From NCBI RefSeq assembly GCF_003018235.1, contig NZ_CP027437.1: a DNA stretch of 64,000 bases; one strand, written 5' to 3'. The position numbers and the translations under genes were made by a program. The DNA is from Escherichia coli. GTDB taxonomy: Bacteria; Pseudomonadota; Gammaproteobacteria; Enterobacterales; Enterobacteriaceae. This document shows, piece by piece, positions 1 through 64,000 of this stretch. The stretch's first letter is position 1; each line of letters starts with the position of its first letter. Below the pieces are notes generated by a model, which was not told where the DNA came from, searched no databases, and worked only from the letters and a program-made list of their open reading frames with translations.

Positions 1-324
<324 letters not shown>

Positions 325-1194
325 TTACCGCTTTCTCGAGTGTGCTTTCTGGTTGTCAAACCAGTGAAAATAACTGATCACGCCTTCGGCAATCGCTGTG
401 GCGATTTTCTGGCGAAATGCCGCCGTGCCTAACAGCCGCTCTTCTTCCGGATTGGTGATAAACGAGGTTTCCACCAGCACCGAAGGAACCGACGGCGATT
501 TCAACACCACAAACGCGGCTTGTTCGGTGTTGCGGCTGTGCAGTTTATGCACCGGCTTAATCTTTTTCAGAATATGCGAGCCGAGCGTCAGGCTGTTTTT
601 AATAGTATCGGTTTGCACCAGATCAAACAGCACTTGCTGCAATAGGTGATCCTTGTCAGTCGCCTTTTTACCGGCAACTTCATCGGCGCGGTTTTCGCGT
701 TCAGACAGGTATTTCGCCATTGCGCTACTTGCACCGCGGTTAGAGAGGGCAAATACCGAAGCACCGGCAGCTTTCGGGTTGGTAAAGCCGTCGGCATGAA
801 TTGACATAAACAGATCTGCGCCATGTTTATGGGCGATTTCAACGCGATCGTAAAGTGGGATAAACGTATCGCCAGAACGCGTTAAACGCGCATCAATCCC
901 ATGATTACGCAAAATGGAACGGACGTTTTTAGCAATCGCCAGCACCACATGTTTTTCTTTCGAACCGTTGCGTCCGATCGCTCCGGTATCAATCCCGCCG
1001 TGGCCTGGATCGAGAACAACGACACGTCTGCCGCCGCTTTTTTTTGCTTTCGGCTTGCTGTGTCCGTTGCTGGTTTTTAAAGGTTCGTCTTTGGCGATGG
1101 CTTGCGACATTCCTGACAACGTCAGGGCAGCCAAACCGGCTTTCAGCACCTGGCGGCGCGAAGTGAGTGTTTTTAGTGGTTTAAAAGTGCTCAT
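325..1194 (-). CDS. amiA: N-acetylmuramoyl-L-alanine amidase A (Tat signal, amidase_3 domain)
   Basis: 289-aa ORF; twin-arginine-like signal SRRQVLKAGLAAL; matches recalled AmiA; followed by hemF. Confidence 0.93.
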   Translation of the reverse strand: MSTFKPLKTLTSRRQVLKAGLAALTLSGMSQAIAKDEPLKTSNGHSKPKAKKSGGRRVVVLDPGHGGIDTGAIGRNGSKEKHVVLAIAKNVRSILRNHGIDARLTRSGDTFIPLYDRVEIAHKHGADLFMSIHADGFTNPKAAGASVFALSNRGASSAMAKYLSERENRADEVAGKKATDKDHLLQQVLFDLVQTDTIKNSLTLGSHILKKIKPVHKLHSRNTEQAAFVVLKSPSVPSVLVETSFITNPEEERLLGTAAFRQKIATAIAEGVISYFHWFDNQKAHSRKR

Positions 1195-1407
1195 ACGGCC
1201 TGAGTTGTAATAATAAAGTTCCAGATGTTATATCGTATCGCGTAATCCGTTACGACGGTTTGCTGTTGAGAATTGTTTTACTTTTCATTTCAATAGTTGA
1301 CAACTCCCCATTATGCCACTTTTTCAACCGATTTTCGTCAGATATTGGCTAATTCGACCGTTCACGCCATAATCAGCCTTTTAACCCGCAAAAAGGTAAC
1401 GAATACC

Positions 1408-1833
1408 ATGGAGATACGCGTATTTCGCCAGGAAGATTTCGAAGAGGTCATCACCCTTTGGGAGCGTTGCGACTTGCTGCGTCCGTGGAACGATCCGGAA
1501 ATGGACATCGAGCGTAAGATGAACCATGACGTCAGTTTGTTTCTGGTCGCTGAGGTAAACGGTGAAGTGGTCGGAACGGTGATGGGCGGTTATGACGGGC
1601 ATCGCGGGTCTGCTTATTATCTTGGTGTGCATCCAGAGTTTCGTGGGCGTGGGATTGCTAATGCGTTGCTTAATCGGTTGGAGAAAAAGCTGATTGCTCG
1701 CGGCTGCCCGAAAATTCACATCAACGTGCCGGAAGATAACGACATGGTGCTCGGAATGTATGAACGCCTGGGATATGAACACGCCGACGTGCTGAGTCTG
1801 GGTAAGCGTTTGATTGAAGATGAAGAGTACTGA
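1408..1833 (+). CDS. ypeA: GNAT family acetyltransferase
   Basis: ORF track 1297..1833; internal ATG at 1408 gives 141 aa starting [15 protein letters not shown]-12 length. Confidence 0.85.
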
Positions 1834-2269
1834 GTTTCATCCTGTCCATTATGATGCGCACGGTCGCCTGCGTTTACCCTTGCTCTTCTGGCTTGTGCTA
1901 TTGCTTCAGGCGCGAACCTGGGTGCTGTTTGTCATTGCCGGTGCGTCGCGCGAGCAGGGTACTGCGCTGCTAAATCTGTTTTATCCCGATCACGATAATT
2001 TCTGGCTGGGGTTGATTCCCGGCATTCCGGCGGTGCTGGCGTTTTTGCTGAGTGGTCGGCGGGCTTCATTTCCCCGTATCTGGCATGTGCTCTATTTTCT
2101 GTTGCTGTTGGCGCAGGTGGTTTTACTTTGCTGGCAACCGTGGCTGTGGCTGAACGGTGAATCCGTTAGCGGTATCGGGCTGGCGCTGGTAGTGGCGGAT
2201 ATTGTGGCGTTAATCTGGCTGCTGACCAATCGACGTTTACGCGCTTGTTTTAATGAAGAAAAAGAATAA
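1820..2269 (+). CDS. yfeZ: inner membrane protein YfeZ
   Basis: ORF track 1814..2269; hydrophobic; ATG at 1820 gives 149 aa; overlaps ypeA 3' end. Confidence 0.8.
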
Positions 2270-2270
2270 C

Positions 2271-2298
2271 GGCACTTTTTGGTGAATTTGCACTCCAA
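2271..2298 (+). promoter_or_regulatory. candidate sigma-E (RpoE) promoter for yfeY: GGCACTT - 16 bp - TCCAA
   Basis: Motif read directly; close to GGAACTT-N16-TCnAA; yfeY is a recalled RpoE regulon member. Confidence 0.45.
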
Positions 2299-2329
2299 GC
2301 AACGTTATTGAATAACCAAAGGAAGTGAC

Positions 2330-2905
2330 ATGAAATCGCTGCGTTTAATGTTATGCGCTATGCCGTTGATGCTGTCCGGCTGTTCCACGATGTCGTCAGT
2401 TAACTGGTCTGCCGCTAACCCGTGGAACTGGTTTGGGTCGTCCACCAAAGTGAGCGAGCAGGGCGTTGGTGAATTAACGGCGTCCACACCACTGCAAGAA
2501 CAAGCCATTGCCGATGCGCTTGATGGCGATTATCGCCTGCGCAGCGGAATGAAAACCGCGAACGGCAACGTGGTGCGCTTTTTTGAAGTGATGAAAGGCG
2601 ACAACGTGGCGATGGTGATTAACGGCGATCAGGGTACGATCAGCCGCATTGATGTGCTGGATAGCGATATTCCTGCTGACACCGGTGTTAAAATCGGTAC
2701 ACCGTTTAGCGACCTTTACAGCAAAGCATTTGGCAATTGCCAAAAAGCTGATGGTGATGATAATCGTGCCGTCGAATGTAAAGCCGAAGGCAGTCAACAT
2801 ATTAGCTACCAGTTCAGCGGGGAATGGAGTGGTCCTGAAGGGTTAATGCCTTCAGACGATACCCTGAAAAACTGGAAAGTCAGTAAAATTATCTGGCGGC
2901 GTTAA
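2330..2905 (+). CDS. yfeY: RpoE-regulated lipoprotein YfeY
   Basis: 191-aa ORF with lipobox LSGC after signal peptide. Confidence 0.88.
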   Translation: MKSLRLMLCAMPLMLSGCSTMSSVNWSAANPWNWFGSSTKVSEQGVGELTASTPLQEQAIADALDGDYRLRSGMKTANGNVVRFFEVMKGDNVAMVINGDQGTISRIDVLDSDIPADTGVKIGTPFSDLYSKAFGNCQKADGDDNRAVECKAEGSQHISYQFSGEWSGPEGLMPSDDTLKNWKVSKIIWRR

Positions 2906-2916
2906 TTTGCGTCTGA

Positions 2917-3900
<984 letters not shown>

Positions 3901-3956
3901 GCGTTTCTGATTCATTGATTAAAGGCCAGGCAGTAACTTACTGACTGGCCTTTTTA

Positions 3957-5260
3957 TTACTTCTGCTTCAACGCCGCATACACCTGATCAACTACCCAAC
4001 CATAAGTTGCAATCGGTAGCTGACCGCTTTCGAACATATTGGGATTTTTTTGTGGATCGGCAACTGGCGAATGTGGCTTGTTGCTTAACATCACAATCGC
4101 CATATGATTCACCGGATCGATAACGGTCACCGTCCCGGTCCAGCCAGTGTGACCGTAGGTTTGCGGGCTTGCCAGCGTGCCAAACGTCGGCGTCATGGTG
4201 GCATTACCATTCACGCGCCAGCCAAGGCCAAAAGTGGCATCTTCCTTAGAGCTGGTGGTGAACATCTTCACCGTTTCCGCACTGAACAGCTGCACATCGC
4301 CATAGCCGCCGCCGTTCAGCATCGTTTGCATTAACACCGCAATATCGCCGGTATTGGAAAACAACCCTGCATGCCCGGAAACGCCGCCCATCGAATAAAA
4401 GGCTTTTTCATCGTGCACCTGACCCCAGAGAGTGGAGGTGCGGATATTCGGGAAATGGATCACGCCATCGCGGGTATTGCCGTTGAGTTCCGTGGCGGCA
4501 ATTTGTTGCGGTTTAAAGCCTTTCAGTAGCGGATTAAACACCGTGTGCGTCAGGCCGAGCGGGCGATAAATCGACTCTTCAACATAGCGGTCAAGTGGCT
4601 GACCGGTAACCGACTCGACGATAAATCCAAGCAGCATATAATCGACATCGCTGTAGATATGCTTGCTGCCGGGCTGATACTCCAGCGGCGTGCGCTTGAT
4701 CATCTCCAGCGTCTGGCCTTTATCCTGGGAATATAACGCGCCCGTGACCGCTTTATTCGGGTATTGCGGATCTGCCGGGAAACCGCCGCTGTGATGCAGC
4801 AGATCAGAAATCCGCAGCGTGTTTTTGCCTTTGATCGCATCGTTCGGGCTGTCGGCAAACCCTGGAATATATTTCGCAATCCGATCGTCAGGATGCAGTT
4901 TGCCTTCGCTCATCAGCTTTTGCAGCGCGAAGTTAGTGGCGTACATCTTGGTGTTTGAGGCCAGATCATACAGCGTCCCGGTGGTGGCTTTTACAGGCTG
5001 CGCCATTAACGCGCTGCCATCGTACTTTTTCGCCGCGCCCCAGGCTTTGCGATAAACAATCTGATTATCTTTTATAATCAGCAGGTTTACTCCCGGATAA
5101 CCGGCATCCACCTGCTGGCTAATCCAGCGATCTATCTGGTTAAGCCGTTCGACGTTGAACCCTGCTTTCTCTGGCGAACTTTCTGTCAGAGCAGGGAATT
5201 TTGCGGCGCTGACGCTACAGCTAACAGCCAGCAGAGAAAGATAGAGCATTGTCCGTTTCA
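3957..5260 (-). CDS. yfeW: penicillin-binding protein 4B (class C beta-lactamase fold, SxxK)
   Basis: ORF track 3957..5348; start at 5260 (MKRTMLYLSLL signal peptide) gives 434 aa; 5 bp downstream of murP stop. Confidence 0.88.
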
Positions 5261-5265
5261 TGATA

Positions 5266-6690
<1,425 letters not shown>

Positions 6691-6693
6691 GGG

Positions 6694-7590
6694 TTATTCC
6701 TTTTCCAGAGCTTTGCGAATAAAGCCGCCGTGTTGATCCAGGCGTTTTTTAGCTTCTGCGGCATCGAGATTTTTCAGCACCATCACAATAGCCGTTTTAC
6801 AGTGGCGGTCGCAGGCAACCAATGCCGCTTCCGCTTGCTCAGCGCTACATCCGGTGGCGTTTTTGACGATATTGACCTGGCGTACATGCAGTTTTTCATT
6901 GGTGGCGACCACATCGACCATCAGGTTGCCGAACACTTTGCCGGATTTAATCATCAGCCCGGTGGAGAGCATATTGAGCACCAGTTTCTGCGCCGTACCT
7001 GCTTTCATTCGCGAAGAACCTGTGACCACTTCGGCCCCAACAACTGGCGTAATGGCAAACTCAGCGGTGGTTGAAACGGCGCTCCCGGGATTACAGGAAA
7101 TTCCCACTGTGCGGCAGCCGAGCTGGCGTGCGTATTCCAGTCCGGCAATTACATACGGCGTGCGACCACTGGCCGCAATGCCAACCACCACATCCTGCGC
7201 GGTTAAGCCGATGTTTTTCAGATCGTTAACACCACCTTCCCGGCTATCTTCAGCGCCTTCCACCGCGTGCTGAATGGCATATTCGCCTCCAGCAATCAAA
7301 CCAACCACCAGACCCGGTTTAACGCCGTAGGTGGGCGGACATTCGCTGGCATCCAGAATCCCCAGACGACCAGAAGTCCCCGCACCGATGTAAATCAGAC
7401 GGCCGCCGCCGCTCACCTGGGCGTGAATAACATCGATCGCCGCTGCAATATCCGGCAGTACGCGCTCAACGGCGAGTGGTACGGTTTTATCTTCATCGTT
7501 GATAATCCGGCACATTTCCAGCGTCGAAACGCGGTCAATTTCAGCCGAGGCGGCGTTCGAGCCTTCGGTAATCATCTTTTCAAGTTGCAT
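6694..7590 (-). CDS. murQ: N-acetylmuramic acid 6-phosphate etherase (SIS domain)
   Basis: 298-aa ORF; matches MurQ. Confidence 0.93.
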
Positions 7591-7761
7591 CGGTGGTGAC
7601 CTTACTATTTACGATCAAATAATTGCATATTGATGGAATCATATATCTCAATTTGCTAGTTTTAAAGGAATCATTGAGTCTGAAATCACAGAGTGTGAAG
7701 AGCGTCAAAGGGCAAAATCCGTGTGCTATGCTGCGCGCAGGATGTGGTGAGGGAGTGGAAG

Positions 7762-8619
7762 ATGTTGTACCTGACAAAATTACGCAATGCAGAAAGTGAC
7801 TTTACTGAAAATGAGCAAAAGATAGCCGACTTTCTGCAAGCCAGGGCGAGCGAACTGAAATCCGTTTCTTCACGAAATATGGCGAAACAGCTCGGTATTA
7901 GCCAGTCGAGTATTGTGAAGTTCGCTCAGAAACTCGGCGCGCAAGGGTTTACTGAATTGCGTATGGCGTTAATTGGCGAATACAGTGCCAGCCGGGAGAA
8001 AACGAATGCCACGGCGCTGCACCTGCACAGTTCGATTACCAGTGATGATTCGCTGGAAGTGATTGCCCGCAAACTGAATCGCGAAAAAGAGCTGGCGCTG
8101 GAGCAAACCTGTGCGTTGTTCGACTACGCGCGGCTGCAAAAAATCATTGAGGTCATCAGTAAAGCACCGTTTATCCAGATAACGGGCCTGGGTGGGTCGG
8201 CGCTGGTGGGGCGCGATCTTTCATTCAAACTGATGAAAATTGGTTATCGTGTTGCCTGTGAAGCTGACACGCATGTACAAGCCACCGTTTCCCAGGCGCT
8301 GAAAAAAGGCGATGTACAAATCGCTATCTCTTACAGCGGCAGTAAAAAAGAGATTGTCTTGTGCGCCGAGGCAGCGCGAAAGCAGGGGGCAACGGTGATT
8401 GCCATTACCTCATTAACCGATTCCCCGCTGCGGCGGCTGGCGCATTACACCCTCGATACCGTTTCTGGCGAAACCGAATGGCGCAGCTCGTCGATGTCCA
8501 CCCGCACGGCGCAAAATTCTGTTACCGATTTACTGTTTGTTGGCCTTGTGCAACTCAATGATGTGGAGTCATTGAAAATGATTGAGCGCAGCAGTGAGCT
8601 AACGCAACGCCTGAAATGA
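7762..8619 (+). CDS. murR: RpiR-family transcriptional repressor of murQP (HTH + SIS)
   Basis: ORF track 7723..8619; ATG at 7762 gives 285 aa starting MLYLTKLRN; divergent from murQ. Confidence 0.9.
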
Positions 8620-8747
8620 TGCATAAAGCAGCGACTGGATTGAGATTTTCCTGAATTAGTGAGCTGATCCGCAGCAATATTTTGTTTATCCTGTATTTTC
8701 AGAGGGAATGGAGTGTAACGCTCTGTATTAACAAGGAGAGCATTAAA

Positions 8748-9539
8748 ATGGGTAAACTCACGGGCAAGACAGCACTGATTACGGGCGCATTGCAGGGAAT
8801 TGGCGAAGGAATTGCCAGAACTTTTGCGCGTCATGGCGCAAACCTAATCTTGCTGGATATCTCCCCTGAGATCGAAAAGCTGGCGGACGAACTGTGTGGT
8901 CGTGGTCATCGCTGTACGGCGGTTGTCGCCGATGTGCGTGACCCGGCGTCGGTCGCCGCAGCTATCAAGCGCGCGAAGGAAAAAGAAGGGCGCATTGATA
9001 TCCTGGTGAATAACGCAGGCGTTTGTCGTCTGGGCAGTTTCCTCGATATGAGCGATGAAGATCGCGATTTCCATATTGATATCAATATTAAAGGTGTATG
9101 GAACGTCACGAAGGCGGTGCTGCCGGAGATGATTGCCCGCAAAGATGGTCGCATTGTGATGATGTCTTCAGTCACTGGCGATATGGTGGCCGATCCGGGT
9201 GAAACGGCGTATGCCTTAACGAAAGCGGCGATTGTTGGCCTGACTAAATCGCTGGCGGTGGAGTACGCGCAGTCTGGTATTCGCGTTAACGCCATCTGCC
9301 CGGGATACGTTCGCACGCCAATGGCGGAAAGCATTGCCCGCCAGTCGAACCCGGAAGATCCAGAATCGGTGCTGACTGAAATGGCAAAAGCAATCCCGAT
9401 GCGTCGCCTCGCCGATCCGCTGGAAGTCGGCGAACTGGCAGCCTTCCTCGCATCGGATGAATCAAGTTATTTAACCGGTACACAGAATGTGATTGATGGC
9501 GGCAGCACACTGCCGGAGACGGTTAGCGTCGGCATCTGA
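8748..9539 (+). CDS. ucpA: short-chain dehydrogenase/reductase (GxxxGxG NAD(P) motif TGALQGIG)
   Basis: ORF track 8682..9539; ATG at 8748 gives 263 aa starting MGKLTGKTALITG. Confidence 0.9.
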   Translation: MGKLTGKTALITGALQGIGEGIARTFARHGANLILLDISPEIEKLADELCGRGHRCTAVVADVRDPASVAAAIKRAKEKEGRIDILVNNAGVCRLGSFLDMSDEDRDFHIDINIKGVWNVTKAVLPEMIARKDGRIVMMSSVTGDMVADPGETAYALTKAAIVGLTKSLAVEYAQSGIRVNAICPGYVRTPMAESIARQSNPEDPESVLTEMAKAIPMRRLADPLEVGELAAFLASDESSYLTGTQNVIDGGSTLPETVSVGI

Positions 9540-9709
9540 TTCACCTCTGTTTCCTCCCTGCATTTGTGGGGAGGATTTCGTCTTGAACCCGGTTCTTATT
9601 CCCTTTTCAACTTCCAAATCACCAAACGGTATATAAAACCGTTACTCCTTTCACGTCCGTTATAAATATGATGGCTATTAGAAAGTCATTAAATTTATAA
9701 GGGTGCGCA

Positions 9710-10726
9710 ATGGCCGTTAACTTACTGAAAAAGAACTCACTCGCGCTGGTCGCTTCTCTGCTGCTGGCGGGCCATGTACAGGCAACGGAACTGCTGAACA
9801 GTTCTTATGACGTCTCCCGCGAGCTGTTTGCCGCCCTGAATCCGCCGTTTGAGCAACAATGGGCAAAAGATAACGGCGGCGACAAACTGACGATAAAACA
9901 ATCTCATGCCGGGTCATCAAAACAGGCGCTGGCGATTTTACAGGGCTTAAAAGCAGACGTTGTCACTTATAACCAGGTGACTGACGTACAAATCCTGCAT
10001 GACAAAGGCAAGCTGATCCCGGCCGACTGGCAGTCGCGCCTGCCGAATAACAGCTCGCCGTTCTACTCCACCATGGGCTTCCTGGTGCGTAAGGGTAACC
10101 CGAAGAATATCCACGACTGGAATGATCTGGTGCGCTCCGACGTAAAGCTGATTTTCCCGAACCCGAAAACGTCGGGTAACGCACGTTACACCTATCTGGC
10201 GGCATGGGGTGCAGCGGATAAAGCTGACGGTGGCGACAAAGCCAAAACCGAACAGTTTATGACTCAGTTCCTGAAAAACGTTGAAGTGTTCGATACTGGC
10301 GGTCGTGGCGCGACCACCACCTTTGCCGAGCGCGGGCTGGGCGATGTGCTGATTAGCTTCGAATCGGAAGTGAACAACATTCGCAAACAGTATGAAGCGC
10401 AAGGCTTTGAAGTGGTGATTCCGAAAACCAATATTCTGGCGGAATTCCCGGTGGCGTGGGTCGATAAAAACGTGCAGGCCAACGGTACGGAAAAAGCAGC
10501 AAAAGCTTACCTGAACTGGCTCTACAGCCCGCAGGCGCAAACCATCATCACCGACTATTACTACCGCGTAAATAACCCGGAAGTCATGGACAAACTGAAA
10601 GACAAATTCCCGCAGACCGAACTGTTCCGCGTGGAAGACAAATTTGGCTCCTGGCCGGAAGTGATGAAAACCCACTTCACCAGCGGCGGCGAGTTAGACA
10701 AGCTGTTAGCGGCGGGGCGTAATTAA
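9710..10726 (+). CDS. cysP: thiosulfate/sulfate-binding periplasmic protein
   Basis: 338-aa ORF with signal peptide; first gene of cysPUWAM. Confidence 0.95.
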
Positions 10727-11559
10727 TGTTTGCAGTTTCATCAAGACGCGTGCTGCCGGGCTTTACCTTAAGCCTCGGCACCAGTCTGCTGTTTGTGTGC
10801 CTGATTTTGCTGCTGCCGCTCTCCGCGCTGGTGATGCAGCTGGCTCAGATGAGCTGGGCGCAGTACTGGGAGGTGATCACCAACCCGCAGGTGGTCGCGG
10901 CCTACAAAGTGACGCTGCTGTCGGCGTTTGTGGCATCAATTTTTAACGGCGTTTTCGGCCTGCTGATGGCGTGGATCTTAACTCGCTATCGCTTTCCGGG
11001 CCGCACGCTGCTTGATGCGCTGATGGATTTACCCTTTGCGCTGCCAACGGCGGTCGCAGGTTTGACGCTGGCCTCGCTCTTTTCAGTGAACGGTTTTTAC
11101 GGTGAATGGCTGGCGAAGTTTGATATCAAAGTTACCTATACCTGGCTGGGGATTGCGGTGGCGATGGCCTTTACCAGCATTCCGTTTGTGGTGCGTACCG
11201 TGCAACCGGTGCTGGAAGAGTTAGGCCCGGAATATGAAGAAGCGGCAGAAACGCTCGGCGCAACGCGCTGGCAGAGTTTCTGCAAAGTGGTGCTGCCAGA
11301 ACTTTCTCCGGCGCTGGTGGCGGGCGTGGCGCTGTCGTTTACCCGTAGTCTTGGTGAATTTGGCGCGGTGATTTTCATCGCCGGGAACATTGCCTGGAAG
11401 ACGGAAGTGACGTCGCTGATGATTTTTGTTCGCTTACAGGAGTTTGATTACCCGGCGGCGAGCGCGATTGCTTCGGTGATCCTCGCGGCATCCCTGCTGC
11501 TGTTGTTCTCAATTAACACTCTGCAAAGTCGCTTTGGTCGGCGTGTGGTAGGTCATTAA
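10726..11559 (+). CDS. cysU: sulfate/thiosulfate ABC transporter permease
   Basis: 277-aa ORF; start overlaps cysP stop. Confidence 0.95.
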   Translation: MFAVSSRRVLPGFTLSLGTSLLFVCLILLLPLSALVMQLAQMSWAQYWEVITNPQVVAAYKVTLLSAFVASIFNGVFGLLMAWILTRYRFPGRTLLDALMDLPFALPTAVAGLTLASLFSVNGFYGEWLAKFDIKVTYTWLGIAVAMAFTSIPFVVRTVQPVLEELGPEYEEAAETLGATRWQSFCKVVLPELSPALVAGVALSFTRSLGEFGAVIFIAGNIAWKTEVTSLMIFVRLQEFDYPAASAIASVILAASLLLLFSINTLQSRFGRRVVGH

Positions 11560-12434
11560 TGACGGAAGTTACCCAATTGAAGCGTTATGGCGCGCGCCCG
11601 ATTAACTGGGGCAAGTGGTTTCTGATTGGTATCGGGATGCTGGTTTCGGCGTTCATCCTGCTGGTGCCGATGATTTACATCTTCGTGCAGGCGTTCAGCA
11701 AAGGGCTGATGCCAGTTTTACAGAATCTGGCCGATCCAGACATGCTGCACGCCATCTGGCTGACGGTAATGATTGCGTTGATTGCCGTACCGGTAAACCT
11801 GGTGTTCGGTATTCTGCTGGCGTGGCTGGTGACGCGCTTTAACTTCCCCGGACGCCAGTTACTGCTGACGCTACTGGACATTCCGTTTGCCGTATCGCCG
11901 GTGGTTGCCGGTCTGGTGTATCTGCTGTTTTACGGCTCTAACGGCCCGCTCGGTGGCTGGCTGGATGAACATAATCTGCAAATTATGTTCTCCTGGCCGG
12001 GAATGGTGCTGGTCACCATCTTCGTGACGTGTCCGTTTGTGGTGCGTGAGCTGGTGCCGGTGATGTTAAGCCAGGGCAGCCAGGAAGACGAAGCGGCAAT
12101 TTTGCTTGGCGCGTCTGGCTGGCAGATGTTTCGCCGCGTCACGCTGCCGAACATCCGCTGGGCGCTGCTTTATGGCGTGGTGCTGACCAACGCCCGCGCG
12201 ATTGGCGAGTTTGGTGCGGTGTCGGTGGTTTCCGGCTCGATTCGCGGCGAAACACTTTCGCTGCCGTTACAGATTGAATTGCTGGAGCAGGACTACAACA
12301 CCGTCGGCTCCTTTACCGCTGCCGCGTTGTTGACGCTGATGGCGATTATCACCCTGTTTTTAAAGAGTATGTTGCAGTGGCGTCTGGAGAATCAGGAAAA
12401 ACGCGCGCAGCAGGAGGAACATCATGAGCATTGA
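11559..12434 (+). CDS. cysW: sulfate/thiosulfate ABC transporter permease
   Basis: 291-aa ORF; start overlaps cysU stop. Confidence 0.95.
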
Positions 12435-13521
12435 GATTGCCAATATTAAGAAGTCTTTTGGTCGCACCCAGGTGCTGAACGATATCTCACTGGATATTCC
12501 TTCTGGTCAGATGGTCGCATTGCTGGGGCCGTCTGGTTCCGGGAAAACCACGCTGCTGCGGATTATCGCCGGGCTGGAGCATCAAACCAGCGGGCATATT
12601 CGCTTCCACGGCACCGACGTCAGCCGCCTGCATGCGCGCGATCGTAAAGTTGGTTTCGTGTTCCAGCACTATGCGCTGTTCCGCCATATGACGGTGTTCG
12701 ACAATATCGCTTTCGGCCTGACGGTGCTGCCGCGTCGCGAGCGCCCGAATGCCGCAGCCATCAAAGCGAAAGTGACAAACTTGCTGGAGATGGTGCAGCT
12801 TGCGCATCTGGCGGATCGTTATCCGGCACAGCTTTCCGGCGGGCAGAAACAGCGCGTGGCGCTGGCGCGTGCGCTGGCTGTAGAACCGCAAATTCTGCTG
12901 CTTGATGAACCGTTTGGCGCGCTGGATGCGCAGGTGCGTAAAGAGCTGCGTCGCTGGTTGCGTCAACTGCATGAAGAACTGAAATTTACCAGCGTATTCG
13001 TGACCCATGACCAGGAAGAAGCGACCGAAGTAGCCGATCGTGTAGTGGTGATGAGCCAGGGCAATATCGAGCAGGCTGATGCGCCGGATCAGGTATGGCG
13101 CGAACCAGCGACCCGCTTTGTGCTCGAATTTATGGGCGAAGTGAACCGCCTGCAGGGAACCATTCGCGGCGGGCAGTTCCATGTTGGCGCACATCGCTGG
13201 CCGCTGGGCTATACACCTGCGTATCAGGGGCCGGTGGATCTCTTCCTTCGTCCGTGGGAAGTGGATATCAGCCGCCGTACCAGCCTCGATTCGCCGCTGC
13301 CGGTACAGGTACTGGAAGCCAGCCCGAAAGGCCACTACACCCAATTAGTCGTGCAGCCGCTGGGGTGGTACAACGAAGCGCTGACGGTCGTGATGCACGG
13401 CGACGACGCCCCGCAACGTGGCGAGCGTTTATTCGTTGGTCTGCAACATGCGCGGCTGTATAACGGCGACGAGCGTATTGAAACCCGCGATGAGGAACTT
13501 GCTCTCGCACAAAGCGCCTGA
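12424..13521 (+). CDS. cysA: sulfate/thiosulfate ABC transporter ATP-binding protein (Walker [10 protein letters not shown])
   Basis: 365-aa ORF; overlaps cysW by 11 nt. Confidence 0.95.
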
Positions 13522-13595
13522 TAGGTTGAGTGAATGTTAAACGCCCGGAGGCGCTTCCCGCGATCCGGGCTTTTTAATGGCAAGGTTTGTAACCT

Positions 13596-13632
13596 GTAGG
13601 CCTGATAAGACGCGCAAGCGTCGCATCAGGCA
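13596..13632. repeat. REP (repetitive extragenic palindromic) element
   Basis: GTAGGCCTGATAAGACGCGCAAGCGTCGCATCAGGCA imperfect palindrome between cysA and cysM. Confidence 0.7.
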
Positions 13633-13654
13633 ACACCACGTATGGACAGAGATC

Positions 13655-14566
13655 GTGAGTACATTAGAACAAACAATTGGCAATACGCCTCTGGTGAAGT
13701 TGCAGCGAATGGGGCCGGATAACGGCAGTGAAGTGTGGTTAAAACTGGAAGGCAATAACCCGGCAGGTTCGGTGAAAGATCGTGCGGCGCTTTCGATGAT
13801 CGTCGAGGCGGAAAAGCGCGGGGAAATTAAACCGGGTGACGTGCTGATCGAAGCCACCAGTGGTAACACCGGCATTGCGCTGGCAATGATTGCCGCGCTT
13901 AAAGGCTATCGCATGAAATTGCTGATGCCCGACAACATGAGCCAGGAACGTCGTGCGGCGATGCTGGCATACGGTGCGGAACTGATTCTTGTCACCAAAG
14001 AGCAGGGCATGGAAGGTGCGCGCGATCTGGCGCTGGAGATGGCGAATCGTGGTGAAGGAAAGCTGCTCGATCAGTTCAATAATCCCGATAACCCTTACGC
14101 CCATTACACCACTACCGGGCCGGAAATCTGGCAGCAAACTGGCGGGCGCATTACCCATTTTGTCTCCAGCATGGGAACAACCGGCACCATCACCGGCGTG
14201 TCACGCTTTATGCGCGAACAATCCAAACCGGTGACCATTGTCGGCCTGCAACCGGAAGAGGGCAGCAGCATTCCCGGCATTCGCCGCTGGCCTGCGGAAT
14301 ATCTGCCGGGGATTTTCAACGCTTCGCTGGTGGATGAGGTGCTGGATATTCATCAGCGCGATGCAGAAAACACCATGCGCGAACTGGCAGTGCGGGAAGG
14401 AATATTCTGTGGCGTCAGCTCCGGCGGCGCGGTTGCCGGAGCACTGCGCGTGGCAAAAGCTAACCCCGGCGCGGTGGTTGTGGCGATCATCTGCGATCGC
14501 GGCGATCGCTACCTCTCCACCGGCGTGTTTGGGGAAGAACACTTTAGCCAGGGGGCGGGGATTTAA
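13655..14566 (+). CDS. cysM: cysteine synthase B (O-acetylserine sulfhydrylase B)
   Basis: ORF track 13577..14566; GTG at 13655 gives 303 aa starting (M)STLEQTIGNTPLVKL; upstream extension runs through the REP so is spurious. Confidence 0.92.
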   Translation: MSTLEQTIGNTPLVKLQRMGPDNGSEVWLKLEGNNPAGSVKDRAALSMIVEAEKRGEIKPGDVLIEATSGNTGIALAMIAALKGYRMKLLMPDNMSQERRAAMLAYGAELILVTKEQGMEGARDLALEMANRGEGKLLDQFNNPDNPYAHYTTTGPEIWQQTGGRITHFVSSMGTTGTITGVSRFMREQSKPVTIVGLQPEEGSSIPGIRRWPAEYLPGIFNASLVDEVLDIHQRDAENTMRELAVREGIFCGVSSGGAVAGALRVAKANPGAVVVAIICDRGDRYLSTGVFGEEHFSQGAGI

Positions 14567-14568
14567 GA

Positions 14569-15028
<460 letters not shown>

Positions 15029-15041
15029 GAGAAAAAATTAA

Positions 15042-15893
15042 ATGAGTAGTTTGTTGTTGTTTAACGATAAGAGCAGGGCGCTGCAGGCGGATATCGTCGC
15101 CGTGCAGTCGCAGGTGGTTTACGGCAGCGTGGGCAACAGCATTGCCGTGCCTGCTATCAAACAGAACGGCCTGAATGTCTTTGCCGTGCCGACGGTATTG
15201 CTGAGCAATACGCCGCATTATGACACTTTCTACGGTGGTGCGATTCCGGACGAATGGTTTAGCGGCTATTTGCGTGCGCTTCAGGAGCGTGATGCGCTGC
15301 GCCAACTTCGTGCTGTAACCACGGGCTATATGGGAACGGCATCGCAAATCAAAATCCTTGCCGAGTGGCTGACTGCGCTACGCAAAGACCATCCTGACCT
15401 ATTGATCATGGTCGATCCGGTGATTGGCGATATTGACAGCGGAATTTATGTCAAACCTGACCTTCCCGAGGCGTATCGACAATATTTACTGCCGCTGGCG
15501 CAGGGAATTACCCCCAATATCTTTGAGCTGGAAATCCTGACCGGTAAAAATTGCCGCGATCTCGACAGTGCCATTGCTGCCGCAAAAAGTCTGCTTTCAG
15601 ACACATTAAAATGGGTGGTGATTACCAGCGCCTCCGGTAATGAAGAAAATCAGGAGATGCAGGTGGTGGTGGTGAGTGCCGACAGCGTGAATGTCATTTC
15701 CCATTCACGGGTAAAAACCGACCTGAAAGGGACTGGCGACCTGTTTTGTGCTCAGCTTATCAGTGGTTTGCTGAAAGGGAAGGCGTTAAACGATGCGGTG
15801 CACCGTGCGGGGTTGCGCGTACTGGAAGTGATGCGCTACACCCAGCAGCATGAGAGCGATGAATTGATTTTGCCGCCGCTGGCGGAAGCATAA
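15042..15893 (+). CDS. pdxK: pyridoxal/pyridoxine/pyridoxamine kinase
   Basis: 283-aa ORF; ribokinase-like PdxK. Confidence 0.92.
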
Positions 15894-15921
15894 AAAATGG
15901 CGCCGATGGGCGCCATTTTTC
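15892..15921. terminator. bidirectional intrinsic terminator between pdxK and crr
   Basis: A-run, hairpin AATGGCGCCGATGGGCGCCATT, T-run. Confidence 0.7.
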
Positions 15922-15934
15922 ACTGCGGCAAGAA

Positions 15935-16444
15935 TTACTTCTTGATGCGGATAACCGGGGTTTCACCCACGGTTACGCTACCGGACAGTTTGATCAGTTC
16001 TTTGATTTCGTCCATGTTGGAGATAACAACCGGAGTCAGGGTAGACTTGGCTTTCTCTTCCAGCAGCGGCAGATCAAATTCAATGACAGTATCGCCAACT
16101 TTCACGCGCTGACCTTCTTCAGCAATACGCTTGAAGCCTTCGCCTTTCAGTTCAACGGTGTCGATACCGAAGTGGACGAACAGTTCAACGCCGCTATCAG
16201 ATTCGATAGAGAACGCGTGGTTGGTTTCAAAGATTTTACCAATGGTGCCGTCTACAGGCGCGACCATTTTGTTTCCAGTTGGTTTGATAGCAATGCCATC
16301 ACCAACGATTTTTTCCGCAAAAACGACATCCGGCACGTCTTCGATATTGACGATCTCGCCAGAGAGCGGAGCAATGATCTCAATAGTTCCGGTATCCTTC
16401 TTGTCGTCGGAAACCAGAGATTTCAGTTTATCGAACAAACCCAT
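15935..16444 (-). CDS. crr: PTS glucose-specific EIIA component
   Basis: 169-aa [19 protein letters not shown]...; exact recall of Crr. Confidence 0.97.
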
Positions 16445-16484
16445 GATCTTCTCCTAAGCAGTAAATTGGGCCGCATCTCGTGGA

Positions 16485-18212
16485 TTAGCAGATTGTTTTT
16501 TCTTCAATGAACTTGTTAACCAGCGTCATTAACTCGTCCGTTGTCGGTTGAGCAAGAGCCTGCTCTGCTAACACCTTCGCATCTTCGAAGTTCGTGTTAC
16601 GGATAATCTTCTTAATGCGCGGGATAGAAATGGCGCTCATAGAGAATTCGTCCAGACCCATCCCCAGCAACAGAAGTGTAGCACGTTCGTCGCCTGCAAG
16701 CTCACCACACATGCCAGTCCATTTGCCTTCAGCATGAGAAGCATCAATAACTTGCTTGATCAAGTTCAGCACGGACGGTGACATTGGCTGGTAAAGGTGT
16801 GAAATCATATCATTACCACGGTCAACTGCCAGAGTGTACTGCGTTAAATCATTGGTGCCGATACTAAAGAAATCAACTTCTTTGGCTAAATGACGTGCAA
16901 TTGTTGCGGCAGCCGGTGTTTCCACCATTACGCCGATTTCAATTGACTCGTCAAACGCTTTACCTTCGTCGCGCAGTTCCTGTTTGTAGATTTCGATCTC
17001 TTTGCGCAGTGCACGTACTTCTTCAACAGAGATGATCATCGGGAACATAATGCGCAATTTACCGAAAGCCGAGGCACGCAGGATAGCGCGGAGCTGATCG
17101 CGCAGGATCTCTTTACGATCCATTGCGATACGGATAGCGCGCCAGCCGAGGAACGGGTTCTCTTCTTTCGGGAAGTTCATGTATGGCAGCTCTTTGTCGC
17201 CGCCGATGTCCATGGTACGAACGATAACCGCCTGCGAGCCACACGCTTCAGCCACTGCTTTGTAAGCAGCAAACTGTTCTTCTTCAGTGGGCAGCGCGTC
17301 GCGGTCCATGAACAGGAACTCAGTACGATACAGACCAACGCCTTCAGCGCCGTTACGCTCTGCACCTTCAACGTCACGAACCGTACCAATGTTAGCGCAC
17401 ACTTCTACCTGGTGACCGTCCAGCGTAATAGCTGGCAGATCTTTCAGTTTAGCAAGCTCTGCTTTTTCAGAAGCCACTTGCTCCTGAACAGCGCGCATTT
17501 TATCAATAACTTCGTTGGTTGGATTGACGTAAACCTGATTATTTACGGCATCCAGAATCAGATAGTCGTCATTTTTCACCTGAGAGGTGACGCTACCGGT
17601 ACCCACGATAGCAGGCAGTTCCAGAGAACGCGCCATGATAGAGGTGTGGGAAGTACGGCCACCCGCGTCGGTGATGAAACCCAGCACCTTCTTCAGGTTC
17701 AGCTGTGCAGTTTCGGACGGTGTCAGGTCAGCGGCAACCAGAATGACTTCATCCTGAATGGCGCTCAGGTCGATAATCTTCAGGCCCAGGATGTTGCGCA
17801 GCAGGCGCTTACCGATATCACGTACGTCAGCCGCACGTTCTTTCAGGTATTCATCATCCAGCTCTTCCAGGGCAGAAGCCTGACCTTCGATAACTTCATG
17901 AGCAGCTGCGTCAGCTGTCATGTGCTTATCTTTAATCAGGGCTATGATTTCCTGCTCCAGCTCCTCATCTTCGAGCAGCATAATATGCCCTTCAAAGATG
18001 GCTTCTTTTTCTTCACCGAACGTTTCACCAGCTTTCGTTTTGATCGTTTCCAGCTGGGCTGATGCCTTGGCACGACCGCTCAGAAAACGTTCAACTTCCT
18101 GATCAACCTGGTCGGCAGAAATTTTTTTCCGGTCAATGACAATTTCGTCTTCTTTCAGAAGCAGAGCTTTACCGAAAGCGATACCCGGGGATGCTAAAAT
18201 GCCTGAAATCAT
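16485..18212 (-). CDS. ptsI: PTS enzyme I (phosphoenolpyruvate-protein phosphotransferase)
   Basis: 575-aa [22 protein letters not shown]... Confidence 0.97.
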
Positions 18213-18256
18213 AACCCTACCTTACTTGTGACTGATTTTTAAAAGAACCCGGGAAA

Positions 18257-18514
18257 TTACTCGAGTTCCGCCATCAGTTTAACCAGATGTTCAACCGCTT
18301 TCTGCTCGTCTTCGCCTTCTGCGGAGATAGTCACAACGGTACCTTGAGTCAGGCCCAGAGTCTGCAGTTTAAACAGGCTTTTCGCGCTGGCGCTTTTGCC
18401 GTTGGAAGTCACAGTAATTTCAGAAGTGAAGCCCTTAGCTTCTTTTACAAACTGGGCAGCAGGGCGGGTGTGCAGACCGTTCGGAGCGGTAATGGTAACT
18501 TCTTGCTGGAACAT
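18257..18514 (-). CDS. ptsH: PTS phosphocarrier protein HPr
   Basis: 85-aa [32 protein letters not shown]... Confidence 0.97.
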
Positions 18515-18846
18515 TGTATTTCCCCAACTTATAGGTTTAGTGTTGTGGAACTAAAGTCTAGCCTGGCGGTTCGACTTTAGCCTGTATTGTTAGCGCCAGT
18601 TTTTAACAGACGCGACGCACGAAGAGCGCAATACAGTCCATTGCTGGCGGGTGTTGACCGCTGACGTTTCGTACGTCATTAAACATTATGCCGCTAAAGG
18701 AAGAATTGAACCAAATCATAAAATCGATTCAGCTTTGGCTTTTCCTGTAACGATTAATTTCGCGCATCAAAATAATTAGTCTGGTTAAATACCAGTTCCG
18801 ACAGGCTGAATCAATGCCAGGAGGGGCGAAAGTTTGAAGCAGGCCA

Positions 18847-18875
18847 CAAAAAAGCACCTGAAAAGGTGCTTTTTT
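18847..18875 (-). terminator. intrinsic terminator downstream of cysK
   Basis: Hairpin AGCACCTGAAAAGGTGCT flanked by A and T runs. Confidence 0.65.
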
Positions 18876-18897
18876 ACGCATTTTTAACAAGCTGGCA

Positions 18898-19869
18898 TTA
18901 CTGTTGCAATTCTTTCTCAGTGAAGAGATCGGCAAACAATGCGGTGCTTAAATAACGCTCACCCGATGACGGTAGAATAACCACAATATTCTTGTTGGTA
19001 AAGCTTTCATCTTCTTGTAGTTTCAACGCCGCGGCAACAGCTGCTCCAGAAGAGATACCTGCAAGAATACCTTCTTCTTCCATCAGACGACGGGCGGTAG
19101 AAATGGCTTCTTCATTGGTGATGCCAATGACTTTATCGACCAGCTTGAGATCGAGGTTAGCCGGGATAAAACCTGCGCCAATACCCTGAATTTTATGCGG
19201 GCCAGGTTTAATCTCTTCACCAGCCAGTGCCTGGGCGATAACTGGAGAATCGGTTGGCTCAACGGCGACAGAGATAAGATCGGTCTTGCCTTTGGTGCCT
19301 TTAATGTAGCGGCTGACGCCGGTCAGCGTACCGCCAGTGCCAACGCCAGCAATAAATACATCAACCTGACCGTCGGTATCTTCCCAGATCTCCGGACCGG
19401 TGGTTTTTTCGTGGATTTCAGGGTTTGCCGGATTGCTGAATTGTTGCAGCAGCAGGTATTTCTCTGGATTGCTGGCGACAATTTCTTCTGCTTTTTGGAT
19501 TGCGCCTTTCATGCCTTTAGCACCTTCGGTCAGCACCAGGTTTGCACCTAACGCTTTCAGCAGCTTGCGGCGTTCAATACTCATGGTTTCTGGCATGGTC
19601 AGGGTAAGTTTGTAACCGCGAGCGGCAGCGACATAGGCCAGTGCAATCCCGGTATTACCGCTGGTTGGTTCAACCAGTTCAACGCCTGGTTTCAGCACGC
19701 CGCGCTTTTCGGCATCCCAAATCATGTTAGCACCGATACGGCACTTAACGCTGAAGCTGGGGTTACGAGATTCCACCTTCGCCAGAATGCGTCCGTTACC
19801 GATGCGATTCAGGCGAACCAGCGGCGTGTGACCGATAGTCAGCGAGTTATCTTCAAAAATCTTACTCAT
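18898..19869 (-). CDS. cysK: cysteine synthase A (O-acetylserine sulfhydrylase A)
   Basis: 323-aa [45 protein letters not shown]... Confidence 0.97.
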
Positions 19870-20053
19870 GGCCTGTCCTTAACTGTATGAAATTGGGATA
19901 CAACAGGTAGCATACCCGCTCAGAGAATATGCGGAAGTAAGGATTTAGCATATCTATATGCAGAAGGGAAATAATGACATGCAAGATGGAATAAGGGGCG
20001 GCATAAGCCACCCCTGTTTCACACAAGCGGTTTACAAAATAACCGGTAGATTG

Positions 20054-20815
20054 TTACCGCCACATCGCGTGTTTATCGCGATAGCAATCGACCCACATCG
20101 CCGTCGCACCACAAACGGCAACGGGCATGATGAACAGATTAAGCAGCGGGATCATCGTAAACAGGCTGGTTAAAGCACCAAACTGCATATTGGTGATTTT
20201 GCGTGTGCGCAGGGCGGTGCGCATCTCTTTAAACGGCACTTTGTGGTTATCGAAGGGGTAATCGCAATACTGGATGGCTAACATCCAGGCGCTAAACAGG
20301 AACCACAGTACCGGCGCGACGGTTTGCCCAATACCAGGGATGAAGTAAAGAATTAGTAATACAATTGCGCGCGGCAGATACCAGGCAAATTTTTGCCATT
20401 CGCGTTTCATGATTCGCGGCACATCTTTCATGATACCGAAAATCCCGGTATCTGGCGGTGTAGCGCCAGTCAATCGTGCTTCCAGTTGTTCAGCCAATAA
20501 ACCATTGAACGGAGCGGCAATCCAGTTAGCAATCGTTGAGAAGAAATAGCCAAACACTAACAGCACAGAGATGACAGCCAGAGGCCACAACAGATAGCTC
20601 AGCCATTGTAACCAGTCCGGAACATAACTCATGAGAGTCGGGATCCAGACATCGAGTTGCGTAAAGAGCCACCAGAATGCGCCCCCCATCAACAAAATAT
20701 TGACCAGCAGCGGTAAAATAACGAAACGCCGAATCCCAGGTTGCGAGACGAGCTTCCAGCCTTGCGCAAAATAGTAAAAACCGCTGCGTGGGGCAGATGT
20801 GAATGATGAAACCAT
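20054..20815 (-). CDS. cysZ: sulfate transporter CysZ
   Basis: 253-aa polytopic membrane ORF adjacent to cysK. Confidence 0.9.
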
Positions 20816-21044
20816 AATCAGGATGAGCTCCTTTTGACCAATCCCAGGAAAATTCTGCGTATTTTACCGGGTAATTGCGCAATGGACAGTTAGGATATGT
20901 TCGAAAAAACAGCAAAAAGCACGATTTCATCTATCTTTGTGCTGTGAAAGTTAATAGTGCACTTGCACTTGAGGTAATCGGCAAATACTCTTAGTGAGTA
21001 AATGTTTGCCGTGGTGGCAAGGTGTTAGAACAACAGAGAATATA

Positions 21045-22031
21045 ATGATGCAGGATTTGCGTCTGATATTAATCATTGTTGGCGCGATCGCCATAATCGC
21101 TTTACTGGTACATGGTTTCTGGACCAGCCGTAAAGAACGATCTTCTATGTTCCGCGATCGGCCATTAAAACGAATGAAGTCAAAACGTGACGACGATTCT
21201 TATGACGAGGATGTCGAAGATGATGAGGGCGTTGGTGAGGTTCGTGTTCACCGCGTGAATCATGCCCCGGCTAACGCCCAGGAGCATGAGGCTGCTCGTC
21301 CGTCGCCGCAACACCAGTACCAACCGCCTTATGCGTCTGCCCAGCCGCGTCAACCGGTCCAGCAGCCGCCTGAAGCGCAGGTACCGCCGCAACATGCTCC
21401 GCGTCCAGCGCAGCCGGTGCAGCAACCTGCCTATCAGCCGCAGCCTGAACAGCCGTTGCAGCAGCCAGTTTCGCCACAGGTCGCATCAGCGCCGCAGCCA
21501 GTGCATTCAGCACCGCAACCGGCACAACAGGCTTTCCAGCCTGCAGAGCCTGTAGCGGCACCACAGCCTGAGCCTGTAGCGGAACCGGCTCCAGTTATGG
21601 ATAAACCGAAGCGCAAAGAAGCGGTGATTATCATGAACGTCGCGGCGCATCACGGTAGCGAGCTAAACGGTGAACTGCTTCTTAACAGCATTCAACAAGC
21701 GGGCTTCATTTTTGGCGATATGAATATTTACCATCGTCATCTTAGCCCGGATGGCAGCGGCCCGGCGTTATTCAGCCTGGCGAATATGGTGAAACCGGGA
21801 ACCTTTGATCCTGAAATGAAGGATTTCACTACTCCGGGTGTCACTATCTTTATGCAGGTACTGTCTTACGGTGACGAGCTGCAGAACTTCAAGCTGATGC
21901 TGCAATCTGCGCAGCATATTGCCGATGAAGTGGGCGGTGTAGTGCTTGACGATCAGCGCCGTATGATGACTCCGCAGAAATTGCGCGAGTACCAGGACAT
22001 CATCCGCGAAGTCAAAGACGCCAACGCCTGA
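21045..22031 (+). CDS. zipA: cell division protein ZipA (N-terminal TM, P/Q-rich linker, FtsZ-binding domain)
   Basis: ORF track 20994..22031; ATG at 21045 gives 328 aa starting [21 protein letters not shown]. Confidence 0.93.
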
Positions 22032-22062
22032 TACACTTAAGGCAAATTAACTCCTCTTCGAA

Positions 22063-22084
22063 CCCCCGCTTGTCGGGGGTTTTT
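22063..22084 (+). terminator. hairpin plus T-run between zipA and ligA
   Basis: CCCCCGCTTGTCGGGGGTTTTT. Confidence 0.55.
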
Positions 22085-22092
22085 AGCATTGA

Positions 22093-24117
<2,025 letters not shown>

Positions 24118-24119
24118 AG

Positions 24120-24338
24120 ATGGAAAAAGAGCAGCTGATTGAAATAGCCAATACGATAATGCCGTTTGGCAAATACAAAGGGCGTCGCTTAATCGACCTA
24201 CCGGAGGAGTATCTGCTGTGGTTTGCCCGCAAAGATGAGTTCCCGGCAGGGAAGCTCGGTGAGCTAATGCAAATCACGCTGCTGATTAAAACCGAGGGGC
24301 TGACGCAACTGGTCCAGCCCCTGAAGCGTCCGCTTTAA
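24120..24338 (+). CDS. ypeB: DUF3820-family small protein YpeB
   Basis: 72-aa ORF 2 bp after ligA. Confidence 0.8.
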   Translation: MEKEQLIEIANTIMPFGKYKGRRLIDLPEEYLLWFARKDEFPAGKLGELMQITLLIKTEGLTQLVQPLKRPL

Positions 24339-25333
24339 GCTTTATCGGCGATGCTTTCCTGCTGCGCCTGTAACTGTTCGGTCTGGCGTTTGTATCGACG
24401 CGCCAGCACCGCACAGACCATCAATTGGATCTGATGGAAAATCATCAGAGGCAGCACCATCATACCGATCACCGATGTGGGGAACAGAATGTTTGCCATC
24501 GGGATGCCATTTGCCAGACTCTTTTTCGAACCACAAAAGACGATAGTAATTTCATCTGCTTTATTGAAGCCTAGTCGGCGTGCCATAAAGACGTTAACTA
24601 CAATCACGATAGCCAGAAGAACGCAGCTGACCACCACGATAAACAGCAATGATCCCCAGCCAACTTTATGCCAGATACCATTAACAACGGCTTCGCTGAA
24701 CGCTGTATAAACCACCAACAGAATGGACGTCTGGTCAGTTTTCGCAATCCATTTTTTATTGCGCGACACCCAGTCACCAATCCACGGCCGGGAAAGATGC
24801 CCCAACACAAACGGCAGCAGCAGTTGCAGCATAATTTTACCGACCTGCTCAAGGCTGCCCCCTGCACCGTGAACATTCATCACCAGACCAACCAGCAATG
24901 GTGAAAGGAAAATACCCAGCAGGCTCGATGCTGATGCAGAACAAACCGCCGCCGCAACGTTACCGCCCGCCATTGACGTGAAGGCGATTGCAGACTGCAC
25001 GGTAGCGGGGAGAATGCACAAGTAGAGAAAACCGGAGTAGAGCATCGGGTCGACATTTACCGGTTTCCACCAGGCAAACAGCACGCCCAGAATCGGAAAC
25101 AATACGAAGGTGCTGCACATTACCCACAAATGCAGTCGCCAGTGCCCACCGCCAGCAATAATCGCCTCACGCGACAACTTCGCGCCGTGCATAAAAAACA
25201 GCAGGGCAATCGCTGCGGTGGTCAGATTTTCAAAGAAGGGGACGAAATCGCCTCTGGCCGGAAAGAAAGAGGCCAGCAACACCACCGTGATCAGGGTTAA
25301 GGTGAAAGGATCGAGGATACGAAAAAGTTTCAT
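24335..25333 (-). CDS. yfeH: bile acid:sodium symporter-family membrane protein
   Basis: 332-aa polytopic ORF; stop overlaps ypeB stop. Confidence 0.85.
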   Translation of the reverse strand: MKLFRILDPFTLTLITVVLLASFFPARGDFVPFFENLTTAAIALLFFMHGAKLSREAIIAGGGHWRLHLWVMCSTFVLFPILGVLFAWWKPVNVDPMLYSGFLYLCILPATVQSAIAFTSMAGGNVAAAVCSASASSLLGIFLSPLLVGLVMNVHGAGGSLEQVGKIMLQLLLPFVLGHLSRPWIGDWVSRNKKWIAKTDQTSILLVVYTAFSEAVVNGIWHKVGWGSLLFIVVVSCVLLAIVIVVNVFMARRLGFNKADEITIVFCGSKKSLANGIPMANILFPTSVIGMMVLPLMIFHQIQLMVCAVLARRYKRQTEQLQAQQESIADKA

Positions 25334-25422
25334 AAAGACTCCAGATGATCGATGGTTCTATTGTGCTTCTTCCAGTTTGAGAAATAAAATTGATTTATTG
25401 CATCCATTCATGAAGAAAACAG

Positions 25423-26349
25423 ATGAATTATTCTTTAAAACAATTAAAGGTTTTCGTCACAGTAGCGCAGGAGAAAAGTTTTAGTCGTGCAGGAGAGCGT
25501 ATCGGCCTGAGCCAGTCGGCAGTGAGTCACAGTGTGAAGGAGCTGGAAAATCATACTGGTGTTCGCCTGCTGGACAGAACCACGCGTGAAGTGGTGCTTA
25601 CAGATGCAGGGCAGCAGTTGGCTTTGCGTCTTGAGCGACTGCTGGATGAACTTAACAGCACGTTGCGCGATACCGGGCGTATGGGGCAACAACTGAGCGG
25701 AAAAGTTCGGGTCGCTGCCAGCCAGACCATTTCCGCGCATCTTATTCCGCAATGCATTGCTGAAAGCCATCGCCGCTATCCAGATATTCAGTTTGTCCTG
25801 CACGATCGTCCGCAGCAGTGGGTGATGGAAAGTATTCGCCAGGGAGATGTCGATTTTGGCATCGTCATCGATCCAGGCCCAGTGAGCGATCTGCAATGTG
25901 AAGCGATTCTTTCCGAGCCTTTCTTCTTGCTTTGCCATCGCGATAGCGCTTTGGCCGCGGAAGATTATGTACCCTGGCAGGCATTACAGGGAGCGAAATT
26001 GGTGTTGCAGGATTACGCGTCAGGCAGCCGACCGCTGATTGACGCAGCGCTGGCGCGCAATGGTATTCAGGCGAATATTGTGCAGGAGATTGGTCATCCG
26101 GCGACGCTGTTCCCGATGGTAGCCGCAGGCATCGGCATCAGTATTCTTCCCGCACTGGCGCTACCATTGCCTGAAGGTAGCCCACTGATGGTAAAGCGCA
26201 TTACGCCGGTGGTGGAACGCCAGTTGATGCTGGTGCGCAGAAAGAACCGTTCACTTTCCACCGCCGCACAAGCGTTATGGGACGTGGTACGAGGCCAGGG
26301 CCGTGCGCTAATGGCTGGGCGGGAAGGGGAGCCGCTGTATCAGATATAG
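25423..26349 (+). CDS. yfeR: LysR-family transcriptional regulator
   Basis: 308-aa ORF with N-terminal HTH; divergent from yfeH. Confidence 0.85.
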
Positions 26350-26357
26350 AGCTATTC

Positions 26358-26380
26358 ATACTGCCGGGAGCCCCGGCAGT
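26358..26380. terminator. GC hairpin between convergent yfeR and yfeN (no clear U-tract)
   Basis: CTGCCGGGAGCCCCGGCAG. Confidence 0.35.
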
Positions 26381-26386
26381 AATCAA

Positions 26387-27151
26387 TCAGAAATTAAATT
26401 TGATGGAGTAGATTATTGCATCCTGGTAAAAATCTTCGCCCAGTTTGTCATCCGCATAACGATACTGAATCCCTGTGGTGATGTGTGAAGTTGCATTCCA
26501 CCAAAGTGCGACGGCACCGTTCAGACCTTCTTTGCCGCCATTACCTGCCGCGTAGGTGGCATCACGATCAAACTCGTACTCGTTCCAGTTGGTGAGGGTG
26601 AATTTCTCATTGCCCAGCATAAAGCTGTAACCTGCAACCCAACCGGCTACATAGCCGTTGTCGCCAGTGTAATAGGTTTGATCTGTATAACGCTTAGCAA
26701 AGAACGGTTTGAACCACCAACCGCTGCCGGTGAAATTGTAGCCGATCCCGTAAAGGAACATATCGTCATGGAAATTCACACGATTCGCAGAACCGTAGGT
26801 GCCATACGCATGCAAGTAGAGATTAAATCCGGTGTCACCCAGGTAAATACGGTTGGTATTTTTAAATGTATAACGCTGCTCGCTACCCGGTTTATCATGA
26901 CGATCATTATAAAAGTTTTCCCAGTCGAAGAACCCGTACATTTCTCCCCAACTAAAGTTAGCGCCGCCTTCCAGTTCCAGATATCCAAAATCATCTTTGT
27001 GTGATTTGGTCGACGATTTCTCAGTGGTTCTGCTAGTCCAGTCAAGATAATGAATACCTATATCAGCAAAACCGCCTTTAAATTCTGCATGGGATACTGC
27101 TGGTATCGCCAATACAGAAGAGAGTGTCAGAGTAAAAAGATGTTTTTTCAT
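26387..27151 (-). CDS. yfeN: outer-membrane beta-barrel protein YfeN
   Basis: 254-aa ORF with signal peptide, aromatic-rich, C-terminal F. Confidence 0.85.
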   Translation of the reverse strand: MKKHLFTLTLSSVLAIPAVSHAEFKGGFADIGIHYLDWTSRTTEKSSTKSHKDDFGYLELEGGANFSWGEMYGFFDWENFYNDRHDKPGSEQRYTFKNTNRIYLGDTGFNLYLHAYGTYGSANRVNFHDDMFLYGIGYNFTGSGWWFKPFFAKRYTDQTYYTGDNGYVAGWVAGYSFMLGNEKFTLTNWNEYEFDRDATYAAGNGGKEGLNGAVALWWNATSHITTGIQYRYADDKLGEDFYQDAIIYSIKFNF

Positions 27152-27399
27152 AGCATAATTCCCTATGCCGATCGTTATTAGTTGATTGCTTAATAAAAAG
27201 GTTGATTAAAAGCGGCATATTGTTAATGCAAGGGAAAGGAGAGTACCAATACAGTTTTTTCAGCCTATTAATAGTGAAAAAATATAAATATATCGATATC
27301 GAATAACTATCGGATACAAGAAAAAAGTGTATTGGTATGAGGTAGGGCAATCTCGTTATAAAAAGGCGTTAGATTCCACCCTACAAAAAAAGGATATAT

Positions 27400-28233
27400 A
27401 TGTCTCAGGCTCAGTTTTCTCATAACCCACTGTATTGCGTAGATATTATCAAGACTTATAAACCTGATTTCACGCCACGAGTGGCCTTTATTTTAGGTTC
27501 CGGGCTGGGCGCGCTGGCCGATCAGATTGAGAACGCGGTCGCAATTTCCTACGAAAAGCTGCCTGGGTTCCCGGTAAGTACCGTACACGGTCATGCGGGT
27601 GAGCTGGTGCTGGGTTATCTTCAGGGGGTGCCAGTGGCGTGCATGAAAGGTCGCGGACATTTCTACGAAGGTCGTGGGATGACCATCATGATGGATGCAA
27701 TCCGTACCTTTAAGTTGCTGGGCTGCGAGTTGCTGTTCTGCACCAATGCGGCTGGCTCACTGCGTCCTGAAGTGGGGGCCGGCAGTCTGGTCGCATTGAA
27801 AGATCACATCAACACCATGCCGGGAACGCCGATGGTGGGTCTTAATGATGAACGTCTTGGTGAGCGCTTCTTCTCGCTGGCGAATGCCTACGATGCGGAA
27901 TACCGCGCACTGTTACAAAAAGTGGCGAAAGAAGAGGGGTTCCCTCTGACGGAGGGCGTGTTCGTCTCGTATCCGGGTCCGAATTTCGAGACTGCGGCGG
28001 AAATTCGCATGATGCAAATTATTGGTGGGGATGTTGTTGGTATGTCTGTGGTGCCTGAGGTTATTTCTGCTCGCCATTGCGAACTTAAAGTCGTTGCGGT
28101 CTCTGCGATTACCAACATGGCGGAAGGTTTAAGCGATGTGAAATTGTCACATGCGCAAACGCTGGCGGCTGCGGAGCTCTCTAAGCAGAACTTCATCAAC
28201 CTTATTTGTGGCTTTCTGCGCAAAATTGCCTGA
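27400..28233 (+). CDS. xapA: xanthosine phosphorylase (PNP family)
   Basis: 277-aa ORF MSQAQFSHNPLYCVDIIKTYKPDF... Confidence 0.93.
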   Translation: MSQAQFSHNPLYCVDIIKTYKPDFTPRVAFILGSGLGALADQIENAVAISYEKLPGFPVSTVHGHAGELVLGYLQGVPVACMKGRGHFYEGRGMTIMMDAIRTFKLLGCELLFCTNAAGSLRPEVGAGSLVALKDHINTMPGTPMVGLNDERLGERFFSLANAYDAEYRALLQKVAKEEGFPLTEGVFVSYPGPNFETAAEIRMMQIIGGDVVGMSVVPEVISARHCELKVVAVSAITNMAEGLSDVKLSHAQTLAAAELSKQNFINLICGFLRKIA

Positions 28234-28292
28234 GAAAAACAATAAGAAACGGCCTCGCGGGTGAGGCCAAATGATGCGACAAGGAAACGATT

Positions 28293-29546
28293 ATGAGCAT
28301 CGCTTTGCGCTTAAAGGTAATGTCCTTTTTGCAATATTTTATCTGGGGGAGCTGGCTGGTTACCCTCGGTTCTTACATGATTAATACCCTTCATTTCACC
28401 GGCGCTAATGTTGGCATGGTTTACAGTTCCAAAGGGATCGCCGCGATTATTATGCCTGGTATAATGGGGATCATCGCAGACAAATGGCTGCGTGCAGAAC
28501 GTGCATACATGCTGTGTCACCTGGTGTGTGCAGGCGTACTTTTTTATGCGGCATCCGTAACTGATCCGGATATGATGTTTTGGGTGATGTTAGTCAATGC
28601 GATGGCGTTTATGCCGACTATTGCGTTATCGAACAGCGTCTCTTATTCCTGTCTTGCCCAGGCAGGGCTTGACTCGGTGACCGCTTTCCCGCCCATTCGC
28701 GTTTTTGGTACGGTGGGGTTCATTGTCGCCATGTGGGCAGTAAGCCTGCTGCATCTGGAATTGAGTAGTCTGCAGCTGTATATCGCGTCCGGTGCGTCAT
28801 TGCTGCTGTCGGCTTATGCGCTGACTTTGCCGAAGATTCCGGTTGCGGAGAAAAAAGCGACTACATCGCTTGCCAGCAAGCTGGGTCTGGATGCCTTCGT
28901 GCTGTTTAAAAATCCACGCATGGCTATCTTTTTCCTCTTCGCCATGATGCTGGGCGCGGTGCTGCAAATTACCAACGTTTTTGGCAACCCGTTCCTGCAT
29001 GATTTCGCCCGTAATCCTGAGTTTGCTGATAGCTTCGTGGTGAAATACCCGTCCATTTTACTGTCAGTTTCACAGATGGCTGAAGTCGGTTTCATTCTGA
29101 CGATACCGTTCTTTTTGAAGCGTTTCGGTATTAAAACCGTCATGCTGATGAGTATGGTGGCGTGGACGCTGCGCTTTGGCTTCTTCGCCTATGGCGATCC
29201 GTCAACAACCGGATTTATTTTGCTGCTGTCGATGATTGTTTATGGCTGTGCATTCGATTTCTTCAATATTTCTGGTTCGGTATTTGTCGAACAGGAAGTT
29301 GATTCCAGCATTCGTGCCAGCGCGCAGGGCCTTTTTATGACGATGGTAAATGGCGTCGGCGCATGGGTTGGCTCGATTCTGAGCGGTATGGCAGTGGATT
29401 ACTTCTCGGTGGATGGCGTAAAAGATTGGCATACCATTTGGCTGATGTTTGCAGGGTATGCTCTTTTCCTCGCAGTGATATTTTTCTTTGGGTTTAAATA
29501 TAACCATGACCCTGAAAAGATAACGCATCGTTCAGTTACACATTAA
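28293..29546 (+). CDS. xapB: xanthosine permease (nucleoside:H+ symporter family)
   Basis: 417-aa polytopic ORF downstream of xapA. Confidence 0.92.
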   Translation: MSIALRLKVMSFLQYFIWGSWLVTLGSYMINTLHFTGANVGMVYSSKGIAAIIMPGIMGIIADKWLRAERAYMLCHLVCAGVLFYAASVTDPDMMFWVMLVNAMAFMPTIALSNSVSYSCLAQAGLDSVTAFPPIRVFGTVGFIVAMWAVSLLHLELSSLQLYIASGASLLLSAYALTLPKIPVAEKKATTSLASKLGLDAFVLFKNPRMAIFFLFAMMLGAVLQITNVFGNPFLHDFARNPEFADSFVVKYPSILLSVSQMAEVGFILTIPFFLKRFGIKTVMLMSMVAWTLRFGFFAYGDPSTTGFILLLSMIVYGCAFDFFNISGSVFVEQEVDSSIRASAQGLFMTMVNGVGAWVGSILSGMAVDYFSVDGVKDWHTIWLMFAGYALFLAVIFFFGFKYNHDPEKITHRSVTH

Positions 29547-29598
29547 AAGGATTCGCAGCTCTGTTCCTTGGGGCTGCTTTTATGATAAAGGTTAATTA

Positions 29599-29757
29599 GT
29601 GAAAGATATTTTATTTTCTTCTGGCGTTGGTTTTGGCATTGGTGCTTTGTTTACAATCGTGCGCTTGCCTATTCCTGTACCAAATGTATTACCGGGTATA
29701 TTATCCATTGTGTTTATGTATGTCGGATATCTGGTGGTGAAATACTTTATGCCATGA
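29599..29757 (+). CDS. small hydrophobic protein (52 aa, GTG start), possibly XapX/DUF1427-like
   Basis: Manual translation: (M)KDILFSSGVGFGIGALFTIVRLPIPVPNVLPGILSIVFMYVGYLVVKYFMP-stop; AAGG 8 nt upstream; absent from ORF track (<60 aa, non-ATG). Confidence 0.45.
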   Translation: MKDILFSSGVGFGIGALFTIVRLPIPVPNVLPGILSIVFMYVGYLVVKYFMP

Positions 29758-29797
29758 TAATTTAATACGATGTATTTATTATATGGAGCACTTAATT

Positions 29798-30682
29798 ATG
29801 GAACGCGTATACAGAACAGATCTTAAGTTGCTCCGTTATTTTCTTGCCGTAGCGGAAGAGTTGCATTTTGGTCGCGCAGCAGCGCGTTTAAATATGTCTC
29901 AGCCTCCGCTCAGCATTCATATTAAAGAGCTGGAAAATCAACTCGGCACGCAGCTTTTTATTCGCCATTCGCGCAGCGTCGTACTGACACACGCGGGCAA
30001 AATCTTGATGGAAGAATCGCGTCGATTGCTGGTGAATGCAAATAATGTATTGGCTCGGGTTGAACAAATAGGTCGGGGAGAAGCAGGGCGGATTGAACTC
30101 GGGGTTGTGGGAACGGCAATGTGGGGACGGATGCGCCCGGTTATGCGGCGATTCCTCAGGGAAAATCCTAACGTTGACGTTCTTTTTCGCGAAAAGATGC
30201 CCGCGATGCAAATGGCCCTGCTGGAACGACGTGAACTCGATGCCGGAATCTGGAGAATGGCGACAGAACCACCGGCAGGTTTTACCAGCTTACGGTTGCA
30301 TGAATCGGCGTTTCTGGTGGCGATGCCTGAAGAGCATCATCTCTCATCATTTTCCACCGTTCCGCTGGAAGCGCTACGTGACGAGTATTTTGTTACAATG
30401 CCGCCCGTGTACACTGACTGGGATTTTTTGCAGCGAGTTTGCCAGCAGGTGGGATTTTCACCGATTGTTATTCGCGAAGTTAATGAACCGCAAACGGTAC
30501 TCGCCATGGTCAGTATGGGTATTGGTATCACATTGATAGCGGACAGCTACGCGCAGATGAACTGGCCCGGTGTCATATTCCGTCCGCTCAAAGAACGCAT
30601 CCCGGCAGACTTATATATTGTTTATGAAACGCAGCAGGTGACGCCCGCGCTGGTTAAACTGCTGGCGGCGTTGGCGCAGTAG
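29798..30682 (+). CDS. xapR: LysR-family activator of xapAB
   Basis: ORF track 29783..30682; ATG at 29798 gives 294 aa starting MERVYRTDLKLLRYF. Confidence 0.92.
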   Translation: MERVYRTDLKLLRYFLAVAEELHFGRAAARLNMSQPPLSIHIKELENQLGTQLFIRHSRSVVLTHAGKILMEESRRLLVNANNVLARVEQIGRGEAGRIELGVVGTAMWGRMRPVMRRFLRENPNVDVLFREKMPAMQMALLERRELDAGIWRMATEPPAGFTSLRLHESAFLVAMPEEHHLSSFSTVPLEALRDEYFVTMPPVYTDWDFLQRVCQQVGFSPIVIREVNEPQTVLAMVSMGIGITLIADSYAQMNWPGVIFRPLKERIPADLYIVYETQQVTPALVKLLAALAQ

Positions 30683-30713
30683 ATGAGAGGCACGGGAACG
30701 GCCGGACATAGTT

Positions 30714-30740
30714 GGTCTGATAAGCGAAGCGCATCAGGCA
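30714..30740. repeat. REP element
   Basis: GGTCTGATAAGCGAAGCGCATCAGGCA. Confidence 0.6.
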
Positions 30741-30761
30741 ATTTCGCAAATTGCAGATAGC

Positions 30762-30789
30762 AAAAAAGCGCCTTTAGGGCGCTTTTTTA
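30762..30789. terminator. bidirectional intrinsic terminator (tRNA operon and xapR)
   Basis: AAAAAAGCGCCTTTAGGGCGCTTTTTT. Confidence 0.75.
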
Positions 30790-30792
30790 CAT

Positions 30793-30868
30793 TGGTGGGT
30801 CGTGCAGGATTCGAACCTGCGACCAATTGATTAAAAGTCAACTGCTCTACCAACTGAGCTAACGACCC
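30793..30868 (-). tRNA. lysV: tRNA-Lys (anticodon UUU)
   Basis: Reverse complement reads GGGTCGTTAGCTCAGTTGGTAGAGCAGTTGACTTTTAATCAATTGGTCGCAGGTTCGAATCCTGCACGACCCACCA. Confidence 0.95.
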
Positions 30869-30872
30869 GAAG

Positions 30873-30948
30873 TGGTGGGTGATGACGGGATCGAACCGCC
30901 GACCCCCTCCTTGTAAGGGAGGTGCTCTCCCAGCTGAGCTAATCACCC
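30873..30948 (-). tRNA. valY: tRNA-Val (anticodon UAC)
   Basis: Reverse complement reads GGGTGATTAGCTCAGCTGGGAGAGCACCTCCCTTACAAGGAGGGGGTCGGCGGTTCGATCCCGTCATCACCCACCA. Confidence 0.95.
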
Positions 30949-30994
30949 ACTTCGGTACTTCACATTGCTACAAGAAATTTAGCTGGCGAGAAAG

Positions 30995-31070
30995 TGGTGG
31001 GTGATGACGGGATCGAACCGCCGACCCCCTCCTTGTAAGGGAGGTGCTCTCCCAGCTGAGCTAATCACCC
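30995..31070 (-). tRNA. valX: tRNA-Val (anticodon UAC)
   Basis: Identical 76-nt copy. Confidence 0.95.
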
Positions 31071-31114
31071 ACTTCTCAATTTCTTGCTACACGGCGGAGA
31101 CTACATAAAGTAGT

Positions 31115-31190
31115 TGGTGGGTGATGACGGGATCGAACCGCCGACCCCCTCCTTGTAAGGGAGGTGCTCTCCCAGCTGAGCTAATCACCC
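31115..31190 (-). tRNA. valU: tRNA-Val (anticodon UAC)
   Basis: Identical 76-nt copy; first in the operon. Confidence 0.95.
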
Positions 31191-31207
31191 CCGCTGTGTG
31201 GAGTCGC

Positions 31208-31235
31208 ATTATAGGGAGAGTTCAAAATGAGTCAA
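31208..31235 (-). promoter_or_regulatory. sigma-70 promoter of valU-valX-valY-lysV operon
   Basis: Minus strand: TTGACT - 16 bp - TATAAT followed by GC-rich discriminator GCGACTCC; AT-rich upstream. Confidence 0.6.
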
Positions 31236-31448
31236 CGCATTTTCTAAAGAAATTGTTCGTTCGTCGTAAATTTAAGCAAGATGATCGCAAAACAGACCGT
31301 GTTGCGCAATTTGTCAACGAAAACAATAATGCGTAAGGTTGCAACCCGAACTACATTGAGGAATCAGGCGGGAGTGATAGAATATCGCCCACTCAATTTT
31401 TCCAGGATTTGCCGGTTGTCGGCATCTTTCTAAACGTAAGGCCATTTC

Positions 31449-32864
31449 ATGAAAATCAAAACTCGCTTCGCGCCAAGCCCAACAGGCTATCTGCACGTTG
31501 GCGGCGCGCGTACTGCTCTTTACTCCTGGCTTTTTGCACGTAACCACGGCGGTGAGTTCGTGCTGCGTATTGAAGACACCGATCTTGAGCGTTCCACGCC
31601 GGAAGCTATCGAAGCCATTATGGATGGCATGAACTGGCTGAGCCTGGAGTGGGATGAAGGTCCGTACTACCAGACCAAACGTTTTGATCGCTACAACGCG
31701 GTGATCGATCAGATGCTGGAAGAGGGCACAGCTTATAAATGCTATTGCTCTAAAGAGCGCCTGGAAGCGCTGCGCGAAGAGCAAATGGCGAAAGGTGAGA
31801 AGCCGCGTTATGACGGTCGCTGCCGCCACAGCCATGAGCATCATGCTGATGATGAACCGTGCGTTGTACGTTTTGCTAACCCGCAGGAAGGTTCTGTTGT
31901 TTTTGACGATCAGATCCGTGGCCCGATTGAGTTCAGCAACCAGGAGCTGGATGATCTGATTATCCGTCGTACCGATGGTTCTCCAACCTATAACTTCTGT
32001 GTGGTGGTTGACGACTGGGATATGGAAATCACCCACGTTATCCGTGGCGAAGACCATATCAACAACACGCCACGCCAGATCAACATTCTTAAAGCACTGA
32101 AAGCGCCGGTACCGGTTTACGCGCACGTTTCTATGATCAACGGCGATGACGGCAAAAAACTGTCCAAACGTCACGGGGCGGTCAGCGTAATGCAGTATCG
32201 TGATGACGGTTATTTGCCAGAAGCACTGCTGAACTATCTGGTGCGTCTGGGCTGGTCCCACGGCGATCAGGAAATCTTCACTCGTGAAGAGATGATCAAA
32301 TACTTCACCCTGAATGCCGTCAGCAAATCTGCCAGTGCGTTCAACACCGACAAGCTGCTGTGGCTGAACCATCACTACATTAACGCGCTGCCGCCGGAGT
32401 ATGTTGCTACTCACTTACAGTGGCACATTGAGCAGGAAAATATCGATACCCGTAACGGCCCGCAGCTGGCTGATCTGGTGAAACTGCTGGGCGAACGCTG
32501 CAAGACGCTGAAAGAGATGGCACAGAGCTGCCGTTATTTCTACGAAGATTTTGCTGAGTTCGATGCCGACGCCGCGAAAAAACATCTGCGTCCGGTAGCG
32601 CGTCAGCCGCTGGAAGTAGTTCGTGACAAACTGGCCGCGATTACTGACTGGACCGCTGAAAACGTTCATCACGCTATTCAGGCGACGGCGGATGAGCTGG
32701 AAGTGGGTATGGGTAAAGTTGGTATGCCGCTGCGTGTCGCCGTAACCGGTGCGGGGCAGTCTCCGGCGCTGGATGTTACCGTTCACGCAATCGGTAAGAC
32801 CCGCAGTATCGAGCGTATCAACAAAGCGTTGGCTTTTATTGCTGAACGCGAAAATCAGCAGTAA
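31449..32864 (+). CDS. gltX: glutamyl-tRNA synthetase (HVGG = HIGH and KLSKR = KMSKS motifs)
   Basis: 471-aa ORF. Confidence 0.96.
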
Positions 32865-32887
32865 TTAGCGCATAAAAGATAAACGGC

Positions 32888-32921
32888 AGGAGAGATACCC
32901 CTGCCGTTTTTTATTTATTCT
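32888..32921. terminator. intrinsic terminator after gltX (overlaps yfeD stop)
   Basis: AAACGGCAGGAGAGATACCCCTGCCGTTTTTT. Confidence 0.6.
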
Positions 32922-33307
32922 GATTCATCTATGTCGAGACGAGCAAGGAAATTACGAATTCCTTCGCGTGACAAAAATTGCGCAACTTTTTCCTGCTCAC
33001 TGTGAGTCATGTTGTCTATTGCGCTGATGATTTGCCGATAAGCAGGAGTGCGAATCCCCGGTGCGTATTCGGCAAGGGGTTCTTCGGCTTCCAGAAGCAT
33101 CGGCGTGTTATGGAAGGCTGGCGTGTTCTGAATAAACTCGCAAACTTGCGTATCGACCAGAATAAGTCTGGCACGACCGCCTTTCACGCCAGGAAATTTT
33201 TCCGTTTTCCAGCCTTTTTCTCTGATCCAACGGTTAACAGTTTGTTTAGCCACACCGAGGCATTCAGCCAGTTCTTCGGTGGTCATTTTATTGCGTAATC
33301 TTTTCAT
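32915..33307 (-). CDS. yfeD: small HTH DNA-binding protein YfeD
   Basis: 130-aa ORF; paralog of the adjacent yfeC. Confidence 0.8.
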   Translation of the reverse strand: MKRLRNKMTTEELAECLGVAKQTVNRWIREKGWKTEKFPGVKGGRARLILVDTQVCEFIQNTPAFHNTPMLLEAEEPLAEYAPGIRTPAYRQIISAIDNMTHSEQEKVAQFLSREGIRNFLARLDIDESE

Positions 33308-33308
33308 A

Positions 33309-33653
33309 TTATTTGCTATCGCGAATCCCTAAGCGTTGTAATAATCCGATAATCCCTTCCCGCAGAAGCAAGGATGTAAACTGTTTTTGTTCAACTGGCG
33401 TCATCTCTTTCGCCAGTGTCACCAGCAACACTTCAAGCGGCGCATCACCAGACAGGGCAGGCGCTTCTCCCTGACCTTCTGGACGTTCAGCATTGCGAAT
33501 ATATTCACGAACCTGTTCATTGACGTGAACCAGTCGGGCTTTGCCACCCTGGACGCCTGGTTTTGGTGACGTTGTCCAGCCTTCCTTGCGTACCCATTTA
33601 TTAATGGTCTGGCGGCTATAGCCGGTCAGTCTGGCAAGTTCATCTGGCGTCAT
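33309..33653 (-). CDS. yfeC: small HTH DNA-binding protein YfeC
   Basis: ORF track 33309..33668; second ATG at 33653 gives 114 aa starting MTPDELARLTGYSRQTINKW; start at 33668 (119 aa) is possible. Confidence 0.75.
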   Translation of the reverse strand: MTPDELARLTGYSRQTINKWVRKEGWTTSPKPGVQGGKARLVHVNEQVREYIRNAERPEGQGEAPALSGDAPLEVLLVTLAKEMTPVEQKQFTSLLLREGIIGLLQRLGIRDSK

Positions 33654-33828
33654 CCTCTCCTTGAACATAACAATTCCCTGAATGTATGTGGGTCTATTAG
33701 TAGTTCATTTTATAACACCACTTTACAGGAAACCGTGACATGAATAACTACTGAATGCGAGCGGTTTTCCAAAATTGTTCATTTGCCTGATTTTTCAGCG
33801 ATTGAAACTACACGTTGCAATTTGCCGT

Positions 33829-33856
33829 TGACACATTCGGGCGGAATTCATATGAT
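33829..33856 (+). promoter_or_regulatory. sigma-70 promoter of alaX-alaW
   Basis: TTGACA - 16 bp - TATGAT then GC-rich discriminator, about 32 nt before the tRNA. Confidence 0.5.
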
Positions 33857-33888
33857 GCCGCCCGTCAACTCGACAAGCTTTACGTGAC

Positions 33889-33964
<76 letters not shown>

Positions 33965-34003
33965 AATTTTGCACCCAGCAAATTTGGTACGTAAACGCAT
34001 CGT

Positions 34004-34079
<76 letters not shown>

Positions 34080-34087
34080 AATTTCCA

Positions 34088-34113
34088 ACCCTCGCTGCAA
34101 AGCGGGGGTTTTT
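34088..34113 (+). terminator. intrinsic terminator after alaW
   Basis: CCCTCGCTGCAAAGCGGGGGTTTTTT. Confidence 0.65.
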
Positions 34114-34286
34114 TGTCTCTGCTTTTTGCCGCTTTTGTAATACAGTCTACGTCCGGGTTAGCGCCGCCTGGTGAAAGCATCATTGGATGAAAAATCGGCA
34201 ACAGGCTGGCCCCTGTTTGCTTCGCGATGCGAATAAACTTATTATTTGTGTGCCTGAAAACCCCGATCAGTGAGAGTAGTGTACTC

Positions 34287-36476
34287 ATGTTTGTGGAGCA
34301 TAACCTGATAAAAAATATCAAGATATTCACACTAGCGTTTACGCTCACCGTGGTACTTATTCAGCTATCCCGTTTTATTTCGCCACTTGCCATTATCCAT
34401 TCCAGTTATATCTTTCTGGCGTGGATGCCACTGTGCGTAATGCTGTCAATCTTGTTTATCTTTGGCTGGCGCGGTGTCGTTCCCGTTTTATGCGGGATGT
34501 TTTGCACCAATCTGTGGAACTTTCATCTCTCTTTTTTACAGACCGCGGTCATGCTCGGCAGCCAGACGTTTGTTGTGTTGTGTGCCTGCGCAATATTACG
34601 CTGGCAGCTGGGGACGCGTTGGCGTTATGGATTGACCAGCCGATATGTCTGGCAACGTCTTTTCTGGCTTGGTTTGGTGACGCCGATCGGCATCAAATGC
34701 AGCATGTATCTTGTGGGGAGCTTTTTTGATTTCCCGCTAAAGATATCCACCTTTTTCGGCGATGCGGATGCCATTTTCACAGTCGTTGATTTACTAAGCC
34801 TTTTCACCGCTGTGCTGATTTACAACATGCTTTTCTACTATCTCACTCGCATGATTGTAAGTCCCCACTTTGCGCAGATATTGTGGCGCAGGGATATCGC
34901 TCCGTCGTTGAGCAAAGAGAAACGCGCATTTACCTTAAGCTGGCTGGCAGCTCTTAGCGTGCTGCTACTTCTGATGTGCACACCGTATGAGAATGACTTT
35001 ATTGCCGGTTACCTGGTACCTGTTTTCTTCATTATCTTTACCCTCGGTGTCGGTAAGCTTCGCTATCCGTTTTTAAATCTCACCTGGGCTGTTTCAACGC
35101 TTTGCCTTCTGAATTACAACCAGAACTTTTTGCAAGGGGTACTAACCGAATATTCGCTGGCATTTATTCTCGCGGTGCTGATTTCCTTTAGCGTTTGCCT
35201 GCTCTATATGGTGCGCATTTATCATCGCAGTGAATGGCTTAATCGCCGCTGGCATTTGCAGGCGCTGACCGATCCGTTAACGCTCCTACCCAACTTTCGT
35301 GCGTTGGAGCAAGCGCCGGAGCAAGAGGCGGGCAAGAGTTTTTGCTGCCTGCGCATTGATAATCTTGAGTTTATGAGTCGTCATTACGGCTTAATGATGC
35401 GCGTTCACTGTATCCGCTCAATTTACCGTACGCTGCTGCCGTTGATGCAGGAAAACGAAAAGTTGTATCAATTGCCGGGTAGTGAACTGCTGTTAGTGCT
35501 GAGTGGACCGGAAACGGAAGGGCGACTCCAGCATATGGTTAACATCCTGAATAGTCGGCAAATTCACTGGAACAATACCGGGCTGGATATGGGCTATGGT
35601 GCTGCCTGGGGGCGTTTTGATGGAAATCAGGAAACCCTGCAACCCTTGTTGGGGCAGTTAAGCTGGCTGGCGGAGCAATCCTGCGCACATCACCATGTGC
35701 TGGCGCTGGATAGCAGAGAGGAGATGGTTTCCGGGCAGACCACTAAACAGGTGCTATTGCTGAATACCATTCGCACGGCGTTAGATCAGGGTGATTTGCT
35801 GCTCTACGCCCAGCCAATTCGCAACAAAGAGGGTGAAGGTTATGATGAGATCCTCGCGCGACTGAAATATGACGGTGGCATTATGACCCCGGATAAGTTT
35901 CTGCCCCTTATTGCTCAGTTTAACCTTAGCGCGCGTTTTGATTTGCAAGTGCTGGAATCCCTGTTGAAGTGGCTGGCAACACATCCTTGCGACAAAAAAG
36001 GCCCGCGCTTTTCAGTCAATTTAATGCCGCTCACGCTGCTGCAAAAGAATATTGCCGGGCGGATTATTCGTCTGTTTAAGCGTTATAACATCTCCCCGCA
36101 GGCGGTCATTCTTGAGATCACCGAGGAGCAGGCGTTTTCTAACGCAGAAAGCAGCATGTACAACATCGAGCAACTGCATAAGTTTGGTTTCCGGATTGCG
36201 ATTGATGACTTTGGCACCGGTTATGCCAACTACGAACGGTTAAAGCGTTTGCAGGCTGATATCATCAAAATTGATGGCGTCTTTGTGAAAGATATCGTCA
36301 CGAATACGCTGGATGCGATGATTGTGAGATCAATTACCGATCTGGCGAAAGCGAAGTCATTGAGTGTGGTCGCGGAGTTTGTCGAGACGCAACAGCAGCA
36401 GGCGCTATTGCATAAGCTCGGGGTGCAATATCTGCAAGGGTATTTGATTGGTCGCCCGCAGCCATTAGCTGATTAA
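34287..36476 (+). CDS. pdeA: c-di-GMP phosphodiesterase: N-terminal membrane sensor, degenerate GGDEF, EAL domain
   Basis: ORF track 34227..36476; ATG at 34287 gives 729 aa starting MFVEHNLIKNIKIF; DDFGTGYANYERL motif in C-terminal domain. Confidence 0.88.
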   Translation: MFVEHNLIKNIKIFTLAFTLTVVLIQLSRFISPLAIIHSSYIFLAWMPLCVMLSILFIFGWRGVVPVLCGMFCTNLWNFHLSFLQTAVMLGSQTFVVLCACAILRWQLGTRWRYGLTSRYVWQRLFWLGLVTPIGIKCSMYLVGSFFDFPLKISTFFGDADAIFTVVDLLSLFTAVLIYNMLFYYLTRMIVSPHFAQILWRRDIAPSLSKEKRAFTLSWLAALSVLLLLMCTPYENDFIAGYLVPVFFIIFTLGVGKLRYPFLNLTWAVSTLCLLNYNQNFLQGVLTEYSLAFILAVLISFSVCLLYMVRIYHRSEWLNRRWHLQALTDPLTLLPNFRALEQAPEQEAGKSFCCLRIDNLEFMSRHYGLMMRVHCIRSIYRTLLPLMQENEKLYQLPGSELLLVLSGPETEGRLQHMVNILNSRQIHWNNTGLDMGYGAAWGRFDGNQETLQPLLGQLSWLAEQSCAHHHVLALDSREEMVSGQTTKQVLLLNTIRTALDQGDLLLYAQPIRNKEGEGYDEILARLKYDGGIMTPDKFLPLIAQFNLSARFDLQVLESLLKWLATHPCDKKGPRFSVNLMPLTLLQKNIAGRIIRLFKRYNISPQAVILEITEEQAFSNAESSMYNIEQLHKFGFRIAIDDFGTGYANYERLKRLQADIIKIDGVFVKDIVTNTLDAMIVRSITDLAKAKSLSVVAEFVETQQQQALLHKLGVQYLQGYLIGRPQPLAD

Positions 36477-36483
36477 CAGGCGT

Positions 36484-36516
36484 AAAAAAGCCGGGGAATG
36501 ATCCCCGGCTTTTTTA
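36484..36516. terminator. bidirectional intrinsic terminator between convergent pdeA and nupC
   Basis: AAAAAAGCCGGGGAATGATCCCCGGCTTTTTT. Confidence 0.75.
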
Positions 36517-36525
36517 TGTATGGTT

Positions 36526-37728
36526 TTACAGCACCAGTGCTGCGATTGACGCAGACAGCACACTCACCAGGGTAGAGCCGTAAACCAGTTTCAGACCGAA
36601 GCGAGAAACCACGTTACCTTGCTCTTCATTCAGGCCTTTAACTGCACCGGCGATAATCCCGATTGAAGAGAAGTTAGCGAAGGAAACCAGGAACACAGAG
36701 ATGATGCCTTCAGCACGCGGAGAGAGTGTAGAGGCAATTTTCTGCAGATCCATCATCGCAACGAACTCGTTGGAAACCAGTTTGGTCGCCATGATACTGC
36801 CCACTTGCAGTGCTTCACTGGAAGGAACACCCATCACCCATGCAATCGGATAGAAGATGTAGCCCAGGATGCCCTGGAAGGAGATGCTGTAGCCAAACCA
36901 GCCAGTAACGGTGGCAAACAGTGCGTTCAGCGCGGCGATCAGGGCGATAAAGCCGATCAGCATCGCGGCAACGATAATGGCAACTTTGAAACCTGCCAGA
37001 ATGTATTCACCCAGCATTTCGAAGAAGCTCTGACCTTCGTGCAGGTTGGACATCTGGATGTTTTCTTCACTGGCATCAACACGGTAAGGGTTGATCAGCG
37101 ACAGCACGATAAAGGTGCTGAACATGTTCAGTACCAGTGCCGCAACGACGTATTTCGGTTCCAGCATGGTCATGTATGCACCAACGATGGACATCGACAC
37201 GGTGGACATCGCCGTGGCAGCCATGGTGTACATGCGATTGCGGGAGATTTTGCCGAGGATATCTTTATAGGCAATAAAGTTTTCAGACTGACCCAGAATC
37301 AGGGAGCTGACGGCGTTAAAGGATTCCAGTTTGCCCATGCCGTTGACTTTGGAGAGCAGGAAACCAATTGCGCGGATAATCACCGGCAACACGCGAATGT
37401 GCTGGAGAATACCGATCAGTGCAGAGATAAAGACGATTGGGCACAGCACTTTCAGGAAGAAGAATGCCAGGCCTTGATCATTCATGCTACCAAAGACGAA
37501 GTTAGTCCCTTCGTTGGCAAATCCGAGCAGTTTTTCAAACATTTCGGAGAAGCCTTTCACGAAGCCTAAACCAACGTCGGAGTTCAGGAAGAACCACGCC
37601 AGTAACACTTCGATAACAAGCAGTTGAATAACATAACGGATACGAATTTTTTTGCGGTCGCTGCTTACCAGCAGTGCGAGAATCGCAACAACGGCAAGTG
37701 CCAGTACAAAATGAAGGACGCGGTCCAT
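36526..37728 (-). CDS. nupC: nucleoside:H+ symporter (CNT family)
   Basis: ORF track 36526..37767; ATG at 37728 gives 400 aa starting [20 protein letters not shown]. Confidence 0.92.
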
Positions 37729-37995
37729 ATTTGCTCCAAATATGAGGCAGGTTAAATTTCCGTGCACATTCTATGTAACATGGTTAAGGAAAACGAGATC
37801 TGACACACACTATAATGACGTCCTGTGACAAGCTTCAAAAATAGTGAGCTGTCATACATTTCTGCTATGTTGTGTATGGAAGCTGAAAGTTATGTAAATG
37901 TGCTAACATTAAACATAACCATAACATTCAAGTCATCAATCTTTTCGTAGTCATAATCCTGGTCTATCAGAGAAATCACCACAACCCATTTAAAT

Positions 37996-38014
37996 GAATT
38001 TGATAATCATTATC
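37996..38014 (+). promoter_or_regulatory. Fur box in mntH promoter
   Basis: TTTGATAATCATTATC matches Fur consensus GATAATGATAATCATTATC. Confidence 0.6.
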
Positions 38015-38029
38015 GTTTGGCATAGCATG

Positions 38030-38051
38030 AAACATAGCAAAGGCTATGTTT
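38030..38051 (+). promoter_or_regulatory. MntR operator in mntH promoter
   Basis: Palindrome AAACATAGC-AAAG-GCTATGTTT 13 bp before mntH ATG. Confidence 0.6.
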
Positions 38052-38054
38052 TAG

Positions 38055-39302
<1,248 letters not shown>

Positions 39303-39331
39303 TTCAACTGGCGTCGTACCAGGCATCACTG

Positions 39332-39368
39332 GCGGATGCGGCGTAAAACGCCTTATCCGCCCTATGCG
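39332..39368. repeat. REP element downstream of mntH (first REP of a BIME pair)
   Basis: GCGGATGCGGCGTAAAACGCCTTATCCGCCCTATGCG. Confidence 0.6.
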
Positions 39369-39382
39369 TTAAAGAGACGGTT

Positions 39383-40700
<1,318 letters not shown>

Positions 40701-40723
40701 TTGTGCTCCATTGACGGACGCGT

Positions 40724-41050
40724 TTAATGGCGATGCCCATGTCCGCGGCCTTTTCCGCGATGATCGTCACGATCGCGCCAGCCTTCACGATAGCCACGCT
40801 CATACGCTTTACGCTTATCCCAGCCACGATGGTAGCCATTATCATGACGCCACCAGCGGTTCTTACGCCATTCATAATTGCGATGCCAGTAGTCACGGTC
40901 GCGCCAGTGACCACCGTCCCAGTAATTACCGTAATGATCGCGATCGCCAATTTGTAATTTGATTGATGGCAGTAGGGTGATTTCACCTGCGTTTGCCGCA
41001 AGCGGGGTAAATGCCATCAGGGCGGCCGCCAGAAACAGTGACCTGAACAT
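40724..41050 (-). CDS. ypeC: secreted low-complexity (H/R/D/W/Y-rich) DUF2502 protein
   Basis: 108-aa ORF with signal peptide [21 protein letters not shown]. Confidence 0.8.
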
Positions 41051-41164
41051 TGTTATTCTCCTTCACGATCGAAGCCGTCAGCGGCCTGTTAACGCAATAT
41101 TACGGGGAGGTAAAGCCCCGTATCATCGCCATAACTCTTAAATCATAAAGGAGAGCATTTTTTG

Positions 41165-42421
41165 CTAAACGTTATCGTGGGGTGGCTGTTGCTTCGGACG
41201 ATTGACCATCATCATCGGCTTACCTGCTAATAACAGCCAAGCCGGAAGCATGACGATACAGAGCAGCGGTAGCAATGTGGTATTGGGTACAACGACTGCC
41301 GCCATAAAAAGACTTAACCAGCCATCACGTGTTACCACCAGCACGATGCCGAGAATAGCGCAGGAAACGGTTATTGCCGCTGGAACGGCGGGTACGTGCT
41401 CATGCAGCATCAACCCTAATGCCACGCCGACAAACACTGCCGGGAAGATTCGCCCACCGCGAAAGCCACTGGCGGCAGCAACGACCAGGGCGGCAAGTTT
41501 AATTACCGCCAGCAAAAAGTAATCGCTGGTGCTGAAAGCCTGATTTGCCACCATCTGCTGCATCTCATCCAGCCCTTTAAACAGCGAAACTGGTCCACCA
41601 ATAACCCCCAGAATACCGAGAATAAATCCGCCAATACCCAGCACGAGCACCGGATTTTTTATTTGATGCATCATCGCGTGCAACCGTGGTAAGCACCATA
41701 CGGCGACCATCCCTGCTGCGATGGCAATCGCCGCGACAATTGCACCGCTGAGAATATCGGTCATTTCCATTTTTCCGTAATGCGCAATGGGCAGTGAAAA
41801 ATGGGGATGGAAAAATAATCCGGTAGTAAGTGCACCAGCTGCTGCCGCCATTAACGGCGCAAAAAGACGATCCCATAGCGGAACTTCACTACTACCATTT
41901 AAGGTTTGCGAAAATATCAACGCCGCCGCAACAGGTGTGCCAAACAGTGCGCCGATGGTGCCGGCAGAGGCTAAAATAGTCCACTCCATTCGGTTGACGC
42001 GCGGTAACAGACGAGCGCCAATGGCAACCGCAAGGGCGATATTGACGGTCATGATCGGATGTTCCGGCCCCAGGCTGACGCCGCCAGCAAGACCGAGAAT
42101 TAATGCTACGATAAGTCCAGGTAGCGCAGAGGGCGGAACCGGTGCGCCGATCAGCGGTTCACAGGCGGGGTCTGGTCCAGCATGCCCCTGGCTGAAACGG
42201 ATAACCAACCCCACCGCAATACCTGTTAGCGTTAATATGGCGATGATCCAGAAAGGTGAATCCTGAGCTATCCCCAGAGTTCCCGGCAGTCGTTGCCAGA
42301 GCAAATTCTGTAATACCGAGGCGATTTTCATCACCACAATCAGAATAAGACTGGACGCAATCCCAATTGCCACGGCGGGGAGCGATAATAACAACATGGT
42401 TCTGGCTCGCGGATGGAGCAT
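41165..42421 (-). CDS. yfeO: putative ion channel/transporter membrane protein
   Basis: 418-aa polytopic ORF. Confidence 0.85.
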
Positions 42422-42624
42422 GTTCTATTCCTTATGCGGGGTCAGATACTTAGTTTGCCCAGCTTGCAAAAAGGCATCGCTGCAATTGGTGCTGAAACGA
42501 TAAAGTAATTGTGTGACCCAGATCGATATTTACAGGGAGCCTGCCTTTCCGGCGTTGTTGTTATGCCCCCAGGTATTTACAGTGTGAGAAAGAATTATTT
42601 TGACTTTAGCGGAGCAGTTGAAGA

Positions 42625-43590
42625 ATGACAAAGTATGCATTAGTCGGTGATGTGGGCGGCACCAACGCACGTCTTGCTCTGTGTGATATTGCCAGTGGTG
42701 AAATCTCGCAGGCTAAGACCTATTCAGGGCTTGATTACCCCAGCCTCGAAGCGGTCATTCGCGTTTATCTTGAAGAACATAAGGTCGAGGTGAAAGACGG
42801 CTGTATTGCCATCGCTTGCCCAATTACCGGTGACTGGGTGGCAATGACCAACCATACCTGGGCGTTCTCAATTGCCGAAATGAAAAAGAATCTCGGTTTT
42901 AGCCATCTGGAAATTATTAACGATTTTACCGCTGTATCGATGGCGATCCCGATGCTGAAAAAAGAGCATCTGATTCAGTTTGGTGGCGCAGAACCGGTCG
43001 AAGGTAAGCCTATTGCGGTTTACGGTGCCGGAACGGGGCTTGGGGTTGCGCATCTGGTCCATGTCGATAAGCGTTGGGTAAGCTTGCCAGGCGAAGGCGG
43101 TCACGTTGATTTTGCGCCGAATAGTGAAGAAGAGGCCATTATCCTCGAAATACTGCGTGCAGAAATTGGTCATGTTTCGGCAGAGCGCGTGCTTTCTGGC
43201 CCTGGGCTGGTGAATTTGTATCGGGCAATTGTGAAAGCCGACAACCGCCTGCCAGAAAATCTCAAGCCAAAAGATATTACCGAACGCGCGCTGGCTGATA
43301 GCTGCACCGATTGCCGCCGCGCGTTGTCGCTGTTTTGCGTCATTATGGGACGTTTTGGCGGCAATCTGGCGCTCAATCTCGGGACATTTGGCGGCGTGTT
43401 TATTGCGGGCGGTATCGTGCCGCGCTTCCTTGAGTTCTTCAAAGCCTCCGGTTTCCGTGCCGCATTTGAAGATAAAGGGCGCTTTAAAGAATATGTCCAT
43501 GATATTCCGGTGTATCTCATCGTCCATGATAATCCGGGCCTTCTCGGTTCCGGTGCACATTTACGCCAGACCTTAGGTCACATTCTGTAA
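42625..43590 (+). CDS. glk: glucokinase
   Basis: 321-aa [24 protein letters not shown]... Confidence 0.96.
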
Positions 43591-43808
43591 ATCCTTCCTG
43601 TTATATCGGGAGATAACTCTCCCGATAATCTTTTAAATCATACAGTTAATTCAATTTTTCTTTGTGTCCCCTCACAAGGCCGACCTGCGTCACACTTCCG
43701 TACAGCGGGATTAATTCTCCAGTAAATGCATTATTTGTCTGGTAACGGCGATTTGTTTTGCACGTTCATAATTTCACTCGTCAACTATCACTGAACGAGG
43801 AATTAACG

Positions 43809-44135
43809 ATGAGTAAGAAACTGATTGCTTTATGTGCCTGCCCGATGGGTCTGGCTCACACCTTTATGGCCGCTCAGGCGCTGGAAGAAGCGGCGGTGGA
43901 AGCAGGCTATGAAGTGAAAATTGAAACTCAGGGCGCGGACGGCATCCAGAATCGCCTGACCGCGCAGGATATCGCCGAAGCGACCATCATCATCCACTCC
44001 GTGGCGGTTACCCCGGAAGATAACGAACGTTTCGAATCACGCGACGTTTATGAAATCACTTTGCAGGACGCAATTAAAAACGCTGCGGGCATCATCAAAG
44101 AAATCGAAGAGATGATTGCCTCTGAACAACAGTAA
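43809..44135 (+). CDS. fryB: PTS fructose-like EIIB component
   Basis: ORF track 43758..44135; ATG at 43809 gives 108 aa starting MSKKLIALCACPMG (EIIB Cys). Confidence 0.88.
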   Translation: MSKKLIALCACPMGLAHTFMAAQALEEAAVEAGYEVKIETQGADGIQNRLTAQDIAEATIIIHSVAVTPEDNERFESRDVYEITLQDAIKNAAGIIKEIEEMIASEQQ

Positions 44136-44156
44136 TATTCGACAGGGATAATTGTT

Positions 44157-45404
44157 ATGGCCATTAAAAAACGCAGTGCAACCGTTGTGCCTGGCGCATC
44201 CGGTGCGGCAGCGGCAGTTAAGAATCCGCAGGCCTCTAAAAGCAGCTTCTGGGGTGAACTCCCGCAGCATGTGATGTCAGGGATTTCACGCATGGTGCCG
44301 ACCTTAATTATGGGCGGTGTGATCCTCGCTTTCAGCCAGCTTATTGCTTATAGCTGGCTTAAAATTCCTGCTGATATCGGCATCATGGATGCTCTTAATA
44401 GCGGGAAATTCTCCGGTTTCGACCTTTCCTTACTGAAATTTGCCTGGCTGTCGCAGTCCTTCGGCGGCGTGTTGTTTGGTTTCGCCATTCCGATGTTTGC
44501 CGCTTTTGTGGCGAACTCTATCGGCGGCAAACTGGCGTTCCCGGCTGGTTTTATTGGCGGCTTGATGTCTACCCAGCCGACGCAACTGCTGAACTTCGAT
44601 CCCAGCACTATGCAATGGGCGACCTCTTCGCCGGTGCCGTCCACCTTCATTGGTGCGCTGATTATTTCTATCGTTGCTGGTTACCTTGTGAAATGGATGA
44701 ACCAGAAAATCCAGTTACCGGATTTCCTGTTAGCGTTCAAAACCACTTTTTTGCTACCGATTCTTTCCGCCATTTTTGTCATGCTGGCGATGTACTACGT
44801 CATTACCCCCTTTGGCGGCTGGATCAACGGCGGTATCCGTACCGTGCTGACTGCCGCAGGTGAGAAGGGCGCGCTAATGTATGCGATGGGGATCGCCGCG
44901 GCGACAGCAATCGACCTTGGTGGCCCGATCAACAAAGCCGCAGGTTTCGTTGCCTTCAGCTTTACCACGGACCACGTATTACCGGTCACCGCACGTTCTA
45001 TCGCTATCGTTATTCCGCCGATTGGTCTGGGTCTGGCGACCATTATTGACCGTCGTTTAACCGGCAAACGCCTGTTCAACGCTCAACTTTATCCGCAGGG
45101 TAAGACCGCGATGTTCCTGGCCTTTATGGGGATTAGTGAGGGTGCGATTCCGTTTGCGCTGGAAAGCCCCATCACCGCCATCCCGTCGTATATGGTCGGC
45201 GCGATTGTCGGCTCAACTGCAGCTGTCTGGCTGGGCGCAGTGCAATGGTTCCCGGAATCCGCTATCTGGGCATGGCCGCTGGTCACTAACCTGGGCGTCT
45301 ATATGGCGGGGATCGCGCTGGGGGCAGTCATTACTGCGCTGATGGTGGTGTTCCTGCGTCTGATGATGTTCCGTAAAGGCAAATTGTTAATCGATAGCCT
45401 GTAA
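44157..45404 (+). CDS. fryC: PTS fructose-like EIIC component
   Basis: 415-aa polytopic ORF. Confidence 0.9.
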
Positions 45405-45418
45405 GAAGGAAAATCCAG

Positions 45419-46504
45419 ATGACATTACTCGCTTCGCTGCGTGACTGGCTTAAGGCGCAACAACTGGATGCGGTGCTTCTCTCCTCACGGCAGAACAAAC
45501 AGCCGCATCTGGGGATCTCCAGCGGATCAGGCTATGTGGTGATTAGCCGTGAAAGTGCGCACATTCTGGTGGACTCGCGCTATTACGCGGATGTCGAAGC
45601 CCGCACGCAAGGTTACCAGCTACATTTGCTTGACGCGACGCACACGCTTGCAACCATCGTCAATAAAATCATTGCCGATGAGCAGTTGCAAACGCTCGGT
45701 TTTGAAGGCCAGCAGGTAAATTGGGAAACCGCGCACCGCTGGCAGTCTGAACTCAATGCGAAACTGGTAAGCGCCACGCCGGATGTGCTGCGGCAAATCA
45801 AAACGCCAGAGGAGGTGGAGAAAATCCGCCTCGCCTGTGGGATTGCCGATCGCGGAGCGGAGCATATTCGCCGCTTTATTCAGGCGGGGATGAGCGAATG
45901 CGAGATTGCTGCTGAACTGGAGTGGTTTATGCGCCAGCAGGGCGCAGAAAAAGCCTCTTTCGATACCATTGTCGCCAGTGGCTGGCGTGGGGCGCTGCCG
46001 CACGGCAAAGCCAGCGACAAGATTGTTGCAGCGGGCGAGTTTGTCACTCTCGATTTCGGTGCGCTGTATCAGGGTTACTGCTCTGATATGACGCGTACCT
46101 TGCTTGTGAATGGCGAAGGGGTGAGCGCCGAATTTCACCCGCTGTTTGACGTCTATCAGATTGTTTTGCAGGCACAGCTCGCAGCAATCTCCTCGATTCG
46201 CCCCGGCGTGCGCTGCCAGCAGGTTGACGACGCCGCGCGCCGGGTCATTACAGAAGCAGGTTATGGCGACTATTTCGGTCATAACACCGGTCATGCTATC
46301 GGTATTGAAGTCCATGAAGATCCGCGTTTTTCACCGCGGGACACCACGACGCTACAGCCAGGCATGTTACTGACCGTGGAGCCGGGGATTTATTTGCCAG
46401 GGCAAGGGGGCGTGCGCATCGAAGATGTTGTGCTGGTCACCCCGCAAGGCGCAGAAGTGCTCTACGCCATGCCGAAAACAGTGTTGCTCACGGGAGAGGC
46501 ATAA
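45419..46504 (+). CDS. ypdF: Xaa-Pro aminopeptidase (M24 family)
   Basis: 361-aa ORF inside the fry operon. Confidence 0.88.
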
Positions 46505-47541
46505 TGGATTTATCGTTATTAAAAGCGTTGAGCGAGGCAGATGCGATCGCCTCCTCGGAACAGGAAGTGCGGCAGATCCTGCTGGAAGAAGCGGATCGCC
46601 TGCAAAAAGAAGTGCGATTTGACGGCCTGGGATCGGTGCTGATCCGCCTCAATGAATCGACAGGTCCGAAGGTGATGATCTGTGCGCATATGGATGAAGT
46701 GGGATTTATTGTACGCAGCATCTCCCGCGAAGGGGCGATCGATGTGTTGCCGGTTGGCAATGTACGCATGGCTGCCCGCCAGCTTCAGTCGGTGCGTATC
46801 ACTACCCGTGAAGAGTGCAAAATTCCAGGCCTGCTTGACGGCGACCGGCAGGGGAATGACATCAGCGCCATGCGCGTGGACATTGGTGCGCGCTCGTATG
46901 ACGAAGTGATGCAGGCGGGAATTCGTCCAGGCGATCGCGTCACCTTTGATACAACTTTTCAGGTTCTCCCTCACCAGCGGGTGATGGGGAAAGCCTTTGA
47001 TGATCGCCTCGGTTGCTATCTGCTGGTGACGTTACTACGTGAGCTGCACGACGCCGAACTGCCTGCGGAGGTGTGGCTGGTGGCCAGCTCCAGCGAAGAG
47101 GTGGGATTACGCGGCGGGCAAACCGCTACCCGTGCGGTTTCACCGGACGTTGCGATTGTGCTGGATACCGCCTGCTGGGCGAAAAACTTTGATTATGGCG
47201 CGGCTAACCATCGCCAGATTGGTAACGGCCCGATGCTGGTATTAAGCGACAAGTCGCTGATTGCGCCGCCAAAACTTACCGCGTGGATTGAAACCGTGGC
47301 GGCAGAAATTGGCGTGCCGTTACAGGCAGATATGTTCAGCAACGGCGGCACGGACGGTGGAGCGGTGCATTTAACTGACACCGGCGTACCCACGGTGGTG
47401 ATGGGGCCAGCGACGCGCCACGGACATTGTGCGGCATCGATTGCCGATTGCCGCGACATTTTGCAGATGCAGCAACTTTTATCTGCCCTTATTCAACGTC
47501 TTACCCGTGAGACGGTTGTTCAACTGACGGATTTCAGATGA
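46504..47541 (+). CDS. ypdE: M42-family aminopeptidase
   Basis: 345-aa ORF; start overlaps ypdF stop. Confidence 0.88.
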
Positions 47542-47565
47542 TCTCCTGATTAACCCGGAGCGGTT

Positions 47566-50061
47566 ATGTTAACGATTCAATTTCTCTGTCCTTTGCCTAA
47601 CGGTATTCATGCTCGTCCGGCGTGGGAACTTAAAGAACAGTGCAGCCAGTGGCAAAGCGAAATCACTTTTATTAACCATCGCCAGAACGCAAAGGCCGAT
47701 GCGAAAAGTTCGCTGGCGCTGATTGGTACCGGCACTTTATTTAATGACAGTTGCAGCCTGAACATTAGCGGCAGCGATGAAGAGCAGGCGCGGCGCGTGC
47801 TGGAAGAGTACATCCAGGTGCGCTTTATCGACAGCGACAGCGTCCAGCCAACGCAGGCAGAACTGACGGCGCATCCGCTGCCGCGTTCATTAAGCCGTCT
47901 GAATCCTGATTTATTGTACGGCAATGTGCTGGCAAGCGGCGTCGGCGTGGGTACGCTGATCCTGTTACAGAGCGACAGCCTCGACAGTTACCGGGCGATC
48001 CCCGCCAGTGCGCAAGATTCCACCCGGCTGGAGCACAGCCTGGCAACGCTTGCCGAGCAACTGAACCAGCAGCTGCGTGAGCGTGACGGCGAAAGCAAAA
48101 CTATCCTCAGCGCCCATTTGTCGCTGATTCAGGATGATGAATTTGCAGGCAATATCCGTCGCCTTATGGCAGAACAGCATCAGGGACTGGGGGCGGCGAT
48201 CATCAGCAATATGGAGCAGGTTTGCGCCAAACTATCTGCTTCTGCCAGCGATTATCTGCGCGAGCGGGTCAGCGACATTCGCGATATCAGCGAACAGTTG
48301 CTGCATATCACCTGGCCGGAACTGAAGCCGCGCAACAATCTGGTGCTGGAAAAACCGACTATTCTGGTGGCCGAGGATTTAACCCCAAGCCAGTTTTTGA
48401 GCCTCGATTTAAAAAATCTTGCGGGCATGATTCTGGAGAAAACCGGGCGCACCTCGCATACCCTGATTCTGGCCCGCGCCTCGGCGATCCCGGTACTAAG
48501 TGGCTTGCCGCTGGATGCGATCGCGCGCTATGCCGGGCAACCGGCGGTGCTTGACGCCCAGTGCGGCGTGCTGGCGATTAATCCTGATGACGCGGTGAGC
48601 GGTTATTATCAGGTTGCGCAGACGCTGGCAGATAAACGTCAGCAGCAGCAGGCGCAGGCTGCCGCGCAGCTGGCCTATTCCCGTGATAACAAGCGCATTG
48701 ATATCGCGGCGAATATTGGCACCGCTCTGGAAGCGCCTGGCGCGTTTGCCAACGGCGCGGAAGGCGTCGGGCTGTTCCGTACCGAAATGCTCTATATGGA
48801 TCGCGACAGCGCGCCGGACGAGCAGGAGCAATTTGAAGCCTACCAGCAGGTGCTACTGGCAGCGGGCGACAAGCCGATTATCTTCCGCACAATGGACATC
48901 GGAGGCGATAAAAGCATTCCTTATCTGAATATTCCCCAGGAAGAGAACCCGTTCCTCGGCTATCGTGCGGTACGAATTTACCCGGAATTTGCTGGCCTGT
49001 TCCGCACTCAACTGCGGGCTATTTTGCGCGCCGCCAGTTTCGGCAACGCCCAGCTGATGATCCCGATGGTTCACAGCCTCGATCAGATCTTATGGGTGAA
49101 GGGTGAGATCCAAAAAGCGATCGTTGAGCTTAAACGCGATGGTCTGCGTCATGCAGAGACGATTACGCTGGGTATCATGGTGGAAGTGCCGTCGGTGTGC
49201 TACATCATCGATCACTTCTGCGATGAGGTCGATTTCTTCAGTATCGGTTCTAACGATATGACCCAGTATCTGTATGCGGTTGATCGTAATAACCCGCGCG
49301 TATCGCCGCTGTATAACCCGATTACGCCATCGTTCCTGCGCATGTTGCAGCAGATTGTTACCACTGCGCATCAGCGGGGTAAATGGGTAGGTATTTGCGG
49401 TGAACTGGGCGGTGAAAGCCGTTATCTGCCGCTACTGCTTGGGCTGGGCCTGGACGAGTTAAGTATGAGTAGCCCGCGCATTCCGGCGGTGAAAAGCCAG
49501 CTTCGTCAACTGGATAGCGAGGCGTGTCGGGAACTGGCGCGTCAGGCGTGTGAATGTCGCAGCGCGCAGGAGATTGAAGCGTTACTCACCGCCTTTACGC
49601 CGGAAGAAGACGTTCGCCCGCTGCTGGCGCTGGAGAATATCTTCGTTGATCAGGCCTTTAGCAATAAAGAGCAGGCGATCCAGTTCCTGTGCGGTAACCT
49701 CGGCGTTAACGGGCGCACTGAACATCCGTTCGAGCTGGAAGAGGATGTCTGGCAACGGGAAGAGATTGTTACCACCGGCGTTGGTTTTGGCGTAGCGATC
49801 CCGCACACCAAATCTCAGTGGATCCGTCATTCCAGTATCAGCATTGCCCGGCTGGTGAAACCGGTTGACTGGCAGTCAGAAATGGGCGAAGTCGAACTGG
49901 TGATCATGCTGACGCTGGGTGCTAACGAAGGGATGAACCATGTGAAAGTCTTCTCGCAGCTGGCGTGTAAACTGGTGAATAAAAACTTCCGCCAGTCGTT
50001 GTTTGCCGCGCAAGATGCACAAAGCATCCTGACGCTGCTGGAAACAGAATTAACCTTCTGA
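47566..50061 (+). CDS. fryA: PTS multiphosphoryl transfer protein (HPr-like, enzyme I-like and EIIA-Fru-like domains)
   Basis: 831-aa ORF; central part parallels PtsI (GGRTSHTLILARA, FRTEMLYMDR, MVEVP). Confidence 0.9.
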   Translation: MLTIQFLCPLPNGIHARPAWELKEQCSQWQSEITFINHRQNAKADAKSSLALIGTGTLFNDSCSLNISGSDEEQARRVLEEYIQVRFIDSDSVQPTQAELTAHPLPRSLSRLNPDLLYGNVLASGVGVGTLILLQSDSLDSYRAIPASAQDSTRLEHSLATLAEQLNQQLRERDGESKTILSAHLSLIQDDEFAGNIRRLMAEQHQGLGAAIISNMEQVCAKLSASASDYLRERVSDIRDISEQLLHITWPELKPRNNLVLEKPTILVAEDLTPSQFLSLDLKNLAGMILEKTGRTSHTLILARASAIPVLSGLPLDAIARYAGQPAVLDAQCGVLAINPDDAVSGYYQVAQTLADKRQQQQAQAAAQLAYSRDNKRIDIAANIGTALEAPGAFANGAEGVGLFRTEMLYMDRDSAPDEQEQFEAYQQVLLAAGDKPIIFRTMDIGGDKSIPYLNIPQEENPFLGYRAVRIYPEFAGLFRTQLRAILRAASFGNAQLMIPMVHSLDQILWVKGEIQKAIVELKRDGLRHAETITLGIMVEVPSVCYIIDHFCDEVDFFSIGSNDMTQYLYAVDRNNPRVSPLYNPITPSFLRMLQQIVTTAHQRGKWVGICGELGGESRYLPLLLGLGLDELSMSSPRIPAVKSQLRQLDSEACRELARQACECRSAQEIEALLTAFTPEEDVRPLLALENIFVDQAFSNKEQAIQFLCGNLGVNGRTEHPFELEEDVWQREEIVTTGVGFGVAIPHTKSQWIRHSSISIARLVKPVDWQSEMGEVELVIMLTLGANEGMNHVKVFSQLACKLVNKNFRQSLFAAQDAQSILTLLETELTF

Positions 50062-50063
50062 CG

Positions 50064-50921
50064 TTAGCCCTGAAAACGGGCGCTGTACTCTCCCGGCGTC
50101 AGACCAAACTGACGCCGGAAAACGCGACAAAAATAGTCGCTATCCGGAAAACCGCAACGCTGTGCCACTTCATGAATTGACAGATGATATTTCTGCAAAA
50201 TCATCCTCGCCTTCGCCATTCGCACCCAACGCACATACTCGATAAAACGCATCGTTCCATGCTGAGCAAACAGTTTTGACAGATGATTGGGCGTGATATT
50301 AAAAAACTGCGCCACGCTCTCGCGGGTGAGCGGCTGGGCATAATTATCCTGAACCCAGTTACAAATGCTGTGATAGAGAAAATCGCTGCGCGGCTGCGAA
50401 TTGCCCGGTGGCATATTCACCACGTTGCGGCAAAGATGCAGCAAACTTAACACCAGTGGCTGAATGATATTCTGCTCCAGCGGTGAACGGCTAAGATGGG
50501 TGAGGGCAGTAAGCATTGCTTCACCTTCGCCGCGTTGCAGGCTGGGAAGCTGGATCTGGCGAGCAGGATGCAACAACGACGTGGTACGGCTATCGTAAAA
50601 CGATAACCCAAGCCAGGTCGGTGCGAACACCAGGCTTAACAGCATCACCGGTTTGTTGTTGATCGGTAAATTAGCCGCGCGCGCTGGAATAAACAGCATT
50701 TCTCCTTCAACCATACGTTGCTGCTTTGCTTCCAGCAGATTGCCGTATTCGCCGCGCAGCACGATATCCAGACGGGGAAAATCAATACATAAACTGCCCA
50801 CCGGTAACGAGGCAGGCTGGCTGGCAAACCAGACGCGCCCCAGTAGTTGCGGGTTAAGCACCAGGCCGCTGAACAGATCGGCGAAAAATTGTTGATCGGC
50901 GGGCAAGCCTGGTGCTTTCAT
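50064..50921 (-). CDS. ypdC: AraC-family transcriptional regulator
   Basis: 285-aa ORF with C-terminal AraC HTH. Confidence 0.85.
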   Translation of the reverse strand: MKAPGLPADQQFFADLFSGLVLNPQLLGRVWFASQPASLPVGSLCIDFPRLDIVLRGEYGNLLEAKQQRMVEGEMLFIPARAANLPINNKPVMLLSLVFAPTWLGLSFYDSRTTSLLHPARQIQLPSLQRGEGEAMLTALTHLSRSPLEQNIIQPLVLSLLHLCRNVVNMPPGNSQPRSDFLYHSICNWVQDNYAQPLTRESVAQFFNITPNHLSKLFAQHGTMRFIEYVRWVRMAKARMILQKYHLSIHEVAQRCGFPDSDYFCRVFRRQFGLTPGEYSARFQG

Positions 50922-50933
50922 GAAAGTTCCCGA

Positions 50934-51668
50934 TTAAAGATGCATTAACTGGCGGAATTCTTTAACTTTGCTGCGGCTGACTGGCACTTCAAAATCCAGA
51001 TCTTTCAGCCGCAGAATGTAGGTGTTATTAAACCACGGTTCGATCTCGCGGATTTTGTTCAGATTGACACAAAATGAGCGATGGCAGCGGAAAAAATGCG
51101 ACGGCGGCAGCTTGCTGCAAAACTCGGTAATGTTCATCGGCATTACGTAGGATTCACGCCGCGTATAGACAAAGGTCATTTTCTCATGCGCTTCGGCGTA
51201 ATAGATATCGTTAATTGGCGTGACGATGATTCGCTCATCTTTCACCAGATTAATGGTGTCATTCTCACGCGTTACCGTCGTGGCAGGCGTACTGCTGGTC
51301 TGCTGTTGTTGCCAGGCTGCTTCCAGTTTTTGTAGCATCCCGGTAATGCGTGACTCCTGATACGGTTTGAGAATGTAGTCAAACGCCTCCAGTTCAAACG
51401 CTTCTACCGCATGTTCTTTCCATGCGGTGATAAACACAATAAACGGTTTATGGGCGAACTGGCTGATGTTTTGCGCCAGCAACACACCGTCCAGCGACGG
51501 AATATTGATATCCAGAAAAATGGCGTCGACGCGGTTATGCTGCAAAAACTTCAACACGTCCAGACCGTCGTCAAAGGTGCCGACAATCTCCATCTGGCTG
51601 TGCTCTTTAATTAGCCAGCTCAGTTCCTGTTGTGCCAGGAATTCGTCTTCAACAATGATGACTTTCAC
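50934..51668 (-). CDS. ypdB: LytTR-family response regulator
   Basis: ORF track 50934..51686; GTG at 51668 gives 244 aa (VKVIIVEDEFLAQQ); receiver domain with LytTR C-terminus. Confidence 0.85.
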   Translation of the reverse strand: MKVIIVEDEFLAQQELSWLIKEHSQMEIVGTFDDGLDVLKFLQHNRVDAIFLDINIPSLDGVLLAQNISQFAHKPFIVFITAWKEHAVEAFELEAFDYILKPYQESRITGMLQKLEAAWQQQQTSSTPATTVTRENDTINLVKDERIIVTPINDIYYAEAHEKMTFVYTRRESYVMPMNITEFCSKLPPSHFFRCHRSFCVNLNKIREIEPWFNNTYILRLKDLDFEVPVSRSKVKEFRQLMHL

Positions 51669-51682
51669 AATATCACTCCGGC

Positions 51683-53380
51683 TCAAAGCAATAACGTAGC
51701 CTGTGAGGCGACTGGGGTGCGTTGGTTAGGAATGTAAAACGCAATTTCCGTCCCCGGTTCCAGGCGGCGGATATGCAGCCCCTCGCCATACAATAACTTC
51801 ACGCGATGATGGACATTCAGCAGGCCAATTTTATTGCCCGGCATTTCGTTCGCTTCGACCCGCTCAATCACCTTTGGATCGATGCCGTGCCCGGTATCTC
51901 GCACCGCAATACGTACCCGATTACCGCACTCTGCAACGCTGATGGTGACAACGCCTTTACCTTTGCAAGGCTGGATACCGTGGACAATGGCGTTTTCCAC
52001 CAACGGCTGGATCAGCAGGCTGGGAATGCAGCAATTCACCTCTTCATCAATATCATAGATAACCGTCAGCTTGTCGCCAAAGCGGGCCTGCTCAATGGCA
52101 ATATAGTCTTTAATTTGATACAGCTCTTTTTTGATATCGATTTGCTCATCGTCTTTTAATTCAATGTTATAGCGCAGATAACGCGACAGATTAAAGATCA
52201 GCTGGCGAGCGGTATCCGGATTCAGACGGATTGACGATGAAATAGCGTTCAAAGCGTTAAACAGGAAATGGGGATTAATTTTGCTTTGCAGGGCGCGAAG
52301 CTCTGCCTTATTTGCCATTTCACGTAGCTGCTCGGCGCGTGAAACCTCCAGTTGCGTGGAGATGATTTGCGACAGACCGACCGCCATTTCCTGTAATGAT
52401 GACGTAATCTGATGCGCGTGGCAGTAGTAAATTTTCAGTGTTCCGGTCACAACGCCTTTCTCCCACAATGGGATCACCAGCATGGAATGAATCTCTGGTG
52501 TGCGGTGGGCTTCATCATTGTTTTTAATGATGATTTTTCCGTAATTCATCGCCTGTCGGGTAGTCGGGCTAATGAAGTCATCGCCATTCTGATAGTTGTG
52601 TTCACCCACGCCAACATAGGCCAGCACATGATCGGTATTGGTAATCGCCACCGCATCGGCATGAATATCATCGCGGATAATTTCACAAACTTTGCGTAAT
52701 GACTCGCTATTGACATGGCGAAACAGCGGCAGCGTTTTGTTGGCGATATCCAGCGCCAGCTTGGCCTGCCGCGCGGCGCTGGCCTCTTTTTCGCCCTCAA
52801 CGCTTTGCACCAGCAGCACAATAAAGCCGATACAGACGCTACCGAGGATCATCGGAATCCCGATTTTAGAGACGATATCGATCCCCAACGCGGTAGTTGG
52901 TGCCCAGACAATCACCAGAATCATGGTCAACGTTTCACATAACATGCCGCCGAGAATACCGACGCGCCAGCGCTGTGCTTTGGGGATTTTCAGGTTGATC
53001 CAGCCCGATATACAACCCGCCAGAATGCTGGTGATAAAGCAGGGGATCGCCGTCACGCCGCCGATATCAATTAAATACCGGTGAATACCCGCAATCACGC
53101 CGGTAATGATGCCTACCCACGGGCCAAACAGAATCCCGCCTGACATCACCGCGATAATACGAACGTTCACTAGCGAGCCTTCTACGGGAACGCCGGACCA
53201 GGTGCTGAACAGGGCGAACAGCGAGAAAATGGCGGTAACAGCGAGCAGCTCTTTTGGGGAGTGCGCCGACTTGTGCAACAGTTCGCGAAACAGGCGGATA
53301 CGGATGAGAAAGAACAGGCAGATAAGCATTAACGCTGCCCGATCGAAGACCGCCAGCAGCATGTTGAATATTTCGTGCAC
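51683..53380 (-). CDS. ypdA: LytS-type sensor histidine kinase
   Basis: 565-aa ORF, membrane N-terminus and His-kinase C-terminus. Confidence 0.88.
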
Positions 53381-53756
53381 GGGTGACTCTGAATAAGGAT
53401 TAAACCTCTATGATAGGTAACCTGAAGGCTGATGACCAGCAGGCCGTTTTTGAGGAAAAACCACAATTTTAAAAGGGGATTGAAAGATAAATGGTGTATT
53501 AGCAATGCATCTCTTGATAATGCACATCTGCTTGGTAAATTTATTGAAATTATAATGTTAATAAAATGAGTGGTAATTTTCTTGTTAGCGCAGATAAATT
53601 TCCTGTTTTTGAAGTGGAGTTCCTCATTTAAAGCCATTGATAAAAATGTTCTAAAACGCTGGACAGACAGAAATTAATCAGGCTATTTTCAAAACAGCCA
53701 CCATCGTGGCAGCGTCGCTCGGACGGTCCGGGCGCTAACGTTAATCTGAGGAAATT

Positions 53757-54995
53757 ATGGCTGACACTCGCCTTGAACGTCGCTTTACGCGCATTGATCG
53801 TCTCCCGCCCTACGTTTTTAATATTACCGCTGAACTGAAAATGGCTGCGCGTCGGCGCGGCGAAGATATTATCGATTTCAGTATGGGTAACCCGGACGGT
53901 GCGACTCCGCCGCATATCGTCGAAAAATTATGTACGGTGGCCCAGCGACTGGACACGCATGGTTACTCTACTTCACGCGGCATTCCGCGGTTACGTCGCG
54001 CCATTTCCCGCTGGTATCAGGATCGCTACGACGTCGAGATCGACCCGGAATCAGAAGCCATCGTCACCATTGGTTCGAAAGAGGGACTGGCGCATCTGAT
54101 GCTGGCGACGCTGGATCATGGTGACACTGTACTGGTGCCTAATCCAAGCTACCCGATTCATATTTACGGCGCGGTGATTGCCGGGGCGCAGGTACGCTCA
54201 GTGCCGCTGGTGGAAGGTGTCGATTTCTTCAACGAACTGGAACGCGCCATTCGCGAAAGTTATCCGAAACCGAAGATGATGATCCTCGGCTTCCCGTCGA
54301 ATCCAACCGCGCAATGCGTGGAGCTGGAGTTCTTCGAAAAGGTTGTGGCGCTGGCGAAACGCTACGATGTGCTGGTGGTCCATGACCTGGCCTATGCGGA
54401 CATCGTCTATGATGGCTGGAAAGCGCCGTCAATCATGCAGGTGCCGGGTGCACGCGATGTGGCGGTCGAGTTCTTTACGCTGTCGAAAAGCTACAACATG
54501 GCGGGCTGGCGTATCGGCTTTATGGTTGGCAACAAAACGCTGGTCAGCGCGCTGGCACGTATTAAAAGCTATCACGATTACGGCACCTTTACGCCGTTGC
54601 AGGTGGCAGCGATTGCGGCGCTGGAGGGCGATCAACAGTGCGTGCGCGACATTGCTGAACAGTACAAACTCCGCCGTGATGTACTGGTAAAAGGGCTGCA
54701 TGAAGCGGGCTGGATGGTCGAAATGCCGAAGGCTTCGATGTATGTCTGGGCGAAAATCCCGGAACCGTATGCTGCCATGGGCTCGCTGGAATTTGCCAAG
54801 AAGCTGCTGAACGAAGCGAAGGTCTGTGTCTCTCCGGGGATTGGCTTTGGCGACTACGGCGACACGCATGTTCGCTTTGCACTGATTGAAAACCGCGACC
54901 GTATTCGTCAGGCGATTCGTGGAATTAAAGCGATGTTCCGTGCCGACGGTTTATTACCCGCCAGCAGCAAACATATTCACGAAAACGCGGAATAA
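53757..54995 (+). CDS. alaC: glutamate-pyruvate aminotransferase (class I PLP aminotransferase)
   Basis: 412-aa ORF with PLP lysine in [12 protein letters not shown]. Confidence 0.9.
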
Positions 54996-55012
54996 ACACC
55001 GACCTCAAAAAT

Positions 55013-55042
55013 GCAAACAGGAGCCTGATGGCTCCTGTTTTT
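55013..55042 (+). terminator. intrinsic terminator after alaC
   Basis: AAACAGGAGCCTGATGGCTCCTGTTTTT. Confidence 0.75.
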
Positions 55043-55049
55043 CATTGCA

Positions 55050-55121
55050 CAGTTTGCTTTTAGATCATCAGGGCAAAAGTACCGGCCCAAACGATGACCA
55101 TAAAAGAAATGCCCATAAAGA
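55050..55121 (-). CDS. ypdK: 23-aa small membrane protein (GTG start)
   Basis: Manual minus-strand translation: (M)KYFFMGISFMVIVWAGTFALMI-stop; matches recalled YpdK. Confidence 0.5.
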
Positions 55122-55486
55122 AATATTTCACTTTACATCTCTCCGCGTAATTACTGTTACGCCTGAATGACTTCATTACACCTGATACAGTGAGTTGACA
55201 CCGGGCAAAACGACCTTAAAAGTCCTGTATTCTACCGTGGGCATCACCCCAGAATTCTGAGCTAAACTGCTCCAGACGGCGCTAATGTACGCCTAAAACT
55301 GAAACGAGACAAGAGGCATTTTCTTATTTACTTTTAGTAACTTACAGGTGTCTCATATCGGCGACAGTTTAATTTCTGACGGTAATAATTAGAGATTCAG
55401 CGAAGGAAAAAACCTTAAGAAAAAAGCCATAAAAACCATGAGGTTATTATGGCTGATTTGAGGAGGGAAAGAGTTAGAGCAGTTTG

Positions 55487-56407
55487 TTAAATGTATAGCG
55501 ACGATTCTCCCACCGGGCGCGTTTTAAAGCGACGGTGGATCCAGAGGTACTGCTCCGGTGCGCGCATGATCTCTTTTTCGATAATCTTGTTCATATAGGC
55601 AGCGGCTTGATTTTCATCTGCCGGGTAGCCTTCCATCTCTGGGGTGATGTACAAACGATATCCGCTGTAATCCGCTTTTCTTACCATCGTTACGGTTAAC
55701 ATGGCTGCGCCAGAGAGACGTGAAAGGACATACGTACCATTGGTTGTGGCGACATTTTCCACCGCAAAGAACGGCGCGAAGGAGCTGCCTTTACGACCAT
55801 AATCCTGATCGGGAGCAAACCATACCGCTTCACCTTTCTTCAGTGCACCGACAATGCCGCGCAGATTATTTCTGCCGATCATCGCTTTGTTAGAGCGCAT
55901 GCGCCCACGGGTCTGCACCCATTCCATCAGCTGATTATTATGTGGACGATAGGTAGCCATCATTGGTTGGCACAGTCCCATCACGCGGCCGCCCAGCTCC
56001 AGCGACATAAAATGGACGCCGACAACCATTACGCCGCGATTTTGCATTTGTGCGCGTTTAAGGTTATCCAACCCTTCAACATCAAACCATTTACGTACGC
56101 GACTGTCGGGCCAGAACCACGCCATGCCGGTTTCTACCAGCGCCATGCCGAGTGAACGAAAGTTTTCGGCAATCATCTTCTCGCGTTCTTCCGCAGAATG
56201 CTGTGGGAAACAAAGTTCCAGGTTTTTACGGGCGATAGATTCACGCCGTTTCAGGAATGGTCGCGCCATTGCGCCAATACGCGTGCCGAGAAAGCAGAGA
56301 ACAGGATAAGGAAGCTGTACCCAAAGCCAGAGTACACCAAGCCCAAACCATGTGAGCCAGTAGCGAGGATGTAGAAACTCGCGGGAAAATTTGCATTGTG
56401 GAAACAT
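55487..56407 (-). CDS. lpxP: lipid A palmitoleoyl-ACP acyltransferase (cold-induced LpxL paralog)
   Basis: ORF track 55487..56473; ATG at 56407 gives 306 aa starting MFPQCKFSREFLHPRYW. Confidence 0.9.
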   Translation of the reverse strand: MFPQCKFSREFLHPRYWLTWFGLGVLWLWVQLPYPVLCFLGTRIGAMARPFLKRRESIARKNLELCFPQHSAEEREKMIAENFRSLGMALVETGMAWFWPDSRVRKWFDVEGLDNLKRAQMQNRGVMVVGVHFMSLELGGRVMGLCQPMMATYRPHNNQLMEWVQTRGRMRSNKAMIGRNNLRGIVGALKKGEAVWFAPDQDYGRKGSSFAPFFAVENVATTNGTYVLSRLSGAAMLTVTMVRKADYSGYRLYITPEMEGYPADENQAAAYMNKIIEKEIMRAPEQYLWIHRRFKTRPVGESSLYI

Positions 56408-56759
56408 AGTTACCTTCTGTAGATACGAATTGTTGTATCGCAGAAGATTCCATGTCGACAGCGGTACACTCAATTGGTTGGGCCATCATGTACGACAATG
56501 GTTCCTGTAAAGAGTGTAAAGACTAGTCAGGACATAACCACGAGGAGCATGAATGCGGTGGCTCTACTTTATCACTGGCTGACTGCTTTCAGCTACTGAT
56601 TATTAATCGTGCAAAGTAAAAAATTTTCCGCACGCAATAGCGTTGCATTTAACGTGCTGTTTTCATTGATGCTTAGCAAAAATTGCCAGAGGTTAAGGAT
56701 TGTCTTACTATTAAAGTGACTGAAGTTACAGGTTTTTTAGCGCGGCAGGAGGTTGAGCT

Positions 56760-57002
56760 ATGATTTATTTATGGATGTTTCTCGCCCTGTGTATTGTCTG
56801 CGTAAGCGGCTACATTGGTCAGGTCCTGAACGTGGTATCGGCGGTCTCTTCTTTCTTCGGCATGGTGATCCTCGCTGCACTCATTTATTACTTCACCATG
56901 TGGTTAACTAGCGGTAATGAACTGGTGACGGGGATATTTATGTTTCTTGCCCCGGCTTGTGGCTTGATGATTCGCTTTATGGTGGGGTATGGCAGGCGGT
57001 AG
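56760..57002 (+). CDS. yfdY: small inner-membrane protein YfdY
   Basis: 80-aa hydrophobic ORF. Confidence 0.75.
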   Translation: MIYLWMFLALCIVCVSGYIGQVLNVVSAVSSFFGMVILAALIYYFTMWLTSGNELVTGIFMFLAPACGLMIRFMVGYGRR

Positions 57003-57078
57003 TGGGTCAGGATGGTTCATTTGGGCAGGTGTTCACATCAGCATCAGACATGATTGTTCACCTGCCGTGTGACAGACG

Positions 57079-57354
57079 CTATCGCACAGGATGGATAAGA
57101 TAATTCGCCTTTGTCGGAAAAGGGGGCGGAATTTCTTCTGTGAGGTTTAATGGTGGCGCATCTTCTCTCATCTTAAACAAAATCGCCTGTGATGGCTGAA
57201 GTTTTGTAGAATGAGTTGTCGTCATCATTGACGTTTTTTCTGTCTCTTTATAGCTCGTCTCACTTCCACCACCAGAAATGGAAAATGCAAAAACATTGCA
57301 TGCCATAATAGAGACCAATAAAAATAAGCTAAAAAGCATTAAGTTTACTTTCAT
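57079..57354 (-). CDS. ypdI: small lipoprotein YpdI
   Basis: 91-aa ORF with lipobox (IMAC) after signal peptide; AT-rich. Confidence 0.75.
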   Translation of the reverse strand: MKVNLMLFSLFLLVSIMACNVFAFSISGGGSETSYKETEKTSMMTTTHSTKLQPSQAILFKMREDAPPLNLTEEIPPPFPTKANYLIHPVR

Positions 57355-57496
57355 AGAAAGTTATCCTGAAAATGGTTCACTGAAAACCTACGACGTTATT
57401 GCTGTATTTACATATAATTAATCAGTATTTACATCGATATAATAAATGACATCTCTTTTTGGTATATAAGAATAGTTCTCTGTGACAGGAAGCATA

Positions 57497-57514
57497 TTCC
57501 TACAATTGTAAGGC
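57497..57514 (+). promoter_or_regulatory. EvgA-box-like 18-bp inverted repeat upstream of yfdX
   Basis: TTCCTACA-AT-TGTAAGGC resembles EvgA consensus TTCPyTACA-N2-TGTAPuGAA; 136 bp before yfdX ATG. Confidence 0.5.
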
Positions 57515-57649
57515 TAAAATACTTCTTGCGATAATAACTACAACTGTAAGATAACCCTTTCAAAATGAGCGTTGCTCTCTGATTTCTCATTTCATGCTCA
57601 CCCAATATGATGGCGGCGTTTTCTAAAACTGTTAAAGAATGAGGTAAGT

Positions 57650-58282
57650 ATGAAACGTTTAATTATGGCTACGATGGTCACAGCAATTCTGGCATCTTCA
57701 ACTGTATGGGCGGCTGATAATGCACCGGTAGCGGCACAACAGCAAACTCAGCAAGTTCAGCAAACCCAGAAAACGGCAGCAGCAGAGCGTATCTCTGAAC
57801 AAGGTTTATATGCGATGCGTGACGTGCAGGTAGCGCGCCTGGCTCTGTTTCATGGCGATCCGGAAAAGGCAAAAGAACTGACCAATGAAGCTTCAGCTTT
57901 GTTGTCAGATGACAGTACCGAATGGGCAAAGTTCGCTAAGCCAGGTAAAAAGACCAATGTCAATGATGACCAATATATTGTCATTAATGCATCTATCGGA
58001 ATTTCTGAGAGTTATGTAGCGACACCCGAAAAAGAAGCCGCGATAAAAATTGCCAACGAAAAAATGGCGAAAGGGGATAAAAAGGGCGCAATGGAAGAGC
58101 TTCGCCTGGCCGGTGTTGGCGTAATGGAAAACCAATATCTGATGCCGCTCAAACAGACTCGTAATGCACTTGCTGATGCGCAGAAACTGCTTGATAAAAA
58201 GCAATACTACGAGGCAAACCTGGCGCTTAAAGGTGCGGAAGATGGAATCATCGTCGATAGCGAAGCACTGTTTGTGAACTAA
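57650..58282 (+). CDS. yfdX: periplasmic YfdX-family protein (EvgA-regulated)
   Basis: 210-aa ORF with signal peptide. Confidence 0.88.
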
Positions 58283-58340
58283 CGCTGACAGGCAGTATAT
58301 TGAGGTAAAGGATTTAACTCCCTCCAGCCGACAATTTTTT

Positions 58341-58369
58341 ATGACCACAATACGACAGATTGTGGTCAT
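58341..58369. repeat. perfect 11-bp inverted repeat with 7-nt loop, downstream of yfdX
   Basis: ATGACCACAAT-acgacag-ATTGTGGTCAT; no U-tract directly after the stem on either strand. Confidence 0.6.
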
Positions 58370-58793
58370 AAAATTATTTGGCGCTCGCGGTTCTATAAAC
58401 TCGCATTTTATCTTCCTCAAAGTAAACCGCAATAATCCCGTGTCATCACAAATCATTTATTATGTTATGTTTTATGGTACGCTTTAAAAATCGTAATCAT
58501 ACCCTTACTTGTAAATCACCGGCGCTTCTTACAGTTGTAAGAATAACATCACAAATGTCGCGGCTCTCTCTGATTACCGCGAACCAATATTTATCATATT
58601 CTTCTTTTCGTCCTCACTACTTACCATGCAGAAAGGAATTGGAAGTAGCGATGAAATGATTTTCAGTACTTGATACAGGAATTTAAAAATATCGAGTGCA
58701 GCTACGACGATATTTTGCGGATTATTTATAGAGGCGTTATGTCTTAAATAAACGCTAAATTAACACATATTTAATTAACTAATAGGTATTGCT

Positions 58794-60044
58794 ATGTCAA
58801 CTCCACTTCAAGGAATTAAAGTTCTCGATTTCACCGGTGTGCAATCTGGCCCATCTTGTACTCAAATGCTGGCCTGGTTTGGCGCTGACGTCATTAAAAT
58901 TGAACGTCCCGGCGTTGGTGACGTAACGCGTCACCAGCTGCGAGATATTCCTGATATCGATGCGCTTTACTTCACCATGCTTAACAGTAACAAACGTTCT
59001 ATTGAATTAAATACCAAAACAGCGGAAGGCAAAGAGGTAATGGAAAAGCTGATCCGCGAAGCTGATATCTTAGTCGAGAACTTTCATCCTGGGGCCATTG
59101 ATCACATGGGCTTCACCTGGGAGCATATTCAAGAAATCAATCCACGTTTGATTTTTGGTTCGATCAAAGGGTTTGATGAGTGTTCGCCTTATGTGAATGT
59201 AAAAGCCTATGAAAACGTTGCTCAGGCAGCGGGTGGCGCGGCATCCACTACGGGTTTTTGGGACGGTCCGCCGCTGGTAAGCGCTGCAGCGTTGGGTGAC
59301 AGCAACACCGGAATGCATTTACTGATCGGTTTACTTGCTGCTTTGCTGCATCGCGAAAAAACGGGGCGTGGGCAACGAGTCACCATGTCAATGCAGGATG
59401 CCGTATTGAACCTTTGCCGCGTGAAATTACGCGACCAGCAGCGTCTCGATAAATTGGGTTATCTGGAAGAATACCCGCAGTATCCGAATGGCACATTTGG
59501 TGATGCAGTTCCCCGCGGAGGTAATGCGGGTGGTGGCGGTCAGCCTGGCTGGATCCTGAAATGTAAAGGCTGGGAAACCGATCCTAACGCCTATATTTAT
59601 TTCACTATTCAGGAGCAAAACTGGGAAAACACCTGTAAAGCCATCGGCAAACCAGATTGGATTACCGATCCGGCATACAGTACAGCCCATGCCCGACAGC
59701 CACATATTTTCGATATTTTTGCTGAAATCGAAAAATACACTGTCACTATTGATAAACATGAAGCGGTGGCCTATTTGACTCAGTTTGATATTCCTTGTGC
59801 ACCGGTTTTAAGTATGAAAGAAATTTCACTTGATCCCTCTTTGCGCCAAAGTGGCAGTGTTGTTGAAGTGGAACAACCGTTGCGTGGAAAATATCTGACA
59901 GTTGGTTGTCCAATGAAATTCTCTGCCTTTACGCCGGATATTAAAGCTGCGCCGCTATTAGGTGAACATACCGCTGTGGTATTGCAGGAGCTGGGTTATA
60001 GCGACGATGAAATTGCTGCAATGAAGCAAAACTACGCCATCTGA
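58794..60044 (+). CDS. frc: formyl-CoA:oxalate CoA-transferase (family III)
   Basis: 416-aa [46 protein letters not shown]... Confidence 0.93.
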
Positions 60045-60097
60045 TATTAACGGGGGCTTTTGGCTCCCAATTTATAAAAATTTCGAGGTTATTAATC

Positions 60098-61792
60098 ATG
60101 TCAGATCAACTTCAAATGACAGATGGTATGCATATCATCGTTGAAGCATTAAAACAGAATAATATTGACACTATTTATGGTGTTGTAGGTATTCCTGTGA
60201 CGGATATGGCACGCCATGCCCAGGCGGAAGGCATTCGTTATATTGGTTTTCGTCATGAGCAGTCGGCAGGCTATGCCGCTGCGGCAAGCGGTTTTCTTAC
60301 CCAAAAACCGGGGATCTGCCTGACAGTTTCTGCGCCAGGATTCCTCAATGGTTTGACCGCATTGGCCAACGCAACGGTAAATGGTTTTCCGATGATCATG
60401 ATTAGCGGCTCCAGCGACCGCGCGATCGTCGATCTCCAGCAAGGTGATTATGAAGAGCTGGACCAAATGAATGCGGCAAAACCGTATGCCAAAGCGGCGT
60501 TTCGCGTTAATCAGCCGCAGGATCTTGGCATTGCATTGGCACGCGCTATCCGGGTCTCAGTATCGGGTCGCCCTGGCGGAGTTTATCTTGATTTGCCAGC
60601 AAATGTCCTGGCCGCGACGATGGAAAAAGACGAAGCGTTAACCACGATTGTAAAAGTTGAAAATCCGTCGCCAGCATTATTGCCATGCCCGAAGTCAGTC
60701 GCTAGCGCAATTTCGCTTTTAGCAAAAGCTGAACGACCATTAGTTATCCTTGGCAAAGGCGCGGCGTATTCACAAGCGGATGAACAGCTTCGTGAATTTA
60801 TTGAAAGTGCCCAGATTCCATTCCTGCCAATGTCTATGGCGAAAGGGATCCTCGAAGATACACATCCACTTTCTGCGGCAACTGCGCGTTCGTTTGCCCT
60901 GGCAAATGCTGACGTTGTCATGCTTGTTGGTGCACGACTGAATTGGTTACTGGCACACGGTAAAAAAGGATGGGCGGCAGATACACAGTTTATTCAACTG
61001 GATATTGAACCGCAGGAAATTGACAGCAACCGCCCCATTGCTGTGCCAGTCGTTGGCGATATTGCATCCAGTATGCAAGGTATGCTGGCAGAACTGAAAC
61101 AAAACACATTTACGACTCCACTGGTATGGCGCGATATTTTAAATATCCACAAGCAGCAAAATGCACAAAAAATGCATGAAAAATTAAGTACAGATACTCA
61201 ACCATTAAATTACTTTAATGCATTAAGTGCTGTGCGCGATGTATTGCGCGAGAACCAGGATATTTATTTAGTTAATGAAGGTGCAAATACCCTGGATAAT
61301 GCACGAAATATTATTGATATGTATAAACCACGTCGCCGTCTGGATTGTGGTACCTGGGGTGTCATGGGCATCGGTATGGGCTATGCCATCGGTGCTAGCG
61401 TGACCTCTGGTTCTCCGGTTGTCGCCATTGAAGGTGATAGTGCTTTTGGTTTCAGTGGGATGGAGATTGAAACGATTTGTCGATATAACCTGCCGGTGAC
61501 GATCGTTATTTTTAATAATGGCGGCATCTACAGAGGAGACGGTGTTGATCTCAGTGGCGCTGGTGCACCATCACCAACAGATCTATTGCACCATGCAAGG
61601 TATGACAAATTAATGGATGCGTTTCGTGGCGTTGGCTATAACGTCACTACGACAGATGAACTTCGTCATGCTTTAACCACCGGTATTCAGTCGCGCAAAC
61701 CGACCATTATTAATGTGGTCATCGACCCTGCAGCAGGAACTGAAAGTGGCCATATTACCAAACTTAACCCAAAACAAATCGCTGGTAATTAA
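60098..61792 (+). CDS. oxc: oxalyl-CoA decarboxylase (ThDP-dependent)
   Basis: 564-aa ORF with ThDP-binding motif GDSAFGFSGMEIETICRYNLPVTIVIFNNGG. Confidence 0.93.
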   Translation: MSDQLQMTDGMHIIVEALKQNNIDTIYGVVGIPVTDMARHAQAEGIRYIGFRHEQSAGYAAAASGFLTQKPGICLTVSAPGFLNGLTALANATVNGFPMIMISGSSDRAIVDLQQGDYEELDQMNAAKPYAKAAFRVNQPQDLGIALARAIRVSVSGRPGGVYLDLPANVLAATMEKDEALTTIVKVENPSPALLPCPKSVASAISLLAKAERPLVILGKGAAYSQADEQLREFIESAQIPFLPMSMAKGILEDTHPLSAATARSFALANADVVMLVGARLNWLLAHGKKGWAADTQFIQLDIEPQEIDSNRPIAVPVVGDIASSMQGMLAELKQNTFTTPLVWRDILNIHKQQNAQKMHEKLSTDTQPLNYFNALSAVRDVLRENQDIYLVNEGANTLDNARNIIDMYKPRRRLDCGTWGVMGIGMGYAIGASVTSGSPVVAIEGDSAFGFSGMEIETICRYNLPVTIVIFNNGGIYRGDGVDLSGAGAPSPTDLLHHARYDKLMDAFRGVGYNVTTTDELRHALTTGIQSRKPTIINVVIDPAAGTESGHITKLNPKQIAGN

Positions 61793-61861
61793 ATACTGAC
61801 ATCGTCTCCTCTTGCCAACTCATTATGCGATGGTGAGGGGACCCTTATCGGAAATACTATT

Positions 61862-62806
61862 ATGCTAACATTTTTTATTGGCGATTTATTGCCTATTATC
61901 GTAATCATGCTGTTGGGTTATTTTAGCGGCAGACGAGAAACTTTTTCAGAAGATCAAGCCCGGGCATTTAATAAACTGGTATTAAACTACGCTCTTCCTG
62001 CGGCTCTATTTGTATCTATTACCCGGGCAAACAGGGAAATGATTTTTGCGGACACTCGTCTGACCCTTGTATCACTTGTGGTTATTGTCGGATGTTTCTT
62101 TTTCTCCTGGTTCGGTTGCTACAAATTTTTTAAACGTACTCATGCAGAAGCAGCAGTATGTGCATTAATTGCAGGTTCACCTACCATTGGATTCCTGGGA
62201 TTTGCAGTTCTCGATCCTATTTATGGTGATTCCGTATCAACAGGTTTAGTTGTAGCAATTATTTCTATTATTGTTAACGCAATTACTATTCCTATTGGTC
62301 TGTATTTGCTGAATCCTTCCTCAGGAGCGGATGGTAAGAAGAATAGTAACCTGAGCGCATTAATTTCTGCGGCAAAGGAGCCAGTAGTATGGGCACCTGT
62401 TCTGGCAACGATCCTGGTGTTGGTTGGGGTAAAAATTCCGGCAGCATGGGACCCAACCTTTAATCTGATTGCGAAGGCTAACTCAGGGGTAGCGGTATTC
62501 GCTGCGGGGTTGACTCTGGCTGCACATAAATTCGAGTTCAGTGCCGAAATTGCTTATAACACCTTCCTGAAGCTGATTCTGATGCCACTGGCGCTGCTTC
62601 TCGTGGGTATGGCATGTCATTTGAACAGCGAACATCTGCAGATGATGGTACTGGCAGGCGCATTACCGCCGGCATTCTCCGGAATCATTATTGCAAGTCG
62701 GTTTAATGTCTACACCCGCACTGGTACAGCGTCATTGGCTGTGAGCGTACTGGGTTTTGTCGTCACGGCTCCCTTGTGGATTTATGTCAGTCGACTGGTT
62801 TCATAA
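61862..62806 (+). CDS. yfdV: auxin-efflux-carrier-family transporter
   Basis: 314-aa polytopic ORF downstream of oxc. Confidence 0.85.
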
Positions 62807-62834
62807 TTAATCATGTTATTGATTTTACATAAAT

Positions 62835-62865
62835 GCCGAAGTGTCTTTTCACCTTCGGCTTTTTT
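62835..62865 (+). terminator. intrinsic terminator after yfdV
   Basis: GCCGAAGTGTCTTTTCACCTTCGGCTTTTTT. Confidence 0.7.
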
Positions 62866-62879
62866 CAAGGCATAAGCAA

Positions 62880-64000
62880 ATGACAAATAATGAATGCAAA
62901 GGGCCGTTTGAAGGCTTATTAGTTATCGATATGACACATGTCCTTAATGGACCTTTCGGAACTCAACTTCTTTGTAATATGGGCGCAAGGGTAATTAAAG
63001 TTGAGCCGCCGGGTCATGGTGATGATACCCGCACATTTGGTCCCTATGTGGATGGACAGTCACTCTATTACAGTTTTATTAATCATGGCAAAGAGAGTGT
63101 GGTTCTTGATTTAAAGAATGATCACGATAAAAGTATATTTATAAATATGCTTAAACAAGCTGATGTATTAGCTGAGAATTTTCGCCCAGGTACAATGGAA
63201 AAACTGGGGTTTTCATGGGAAACGCTACAAGAAATCAACCCGCGTCTCATATATGCTTCATCGTCAGGTTTTGGGCATACCGGCCCGCTAAAAGATGCTC
63301 CAGCCTACGATACCATCATTCAGGCAATGAGCGGGATAATGATGGAAACAGGGTACCCTGATGCTCCGCCAGTGCGCGTGGGTACCTCTCTTGCGGATTT
63401 ATGTGGCGGTGTCTATTTATTCAGCGGAATAGTGAGTGCACTTTATGGCCGCGAAAAGAGCCAGAGAGGGGCGCATGTCGATATAGCGATGTTTGATGCC
63501 ACGCTGAGTTTTCTGGAGCATGGTCTGATGGCATATATTGCGACAGGGAAGTCACCACAACGCCTGGGAAATCGCCATCCCTACATGGCACCTTTTGATG
63601 TTTTTGATACTCAGGATAAGCCGATTACTATTTGTTGTGGTAATGACAAGCTTTTTTCTGCGTTATGCCAGGCACTGGAGCTTACGGAACTGGTTAATGA
63701 TCCCCGATTTAGCAGCAATATTTTACGCGTACAAAACCAGGCTATTCTTAAACAATATATTGAGCGAACGTTAAAAACGCAGGCAGCTGAAGTTTGGTTA
63801 GCCAAAATACATGAAGTTGGTGTGCCCGTCGCGCCGTTATTAAGTGTGGCTGAGGCCATTAATTTGCCACAAACTCAGGCGAGAAATATGTTGATTGAAG
63901 CCGGGGGAATAATGATGCCAGGTAATCCGATAAAAATCAGCGGCTGCGCGGACCCGCATGTTATGCCGGGAGCGGCAACGCTCGACCAACATGGGGAACA
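62880..64000 (+). CDS. yfdE: acetyl-CoA:oxalate CoA-transferase (family III, Frc paralog), 5' portion; continues past window end
   Basis: Manual translation from ATG 62880: MTNNECKGPFEGLLVIDMTHVLNGPFGTQLLCNMGARVIKVEPPGHGDD...; open to 64000. Confidence 0.85.
   Translation, partial: MTNNECKGPFEGLLVIDMTHVLNGPFGTQLLCNMGARVIKVEPPGHGDDTRTFGPYVDGQSLYYSFINHGKESVVLDLKNDHDKSIFINMLKQADVLAENFRPGTMEKLGFSWETLQEINPRLIYASSSGFGHTGPLKDAPAYDTIIQAMSGIMMETGYPDAPPVRVGTSLADLCGGVYLFSGIVSALYGREKSQRGAHVDIAMFDATLSFLEHGLMAYIATGKSPQRLGNRHPYMAPFDVFDTQDKPITICCGNDKLFSALCQALELTELVNDPRFSSNILRVQNQAILKQYIERTLKTQAAEVWLAKIHEVGVPVAPLLSVAEAINLPQTQARNMLIEAGGIMMPGNPIKISGCADPHVMPGAATLDQHGE

Follow-up and report, generated by a model that had tools for sequence, protein, structure and literature searches.

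The mntH promoter of Escherichia coli is a standard example of a promoter that responds jointly to iron through Fur, to manganese through MntR and to peroxide through OxyR. It has been described in E. coli K-12 and in Salmonella Typhimurium (Patzer & Hantke 2001, J Bacteriol 183:4806; Kehres 2002, J Bacteriol 184:3151), and the locus considered here is the same one. Reviews (citing Patzer & Hantke 2001; Kehres 2000, 2002) describe E. coli mntH as repressed independently by Fur and MntR and its promoter as containing separate MntR, Fur and OxyR sites; RegulonDB likewise holds Fur and MntR as mntH repressors and OxyR as an activator. mntH-lacZ fusions are de-repressed in a fur mutant and, according to the literature, fur mutants lose the iron control of mntH and keep its manganese control. 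Using a 24-site model with a cutoff of 10 bits, Chen et al. 2007 (PMC2189734) placed the K-12 mntH Fur site at -56 with a score of 19.9 bits, reported two Fur walkers within 25 bp and listed the site beside those of cir, fhuA and fepA-fes. Through the combined control by Fur, MntR and OxyR, E. coli restricts manganese import to conditions of iron shortage or exposure to peroxide.

Dual control of mntH by Fur and MntR is, in other words, already known, and the sequence-only reading of the stretch analysed here (termed the window; 64,000 nucleotides), which had proposed that a Fur-box-like sequence and an adjacent palindrome before mntH mediate dual repression by iron and manganese, is correct: independent weight matrices, footprints across 80 mntH loci, reviews and RegulonDB all agree with it. 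The reading did not mention the OxyR activator site next to the promoter, the promoter hexamers, which account for the way in which the two sites repress, or the published proposal of an RNA function for the palindrome. As judged from its sequence, the segment 37953-38063 is almost certainly the E. coli mntH promoter/operator region under Fur and MntR repression. This assignment is based on motif presence, statistics, independent matrices and conservation; for binding, metal dependence and the exact start of transcription we draw on the literature and on inference. The finding matters little beyond annotation, and it illustrates that real operator sites are recognisable from sequence alone.

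The window is E. coli chromosome; of 5,426 complete genomes of this species, 5,424 contain the 363 bases 37768-38130 at an identity of at least 95%, in each case beside mntH. The local gene order is pdeA, nupC, mntH, an IS110-family element and ypeC (coordinates of the features are given in the table), and the operators are found in the divergent nupC-mntH intergenic region, within the final 70 bp ahead of the mntH ATG. The product of the regulated gene matches the NCBIfam model NF001923 (MntH) with 622.8 bits (cutoff 430), and E. coli genomes annotate it as mntH. The IS110-family element is a copy of IS621 (a ‘bridge RNA’ recombinase) and is situated between mntH and ypeC at 39493-40473 on the minus strand; its transposase of 326 aa matches PDB 8wt6 (E = 3e-218), and the same site is free of IS621 in the strains compared, namely K-12, O157 PV15-279 and WP8-S18-ESBL-07. 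The nupC-proximal half of the intergenic region (37768-37860) is also strongly conserved across genera and contains a minus-strand sigma-70-like promoter, with a -35 at 37838 and a -10 ending at 37809, as well as TGTGA-type motifs, in all probability owing to the control of nupC by CRP/CytR.

Features of the mntH promoter region and its neighbouring genes (positions in the window)
Feature	Position	Strand	Remarks
pdeA	34227-36476	+	neighbouring gene
nupC	36526-37767	-	longest ORF; the K-12 annotation is 400 aa
OxyR-like site ATAA-N7-CTAT-N7-ATCA-N7-CCAT	37953-37989	+	position inferred; abuts the -35
Overlapping Fur-site cluster	37992-38018	both	weight-matrix hits; ~25 bp, 2-3 sites
Small ORF ypeD (b4819 in K-12)	37994-38083	+	29 aa; annotated in K-12 and O157
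Fur box, classical 19-mer GAATTTGATAATCATTATC	37996-38014	+	16/19 to the consensus GATAATGATAATCATTATC
Predicted -35 TTGATA	38000-38005	+	promoter scan; within the Fur box
Predicted -10 TAGCAT	38023-38028	+	promoter scan; 17-nt spacer to the -35
MntR operator, 9-4-9 inverted repeat AAACATAGC-AAAG-GCTATGTTT	38030-38051	+	arms 100% complementary
Shine-Dalgarno GAGG of mntH	38054-38057	+	read from the sequence; GAGGCA kept across genera
mntH coding sequence (regulated gene)	38064-39302	+	NRAMP-family Mn2+/H+ symporter, 412 aa; ATG at 38064

Both elements are present where they had been claimed, the farthest edge lying 68 bp and the nearest 13 bp from the ATG, and neither of them is a chance match. 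The Fur box, within which TTTGATAATCATTATC is located at 37999-38014, carries three mismatches to the classical 19-mer and is the sole site of this quality in the window; none of 100 shuffles yielded one. When the alternative 7-1-7 description is used, the core TGATAATCATTATCG (38001-38015) agrees with TGATAATnATTATCA at 14 of 15 positions and is the window's sole site with a single mismatch. A palindromic Fur-like 7-1-7 sequence with two mismatches, TGATAAAAAATATCA, occurs at 34306-34320, in the 5'-terminal part of the pdeA ORF.

The weight-matrix scan by which the two sites were to be checked was carried out with matrices for Fur and MntR that were both made without mntH, as a safeguard against circularity. 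The Fur matrix was derived from 11 footprinted K-12 regions (mntH excluded) that Chen et al. 2007 (PMC2189734) give in their Table 3; the sequences were taken from NC_000913.3 and searched for a 19-nt motif by seeded expectation maximisation. This search recovered the Fur consensus TTGATAATTATTTTCATTT, with scores of 19.2-27.9 bits for the training sites and of 10.6-26.3 bits when each was left out in turn. The single best hit in the 64 kb is 38000-38018 on the plus strand with 24.1 bits, which is within the range of the footprinted sites, and two minus-strand hits, 37992-38010 and 37998-38016, reach 17.7 bits each and are offset from one another by 6 bp. These three hits are the top three of ~128,000 window positions (background mean -35.8, SD 11.6). 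The next-best hit away from the mntH promoter, TTGAGAATTGTTTTACTTT at 1266-1284 on the plus strand, scores 16.5 bits; it has a minus-strand ORF of 289 aa (325-1194) on one side and, on the other, a plus-strand ORF whose start is at 1409, and these two are probably amiA and ypeA.

A score like that of proven sites, overlapping sites at a 6-bp offset, which would let several Fur dimers bind, and an overlap with the predicted promoter identify the sequence as a Fur box. Fur clusters typically show such an offset, and the footprinted Fur operators (fepA-fes, entC, cirA, fhuF, sodA, fecA and others) resemble mntH in sharing the motif TTGATAATTATTTTCATTT, in reaching comparable scores, in having overlapping sites offset by 6 bp and in overlapping a sigma-70 promoter. 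In contrast to some siderophore promoters, where Fur-site clusters may be as long as 100 bp, the mntH cluster is short (~25 bp), and it shares its promoter with two further metal/redox regulators.

The palindrome claimed to precede mntH has perfect arms and finds no second match in the window even when three mismatches are allowed, against a chance expectation of 0.01. Its assignment to MntR is based on the other K-12 targets, namely one site at mntS (rybA) and two upstream of mntP, from which the MntR matrix was built exclusively. The mntH palindrome scores 28.0 bits with this matrix, compared with 26.3-30.1 bits for the training sites and 12.5 bits for the runner-up in the window, so that the scan, like that for Fur, places the site in the range of its training sites and provides no refutation. 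The site at mntS, AGATATAGC-ACAG-GCTATATTA, and those at mntP, GAATTTAGC-CAAA-GCTATGTTT and AGACATAGC-TTAG-GCTATATTA, have the same ATAGC-N4-GCTAT core flanked by A/T-rich outer arms; the mntS site was missed at up to three mismatches and was spotted by eye, with four. It occupies positions 1555-1576 of locus L082, where it straddles the annotated 5' end of rybA (1565), a geometry equal to that predicted at mntH. The mntP sites are paired, lie far upstream and reportedly have an activating effect instead of a repressing one, whereas mntH has one site only, which is a perfect palindrome. The mntH palindrome is identical in K-12 and in S. enterica subsp. arizonae and diarizonae. A full-text search of the literature for the half-site AAACATAGC returned unrelated papers only. 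The core, which is like that of the other targets, and a fixed position before mntH orthologues (see below) identify the palindrome as an MntR operator.

Given the positions of the predicted -35 and -10, the Fur cluster covers the -35 and the MntR palindrome, which begins 1 nt past the -10, covers the predicted start of transcription. This start is predicted from the sequence at ~38034-38036, within the left arm of the palindrome; one published Cappable-seq data set contains no start site near K-12 position 25127xx. TTGATA is found in 80 of 81 sequences and the spacer between -35 and -10 measures 16-17 bp in 78 of 81. Within the -10 hexamer, T1 and A2 are conserved in all 81 sequences and T6 in 79, with positions 3-5 varying, and this TAnnnT pattern is what a real -10 is expected to show. 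Over the -35 and the predicted start, respectively, the two sites are situated where either repressor by itself could keep RNA polymerase out or trap it, and Fur over the -35 combined with MntR over the predicted start is classic repressor geometry.

Upstream of the Fur box, the OxyR-like site agrees with ATAG-N7-CTAT-N7-ATAG-N7-CTAT at 12 of 16 positions, which is the top score in the window and is reached by three sites in all. Its central tetrads are conserved (CTAT in 76 and ATCA in 60 of 79 sequences), its outer tetrads are not, and a conservation island at 37964-37980 falls inside the pattern, which abuts the -35, where an activator would be expected to sit. The putative site differs from that of K-12 by one C/T difference (given as the 38985 region). 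The order of elements, i.e. putative OxyR site, Fur/-35, -10, MntR and RBS, is the same as in K-12 and Salmonella. Kehres 2002 reportedly placed OxyR just upstream of the -35, Fur across the -35 and the inverted repeat in the interval from the -10 to the RBS, and the present analysis independently reaches this layout.

In the model that we propose, RNA polymerase would use the sigma-70 promoter formed by TTGATA and TAGCAT. When iron is plentiful, Fe2+-Fur dimers bound to 37992-38018 would cover the -35 and exclude polymerase, and when manganese is plentiful, a Mn2+-MntR dimer on 38030-38051 would cover the predicted start and block either initiation or promoter escape. As each repressor would act without the other, the importer would be made only if both metals are scarce. 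Peroxide-activated OxyR, bound at ~37953-37989, could increase mntH transcription.

Searching reference genomes with the MntH protein yielded 80 mntH loci, which represent more than 20 genera of Enterobacteriaceae, including Escherichia, Citrobacter, Salmonella, Enterobacter, Klebsiella, Raoultella, Kluyvera, Buttiauxella, Kosakonia and Atlantibacter. The palindrome is present at up to three mismatches in all 80; its distance from the ATG is -31 to -35 in every locus but one, where it is -50, and its core ATAGC-N4-GCTAT and its spacer are unvarying save in one locus. The Fur core TTGATAATCATT is nearly invariant and is located 33-34 nt 5' of the palindrome in nearly all loci. The Fur core carries 1.90 bits of information per aligned column and the palindrome 1.92 bits, compared with 1.36 bits between the boxes, 0.61-0.94 bits further upstream and 1.51 bits in the first 30 nt of the mntH coding sequence. 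Both boxes hence read as phylogenetic footprints, better conserved than the start of the gene that they precede.

Part of the conservation of TTGATA could stem from its role as a -35 rather than from Fur, and this raises the question of whether the Fur-like match is mere AT-rich DNA resembling a -35 or an upstream element, with effects of iron on mntH being indirect. The box does contain the -35 hexamer, so that some conservation is expected without Fur, and the match to the classical 19-mer is imperfect at three positions. However, the invariant block formed by TTGATAATCATT comprises 12 nt and runs 6 nt beyond the hexamer, and the site is the best Fur-matrix hit in the 64 kb, with a footprinted-like score and overlaps spaced by 6 bp as at proven Fur operators. 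In addition, the literature describes direct repression by Fur, in line with the fur-mutant phenotype noted above, and we regard the indirect explanation as very improbable.

A second source of conservation to be weighed is the small ORF ypeD, which covers the -10 as well as the Fur box and the MntR palindrome and extends 20 nt into mntH. It is annotated in K-12, and a ribosome-profiling study reported YpeD and named putative homologues of it from Salmonella and Citrobacter (bioRxiv 10.1101/2021.07.02.450978), so that the conservation of 37994-38083 might reflect selection on the protein rather than on operators. However, just 34 of the 80 loci have an ORF that continues as far as mntH; it has no ATG in eight, and in 38, including two Escherichia species, it ends before mntH, mostly after 8-11 codons, and some of the ‘intact’ cases shift reading frame after an indel. 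The DNA boxes, in contrast, are retained in all 80 loci regardless of ypeD, and conservation tracks the motif cores and lacks a three-base period. Selection on YpeD is, on these grounds, a scarcely credible source of the pattern, and the apparent conservation of ypeD seems to be largely operator conservation, which calls for caution, as it is largely explained by the operators beneath. The ATG of ypeD is upstream of the predicted -35 and its expression would therefore need another transcript from further upstream; inspection by eye and a promoter scan revealed nothing convincing or conserved as an upstream promoter for it.

Transcription from an upstream start would also bear on whether the palindrome works, mainly or additionally, as RNA. 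Reviews describe a terminator-like Mn2+-responsive structure in the mntH leader of Salmonella and E. coli (Shi, Zhao & Kong 2014, J Biol Chem 289:11353). The claimed stem of this Salmonella 5' UTR ‘riboswitch’ consists of the same nucleotides, the MntR palindrome followed by TTTT, and the element has no Rfam family and is unrelated to the yybP-ykoY manganese riboswitch of mntP. When transcribed from an upstream start, CAUAGC-AAAG-GCUAUG and the U run would fold into a terminator-like hairpin of a Mn2+-sensing leader. In the element known as ‘UTR1’, a GCUAUG switch sequence reportedly pairs with either of two CAUAGC copies, so that the nucleotides of the terminator stem would be those of the MntR palindrome.

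Several observations fit such an RNA. The two CATAGC copies (38021-38026 and 38033-38038) and the one GCTATG present would correspond to the reported switch; the RNA 38015-38075 is predicted to fold with -17.1 kcal/mol (z = -4.1 compared with shuffles) and has the palindrome as its main stem, the 9-bp stem alone accounting for -9.4 kcal/mol; and the annotation of ypeD implies some upstream transcription through the palindrome. However, the conserved -10 overlaps the first CATAGC and, since the predicted start falls inside the left arm, the main transcript would lack the full stem. Covariation is absent among the 81 sequences: the left arms are all identical, changes are confined to the right arm and no pair has a compensatory change, with pair 4, for example, being C:G in 21 sequences and C:A in 60. 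In those 60 of the 81 the stem is weakened from -9.4 to -4.0 kcal/mol and the downstream T run is shorter too, and the first CATAGC copy is exact in six of the 81 sequences only. The variable position 6 of the right arm (G/A) varies likewise among the MntR sites of mntS and mntP, a pattern that fits a protein operator. A terminator scan gave no terminator-like site, and a search of 37500-38400 against Rfam at E<=1 gave no match, including to the yybP-ykoY manganese riboswitch. Upkeep of the stem by selection together with a U tract, as would be expected of a Mn2+ riboswitch or terminator, is not supported by the aligned sequences, and a main or additional function of the palindrome as a terminator-like hairpin appears unlikely.

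An RNA role is best regarded as a minor, clade-limited possibility next to the function as MntR operator DNA. It is conceivable, though we think it quite unlikely, that the palindrome serves as operator DNA and, in rarer transcripts that start upstream and bear ypeD, as an RNA hairpin as well. Such a double use may be limited to Escherichia, Salmonella and Citrobacter, in which a perfect 9-bp repeat is followed by TTTT. If true, the hairpin, or translation of ypeD across it, would tune mntH independently of MntR.

Within E. coli, the promoter occurs in several alleles. The window has a rare Fur-box allele with A at position 38012 (ATTATC, Salmonella-like), compared with C (ATTCTC) in K-12 and most E. 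coli, this being the one base of the Fur box that differs from K-12 mntH; the exact 74-nt promoter core is found in 13 of the 5,426 complete genomes. The A allele scores 24.1 bits and the K-12 C allele 23.1 bits with the Fur matrix, i.e. the A allele is nearer to the Fur consensus by one step, and it changes residue 7 of YpeD from Leu to Ile. A divergent promoter allele with 4-7 changes is carried by ~1,000 E. coli genomes. In the two of these that were sampled (L085 and L086), the changes are concentrated in the stretch that separates the Fur box from the MntR palindrome (38015-38029); some of them fall within the first CATAGC copy, and in one of the two genomes the -10 is affected as well. 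As for the operators, the C at 38012 is the only difference in the Fur box, and the palindrome is unchanged.

Follow-up and report, generated by a model that had tools for sequence, protein, structure and literature searches.

Aminopeptidases in a fructose-family PTS operon of Escherichia coli: the fryBC-ypdFE-fryA locus as a possible pathway for sugar-amino acid or sugar-peptide conjugates

The stretch of Escherichia coli DNA analysed here (64,000 nucleotides of NZ_CP027437.1, assembly GCF_003018235.1; hereafter the window) carries at positions 43809-50061 five intact, tightly packed open reading frames on the plus strand, all with ATG starts and free of internal stops: fryB (43809-44135; 108 aa, PTS EIIB of the fructose type), fryC (44157-45404; 415 aa, PTS EIIC permease), ypdF (45419-46504; 361 aa, M24B Xaa-Pro-type aminopeptidase), ypdE (46504-47541; 345 aa, M42 or TET-type aminopeptidase) and fryA (47566-50061; 831 aa, multiphosphoryl transfer protein with HPr, Enzyme I and EIIA-Fru). 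The successive gaps measure 21, 14, -1 and 24 nt, and a Shine-Dalgarno-like motif accompanies each; the ypdF stop and ypdE start share one nucleotide in a TAATG overlap. The overlapping or near-overlapping boundaries described in an initial annotation of this DNA are thus borne out, and its gene identities, order and boundaries proved exact to the base by ORF calls, Pfam and RefSeq gene names. Upstream, the glk stop at 43590 is directly followed by a hairpin (43604-43627, plus strand; 10-bp stem with five GC pairs, T-rich tail), a terminator-like boundary of the fry unit. Downstream, ypdC (50064-50921, minus strand), encoding an AraC/XylS-family regulator with Pfam domains HTH_18 and HTH_AraC, converges on fryA and ends 2 nt past its stop, followed on the same strand by ypdB and ypdA (50934-53380), whose Pfam domains are those of a LytTR response regulator and a LytS-type kinase. 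Gene spacing, a single conserved promoter-like block and a published operon listing that gives the fry genes as a single unit (PMC2731931) are consistent with one transcription unit from fryB to fryA. Three weak intragenic terminator-like sites lie on the plus strand, their total count being no greater than that of shuffled sequence, and a search of the locus for Rfam elements found none.

The five genes are the known fryBC-ypdFE-fryA operon of Escherichia. Its annotation is textbook knowledge, and the initial observation therefore brings nothing new. E. coli K-12 has the same genes (b2387-b2383, and b2382 for ypdC) with the same order, lengths and neighbours (glk, ypdCBA), and a functional difference from the K-12 locus is not apparent. 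Against 5,426 complete E. coli genomes, the best DNA identity was 98.4% at the locus and 98.9% over the first 25 kb of the window, with no exact copy of the window among them; RefSeq gives the same gene names to the 98.4% identical stretch. The literature searched assigns neither substrate nor regulator to the operon, in agreement with the earlier remark that a sugar PTS beside peptidases is unexplained.

FryA had been described as an 831-aa fusion of three modules whose central part parallels PtsI, a reading staked on a domain search; since HPr, Enzyme I and EIIA modules were all found, above the curated Pfam cut-offs, the reading stands. The HPr module (PTS-HPr; nt 47581-47817, aa 6-84) scores 53.3 bits against PF00381 (cut-off 23), has the features of an HPr, with His15 in NGIHARPA, and is 32% identical to the HPr encoded in the same window. 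The Enzyme I module (nt 47914-49614, aa 119-650 by Pfam) passes PEP-utilisers_N, PEP-utilizers and PEP-utilizers_C (PF05524, PF00391, PF02896) and reaches 505.7 bits against TIGR01417 (cut-off 341.7), as expected of an Enzyme I. FryA residues 117-683 align with residues 1-574 of PtsI, the general Enzyme I of the window (16485-18212, minus strand), at 39% identity (E 4e-132), His298 (GRTSH) and Cys611 (CGEL) corresponding to PtsI His189 and Cys502. The EIIA-Fru module (PTS_EIIA_2; nt 49624-50043, aa 687-826 by Pfam) belongs to the EIIA_2 type by PF00359 (107 bits, cut-off 27) and TIGR00848 (138.8 bits, cut-off 103.5); from its motif, AIPHT, we take His747 to be the active histidine.

FryB is a fructose-family EIIB by PF02302 (PTS_IIB; 70.6 bits, cut-off 23.6) and TIGR00829 (92.2 bits, cut-off 76.85), its phosphorylatable cysteine being Cys11 in CPMGLAHT. 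FryC scores 51.8 bits against PF02378 (PTS_EIIC; cut-off 30.7), falls just under the cut-off of the fructose-specific TIGR01427 (157.5 versus 157.55 bits) and reaches none of the E. coli equivalog models of NCBIfam. A search of 1.84 billion representatives with FryC gave only 54 clusters at E<=1e-30, and by these comparisons FryC would form a small divergent clade of the fructose family.

YpdF combines the Pfam domains Creatinase_N and Peptidase_M24, with metal ligands D212, D223, H292, E321 and E335 in the same motifs as prolidase 1PV9. It has the features of an M24B peptidase, scores 807 bits against the YpdF equivalog NF007310 (cut-off 393) and matches PDB 5CNX, 'Aminopeptidase YpdF' (E 2e-232), about 3% of its residues differing from that K-12-derived sequence. 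YpdE, a Peptidase_M42 protein in Pfam and an M42 enzyme by its motifs, reaches 677.5 bits against the YpdE equivalog NF007421 (cut-off 412) and matches PDB 1YLO (E 7e-223); its metal-ligand motifs, namely HMD (H62), FDDR (D166/167), EE (198/199), D221 and H308, align with those of PhTET2 (1Y0R) and 1YLO. Structures of both YpdF and YpdE have been solved. Weaker NCBIfam matches of the peptidases were to ectoine hydrolase DoeA and an NAGGN-system M42 protein. Judged by motif, both peptidase active sites and the phosphorelay residues of the Fry proteins are intact. YpdF and YpdE both cleave ordinary peptides in vitro, and a special substrate is thus not needed to account for their activity. The aminopeptidase activity of YpdE has been characterised, as summarised in PMC3511314 citing Zheng et al. 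2005; the same source gives a YpdE dodecamer as unpublished data and relates that M42 proteins were for long annotated as glucanases. A ypdE mutant of the uropathogenic strain UTI89 loses competition in the mouse bladder (competitive index 0.30; PMC8767336), and in-frame deletion of fryA raises fitness once cultures have grown for a long time in LB, a peptide-rich medium (PMC5364489).

The locus is found in 5,415 of the 5,426 complete E. coli genomes. Among 31 enterobacterial species loci carrying a full-length FryA, 30 retain the gene order fryB-fryC-M24-M42-fryA, in several chromosomal contexts, and 28 have a convergent ypdC no more than 2 kb from fryA, in varied chromosomal neighbourhoods; the conserved enterobacterial unit consists of these five genes together with ypdC. 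Comparison with Citrobacter, Salmonella and Enterobacter gave dN/dS values of 0.01-0.15 over all five operon genes, the strongest constraint falling on fryB and fryC (0.01-0.05), and the locus is not decaying. Separately, YpdE is split in one locus (L016) and FryA in another (L024), and in some E. coli FryC and YpdF are fused into one ORF.

The initial annotation had ypdCBA abutting the operon as one block. The convergence and the 2-nt abutment hold, whereas the block does not: ypdAB adjoins fry in only 11 of the 31 loci, in genera including Escherichia, Citrobacter and Pseudocitrobacter, against the 28 with ypdC, and control of fry by YpdA/YpdB on grounds of conserved linkage was rejected on these counts. 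Gene neighbourhood thus points to YpdC, not YpdAB, as the likely fry regulator, ypdAB being probably neighbours that are not part of the system. YpdA/YpdB have yhjX as a target. They form a pyruvate-responsive two-component system, as described in PMC5552118. YpdC is uncharacterised and gave no binding sites in ChIP-exo under laboratory conditions (PMC8464067).

Upstream of fryB lies a conserved block whose sequence layout resembles that of an activator-dependent promoter of the araBAD/rhaBAD type. Its predicted -10 hexamer, CATAAT (43767-43772, plus strand), lacks a good -35 at 17 nt and reads CATAAT or CATACT in 16 of 16 aligned enterobacterial loci, positions 1-4 and 6 being invariant. A generic sigma-70 scan upstream of fryB did not find a full promoter, as expected if the promoter is activator-dependent. 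Two adjacent 20-nt direct repeats, ATTAATTCTCCAGTAAATGC and ATTATTTGTCTGGTAACGGC (43710-43749, plus strand; about -69 to -30 from the predicted start), share a pattern TCCrG..AA with a 20-nt period that is kept across genera in the 16 aligned loci; the copies show just 70% identity in the window, and for that reason an automated repeat search missed them. We propose them as candidate tandem half-sites for the AraC-type YpdC. Further upstream, a putative CRP-like site, GCCGA-N6-TCACA (43679-43694, plus strand), would have its centre near -92.5 relative to the predicted transcription start. It is weak in this genome, with three mismatches to TGTGA-N6-TCACA, and CRP-like patterns are not enriched across the window; conservation across the 16 loci, whose upstream genes differ, covers the right half TCACA(C/T)TT and, on the left, the GA, and in Serratia and a second locus (L006) the left half is TGTGA without mismatch.

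Several 'fructose-like' PTS operons are kept by E. coli, and all three of its M42 paralogues (YpdE, FrvX and SgcX) sit inside such cryptic PTS operons. A close parallel in PTS architecture is the frw locus (ptsA/frwA, frwCBD, pflDC, yijO), in which PtsA has the same HPr-EI-EIIA arrangement and is 45% identical to full-length FryA, FrwB is 46% identical to FryB, FrwC only 29% identical to FryC, and the AraC-type YijO, 35% identical to YpdC, also lies in convergent orientation where the PTS genes end. Its enzymes differ, however, being a pyruvate formate-lyase-like enzyme with its activase, FsaB and GldA, with no peptidases. The cryptic frvABXR and sgcXBCQAER operons do contain an M42 homologue (FrvX and SgcX, 34% and 31% identical to YpdE), but lack an M24 partner and a dedicated Enzyme I/HPr and have different regulators, FrvR and SgcR; sgc is moreover a galactitol-type PTS, unlike fry. 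The logic that we propose for fry is also found in MngA/MngB, a fructose-family PTS for 2-O-alpha-mannosyl-D-glycerate with a GH38 alpha-mannosidase: the permease imports and phosphorylates a sugar conjugate, which is then cleaved by the product of the adjoining gene. FryC shares only 27% identity with MngA and is no nearer to it than to FrwC or FrvB. An MngAB-type identity for fry was rejected: FryC scores 102 bits against the MngA cut-off of 763, and the window operon has peptidases in place of a GH38 gene.

We also compared 44 more distant loci with FryC-clade EIICs (50-67% identity) from Clostridia, Erysipelotrichia, Negativicutes, Fusobacteria, Streptococcus and Rahnella. Immediately downstream of the FryC-type EIIC gene, 8-201 nt away, lies an M24 peptidase gene in 27 loci and a gene for a GH38 alpha-mannosidase, 30% identical to MngB, in the other 17; no locus of the 44 has both or neither. 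A second peptidase accompanies M24 in 26 of the 27 loci (M42 in 15, PepV/Sapep-type M20 in 11), and a PatB-family C-S lyase is present in 23; clustering of all flanking ORFs revealed no further conserved enzyme. The clostridial M24 and M42 proteins have the YpdF and YpdE models as their best NCBIfam matches, and the enteric FryC clade has the clostridial M24+M42+PatB clade as its sister. The clostridial relatives lack a dedicated Enzyme I and have PRD regulators. Given the mutual exclusion of M24 and GH38 and the co-occurrence with M42 or M20, the peptidases appear to be processing enzymes for the imported substrate, and the recurrence of this transporter-peptidase cassette in distant gut bacteria suggests import of a sugar conjugated to an amino acid or a short peptide.

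The reading we favour, at slightly better than even confidence, is that the operon encodes a self-contained fructose-family PTS for such a sugar-amino acid or sugar-peptide compound, trimmed by YpdF and YpdE and activated by YpdC, with ypdAB as mere neighbours. Phosphate would pass from PEP to FryA His298, His15 and His747, then to FryB Cys11 and on to the substrate moved by FryC, which we infer to be a conjugate of this kind rather than a plain sugar. After uptake and phosphorylation, YpdF and the broad aminopeptidase YpdE would strip the amino-acid part in the cytoplasm, filling the role of the GH38 glycosidase of the sister operons. Transcription from the predicted promoter, with its good -10, poor -35, two tandem AraC-type half-sites and upstream CRP-like site, would require YpdC and an inducer, which would account for the laboratory silence of the operon. 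We know of no PTS permease that carries peptide conjugates. The PatB lyase is missing from the enteric fry operons, save one metagenome-assembled locus (L047); with an O- or S-linked sugar, the freeing step in E. coli would lack an explanation.

It is unlikely, in our estimate, that transport and peptidases are uncoupled, with an ordinary fructose-like sugar as the FryABC substrate and with YpdF and YpdE as general housekeeping aminopeptidases sited there by chance. The canonical catalytic motifs, the cleavage of ordinary peptides, the reported YpdE activity and the many redundant peptidases of E. coli would suit such an arrangement; yet the adjacency persists across phyla at 40-48% protein identity, M24 excludes GH38, the second peptidase is swapped for a same-clan analogue rather than lost, the ypdF and ypdE coding regions overlap, and three of three E. 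coli M42 genes lie in PTS operons. Hydrolysis of a non-peptide compound, such as a sugar-phosphate amide or ester, by YpdF and YpdE is quite improbable. The M24 and M42 families do include small-molecule amidohydrolases, and the weaker DoeA and NAGGN-system matches and the former glucanase annotations go the same way; against this, the highest-scoring families are aminopeptidase equivalogs, with cut-offs exceeded by a wide margin, YpdE aminopeptidase activity is on record, and the co-occurrence of a PepV-type dipeptidase with a PatB cysteine-conjugate lyase indicates alpha-amino acid chemistry of the kind known from the Cys-Gly-conjugate pathway (PMC11742315). The alternative overlaps our preferred explanation if an amide joins the amino acid to an amino sugar.

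We regard as very unlikely a sensory phosphorelay in which FryA, as a PtsP-like Enzyme I paralogue, reports PEP/pyruvate or nitrogen status and modulates peptide use, FryBC acting as sensor. E. coli has further regulatory Enzyme I paralogues, FryA duplicates general PTS proteins present in the window, its deletion alters fitness in LB, and the pyruvate-sensing ypdAB adjoin in Escherichia; however, that linkage is not conserved, FryB and FryC are the most constrained proteins of the operon, the clostridial relatives resemble catabolic PTS operons, and the GH38-linked sister operons are clearly catabolic. A disused remnant drifting to loss is scarcely credible, since the absence of a known laboratory phenotype or inducer and the few damaged lineages (split YpdE or FryA, FryC-YpdF fusions) are set against five intact ORFs under strong purifying selection, near-universal presence in E. 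coli, a conserved promoter block and the in vivo defect of the ypdE mutant.

The conjugate-processing explanation yields testable predictions: peptidases in the place of the glycosidase, a cassette of PTS, M24 and M42/M20 (with or without PatB), and YpdC acting on a delimited 40-nt stretch. Confirmation of the explanation would bring a new class of PTS substrate and account for a core-genome operon that affects bladder fitness of uropathogenic E. coli (PMC8767336). Only tentatively, and with the balance against it, do we extend it to an undescribed pathway for sugar-amino acid or sugar-peptide conjugates, made of a FryC-clade PTS, M24 and M42/M20 and often PatB, with YpdC as the enteric inducer sensor; if true, it would account for every E. 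coli M42 peptidase sitting in a PTS operon. Enterobacteriaceae, Clostridia, Negativicutes and others may share it, and glycosylated Ser/Thr/Cys peptides or aminoacyl-amino sugars may be the conjugates, the peptidases, with or without the lyase, replacing a glycoside hydrolase. A staphylococcal pathway for Cys-Gly-S-conjugates (PMC11742315) has a pair, PepV/Sapep-type M20 or M42 with PatB, that matches the non-enteric cassettes, but its peptide transporter is not a PTS, its genes are unclustered, and the window operon lacks PatB. An independent metagenomic locus has the order IIABC (FryC-like)-M24-M20-PatB-like enzyme, together with RidA and an AlaDH-like gene.

The five open reading frames of the fry operon lie on the plus strand at exactly the coordinates claimed by the initial annotation (43809-50061), and all are intact: fryB (43809-44135; 108 amino acids, Pfam PTS_IIB), fryC (44157-45404; 415 amino acids, PTS_EIIC), ypdF (45419-46504; 361 amino acids, Creatinase_N and Peptidase_M24), ypdE (46504-47541; 345 amino acids, Peptidase_M42) and fryA (47566-50061; 831 amino acids, HPr, Enzyme I and EIIA domains), every Pfam match exceeding its curated cut-off. 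Their spacing from fryB to fryA is 21, 14, -1 (TAATG) and 24 nt, which bears out their description as overlapping or near-overlapping, and a Shine-Dalgarno-like motif precedes each start. The upstream flank carries a strong hairpin resembling a terminator (43604-43627), preceded by glk (42625-43590). The domain search on which the reading of FryA as a three-module fusion hung returned all the modules, namely PTS-HPr (residues 6-84), three Enzyme I domains (119-650) and PTS_EIIA_2 (687-826), and residues 117-683 can be aligned end to end, with 39% identity, to the PtsI encoded elsewhere in this window, in keeping with the parallel drawn originally. The phosphorelay residues were found in FryA (His15, His298, Cys611 and His747) and in FryB (Cys11). 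Judged by sequence, the locus encodes a complete relay from PEP through EI, HPr, EIIA and EIIB to EIIC, together with two catalytically intact metallo-aminopeptidases.

YpdF matches PDB entry 5CNX ('Aminopeptidase YpdF'; E = 2e-232) and YpdE matches 1YLO (E = 7e-223); both exceed their NCBIfam equivalog models by a wide margin, and their metal-ligand motifs align with those of characterised prolidase and TET peptidases. The assignment of FryC is borderline, with 157.5 bits against a cut-off of 157.55 for the fructose-specific EIIC model, and its clade is small: a search of 1.84 billion representative proteins yields only 54 clusters at E ≤ 1e-30.

The operon is already known and annotated, so that the initial annotation was a correct re-identification: the stretch shares 98.4% identity with E. 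coli chromosomes, in which the genes are annotated fryB, fryC, ypdF, ypdE, ptsP/fryA, ypdC, ypdB and ypdA. It is part of the E. coli core genome, 5415 of 5426 complete genomes carrying at least 80% of it. For the stretches tested, the closest complete E. coli genomes reach only ~98.4-98.9% identity; Escherichia sp. E1V33 has an identical FryC (100%), the other proteins being 96-99% identical, and dS is ~0.3 relative to the GTDB representative under the label E. coli SCPM-O-B-8794. The window comes from an Escherichia lineage that stands a little outside the sequenced E. coli genomes.

As of 2017, fryA had no assigned function and the FryABC substrate was unknown, although cells with a 48-bp in-frame deletion in fryA were fitter after extended growth in LB (PMC5364489). 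A CpxR regulon table gives fryBC ypdF ypdE fryA as a single unit (PMC2731931), and a ypdE mutant of uropathogenic strain UTI89 was outcompeted in the mouse bladder, with a competitive index of 0.30 (PMC8767336). The aminopeptidase activity of YpdE is referred to as characterised in PMC3511314 (citing Zheng et al. 2005), where E. coli is stated to have three M42 enzymes of unclear role. Each of these three paralogues is encoded within a cryptic PTS operon, YpdE in fry, FrvX in frvABXR and SgcX in sgc; identity to YpdE is 34% for FrvX and 31% for SgcX (K-12 4084000-4096000 and 4522000-4534000). Our literature search, of incomplete coverage, found neither a paper explaining the PTS-peptidase linkage nor a described system combining a PTS, a peptidase and PatB; calling the linkage functionally unexplained was fair, since the cited literature on the fry genes offers no account of it.

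A FryC alignment was used to scan one genome per GTDB species, and 80 loci were kept. Permeases of the FryC clade with 50-67% identity to FryC were found in Clostridia, Erysipelotrichia, Negativicutes, Fusobacteria, Streptococcus suis and Rahnella. Among the 44 non-enteric loci, the gene next after EIIC, 8-201 nt away, encodes a YpdF-like M24 peptidase in 27 and a GH38 α-mannosidase in 17; no locus has both and none lacks both. A second clan-MH peptidase accompanies M24 in 26 of the 27 loci (YpdE-like M42, n = 15; PepV/Sapep-type M20, n = 11), and 23 of the 27 carry a PatB-family C-S lyase, with scores at or just under the TIGR04350 cut-off. In 36/44, the locus also encodes a regulator of PRD/Mga type and a stand-alone EIIA. 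Clustering of all flanking open reading frames in the 44 loci revealed no further conserved sugar-processing or other enzyme, leaving a conserved set of regulator, EIIA/B/C, M24, M42/M20, and PatB or GH38. M24 and M42 proteins from Clostridia share 40-48% identity with YpdF and YpdE and have the YpdF/YpdE models as their best NCBIfam matches, and the neighbour-joining tree built from the permeases places the clostridial M24+M42+PatB clade as sister to the enteric FryC clade. One Enterobacterales metagenome-assembled genome (L047) has the order ypdC-fryB-fryC-M24-M42-fryA-PatB. A compact cluster on an unrelated Logan metagenomic contig (SRR30067240, 313-7936) encodes RidA, an AlaDH-like protein, RpiR, an IIABC fusion with 54% identity to FryC, M24, a PepV-like M20 that is truncated, and a PLP enzyme resembling PatB; amino-acid deamination enzymes beside this PTS fit a substrate carrying an amino acid. 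On the strength of these gene neighbourhoods, we regard YpdF and YpdE as part of the PTS system.

Because the peptidases take the position that a glycosidase has in the sister operons, and no further conserved enzyme accompanies them, the substrate imported and phosphorylated by Fry is most likely a conjugate of a sugar with an amino acid or a short peptide; YpdF and YpdE would split off or shorten its amino-acid portion. In loci with PatB, a β-elimination on a Cys (or Ser) conjugate is plausible. The known route for Cys-Gly-S-conjugates pairs a PepV-type dipeptidase with PatB (PMC11742315), and the non-enteric cassettes with PepV-type M20 and PatB resemble it. Candidate chemistries are O- or S-glycosyl Ser/Thr/Cys peptides and aminoacyl-amino sugars; that most enteric operons have no PatB weakens the case for linkage through O or S. 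The GH38 relatives may suggest a sugar of the mannose type, a hint limited by the 27% identity between FryC and MngA, which is no nearer than to other fructose permeases and led us to reject FryC as an MngA member.

That YpdF and YpdE are housekeeping peptidases hitchhiking in the operon by chance would fit their in vitro activity but is at odds with the cross-phylum conservation and the exclusivity towards GH38, and we hold it unlikely. Small-molecule amidohydrolase activity of the two enzymes, a reading that overlaps with the sugar-conjugate explanation, is likewise unlikely. Comparison with Citrobacter, Salmonella and Enterobacter gave dN/dS values of 0.01-0.15 for all five fry genes, indicative of strong purifying selection; a purely regulatory phosphorelay is unlikely, fitting neither how tightly FryB and FryC are constrained nor the clearly catabolic relatives. 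Decay of the operon is scarcely credible in view of this selection and of the retention of the locus in 5415 of 5426 E. coli genomes.

As annotated initially, ypdC (50064-50921, minus strand) is convergent to fryA and abuts it, with ypdB and ypdA behind it on that strand. The gene lies convergent and at most 2 kb away in 28 of the 31 enterobacterial loci with a full-length FryA, and upstream instead in one more, whereas ypdA is present in only 11/31; from this difference in linkage, ypdC belongs with the fry genes, and ypdAB merely adjoin them, doing so only in Escherichia, Citrobacter and Pseudocitrobacter. The same 11/31 led us to reject ypdAB as cognate fry regulators. Pseudenterobacter and a JGI enterobacterial genome have fryB-fryC-M24-M42-fryA and the convergent AraC gene, without ypdAB, in quite different neighbourhoods. 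The paralogous frw locus (K-12 4136000-4150000) mirrors this arrangement, with a PtsA of the same three modules, 45% identical to FryA along its whole length, and an AraC-type YijO, 35% identical to YpdC and likewise convergent at the locus end, but its cargo differs, consisting of a pyruvate formate-lyase homologue and its activase and no peptidases.

The 200 nt 5' of fryB were aligned from 16 enterobacterial loci whose upstream genes differ, and conservation extends over ~100 nt. A -10 hexamer at 43767-43772 reads CATAAT or CATACT in all 16, positions 1-4 and 6 being invariant; no good -35 to match it was found in this alignment, and a generic sigma-70 scan did not detect a complete promoter in front of fryB. 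Two direct repeats of 20 nt each, lying side by side (43710-43729 and 43730-43749), are conserved across genera; in this genome they are only 70% alike, visible only through that conservation, and a repeat finder run on the region did not call them. Upstream of them, a CRP-like element (43679-43694) has three mismatches to the consensus, and a consensus search of the window showed no enrichment of such patterns; we keep it as a putative site. Relative to the predicted start at ~43779, the repeats span ~-69 to -30 and the CRP-like element is centred at ~-92.5. Repeats abutting the promoter and a CRP-like site near -92.5 are the araBAD/rhaBAD layout, and we infer a fryB promoter of this type. 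YpdC is an uncharacterised AraC-type factor with no ChIP-exo peaks in laboratory conditions (PMC8464067); a promoter needing activator and inducer would account for both this empty result and the cryptic behaviour of fry. The cross-phylum cassette pattern, the reassignment of ypdC, not ypdAB, to fry and a concrete promoter model make the function of this cryptic PTS, a long-standing question, directly testable.

An 11-nt imperfect inverted repeat (43758-43768/43792-43802, 82% complementary) overlaps the predicted -10 and the fryB Shine-Dalgarno region; it is probably irrelevant, since its first arm would be untranscribed with a start at ~43779. An Rfam scan of 43400-51000 gave no RNA family matches. 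The convergent fryA and ypdC stops are 2 nt apart (50061-50064) with no terminator-like hairpin between them, nor did the generic scan find a terminator there; the arrangement is the same in other loci (L027, L032 and L039 among them), and gaps of ~10 nt recur in other genera. Given such short gaps without a hairpin, a 3' overlap of the two transcripts is probable.

In some E. coli assemblies, proteins of 653-688 amino acids (P0081, P0082, P0111 and P0085) join the FryC EIIC with M24 domains or, in P0085, with an M42 domain instead, apparently by read-through or deletion across the short fryC-ypdF gap. The YpdE match of Escherichia sp. MOD1-EC7003 (L016, 12348-13300) and the FryA match of Citrobacter amalonaticus S646 (L024, 13411-15893) are each broken in two pieces, which suggests frameshifts, i.e. 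lineage-specific inactivation.

Follow-up and report, generated by a model that had tools for sequence, protein, structure and literature searches.

Between alaC and lpxP in Escherichia coli lies a reading frame of 23 codons with a hydrophobic product, and its small size raises the question of whether it is a genuine gene and, if so, which protein it makes, how synthesis of that protein might be controlled and what the protein might do. We addressed this in a stretch of 64,000 nucleotides of E. coli DNA, hereafter the window. A preliminary description of the locus had placed a GTG-initiated membrane peptide of 23 codons here, on the strand opposite alaC. The peptide, strand, start codon, codon number and placement between alaC and lpxP all proved correct, but the coordinates it gave, 55050-55121, were 10 nt too low: translated on the minus strand, that interval gives SLWAFLLWSSFGPVLLP followed by two stops and SKSKL, with stops in frame. 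The peptide is instead encoded at 55060-55131 on the minus strand, where the frame reads GTG AAA TAT TTC ... ATG ATC TAA. Its raw translation is VKYFFMGISFMVIVWAGTFALMI followed by the stop, and the product is (M)KYFFMGISFMVIVWAGTFALMI. The gene and its neighbours are as follows.

55060..55131, minus strand: ypdK coding sequence, with GTG at 55131-55129, 23 sense codons and TAA at 55062-55060 (from translation, annotation, the NF033437 profile and conservation)
53757..54995, plus strand: alaC, the convergent neighbour; the tight alaC-ypdK pair is conserved synteny
55487..56407, minus strand: lpxP, the upstream neighbour on the same strand, 355 nt from ypdK (from annotation)

The statement in the preliminary description that K-12 carries ypdK at this site was borne out, as MG1655 has ypdK (b4680, YP_002791250.1, 72 nt, at 2,496,921-2,496,992) between lpxP and alaC. 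In the genome closest to the window, SC418 (99.8% identical), the homologous 72 nt are annotated ypdK (WP_010723117.1), and the 72-nt query was 100% identical to E. coli coding sequences annotated ypdK. The 601-nt region around the gene was matched in 5,422 of 5,426 complete E. coli genomes, and all of the matches listed carry "ypdK: membrane protein YpdK" between alaC and lpxP. The peptide scored 57.5 bits against the NCBIfam equivalog NF033437 "YpdK" (cutoff 30), its residues 1-23 aligning with positions 1-23 of the 23-position profile. An exact cluster look-up in a protein collection returned proteins of 23-24 aa named YpdK in Enterobacteriaceae, Pantoea and Serratia. The feature is a known and already annotated gene, ypdK, identical to that of K-12 in sequence, length, GTG start and position. 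YpdK is said to have been detected by epitope tagging in the small-protein work of Hemm and colleagues in 2008, and the gene has reportedly been annotated in E. coli K-12 since then. It is one of 18 small open reading frames (ORFs) reported by Hemm et al. 2008, according to PMC3009722.

The flanks in the window belong to a slightly divergent E. coli lineage, with identity of at least 99% over the 601 nt in only 273 of 5,423 records; for the 72-nt ORF, identity of at least 99% was found in 4,771 of 5,423. The median copy number was one per E. coli genome, and only 14 of 72,556 plasmid records contained ypdK, several of these being Mb-sized. ypdK is a single-copy chromosomal core gene. We hold it almost certain that ypdK is a real, translated gene that starts at the GTG, and highly probable that our explanation holds as a whole, namely that ypdK is a genuine gene for a 23-residue, single-helix inner-membrane protein.

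Conservation of ypdK next to alaC

To compare species, we assembled 80 loci, one genome per species, or 81 sequences with the window. The AlaC protein served as the sole anchor, and the presence of ypdK was thus not presupposed. The preliminary description had made the standing of the frame depend on its conservation in close relatives. Conservation reaches well beyond these: 75 of the 80 loci, or 76 of 81 with the window, have a YpdK-like frame immediately beyond alaC on the other strand. The genera with the frame include Citrobacter, Salmonella, Enterobacter, Kluyvera, Kosakonia and Buttiauxella, as well as Cedecea, Shimwellia, Pantoea, Erwinia, Mixta and Serratia. Klebsiella pneumoniae also has the gene, 95.5% identical and annotated ypdK. 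The frame was absent from five of the 80 alaC loci. One of these is a contig that stops 53 nt past alaC, and the other four are from Erwinia endophytica, a Symbiopectobacterium, Lonsdalea and a contig labelled Pseudomonas resinovorans.

Frame length is conserved at 23-24 codons across Enterobacteriaceae, Erwiniaceae-type genera and Serratia, and Escherichia, Salmonella, several Citrobacter and Yokenella share one and the same 23-aa peptide. Among 39 distinct YpdK peptides, Y3, M6, G7, S9, G17, T18 and F19 were invariant, and K2, W15 and M22 nearly so. Nucleotide changes fell mainly on third codon positions, with summed column entropies of 13.1, 4.2 and 26.1 for positions 1, 2 and 3. Synonymous changes made up 47% of pairwise codon differences in the ypdK frame, the highest share of all six frames. 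The two shifted sense frames reached 7-8% (up to 8.2%), and the three antisense frames gave 5.6%, 33% (the mirror frame) and 5.6%. This pattern indicates that purifying selection acts on ypdK as a protein.

The start region was equally constant. GTG is the start codon in all 76 loci that bear the frame, and a Shine-Dalgarno (SD) core precedes it.

55141..55144, minus strand: SD core GGAG, 9 nt before the GTG (from sequence)

CGGAG was invariant in an alignment of 34 leader sequences, and every one of the 76 loci has a GGAG, GAGG or AGGA 4-mer ending 7-10 nt upstream of the start codon, the distance being 9 nt in 57 of them. Judged from these alignments, the conserved product is the GTG-initiated form of 23-24 aa.

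In the window, the ypdK ORF lies 64 nt past the alaC stop (54995) in convergent orientation, with a terminator-like hairpin at 55040-55015 in between. The gap between the alaC and ypdK stops was 36-88 nt in 71 of 76 loci. On the other side of ypdK, a tblastn match to LpxP was obtained in 19 of the 76 loci, in Escherichia, Citrobacter, Salmonella and Enterobacter; elsewhere unrelated genes of either orientation lie upstream of ypdK. As read from these loci, what is conserved, and near-universal, is the convergent arrangement of alaC and ypdK around a hairpin. We also considered a functional coupling of YpdK to LpxP, comparable to that of PmrR and LpxT, and set it aside as unsupported, lpxP being adjacent in only 19 of 76 loci. 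In Pantoea and Erwinia, the neighbour of ypdK encodes a protein of 342 aa that is conserved and has a hydrophobic segment at its N terminus.

The predicted transcript and its structured leader

The sequences around the gene predict that ypdK is a stand-alone unit with its own sigma-70-type promoter, leader and terminator, composed of the following elements.

55284..55345, minus strand: predicted sigma-70 promoter of ypdK (from an alignment of 22 Enterobacteriaceae sequences)
55345-55315, minus strand: A-rich UP-like block, part of the predicted promoter
55312-55307, minus strand: -35 element TTGTCT of the predicted promoter, with a 17-nt spacer
55289-55284, minus strand: -10 element TACATT of the predicted promoter, with the GC-rich discriminator AGCGCC
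55256..55276, minus strand: HP1, the 5'-terminal hairpin of the predicted transcript, TCTGGAGC...GCTCAGA (from per-sequence folds)
55192..55250, minus strand: HP2, the central hairpin, with a base helix at 55250-55241/55201-55192 and a variable, indel-rich apex (from RNAalifold)
55145..55162, minus strand: HP3, GCGTA...TACGC, which directly abuts the SD (from the RNAalifold consensus)
55005..55040, minus strand: terminator-like hairpin and T-run ending ypdK (from a terminator scan)
55419..55454, minus strand: lpxP terminator-like hairpin, AGCCATAA...TTATGGCT followed by T6 (from a fold of 55395-55490)

The promoter was predicted from a near-invariant alignment block about 150 nt before the GTG, which reads CTTGTC-N17-TACATT-AGCGCC and has an A-rich stretch upstream. 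Of the 76 loci, 71 have TAnATT followed by a GC-rich discriminator, with a median distance to the GTG of 145 nt, and Erwiniaceae-type loci share the block GCGTAnATTAGCGC with TAAATT or TAGATT. K-12 has an identical promoter and a leader of equal length. A simple promoter scan, which requires 9 matches among 12 consensus positions, made no call at this site, where 8 match. Transcription is predicted to start near 55277.

At the other end, the minus-strand hairpin at 55040-55015 has an 11-pair stem with six GC pairs and the tail GCATTTTTGA (terminator scan). Read directly on the plus strand, the palindromic stem is followed by TTTTCATT, which places it to terminate alaC. The stem-loop at the alaC-ypdK junction is conserved across genera, and its placement would let it end transcription of alaC and ypdK alike. 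A terminator-like hairpin belonging to lpxP (stem 55454-55425 plus a T-run) precedes the ypdK promoter, which implies that ypdK is not simply the tail of the lpxP transcript. The ypdK transcript would thus be about 270 nt long, running from its own promoter to the hairpin shared with alaC.

The leader of this transcript, about 146 nt, is predicted from conserved sequence to contain three hairpins. The folding energy of the predicted 273-nt transcript was -92.2 kcal/mol, compared with -70.6 ± 4.8 for shuffled sequences (z = -4.5). Of 50 distinct leaders, 48 formed HP1 with a folding energy of at most -3 kcal/mol; the 5' arm of HP1 took 43 distinct sequences among 66 distinct leader starts, and the mean energy of the hairpin was -6.7 versus -4.1 kcal/mol after shuffling (mean z -1.36), which gives HP1 moderate support from folding. 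In HP2, six of the nine pairs had changed on both sides and 91.8% of cells were paired. Another E. coli, L003, lacks 33 nt of the HP2 apex. HP3 has five pairs, four of them changed on both sides, with 92.7% of cells paired. RNAalifold recovered 13 pairs from the 34 leaders, and at 10 of these at least one sequence had changed both sides with pairing kept. For a 14-pair leader structure, 92.1% of cells could pair, compared with 31-52% when partners were slid by 1-3 columns, and the covariation score was 0.40 versus at most 0.15, with none of 500 shuffles attaining 0.40. The SD had a median predicted unpaired probability of 0.26, compared with 0.40 for the rest of the leader, a weak hint that leader pairing partially sequesters it.

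Searches with Rfam 15 returned best matches of 17-24 bits for the leader, below gathering cutoffs of 41-70 and all to unrelated families, and no LexA box was seen in the leader by eye. We found no published description of the conserved ypdK leader. A 23-aa GTG ORF at 55176-55247 was considered as a leader peptide and set aside, since the segment is the indel-rich apex of HP2.

These features allow a reading in which the leader is an undescribed cis-regulatory RNA of Enterobacteriaceae and Erwiniaceae-type genera that would gate translation or stability of the YpdK mRNA on some signal. We regard this as possible, with the balance of probability against it. The signal could be, for example, temperature, growth rate (given the GC-rich discriminator of the promoter) or a trans-acting RNA or protein, and the invariant GTG would then belong to the same dosage control.

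A regulatory function could also be sought in the RNA itself, the transcript of about 270 nt acting primarily or additionally as a dual-function mRNA/small RNA (sRNA) or as a cis element on alaC, with the leader as its functional part. In its leader, blocks of nucleotide sequence have been preserved across genera, with helices kept by compensatory changes. The transcript shares with sRNAs a small size and a 3' end at a hairpin resembling a Rho-independent terminator, and its convergent linkage to alaC is tight and conserved. However, the ORF is clearly under protein-level selection, so that the RNA cannot be purely non-coding, the leader matched no Rfam family, and a structured leader is more simply explained by cis-control of ypdK translation or mRNA stability. 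We therefore regard a regulatory RNA as improbable and retain the reading of ypdK as a gene for a small membrane protein.

The membrane peptide and its possible role

The preliminary description had called YpdK a single-helix hydrophobic peptide, and both hydropathy and prediction agree. The Kyte-Doolittle mean over residues 4-23 is 2.15, and Table S1 of PMC10470546 gives a TMHMM transmembrane segment at residues 4-21 in an N-out/C-in orientation; the topology entered for YpdK in that table is a predicted one only. Lys2, together with the Glu that several genera have at the C terminus, would instead suggest N-in/C-out, whereas some genera end in Lys. The same table scores HA-MBP-YpdK as "-" for RseP cleavage, that is, uncleaved. 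YpdK had no match in Pfam or among the PADLOC defence-system models, and no solved structure in the PDB contains the peptide. Our full-text literature search found no functional study, partner or phenotype for ypdK. The incidental mentions it returned concern an Stx-phage insertion site, a machine-learning feature in Klebsiella and an overlap in a UV tiling array.

Several small membrane proteins of E. coli bind and modulate larger membrane proteins, namely AcrZ (partner AcrB), KdpF (KdpABC), CydX (CydAB), MgtS (MgtA and PitA), MgrB (PhoQ) and PmrR (LpxT). YpdK resembles these regulators in being shorter than 50 aa, in having one hydrophobic helix and no soluble domain, and in having been missed by classical annotation. 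According to Table S1 of PMC10470546, it was among the small membrane proteins screened alongside them. It differs from the characterised small membrane regulators in that, at 23 aa, it is among the shortest and has almost no extramembrane residues, and, unlike kdpF and cydX, ypdK is neither adjacent to nor in an operon with a gene for a membrane complex.

By analogy with these proteins, YpdK may insert into the inner membrane and act there as a transmembrane-helix accessory or regulatory subunit. Its helix would pack against a larger membrane protein through the small or polar residues G7, S9, G17 and T18, with the aromatic residues Y3, W15 and F19 also contributing, and the packed helix would stabilise or modulate this inner-membrane partner. 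The conserved residues are spread around the helix and not confined to one face, a distribution that would fit burial inside a complex and equally self-association. The neighbourhood offers no conserved membrane-protein candidate for a partner, as the sole conserved neighbour, alaC, encodes a cytosolic aminotransferase. We give this accessory-subunit mechanism somewhat less than an even chance. Together with the structured leader and an SD that is partly paired, the invariant weak GTG suggests that YpdK synthesis is kept low or conditional.

Tight control of a small hydrophobic peptide is also a feature of type I toxins. The type I toxin mRNAs tisB, dinQ, zorO, shoB, ibs and hok have long structured 5' leaders, and the ypdK transcript resembles them in its very small hydrophobic peptide, its long structured 5' leader and a ribosome-binding site that is predicted to be partly sequestered. 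Accordingly, YpdK could be imagined as a toxin-like peptide that damages or depolarises the membrane, with a folded leader that keeps the primary transcript translationally inert, as happens with tisB, dinQ, zorO, shoB and hok. The 23-residue hydrophobic product, a leader whose length and structure are unusual in a gene of this size, an SD predicted to be mostly paired and an invariant weak GTG, consistent with a strict limit on synthesis, would all suit such a peptide. However, type I toxins are typically patchy in distribution and often multicopy, whereas ypdK is a single-copy core gene with fixed synteny in at least two families. It is nearly absent from plasmids (the 14 of 72,556 records given above) and matched no defence-system model. 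Nor was an antisense RNA gene evident: a simple consensus scan, which is a weak test, turned up neither an opposite-strand terminator nor a promoter lying across from the ORF or the 3' part of the leader. The sole promoter-like site on the opposite strand, at 55361-55389, points away from ypdK, although an sRNA could escape such a scan. HA-MBP-YpdK was built and expressed in the screen of PMC10470546, with no mention of toxicity found there, but such a fusion is an unfair test of a toxin. A toxin is, in our judgement, quite improbable, and an accessory membrane subunit is the role that we favour for YpdK.

Start site and meaning of the gene

Two further ATG codons lie close to the GTG in the window.

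55133..55138, minus strand: ATG-TAA start-stop, out of frame, between the SD and the GTG (from sequence)
55174..55176, minus strand: in-frame upstream ATG, which would give a 38-aa isoform consisting of MKSFRRNSNYAERCKV and YpdK (from the ORF list)

An ATG at -7 relative to the GTG was present in 43 of 76 loci, and the frame opened there varied from 1 to more than 46 codons. It stays open because of the T at codon position 2 of the hydrophobic ORF. An overlapping protein starting at this ATG was rejected on account of its variable length (1 to more than 46 codons) and a synonymous fraction of 0.07.

The in-frame ATG at 55176 bears on the remark in the preliminary description that ORF calling filtered for ATG would miss the gene. 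It opens a 38-aa ORF, and the locus is thus not wholly invisible to such calling. It also raises the possibility that the main product in E. coli is this 38-aa protein, rather than the 23-aa GTG form. The ATG-initiated ORF is present in the window and in the other sampled E. coli, an AGGTG lies a few nt upstream of the ATG, and the 38-aa form has been called in E. coli and Shigella protein records. In the protein collection it was called only in records of E. coli and Shigella, mostly as "hypothetical protein" or "putative membrane protein". Among the sampled loci, however, an ATG at codon -15 was confined to the two E. coli sequences, and thus to Escherichia among the sampled species, and a stop in frame interrupts the sequence at most two codons upstream of the GTG in 37 of 76 loci. 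Moreover, the 15-codon extension overlaps HP3 and its flanks, which evolve as RNA with compensatory changes and not as codons, the invariant GGAG-N9-GTG marks the GTG as the selected start, and curated K-12 and RefSeq annotations start ypdK there. The upstream ATG is lineage-specific and probably not the conserved start. We consider it very improbable that the 38-aa protein is the main E. coli product; the longer isoform may be made in E. coli as a minor product.

A 23-codon ORF is unremarkable in itself, with 66 ORFs of at least 20 aa overlapping the surrounding 4 kb, and the case for ypdK therefore rests on conservation. A chance frame, kept open like others by hydrophobic codons and conserved through terminator or intergenic constraint only, has next to no probability and was ruled out by the substitution pattern (third-position bias, and the 47% synonymous share against 5.6-8.2% in four frames and 33% in the mirror antisense frame), by the invariant start codon and SD and the conserved length across 76 loci, by the existence of a curated equivalog profile and by the position of the ORF outside the terminator hairpin.

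As a discovery, the gene carries little weight, since RefSeq already names ypdK automatically. What this analysis adds to the known gene is modest: conservation across two families is put in numbers, the GTG proves invariant and the 38-aa form lineage-specific, the neighbour that is conserved is alaC and not lpxP, a promoter is predicted, and the structured leader, which has no match in Rfam, gains support from covariation. YpdK ranks among the most strongly conserved very small proteins of enteric bacteria, for which we found no reported function, partner or phenotype. Its invariant residues, a GTG start that is universal among the sampled species, the predicted promoter and transcription start site, and a structured leader with covariation are experimental handles on the gene. 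If the leader is cis-regulatory, the novelty would lie in the regulation of ypdK and not in the gene.

The ypdK leader RNA

The region immediately 5′ of the ypdK GTG start codon was both conserved and structured, with homologous regions in the alaC-anchored loci sampled at one genome per species (L003–L082).

55132–55277, minus strand: ypdK leader, ~146 nt

The leader contained three hairpins: one at its 5′ end, a long central one whose base covaries and whose apex is variable, and one directly next to the Shine-Dalgarno sequence (SD). This architecture was common to the Enterobacteriaceae and the Erwiniaceae-type loci, and none of the Rfam families matched the leader. Complementary CTGAG/CTCAG segments recur within it, and these repeats could allow alternative pairings. 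Among these segments is a palindrome, TCAGAATTCTGA in most genera and TCAGAATTCTGG in the window.

We found a shortened leader in L003, the locus of E. coli strain SCPM-O-B-8794. In a comparison of L003:4372–4487 with 55129–55277 of the window, it measured 113 nt against 146 nt, and the 33 nt difference corresponded to the apex of the central hairpin. K-12 carries the full-length leader. Because the L003 leader lacks the apex, this part of the central hairpin appears to be dispensable.

Promoter candidates

Two promoter-like features were located in the intergenic region.

55284–55345, minus strand: predicted ypdK promoter, with an A-rich UP-like block and the GC-rich discriminator AGCGCC
55361–55389, plus strand: sigma-70-like consensus match, GCGACA-17-AATAAT

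The discriminator of the predicted ypdK promoter was near-invariant between genera. Promoters under growth-rate or stringent control typically combine an A-rich UP-like block with a GC-rich discriminator. The plus-strand site, the sole sigma-70-like consensus match in the intergenic region, is oriented towards lpxP, and transcription from it would run antisense to the 3′ end of that gene. This single match was at chance level, as shuffled sequences gave a mean of 1.0.

Neighbouring genes and lineages

In the Erwiniaceae-type loci (L055–L082; Pantoea, Erwinia and Mixta), the place held by lpxP in E. coli was occupied by a conserved protein of 342 aa that carries a hydrophobic segment at its N-terminus and is encoded on the same strand, ~170–200 nt upstream of ypdK. 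Separately, a contig labelled Pseudomonas resinovorans DSM 21078 (L078) encoded an AlaC sharing ~91% identity with its E. coli counterpart, and ypdK was absent from this contig. A Pseudomonas would not be expected to show so high an identity, which points to wrong labelling or contamination of the contig, or to horizontal transfer.

Across 54900–55500 (601 nt), the E. coli lineage of the window is somewhat atypical. Identity of at least 99% was found in only 273 of 5,423 records, the top match being SC418, a sediment isolate (99.8%).

The ypdK start region

In some loci an additional ATG separates the SD from the GTG.

55133–55138, minus strand: out-of-frame ATG in the SD–GTG interval

This ATG was present in 43 of the 76 loci with ypdK. 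In E. coli it is followed at once by TAA, forming a start-stop, whereas in other genera the frames opening from it ran from 27 to >46 codons and were not conserved. The ATG may be a decoy start or a component of the SD context.

The ypdK start itself (55129–55131 in the window) was GTG in every sampled species (76/76). It remained so even though synonymous sites in ypdK were strongly diverged, which suggests that a weak ypdK start has been selected for rather than just tolerated.

Follow-up and report, generated by a model that had tools for sequence, protein, structure and literature searches.

The region from 57000 to 64000 of the window (the whole 64,000-nucleotide stretch of DNA that was analysed) was confirmed to be the ypdI / yfdX / frc-oxc-yfdV-yfdE region of E. 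coli. We are highly confident in interpreting it as an AT-rich oxalate and acid-tolerance locus that is controlled by EvgAS and whose core moves laterally together with its regulator and operators. Because EvgA control, the EvgA boxes, the enzymology, and the structures have all been published, the locus is already known; the original prediction re-identified a textbook E. coli locus and therefore opens no new question. A modest addition from comparison of the sequences is a putative positional rule, in which EvgA-box promoters would carry a -10-like hexamer 52 to 53 nt past the box.

Megablast placed the 7 kb in 5,424 of the 5,426 complete E. coli genomes, with identities of 97 to 99%, and the matches are annotated as yfdY, ypdI, yfdX, frc, oxc, yfdV, and yfdE. 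In the NCBIfam scan, Frc (TIGR03253, 781 bits versus a cut-off of 504), Oxc (TIGR03254, 1043 versus 739), YfdV (NF007384, 714 versus 404), YfdE (NF008511, 867 versus 522, covering profile positions 1 to 373 of 381), and YfdX (NF007645, 376 versus 256) all scored far above their equivalog cut-offs, and the Pfam scan was consistent with these identities. For Frc, Oxc, and YfdE the curated cut-off is exceeded over the full length, and the three proteins are near-identical to structures 1pt5, 2q27, and 4hl6, respectively; Frc and YfdE share about 30% identity with each other. The functions of all three have been described, including that of YfdE as an acetyl-CoA:oxalate CoA-transferase (PMC3720670). 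The gene names of the original prediction are confirmed (megablast, NCBIfam equivalogs, and Pfam agree), and so is the claim that the genes form an oxalate-handling module: Frc, Oxc, and YfdE have been characterised in E. coli and their structures solved. According to established enzymology, Frc moves CoA from formyl-CoA onto oxalate, Oxc decarboxylates oxalyl-CoA with consumption of a proton, and YfdE primes the cycle from acetyl-CoA. YfdV is probably an oxalate/formate carrier; linkage of yfdV with frc-oxc was also found on Moellerella, Providencia, and Cetobacterium plasmids.

The ypdI product had no match in the Pfam or NCBIfam scans, and its identity falls to 71% in an Escherichia lineage that has diverged. 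YfdX homologues range from 192 to 222 amino acids; the alignment traces this length polymorphism to isolated in-frame deletions or duplications, each in a single sequence and for the most part from metagenome assemblies, without a repeat tract. A 65-amino-acid open reading frame in the yfdX-frc spacer (58462-58659) was rejected as a gene on account of its overlap with box 3 and of a 1-nt indel that disrupts it in the diverged strain.

Table 1. Features of the locus and their positions in the window
Feature	Position	Strand	Description
ypdI	57079..57354	-	91-aa lipoprotein gene, divergent from yfdX; from annotation
ypdI predicted -10	57439..57444	-	TATTAT, 52 nt after box 1 towards ypdI; inferred
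EvgA box 1 (predicted)	57497..57514	.	TTCCTACAATTGTAAGGC, 16/18 to consensus; site of the original prediction
EvgA box 2 (predicted)	57535..57552	+	TAACTACAACTGTAAGAT, 15/18, 3 mismatches
yfdX predicted core promoter	57575..57611	+	CTCTCTGATT 57575-57584; -35 TTCTCA 57584-57589; -10 TATGAT 57606-57611
yfdX	57650..58282	+	periplasmic YfdX-family protein, 210 aa; NF007645, PF10938, PDB 6uxt at 1e-112
yfdX likely terminator	58337..58373	+	perfect 15-bp-arm hairpin, then T-rich tail; parts yfdX from frc
EvgA box 3 (predicted)	58526..58543	+	TTCTTACAGTTGTAAGAA, 18/18, 0 mismatches; 250 nt 5' of frc start codon
frc predicted core promoter	58566..58602	+	CTCTCTGATT 58566-58575; weak -35 TTACCG 58574-58579; -10 TATTCT 58597-58602
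frc (yfdW)	58794..60044	+	formyl-CoA:oxalate CoA-transferase; TIGR03253; PDB 1pt5, 1pqy
oxc (yfdU)	60098..61792	+	ThDP-dependent oxalyl-CoA decarboxylase; TIGR03254; PDB 2q27
yfdV	61862..62806	+	AEC-family (Mem_trans) transporter; NF007384, PF03547
yfdV-yfdE hairpin	62835..62865	+	GC-rich stem, then T6
yfdE	62880..64000	+	acetyl-CoA:oxalate CoA-transferase; NF008511, PDB 4hl6; window stops 8 codons short of gene end

The AT-richness that had been noticed from about ypdI onward is evident both in the sliding-window GC minimum and in the fall of GC3 at ypdI. GC content is 0.444 in 57000-64000 versus 0.515 in the rest of the window, and each of the ten 7-kb segments with the lowest GC in the 64 kb has its start between 56.0 and 57.0 kb. 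The drop begins at ypdI (GC, 0.39; GC3, 0.37), with which the AT-rich island opens; the adjoining yfdY has a GC3 of 0.63. The five genes from yfdX to yfdE have GC3 values of 0.40 to 0.43, and each of them lies below every one of the 44 other open reading frames in the window (0.578 ± 0.052; minimum, 0.435; Mann-Whitney p = 5e-7). GC content and codon usage had both been proposed as marks that set this DNA apart; GC and GC3 are clearly distinct, and codon-usage distance is mildly raised in the five genes (p = 0.005), with frc near the window average. The AT-rich DNA is part of a roughly 14-kb island, from ypdI to emrY, that reaches past the window through evgS, evgA, and emrKY.

A horizontal origin, as the original prediction suggested, is supported by this composition, by a break in synteny after ypdK, and by the mobile contexts in which the cassette is found in other genera. 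With alaC as the synteny anchor, glk-ypdBA-alaC-ypdK was conserved in three other Enterobacterales, and different genes directly followed ypdK. The gene lpxP was of no use as an anchor: in Salmonella and Yokenella it has a different location, between ydiJ/ydiI and sufA. A cassette of seven genes from yfdX to evgA, in identical order including evgSA, was found in Yersinia alsatica (80% DNA identity), where it adjoins an integrase, a resolvase, and IS1, and in Klebsiella variicola, where IS1/IS3/IS5 on one side and IS6 on the other enclose it on a conjugative IncFIB plasmid. Frc of the cassette matched at 96% in Y. alsatica and at 92% in the K. variicola type; beyond the cassette, the nearest Frc relatives among the matches listed (species representatives) belonged to the Morganellaceae (86%) and then the Burkholderiaceae (78%). 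A pattern running from E. coli to Morganellaceae to Burkholderiaceae was discarded as incomplete, the Yersinia and Klebsiella cassettes being missing among the matches listed. An E. coli "plasmid" (NZ_CP070008.1) was also discarded as evidence of mobility; it is a linear record with an ordinary chromosomal context from ptsP to evgA. It is proposed that the island core, yfdX-frc-oxc-yfdV-yfdE-evgS-evgA, moves laterally among Enterobacterales with its regulator and operators.

The EvgA box consensus, which we take to be the 18-bp inverted repeat TTCYTACA-N2-TGTARGAA, had three matches in the 64 kb (0.53 expected), all of them intergenic, within 806 bp 5' of yfdX and frc, and 5' of ypdI. With at most two mismatches allowed, there were two matches in the window versus 0.03 expected, a number reached in 0 of 100 shuffles. 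The consensus is presumed valid for this window because it recurs at established EvgA targets, 5' of emrK/evgA, safA, ydeP, and yegR in K-12. Box 1 was located at exactly 57497-57514 and has two mismatches versus TTCYTACANNTGTARGAA. Position 57513 is G in the window strain and A in most E. coli strains, which leaves those with one mismatch; the 61-mer identical to that of the window strain occurred in just 1 of 5,426 genomes, and apart from position 57513 box 1 does not differ between K-12, XJ6.1, and the diverged strain. The resemblance of this site to an EvgA box held, but its description as a near-perfect inverted repeat was overstated because only six of nine palindrome positions pair. The truly near-perfect palindrome is box 3, in which eight of nine positions pair and whose surrounding 71-mer was found in 5,406 of 5,426 E. 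coli genomes; neither it nor box 2 was part of the original prediction. The half-sites of box 2 are kept in the diverged strain, L002, with the spacer changed from AC to GT, and Y. alsatica and Klebsiella keep the box at the corresponding position. Box 3 likewise retains its half-sites in L002 and Y. alsatica and has a variable spacer. Thus, in these few sequences, the flanks of both boxes diverge while the half-sites stay and the 2-bp spacer is free to vary.

EvgAS control of the locus, which had been suggested from box 1, is supported, and the three boxes are predicted EvgA operators: in this window the consensus occurs only 5' of yfdX and frc, the motif recurs at K-12 EvgA targets, and published work agrees. 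PMC3720670 states that inverted repeats 5' of both yfdX and yfdWUVE are bound by EvgA, and it marks one repeat 5' of yfdX. In a constitutive evgS mutant, frc was the most strongly induced gene (PMC4283999), and low-pH co-induction has been reported (PMC10746267). Under this scheme, mildly acidic pH would lead EvgS to phosphorylate EvgA, and an EvgA dimer on the 18-bp repeats would activate sigma-70 promoters with poor -35 elements.

A -10-like TAnnnT begins 52 to 53 nt after the box in nine of nine EvgA-box promoters in a retrospective comparison (background, 0.03 per position). This register was first noticed post hoc and was then checked prospectively at yegR, which confirmed it. CTCTGAT and TAnnnT lie at offsets 24 and 53 downstream of box 2, and the frc promoter has the same offsets, 24 and 53, from box 3. 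The 50 nt after box 3 are almost identical in Y. alsatica, whereas the DNA upstream has diverged; the yfdX core promoter region, placed by promoter scan and geometry, is invariant across four Escherichia sequences. Gapped alignment of the DNA downstream of box 2 with that downstream of box 3, the box excluded, was not significant (p about 0.2); what the two share is a short element with a constant offset, not extended homology. Transcription is predicted to start near 57618 for yfdX and near 58609 for frc, the latter giving a leader of about 185 nt. Box 2, with its centre near -74.5, is the proposed activating site for the yfdX promoter. Box 1 probably has the usual spacing from the divergent ypdI promoter and is out of register for yfdX; the predicted ypdI -10 has the same hexamer and offset in K-12 and L002, and a start near 57431-57433 on the minus strand is predicted. 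By the 52- to 53-nt rule, box 1 would be assigned to ypdI and box 2 to yfdX. In published work ypdI was up 5.5-fold along with yfdX, ydeO, yegR, and emrK (PMC5811628). We regard as evenly balanced the fuller proposal that the ypdI-yfdX spacer would hold two back-to-back EvgA sites at a fixed register (centre near -74.5), with ypdI a direct target via box 1, and that yfdX to evgA would constitute a self-contained, laterally mobile regulon.

It is conceivable that the locus is an old resident that became AT-rich without transfer, through weak expression, relaxed codon selection, or H-NS silencing. Its presence did not vary among E. coli strains beyond the 5,424 of 5,426 genomes noted above, and the codon-usage distance is only mildly raised, with frc close to average. 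Moreover, no integrase or IS is annotated at the island borders in E. coli, the nearest tRNA is 23 kb off with none at the borders, and the K-12 borders have no common repeat of at least 11 nt. However, weak expression or silencing would have to be reconciled with a synteny break exactly at ypdK, with the same gene order, evgSA included, on an IS-flanked conjugative plasmid and in the Yersinia integrase/IS1 context, with the Morganellaceae and Burkholderiaceae relationships of Frc among the matches listed, and with five genes that all fall below the GC3 of every other open reading frame. We therefore consider residence without transfer improbable and favor a horizontal origin. Because the borders have no integrase, tRNA, or flanking repeats and the locus is in essentially every strain, any acquisition is ancient and now fixed, not strain-specific; the movement could have been into or out of Escherichia.

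Two alternatives concern what the repeats do. They might be bound by another FixJ/NarL-type regulator, such as RcsB, instead of EvgA, and TAAGAA within the boxes resembles half of an RcsB-type site. Expression of yfdX in Klebsiella pneumoniae is RcsB-dependent (PMC6394985). However, the distribution of the motif coincides exactly with the EvgA regulon as published (emrK/evgA, safA, ydeP, yegR, yfdX, and frc) and accompanies evgSA in other genera, and the EvgA of the Klebsiella plasmid has an identical recognition-helix region, all of which makes a different regulator very improbable. The assumption in the original prediction that box 1 is the main EvgA operator of yfdX, in which case box 2 would be a chance or auxiliary half-match, deserves more weight, although it too is unlikely. 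Box 1 is nearer to the consensus (one mismatch in most E. coli versus three for box 2), the diverged strain has it without change, the promoter scan shows a sigma-70-like promoter that overlaps it (-35 TTGTAA and extended -10 TGCGATAAT, 57506-57535), and PMC3720670 marks a single repeat 5' of yfdX. Read towards yfdX, however, box 1 has neither the CTCTGAT element nor a -10 at 52 to 53 nt, the offset at which ten other box-promoter pairs (the nine plus yegR) have their hexamer. Its polarity, with the perfect half towards ypdI, is like that of emrK, safA, and ydeP solely when read towards ypdI. Furthermore, homology with Y. alsatica begins 3' of box 1 yet still includes box 2 and the core promoter, and both Klebsiella versions have a palindrome at the box 2 position. 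These comparisons favor box 2 as the operator of yfdX.

The locus would be transcribed on the plus strand as two units, yfdX alone and frc-oxc-yfdV-yfdE, the latter driven from the perfect box 3; the wording "yfdX and yfdWUVE" in PMC3720670 is in line with two units. The hairpin after yfdX (-25.8 kcal/mol; z = -6.75), the stem of which is kept in Y. alsatica with a variable loop, is likely the yfdX terminator. The hairpin between yfdV and yfdE (-12.6 kcal/mol; z = -2.3) looks like a weak intrinsic terminator, as a candidate. The 211-nt stretch considered as a possible structured leader for frc folds no better than shuffles (z = -1.1). An Rfam scan of 54-64 kb with E values up to 1 gave chance matches alone, the best being the yfdX terminator hairpin as a miRNA (31.6 bits versus a gathering score of 92).

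The small gain from this analysis is an uncomplicated spacing rule for promoters that depend on EvgA; it would give each of the two boxes in the ypdI-yfdX spacer to a different gene, and it predicts where three transcripts start. An oxalate module with its own two-component regulator on plasmids and islands is also a tidy example of a transferable regulon, relevant to the spread of oxalate degradation and acid tolerance among gut Enterobacterales.

The locus shares gene order, proteins, both intergenic regions, and all three boxes with the E. coli K-12 yfdXWUVE locus (b2371-b2375; EvgA regulon), at 97 to 99% DNA identity, and the regulation and enzymology of the K-12 locus are published (PMC3720670 and PMC4283999). 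The window strain differs in the G at 57513 in box 1 and in a YfdX of 210 rather than 211 amino acids and is otherwise the same. The emrKY, safA-ydeO, ydeP, and yegR promoters have the same 18-bp repeat, a -10-like hexamer 52 to 53 nt on, and the better half-site promoter-proximal. The yfdX and frc promoters have CTCTGAT(T) at offset 24, whereas emrK, safA, and ydeP have AGTCYT at offset 23, where yegR has AATCCT, one mismatch away. The acid-stress cluster yfdX-kvhSA (EvgSA-like) of Klebsiella has yfdX in convergent orientation to an EvgS/EvgA-type pair; its palindrome, GTCTGACAGCTGTCAGAC, occupies the position of box 2, and the CTCTGAT and -10 offsets equal those in E. coli. On the Klebsiella chromosome, frc-oxc-yfdV-yfdE is absent from between yfdX and the kinase gene, and hdeA, hdeB, and hdeD flank the cluster. 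The Klebsiella half-site is TGACA where E. coli has TTACA. The Frc/Oxc/OxlT cycle of Oxalobacter formigenes has homologous Frc and Oxc (PDB 1p5h, 1e-168; 2c31, 1e-204) and the same proton-consuming chemistry. Unlike that cycle, the E. coli module is without OxlT and has an AEC-family YfdV, a priming YfdE, and a periplasmic YfdX attached; it serves acid tolerance under two-component control, whereas the Oxalobacter formigenes cycle serves energy metabolism.

The 57000-64000 region contains the end of yfdY, ypdI (- strand), yfdX, frc, oxc, yfdV, and yfdE, the last of which is truncated by the window end 8 codons short of the gene end. Of 5,426 complete E. coli genomes, 5,424 contained the region in a Megablast search, with 97-99% identity and the same gene names, and in K-12 the same gene order continues with evgS, evgA, emrK, and emrY. 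Frc, Oxc, YfdV, YfdE, and YfdX all scored far over the NCBIfam equivalog cut-offs, with concordant Pfam matches, and the four soluble proteins (YfdX, Frc, Oxc, and YfdE) were near-identical to structures 6uxt, 1pt5, 2q27, and 4hl6. These matches bear out the original prediction that frc, oxc, yfdV, and yfdE form an oxalate-handling module, in which YfdV is the putative transporter and Frc and YfdE are paralogues with ~30% identity. The locus has been published before, as have its regulation and enzymology; the original observation was correct and its interpretation was supported. The additions made here are incremental: a perfect EvgA box that had been missed, a promoter register rule, a candidate assignment of the first box to ypdI, and the plasmid- and island-borne forms of the cassette.

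The region had also been described as AT rich, and analysis of GC content and codon usage agreed. GC content was 0.444, compared to 0.515 in the remainder of the window, and the ten lowest-GC 7-kb windows of the 64 kb all started at 56.0-57.0 kb. GC3 was 0.40-0.43 for yfdX, frc, oxc, yfdV, and yfdE, under that of all 44 other long ORFs (mean, 0.578; sd, 0.052; minimum, 0.435; p = 5e-7), and the codon-usage distance of the five genes was only mildly increased (p = 0.005). There was a sharp GC3 step from 0.63 in yfdY to 0.37 in ypdI. In K-12 the AT-rich tract runs on past the extent of the window through yfdE, evgS (GC 0.41), evgA (0.40), emrK, and emrY (0.42) and ends at dsdA (0.51). Therefore, the AT-rich island is ~14 kb long and takes in both the regulator and its targets. 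None of the three other low-GC patches in the window spans several genes.

A synteny break past ypdK accompanies the low GC and GC3. AlaC is a core protein (89-95% identity across Enterobacterales), and the order glk-ypdB-ypdA-alaC-ypdK was kept in three other genomes, with different genes beyond it in each. In E. coli, lpxP separates ypdK from the island; in Salmonella enterica and Yokenella (compared loci L083 and L085), an lpxP homologue with 75-76% identity is found between ydiJ/ydiI and sufA of the suf operon, which points to lpxP having moved, or having been separately acquired, in the Escherichia lineage. The compositional and synteny evidence, together with the two mobile contexts of the cassette described below, upholds the proposed horizontal acquisition. 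No mobility genes, tRNA genes, or border repeats were found at the E. coli island borders; this result, together with the presence of the region in essentially all strains, speaks against recent arrival of the island in E. coli.

Coordinates of features in the window
Feature	Position	Strand	Description
Low-GC patch	26387-27151		ORF with GC 0.446, GC3 0.47
Low-GC patch	29001-30000		1-kb bin at 0.437
tRNA cluster Lys-Val-Val-Val	30793-31190	-	Far from island border
Low-GC patch	32915-33307		ORF with GC3 0.435
tRNA cluster Ala-Ala	33889-34079	+	Far from island border
lpxP	55487-56407
-10-like hexamer toward ypdI	57439-57444	-	TATTAT
Box 1	57497-57514		TTCCTACAATTGTAAGGC; 16/18 consensus positions; site of the original prediction
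Box 2	57535-57552		TAACTACAACTGTAAGAT; found at <=3 mismatches
yfdX-frc spacer	58283-58793		511 bp
Hairpin 3' of yfdX	58337-58373		Perfect 15-bp arms, T-rich tail; -25.8 kcal/mol, z = -6.75
Box 3	58526-58543		TTCTTACAGTTGTAAGAA; perfect consensus match, 250 nt upstream of frc
yfdV-yfdE hairpin	62835-62865		Weaker; GCCGAAGGTG... then T6, terminator-like; z = -2.3

The EvgA consensus is reportedly TTCYTACA-N2-TGTARGAA, as attributed to Masuda and Church in 2003. In K-12 it was present upstream of emrK/evgA, safA, ydeP, and yegR, the known direct targets of EvgA, and this recurrence independently validated the consensus. The sole other match in the ~55 kb of K-12 scanned was inside the ydeO coding sequence, with 3 mismatches. 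A search of the whole window at <=3 mismatches returned only boxes 1, 2, and 3 (0.53 expected), and at <=2 mismatches there were 2 sites, compared to 0.03 expected. The position of box 1 had been predicted exactly and its likeness to the EvgA box stood, but its description as a near-perfect inverted repeat was too generous, because only 6 of the 9 palindrome positions pair. Control by EvgAS, which had been proposed as well, is supported by the consensus boxes upstream of yfdX and frc and by published work: inverted repeats that precede yfdX and yfdWUVE (frc-oxc-yfdV-yfdE) are bound by EvgA (PMC3720670); frc was the gene with the strongest induction in an evgS-constitutive mutant (PMC4283999); and low pH co-induces yfdX, frc, yfdV, and oxc (PMC10746267).

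With offsets counted from the first base past each 18-bp box, a TAnnnT -10-like hexamer (background density, 0.03 per position) started at offset 52-53 in all nine promoters examined: emrK, safA, and ydeP of K-12; frc and yfdX (box 2) of the window; yfdX and frc of Yersinia alsatica; and yfdX on a Klebsiella variicola plasmid and on the Klebsiella quasipneumoniae chromosome. In a prospective test the rule held for yegR, with TATTAT at offset 53. This geometry places the box at a predicted center near -74.5, and transcription would start near 57618 (+) for yfdX, 58609 (+) for frc, and 57432 (-) for ypdI. CTCTGAT(T) at offset 24 was common to the yfdX and frc promoter class, and AGTCYT at offset 23 was common to emrK, safA, and ydeP, with AATCCT (one mismatch) at that position in yegR.

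Read toward yfdX, box 1 had no hexamer in this register. Read toward the divergent ypdI, it had TATTAT at offset 52 and the same polarity as the emrK, safA, and ydeP boxes, in which the distal half is imperfect and the perfect half (TGTAGGAA in box 1) is proximal. Judged from register and polarity, the balance tips slightly toward box 2 serving the yfdX promoter and box 1 the ypdI promoter. Glutathione exposure increased ypdI expression 5.5-fold, along with that of yfdX, ydeO, yegR, emrK, frc, and oxc (PMC5811628). Position 57513 in box 1 is G in the window and A in K-12, XJ6.1, and a diverged Escherichia strain (TGTAAGGC versus TGTAAGAC), and the 61-mer around box 1 as it stands in the window was identical in 1 of the 5,426 complete E. 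coli genomes. The G is probably neutral, because, toward ypdI, it is one of the two distal positions at which the emrK, safA, and ydeP boxes also vary. In the diverged Escherichia lineage (~90% identity in intergenic spacers) and in Y. alsatica, the box half-sites were retained and the 2-bp spacers and flanks were altered.

The hairpin 3' of yfdX, the stem of which is kept in Yersinia with a different loop, fits separate putative transcription units for yfdX and for frc-oxc-yfdV-yfdE. The yfdV-yfdE hairpin might hold expression of yfdE below that of frc, oxc, and yfdV. No Rfam family matched in the region, and folding of the frc leader was not significant.

The seven genes yfdX-frc-oxc-yfdV-yfdE-evgS-evgA were found again in two mobile contexts. 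The Y. alsatica cassette, with 80% DNA identity over 6.5 kb, 81-96% protein identity, and equally low GC, adjoins an integrase, a resolvase, and IS1, and its homology to E. coli starts just downstream of box 1. In K. variicola the cassette is on a 378-kb conjugative IncFIB plasmid, with IS1/IS3/IS5 at one end and IS6 at the opposite end. Another record, NZ_CP070008.1, a linear 198-kb sequence described as an E. coli IncF plasmid, has an ordinary chromosomal stretch (ptsP, ypdBA, alaC, lpxP, and yfdX to evgA); it is probably an assembly chimera or F-prime and was not counted as evidence of mobility.

In K. quasipneumoniae the chromosomal yfdX directly faces an EvgSA-like pair in convergent orientation and no oxalate genes intervene, and in Moellerella and Providencia frc-oxc-yfdV occurs but yfdX and evgSA do not; therefore, the cassette looks modular. 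The yfdX-frc spacer of the Klebsiella cassette is 123 bp (locus L092, 9484-9606; locus L091, 10625-10747), without hairpin or EvgA box, whereas the 511-bp spacer of E. coli and Yersinia contains a likely terminator and a predicted second EvgA promoter. The long spacer with its predicted promoter would thus be particular to the Escherichia and Yersinia form. It seems to have been inserted later and may be a copy of the yfdX promoter, with the same layout of box, N24, and then CTCTGATT. The EvgA encoded on the K. variicola plasmid has 79% identity to E. coli EvgA, with the recognition-helix region unchanged. Klebsiella sites at equivalent positions (locus L095, 9910-9927; locus L092, 8740-8757 and 19315-19332) have variant half-sites (GTCTGACA-GC-TGTCAGAC, TTCCGACA-AT-TGTCATCC, and TTCTTACA-TG-TGTCATCA), which suggests that the Klebsiella EvgA/KvhA orthologues may have a shifted recognition sequence.

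Follow-up and report, generated by a model that had tools for sequence, protein, structure and literature searches.

The 64-kb stretch of Escherichia coli DNA analyzed here (the window) contains the genes lpxP (-), yfdY (+), ypdI (-), yfdX (+), frc (+), and oxc (+), in that order, with the identities of yfdX, frc, and oxc taken from the RefSeq annotation of near-identical E. coli loci. yfdX (57650-58282, + strand) was delimited from the list of open reading frames and from the RefSeq annotation of the K-12 locus and a 99.8%-identical one, and encodes a 210-aa protein of the periplasmic YfdX family, whose homologues are matched by Pfam PF10938. The next gene downstream, frc (58794-60044, + strand; open reading frame list and RefSeq annotation), encodes formyl-CoA transferase. 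Between the two genes lies a gap that is AT-rich (35.8% GC, as compared to 50.8% in the window), as an earlier note on this DNA had described it, although its length is 511 bp rather than the 510 bp given there. The sequence of this spacer is 99.8% identical to that of E. coli strain 266917_2 and 96.5% identical to that of K-12.

The EvgA box consensus, TTCYTACANNTGTARGAA, which reportedly originates with Masuda and Church in 2003, was matched with at most two mismatches at only two sites in the 64-kb window, where 0.03 matches would be expected by chance. One of these EvgA-box-like sites (TTCCTACAATTGTAAGGC; 57497-57514, + strand) lies upstream of yfdX and would mark the promoter that drives the hairpin-containing transcript described below; the yfdX promoter is reported to be directly activated by EvgA~P (PMC5706723). 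The other is a zero-mismatch box upstream of frc (TTCTTACAGTTGTAAGAA; 58526-58543, + strand), and this perfect match indicates that frc-oxc has an EvgA-dependent start of its own, 3' of the hairpin. The frc box and about 40 nt downstream of it are kept in the Yersinia loci considered below. Yersinia-conserved blocks following the box (58526-58600 and 58640-58793) contain TAACATCACAAAT..TCTCTCTGATTAC, CGTCCTCAC, and CTTAAATAAACGC. Judging from this sequence, frc may have a leader of some 200 nt in which several elements are conserved.

A direct check of the window sequence located the inverted repeat ATGACCACAAT-ACGACAG-ATTGTGGTCAT at 58341-58369, present as the earlier note had reported it, i.e., with exact 11-bp arms and a 7-nt spacer. 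The perfect repeat is really 15 bp, with a 5' stem arm (TTTTATGACCACAAT; 58337-58351, + strand) that is 100% complementary to the 15-nt 3' arm (ATTGTGGTCATAAAA; 58359-58373, + strand) across the 7-nt loop ACGACAG (58352-58358, + strand), the sequence of which varies among orthologues while its length is constant. The stem shares its strand with yfdX and begins 55 nt beyond the stop codon of that gene; the perfect EvgA box of frc follows 153 nt after the hairpin. In MG1655, the hairpin occupies positions 2493676-2493712 of the - strand. Immediately after the stem comes a U-rich tail, TTATTTGG (58374-58381, + strand; MG1655 2493668-2493675, - strand), followed by an untranslated spacer in which C exceeds G and which reaches to the frc EvgA box (58382-58525, + strand).

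RNA of the + strand was predicted to fold with an energy of -25.8 kcal/mol (z = -7.8) when an outer 5-bp helix, which in the predicted fold lengthens the duplex in E. coli, was included. The stem-loop alone accounted for about -18 kcal/mol in E. coli and for -17 to -21 kcal/mol across all orthologues. Only four of the 15 stem pairs are G-C, and A-U pairs make up all six positions at the base. The palindrome exceeds chance: perfect hairpins of at least 15 bp (loop of 3-10 nt) occur twice in the window and in none of 200 dinucleotide-preserving shuffles, those of at least 11 bp had a shuffle mean of 0.165, and 11 distinct perfect hairpins of at least 10 bp (loop of 3-10 nt) were found in the window as compared to a shuffle mean of 0.63. 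In most of the window's other perfect hairpins, a GC-rich stem stands between an A-run and a T-run, as in classical terminators. The yfdX hairpin is the exception, its stem being AT-rich and placed between a T-run and an A-run. The palindrome is not itself an EvgA box (TTCYTACA-N2-TGTARGAA), since the window matches that motif only at 57497 and 58526.

Distribution of the hairpin in E. coli and related loci

Of 5426 complete E. coli genomes, 5403 carried the hairpin, at one locus each (median 1). Another count gave a median of two places per genome, most likely because the palindrome is its own match when the other strand is read. The earlier note had proposed a search of the genome for other copies; the window holds no second exact copy of the palindrome, and the 5426 complete E. 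coli genomes have it at a single locus, which rules out a REP/BIME or other dispersed extragenic palindrome. Likewise, a plasmid collection held no family of such repeats, the few matches being on very large records, three of which are chromosome-sized (4.8-4.9 Mb). The element is previously unannotated. RefSeq has no feature at the palindrome, Rfam covariance models gave no match at the gathering score and only sub-threshold matches to microRNA precursors, i.e., those of a generic hairpin, and a full-text literature search for the palindrome sequence returned irrelevant matches only.

Within E. coli, the hairpin varies at few positions. The K-12 type allele, found in about 86% of genomes, has G at 58359, which makes the innermost pair U.G in + strand RNA, and the window-type allele (about 7-9% of genomes) has A at that position. 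The perfect 11-bp arm of the earlier note is therefore a property of the window-type allele, but not of the ~86% of genomes, K-12 included, in which the innermost pair is T.G. The G-C type allele, carried by 257 genomes (4.8%), differs at 58344 (A>G) and 58366 (T>C) jointly, so that the A-U pair seen in about 5150 E. coli genomes became G-C. When intermediates at 58344/58366 were queried directly, A.C was found in none of about 5400 E. coli genomes, and G.U gave a single match at >=99% that was missing from the full-length matches; this lone match most likely arose from partial alignment to an IS-disrupted strain in which the 3' half of the hairpin is intact. The loop also has a variant in E. 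coli, ACGACCG.

Among the sampled E. coli genomes, the stem was broken only in strain 730V1 (O19:H7; NZ_CP061764.1, our locus L019, 1300-3610), which has IS903B in the hairpin loop, flanked by a 9-bp target duplication (TACGACAGG). The same strain has an IS5 about 30 nt upstream, in the yfdX 3' UTR, and with these two insertions 730V1 is a natural hairpin knock-out. A 241-bp scaffold assigned to Limosilactobacillus vaginalis DSM 5837 (NZ_GG693475.1; L017, 1-241) is identical in sequence to the 3' end of E. coli yfdX followed by the start of the hairpin, and is almost certainly E. coli contamination of the L. vaginalis assembly.

YfdX-based searches returned yfdX-frc loci from Yersinia vastinensis (L010), Y. 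alsatica (L025-L028), a related metagenomic lineage (L029/L030), and an enterobacterial contig (L031), and a scan of genome contigs with YfdX returned only E. coli, Y. vastinensis, and a non-syntenic locus of Buttiauxella. In Y. vastinensis, Y. alsatica, and the metagenomic loci L029 and L031, the hairpin keeps its place after yfdX, although its loop and the greater part of the 3' UTR around it differ. Both arms are identical to those of E. coli in the two Yersinia species, T-run and A-run included, whereas the loop is ATGATTG and both flanks differ. Only a few islands of the spacer are conserved between E. coli and Yersinia, namely the hairpin, the frc EvgA box/promoter region, and the frc leader with its Shine-Dalgarno region. 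YfdX encoded by the yfdX-frc block of Y. vastinensis and Y. alsatica is 82-84% identical to that of E. coli, and some Yersinia contigs have IS1 directly upstream of the block, which suggests that the island was horizontally acquired.

The metagenomic lineage L029/L030 encodes a YfdX that is 82% identical to that of E. coli, and L029 has G.U at pair 58344/58366, the same pair that is G-C in the E. coli sublineage. L031 is a GC-rich enterobacterial contig with the gene order hdeA-hdeD-yfdX-frc and a YfdX identity of 68%. Its hairpin, GGCCACAACC-ACGGAAC-GGTTGTGGCC, has G-C at pair 58344/58366, C-G in place of the innermost U-A, and one extra C-G pair, with a loop that is still 7 nt, and it has lost the A/T runs and any U-run. 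CCACAA and TTGTGG are 11 nt apart in L031, as compared to 9 nt in both E. coli and Yersinia. Just 5' of the stem, AGCCGACAAU is kept in L031, where the remaining 3' UTR cannot be aligned. Abutting the 5' side of the stem, AGCCGACAAT (58327-58336; about 1965-1974 in L031) is common to E. coli and L031 and absent in Yersinia.

The L031-type stem, GGCCACAACC..GGTTGTGGCC, also occurs in 67 unrelated metagenome contigs (L045-L111), none of them with the hairpin near yfdX or frc; many are in an A-run/T-run context and look like ordinary terminators of other organisms. In Klebsiella-type and related loci, the yfdX-frc spacer is only 123 bp and has a different hairpin, which likewise lacks a U-run and lies some 35 nt upstream of frc (GACAAAGCC..GGCTTTGTC or GCCATATGC..GCATATGGC; L037, 2170-2215, and L041, 775-815). 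Distant YfdX loci (Klebsiella-type, Dryocola, and others) were set aside as uninformative, having other downstream hairpins or a convergent sensor-kinase gene.

Terminator-like features of the yfdX hairpin

According to the earlier note, no U-tract follows the stem on either strand and the palindrome is not a canonical intrinsic terminator. The first statement holds for the 11-bp core and for the - strand, where no T-run follows the stem, but not for the full 15-bp stem, after which the + strand of E. coli reads UUAUUUGG. A terminator-like scan called this arrangement, with 15 pairs, a 7-nt loop, and 5 T of 8 in the tail, so that the hairpin may function as a weak intrinsic terminator, with release possibly taking place at the tail TTATTTGG. 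The second statement was borne out. Using our own implementations of a TransTermHP-type tail score and a d'Aubenton-Carafa-type d score, we obtained values of -2.92 and -16, respectively, for the yfdX hairpin of E. coli (window and K-12), as compared to -3.0 to -5.3 and +8 to +37 for six classical terminators in the same window. A stable + strand RNA stem-loop is predicted downstream of the gene, but its stem is AT-rich (four G-C pairs in 15), it lacks a GC-rich base next to the U-tract, the polarity of the flanking runs is reversed, and it does not reach a positive composite terminator score.

Among the orthologues, Yersinia has CTCTCTGT and L031 has ATGTCCTG at the position of TTATTTGG, and the tails (CUCUCUGU and AUGUCCUG, respectively) contain no U-tract. 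Scores for Yersinia and L031 were correspondingly about -1.0 to -1.1 for the tail and -33 to -53 for d. Since the U-run is missing in these relatives, the conserved feature is the hairpin and not the U-run.

The published 3'-end maps consulted gave no signal at the hairpin. Term-seq by Adams et al. (2021) in LB and M63 found no 3' end in the yfdX-frc spacer, and yfdX was almost silent in both media. The TERMITe, TRS, and SMRT-Cappable-seq supplements likewise contained no yfdX 3' end. Adams et al. (2021) also reported no Rho region in the spacer, the sole nearby one being inside yfdX at MG1655 2494302 (-). By offset, this Rho termination region corresponds to about position 57750 of the window, roughly 100 nt into the yfdX CDS, and would fit a gene that is poorly translated or silenced when cells grow in standard media. 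Downstream of the hairpin, the plain ratio of C to G was 1.6-1.8 over the 60-150 nt following the core in the window, 1.5-1.8 over 100-150 nt in E. coli, 3-4.7 over 60-100 nt in Yersinia, and about 1 in L031 beyond the first roughly 30 nt. The spacer at 58382-58525 is, by its composition, a candidate zone of Rho loading and read-through.

Based on these features, it could be argued that the 15-bp hairpin and UUAUUUGG suffice to release most polymerases, i.e., that this is an efficient Rho-independent terminator of yfdX. The hairpin is strong and is in the correct place and on the correct strand, it is called by the scan, its tail score is near the range of the true terminators of the window, and frc has a separate EvgA box downstream. 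However, the last six pairs of the stem are A-U and only four of 15 are G-C, the d score is far from that of the window's classical terminators, and the hairpin is conserved while the U-run is not. In addition, yfdX, frc, oxc, and yfdV were induced to similar extents at pH 5.8, and yfdXWUVE has been treated as a single operon (PMC3720670), so strong termination at the hairpin is not evident; any termination is likely partial, or is hidden by the second promoter. Taken together, we consider efficient termination unlikely.

Pairing, base identity, and other roles of the palindrome

The trimmed hairpins were aligned to examine covariation, giving 7 distinct sequences with two varying pairs. Standard pairs occupied 93% of the cells of this alignment, as compared to 36-54% when partners were slid. 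The two varying pairs change on both sides, the innermost pair being U-A, U.G, or C-G across orthologues, while nine core pairs (CCACAA/UUGUGG and neighbours) are invariant even at 68% YfdX identity. Most measures were not significant against shuffle controls, there being 7 distinct sequences, and the covariation is thus supportive of a paired structure but not proof of it. Judging from these alleles, pairing is the property that is maintained.

The strand could also be addressed from the alleles. With the G at 58359 that about 86% of genomes have, RNA of the + strand can still form a U.G wobble, whereas - strand RNA would have C.A mismatched. Use of the hairpin by a - strand RNA was rejected on this weak evidence, as the K-12 and L029 alleles both give C.A mismatches on that strand but G.U pairs on the + strand, and no T-run is present on the - strand. 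The sequence comparison favours an element that acts as RNA on the yfdX (+) strand. A small ORF beginning at an ATG in the palindrome (58341-58487, 48 aa) was also rejected, since it has no Shine-Dalgarno sequence, stops after four codons in Yersinia (ATG ACC ACA ATA TGA), and lacks the start codon in L031, where no ATG is present.

The invariance of the core raises the possibility that the RNA is recognized by its sequence, e.g., as an RNase III site on the extended duplex or as a site for a 3'-UTR-binding protein, and that it sets the ratio of yfdX to frc expression instead of only holding off exonucleases. The CCACAA/UUGUGG core, together with AGCCGACAAU, which is conserved even in L031, exceeds what structure alone explains, and the core could reflect recognition of its sequence and not only of the fold. 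The outer 5-bp helix, which lengthens the E. coli duplex, would also suit this reading, as would the unrelated hairpins without a U-tract in the short Klebsiella-type yfdX-frc spacer. Nevertheless, slow evolution of paired positions can by itself yield an invariant core, no Rfam family was matched, and a 15-bp stem is short for RNase III. We therefore give such an element only a small chance of being correct. In its regulated form, a protein or ribonuclease would read the CCACAA/UUGUGG core and the 5' flank AGCCGACAAU and so tune, as part of the acid response under EvgA, the amount of transcription or message that passes beyond yfdX to the oxalate-decarboxylation genes; we consider this form very unlikely as well.

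The earlier note had leaned in part toward a dimeric protein-binding site, and a double-stranded DNA operator acting on the expression of frc or yfdX, or as a roadblock, would account for the perfect dyad, for arms that are identical in E. coli and Yersinia despite diverged flanks and loop, and for a CCACAA/TTGTGG core that is invariant in all orthologues. The comparison of alleles argues against this proposal. Both arms changed symmetrically in 257 genomes with no intermediates, asymmetries of the G.U type are tolerated, including that of L029, the loop is free in sequence and constant in length, and the half-sites are shifted by 2 bp in L031, where a fixed spacing would be expected of an operator; for these reasons, RNA pairing is favoured over DNA half-sites. 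Furthermore, the palindrome has one copy per E. coli genome and no second in the window, which leaves no regulon, it does not match the EvgA box, it is quoted in no paper found by full-text search, and its position downstream of yfdX and 153 bp upstream of the frc EvgA box is an unusual place for an operator. An operator is accordingly very unlikely. It is no more probable that the hairpin is a neutral leftover kept by the shared ancestry of a horizontally moving island, as the apparently acquired Yersinia loci (IS1 alongside, 82-84% YfdX identity) and the IS903B in the loop of one E. coli strain might suggest, since the flanks have diverged and the arms have not, compensatory changes occurred in two lineages, and retention in L031, at 68% protein identity and amid an unalignable spacer, argues for selection.

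The yfdX hairpin and known 3'-end structures

Of the readings considered, we favour, with moderate confidence, one in which the hairpin in the 3' UTR sets and stabilizes the 3' end of the yfdX mRNA and, in E. coli, probably doubles as an intrinsic terminator that is leaky and may be backed up by Rho. This corresponds to the other suggestion of the earlier note, an RNA processing or stability element, which is the one preferred here. The lack of a signal in the 3'-end maps, the treatment of yfdXWUVE as a single operon, the similar induction of its genes, and the invariant core count against this reading. We propose the following sequence of events. Transcription would begin at the EvgA~P-activated yfdX promoter and, 55 nt after the stop codon, RNA from 58337-58373 would fold into the 15-bp stem and 7-nt loop (about -18 kcal/mol). 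The stem-loop would determine where a monocistronic yfdX mRNA ends and would block 3'-to-5' exonucleases. In E. coli, UUAUUUGG (UUAUUU in the RNA) probably adds weak, leaky intrinsic termination, which would release a fraction of the polymerases. Those that read through would enter the untranslated spacer, in which C exceeds G and where Rho could halt them, and exonucleases would trim the read-through tail back to the hairpin. The frc-oxc-yfdVE genes would then be transcribed anew from their own EvgA box, 153 nt further on.

If this is correct, the genes that textbooks group as the operon yfdXWUVE would more likely form two units, each driven by EvgA, with yfdX by itself in one, frc-oxc-yfdVE in the other, and a leaky hairpin between them. 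The transcript map of EvgA-dependent acid resistance would be refined, although the effect would be modest, and no new question would be opened for the field. The element is most likely an ordinary 3'-end hairpin of an already known kind.

Among known systems, the REP elements of malEFG are intercistronic hairpins that act as stabilizers. The yfdX hairpin resembles them in following the first gene of a nominal operon, where it could make the message of the preceding gene more abundant than that of the genes after it, but it is single-copy, is not a member of the REP/BIME family, and precedes a gene with its own EvgA box. With canonical intrinsic terminators it has in common a hairpin of comparable energy in the 3' UTR and, in E. 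coli, a U-rich octamer on the coding strand. It differs from them in its AT-rich stem and basal A-U pairs, in the T-run on its 5' side and the A-run on its 3' side, in its sub-threshold score, and in a U-run that is not conserved.

[quoted passage not shown] Such stem-loops lie at steady-state transcript ends and are followed by an enrichment of C over G (PMC6061677). The yfdX stem-loop is similar in that it occurs soon after the stop codon, has a weak or absent U-tract and no upstream A-tract, and, in E. coli and Yersinia, is followed by more C than G. The hairpins of Yersinia and L031 fit the stem-loop definition of that class (PMC6061677), whereas the E. coli tail is moderately U-rich, i.e., richer in U than is typical; upstream of the stem lies a T-run and not an A-run. 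Dar and Sorek also proposed that stem-loops of this kind switch easily to and from intrinsic terminators during evolution by way of their uridine content (PMC6061677). A drift of this sort is seen after the yfdX stem, which is followed by UUAUUU in E. coli, by CUCUCU in Yersinia, and by no U-run in L031. If our reading is correct, this conserved hairpin, which is followed by a U-run only in E. coli and not in the relatives, would be a clean natural case of the switching that they proposed.
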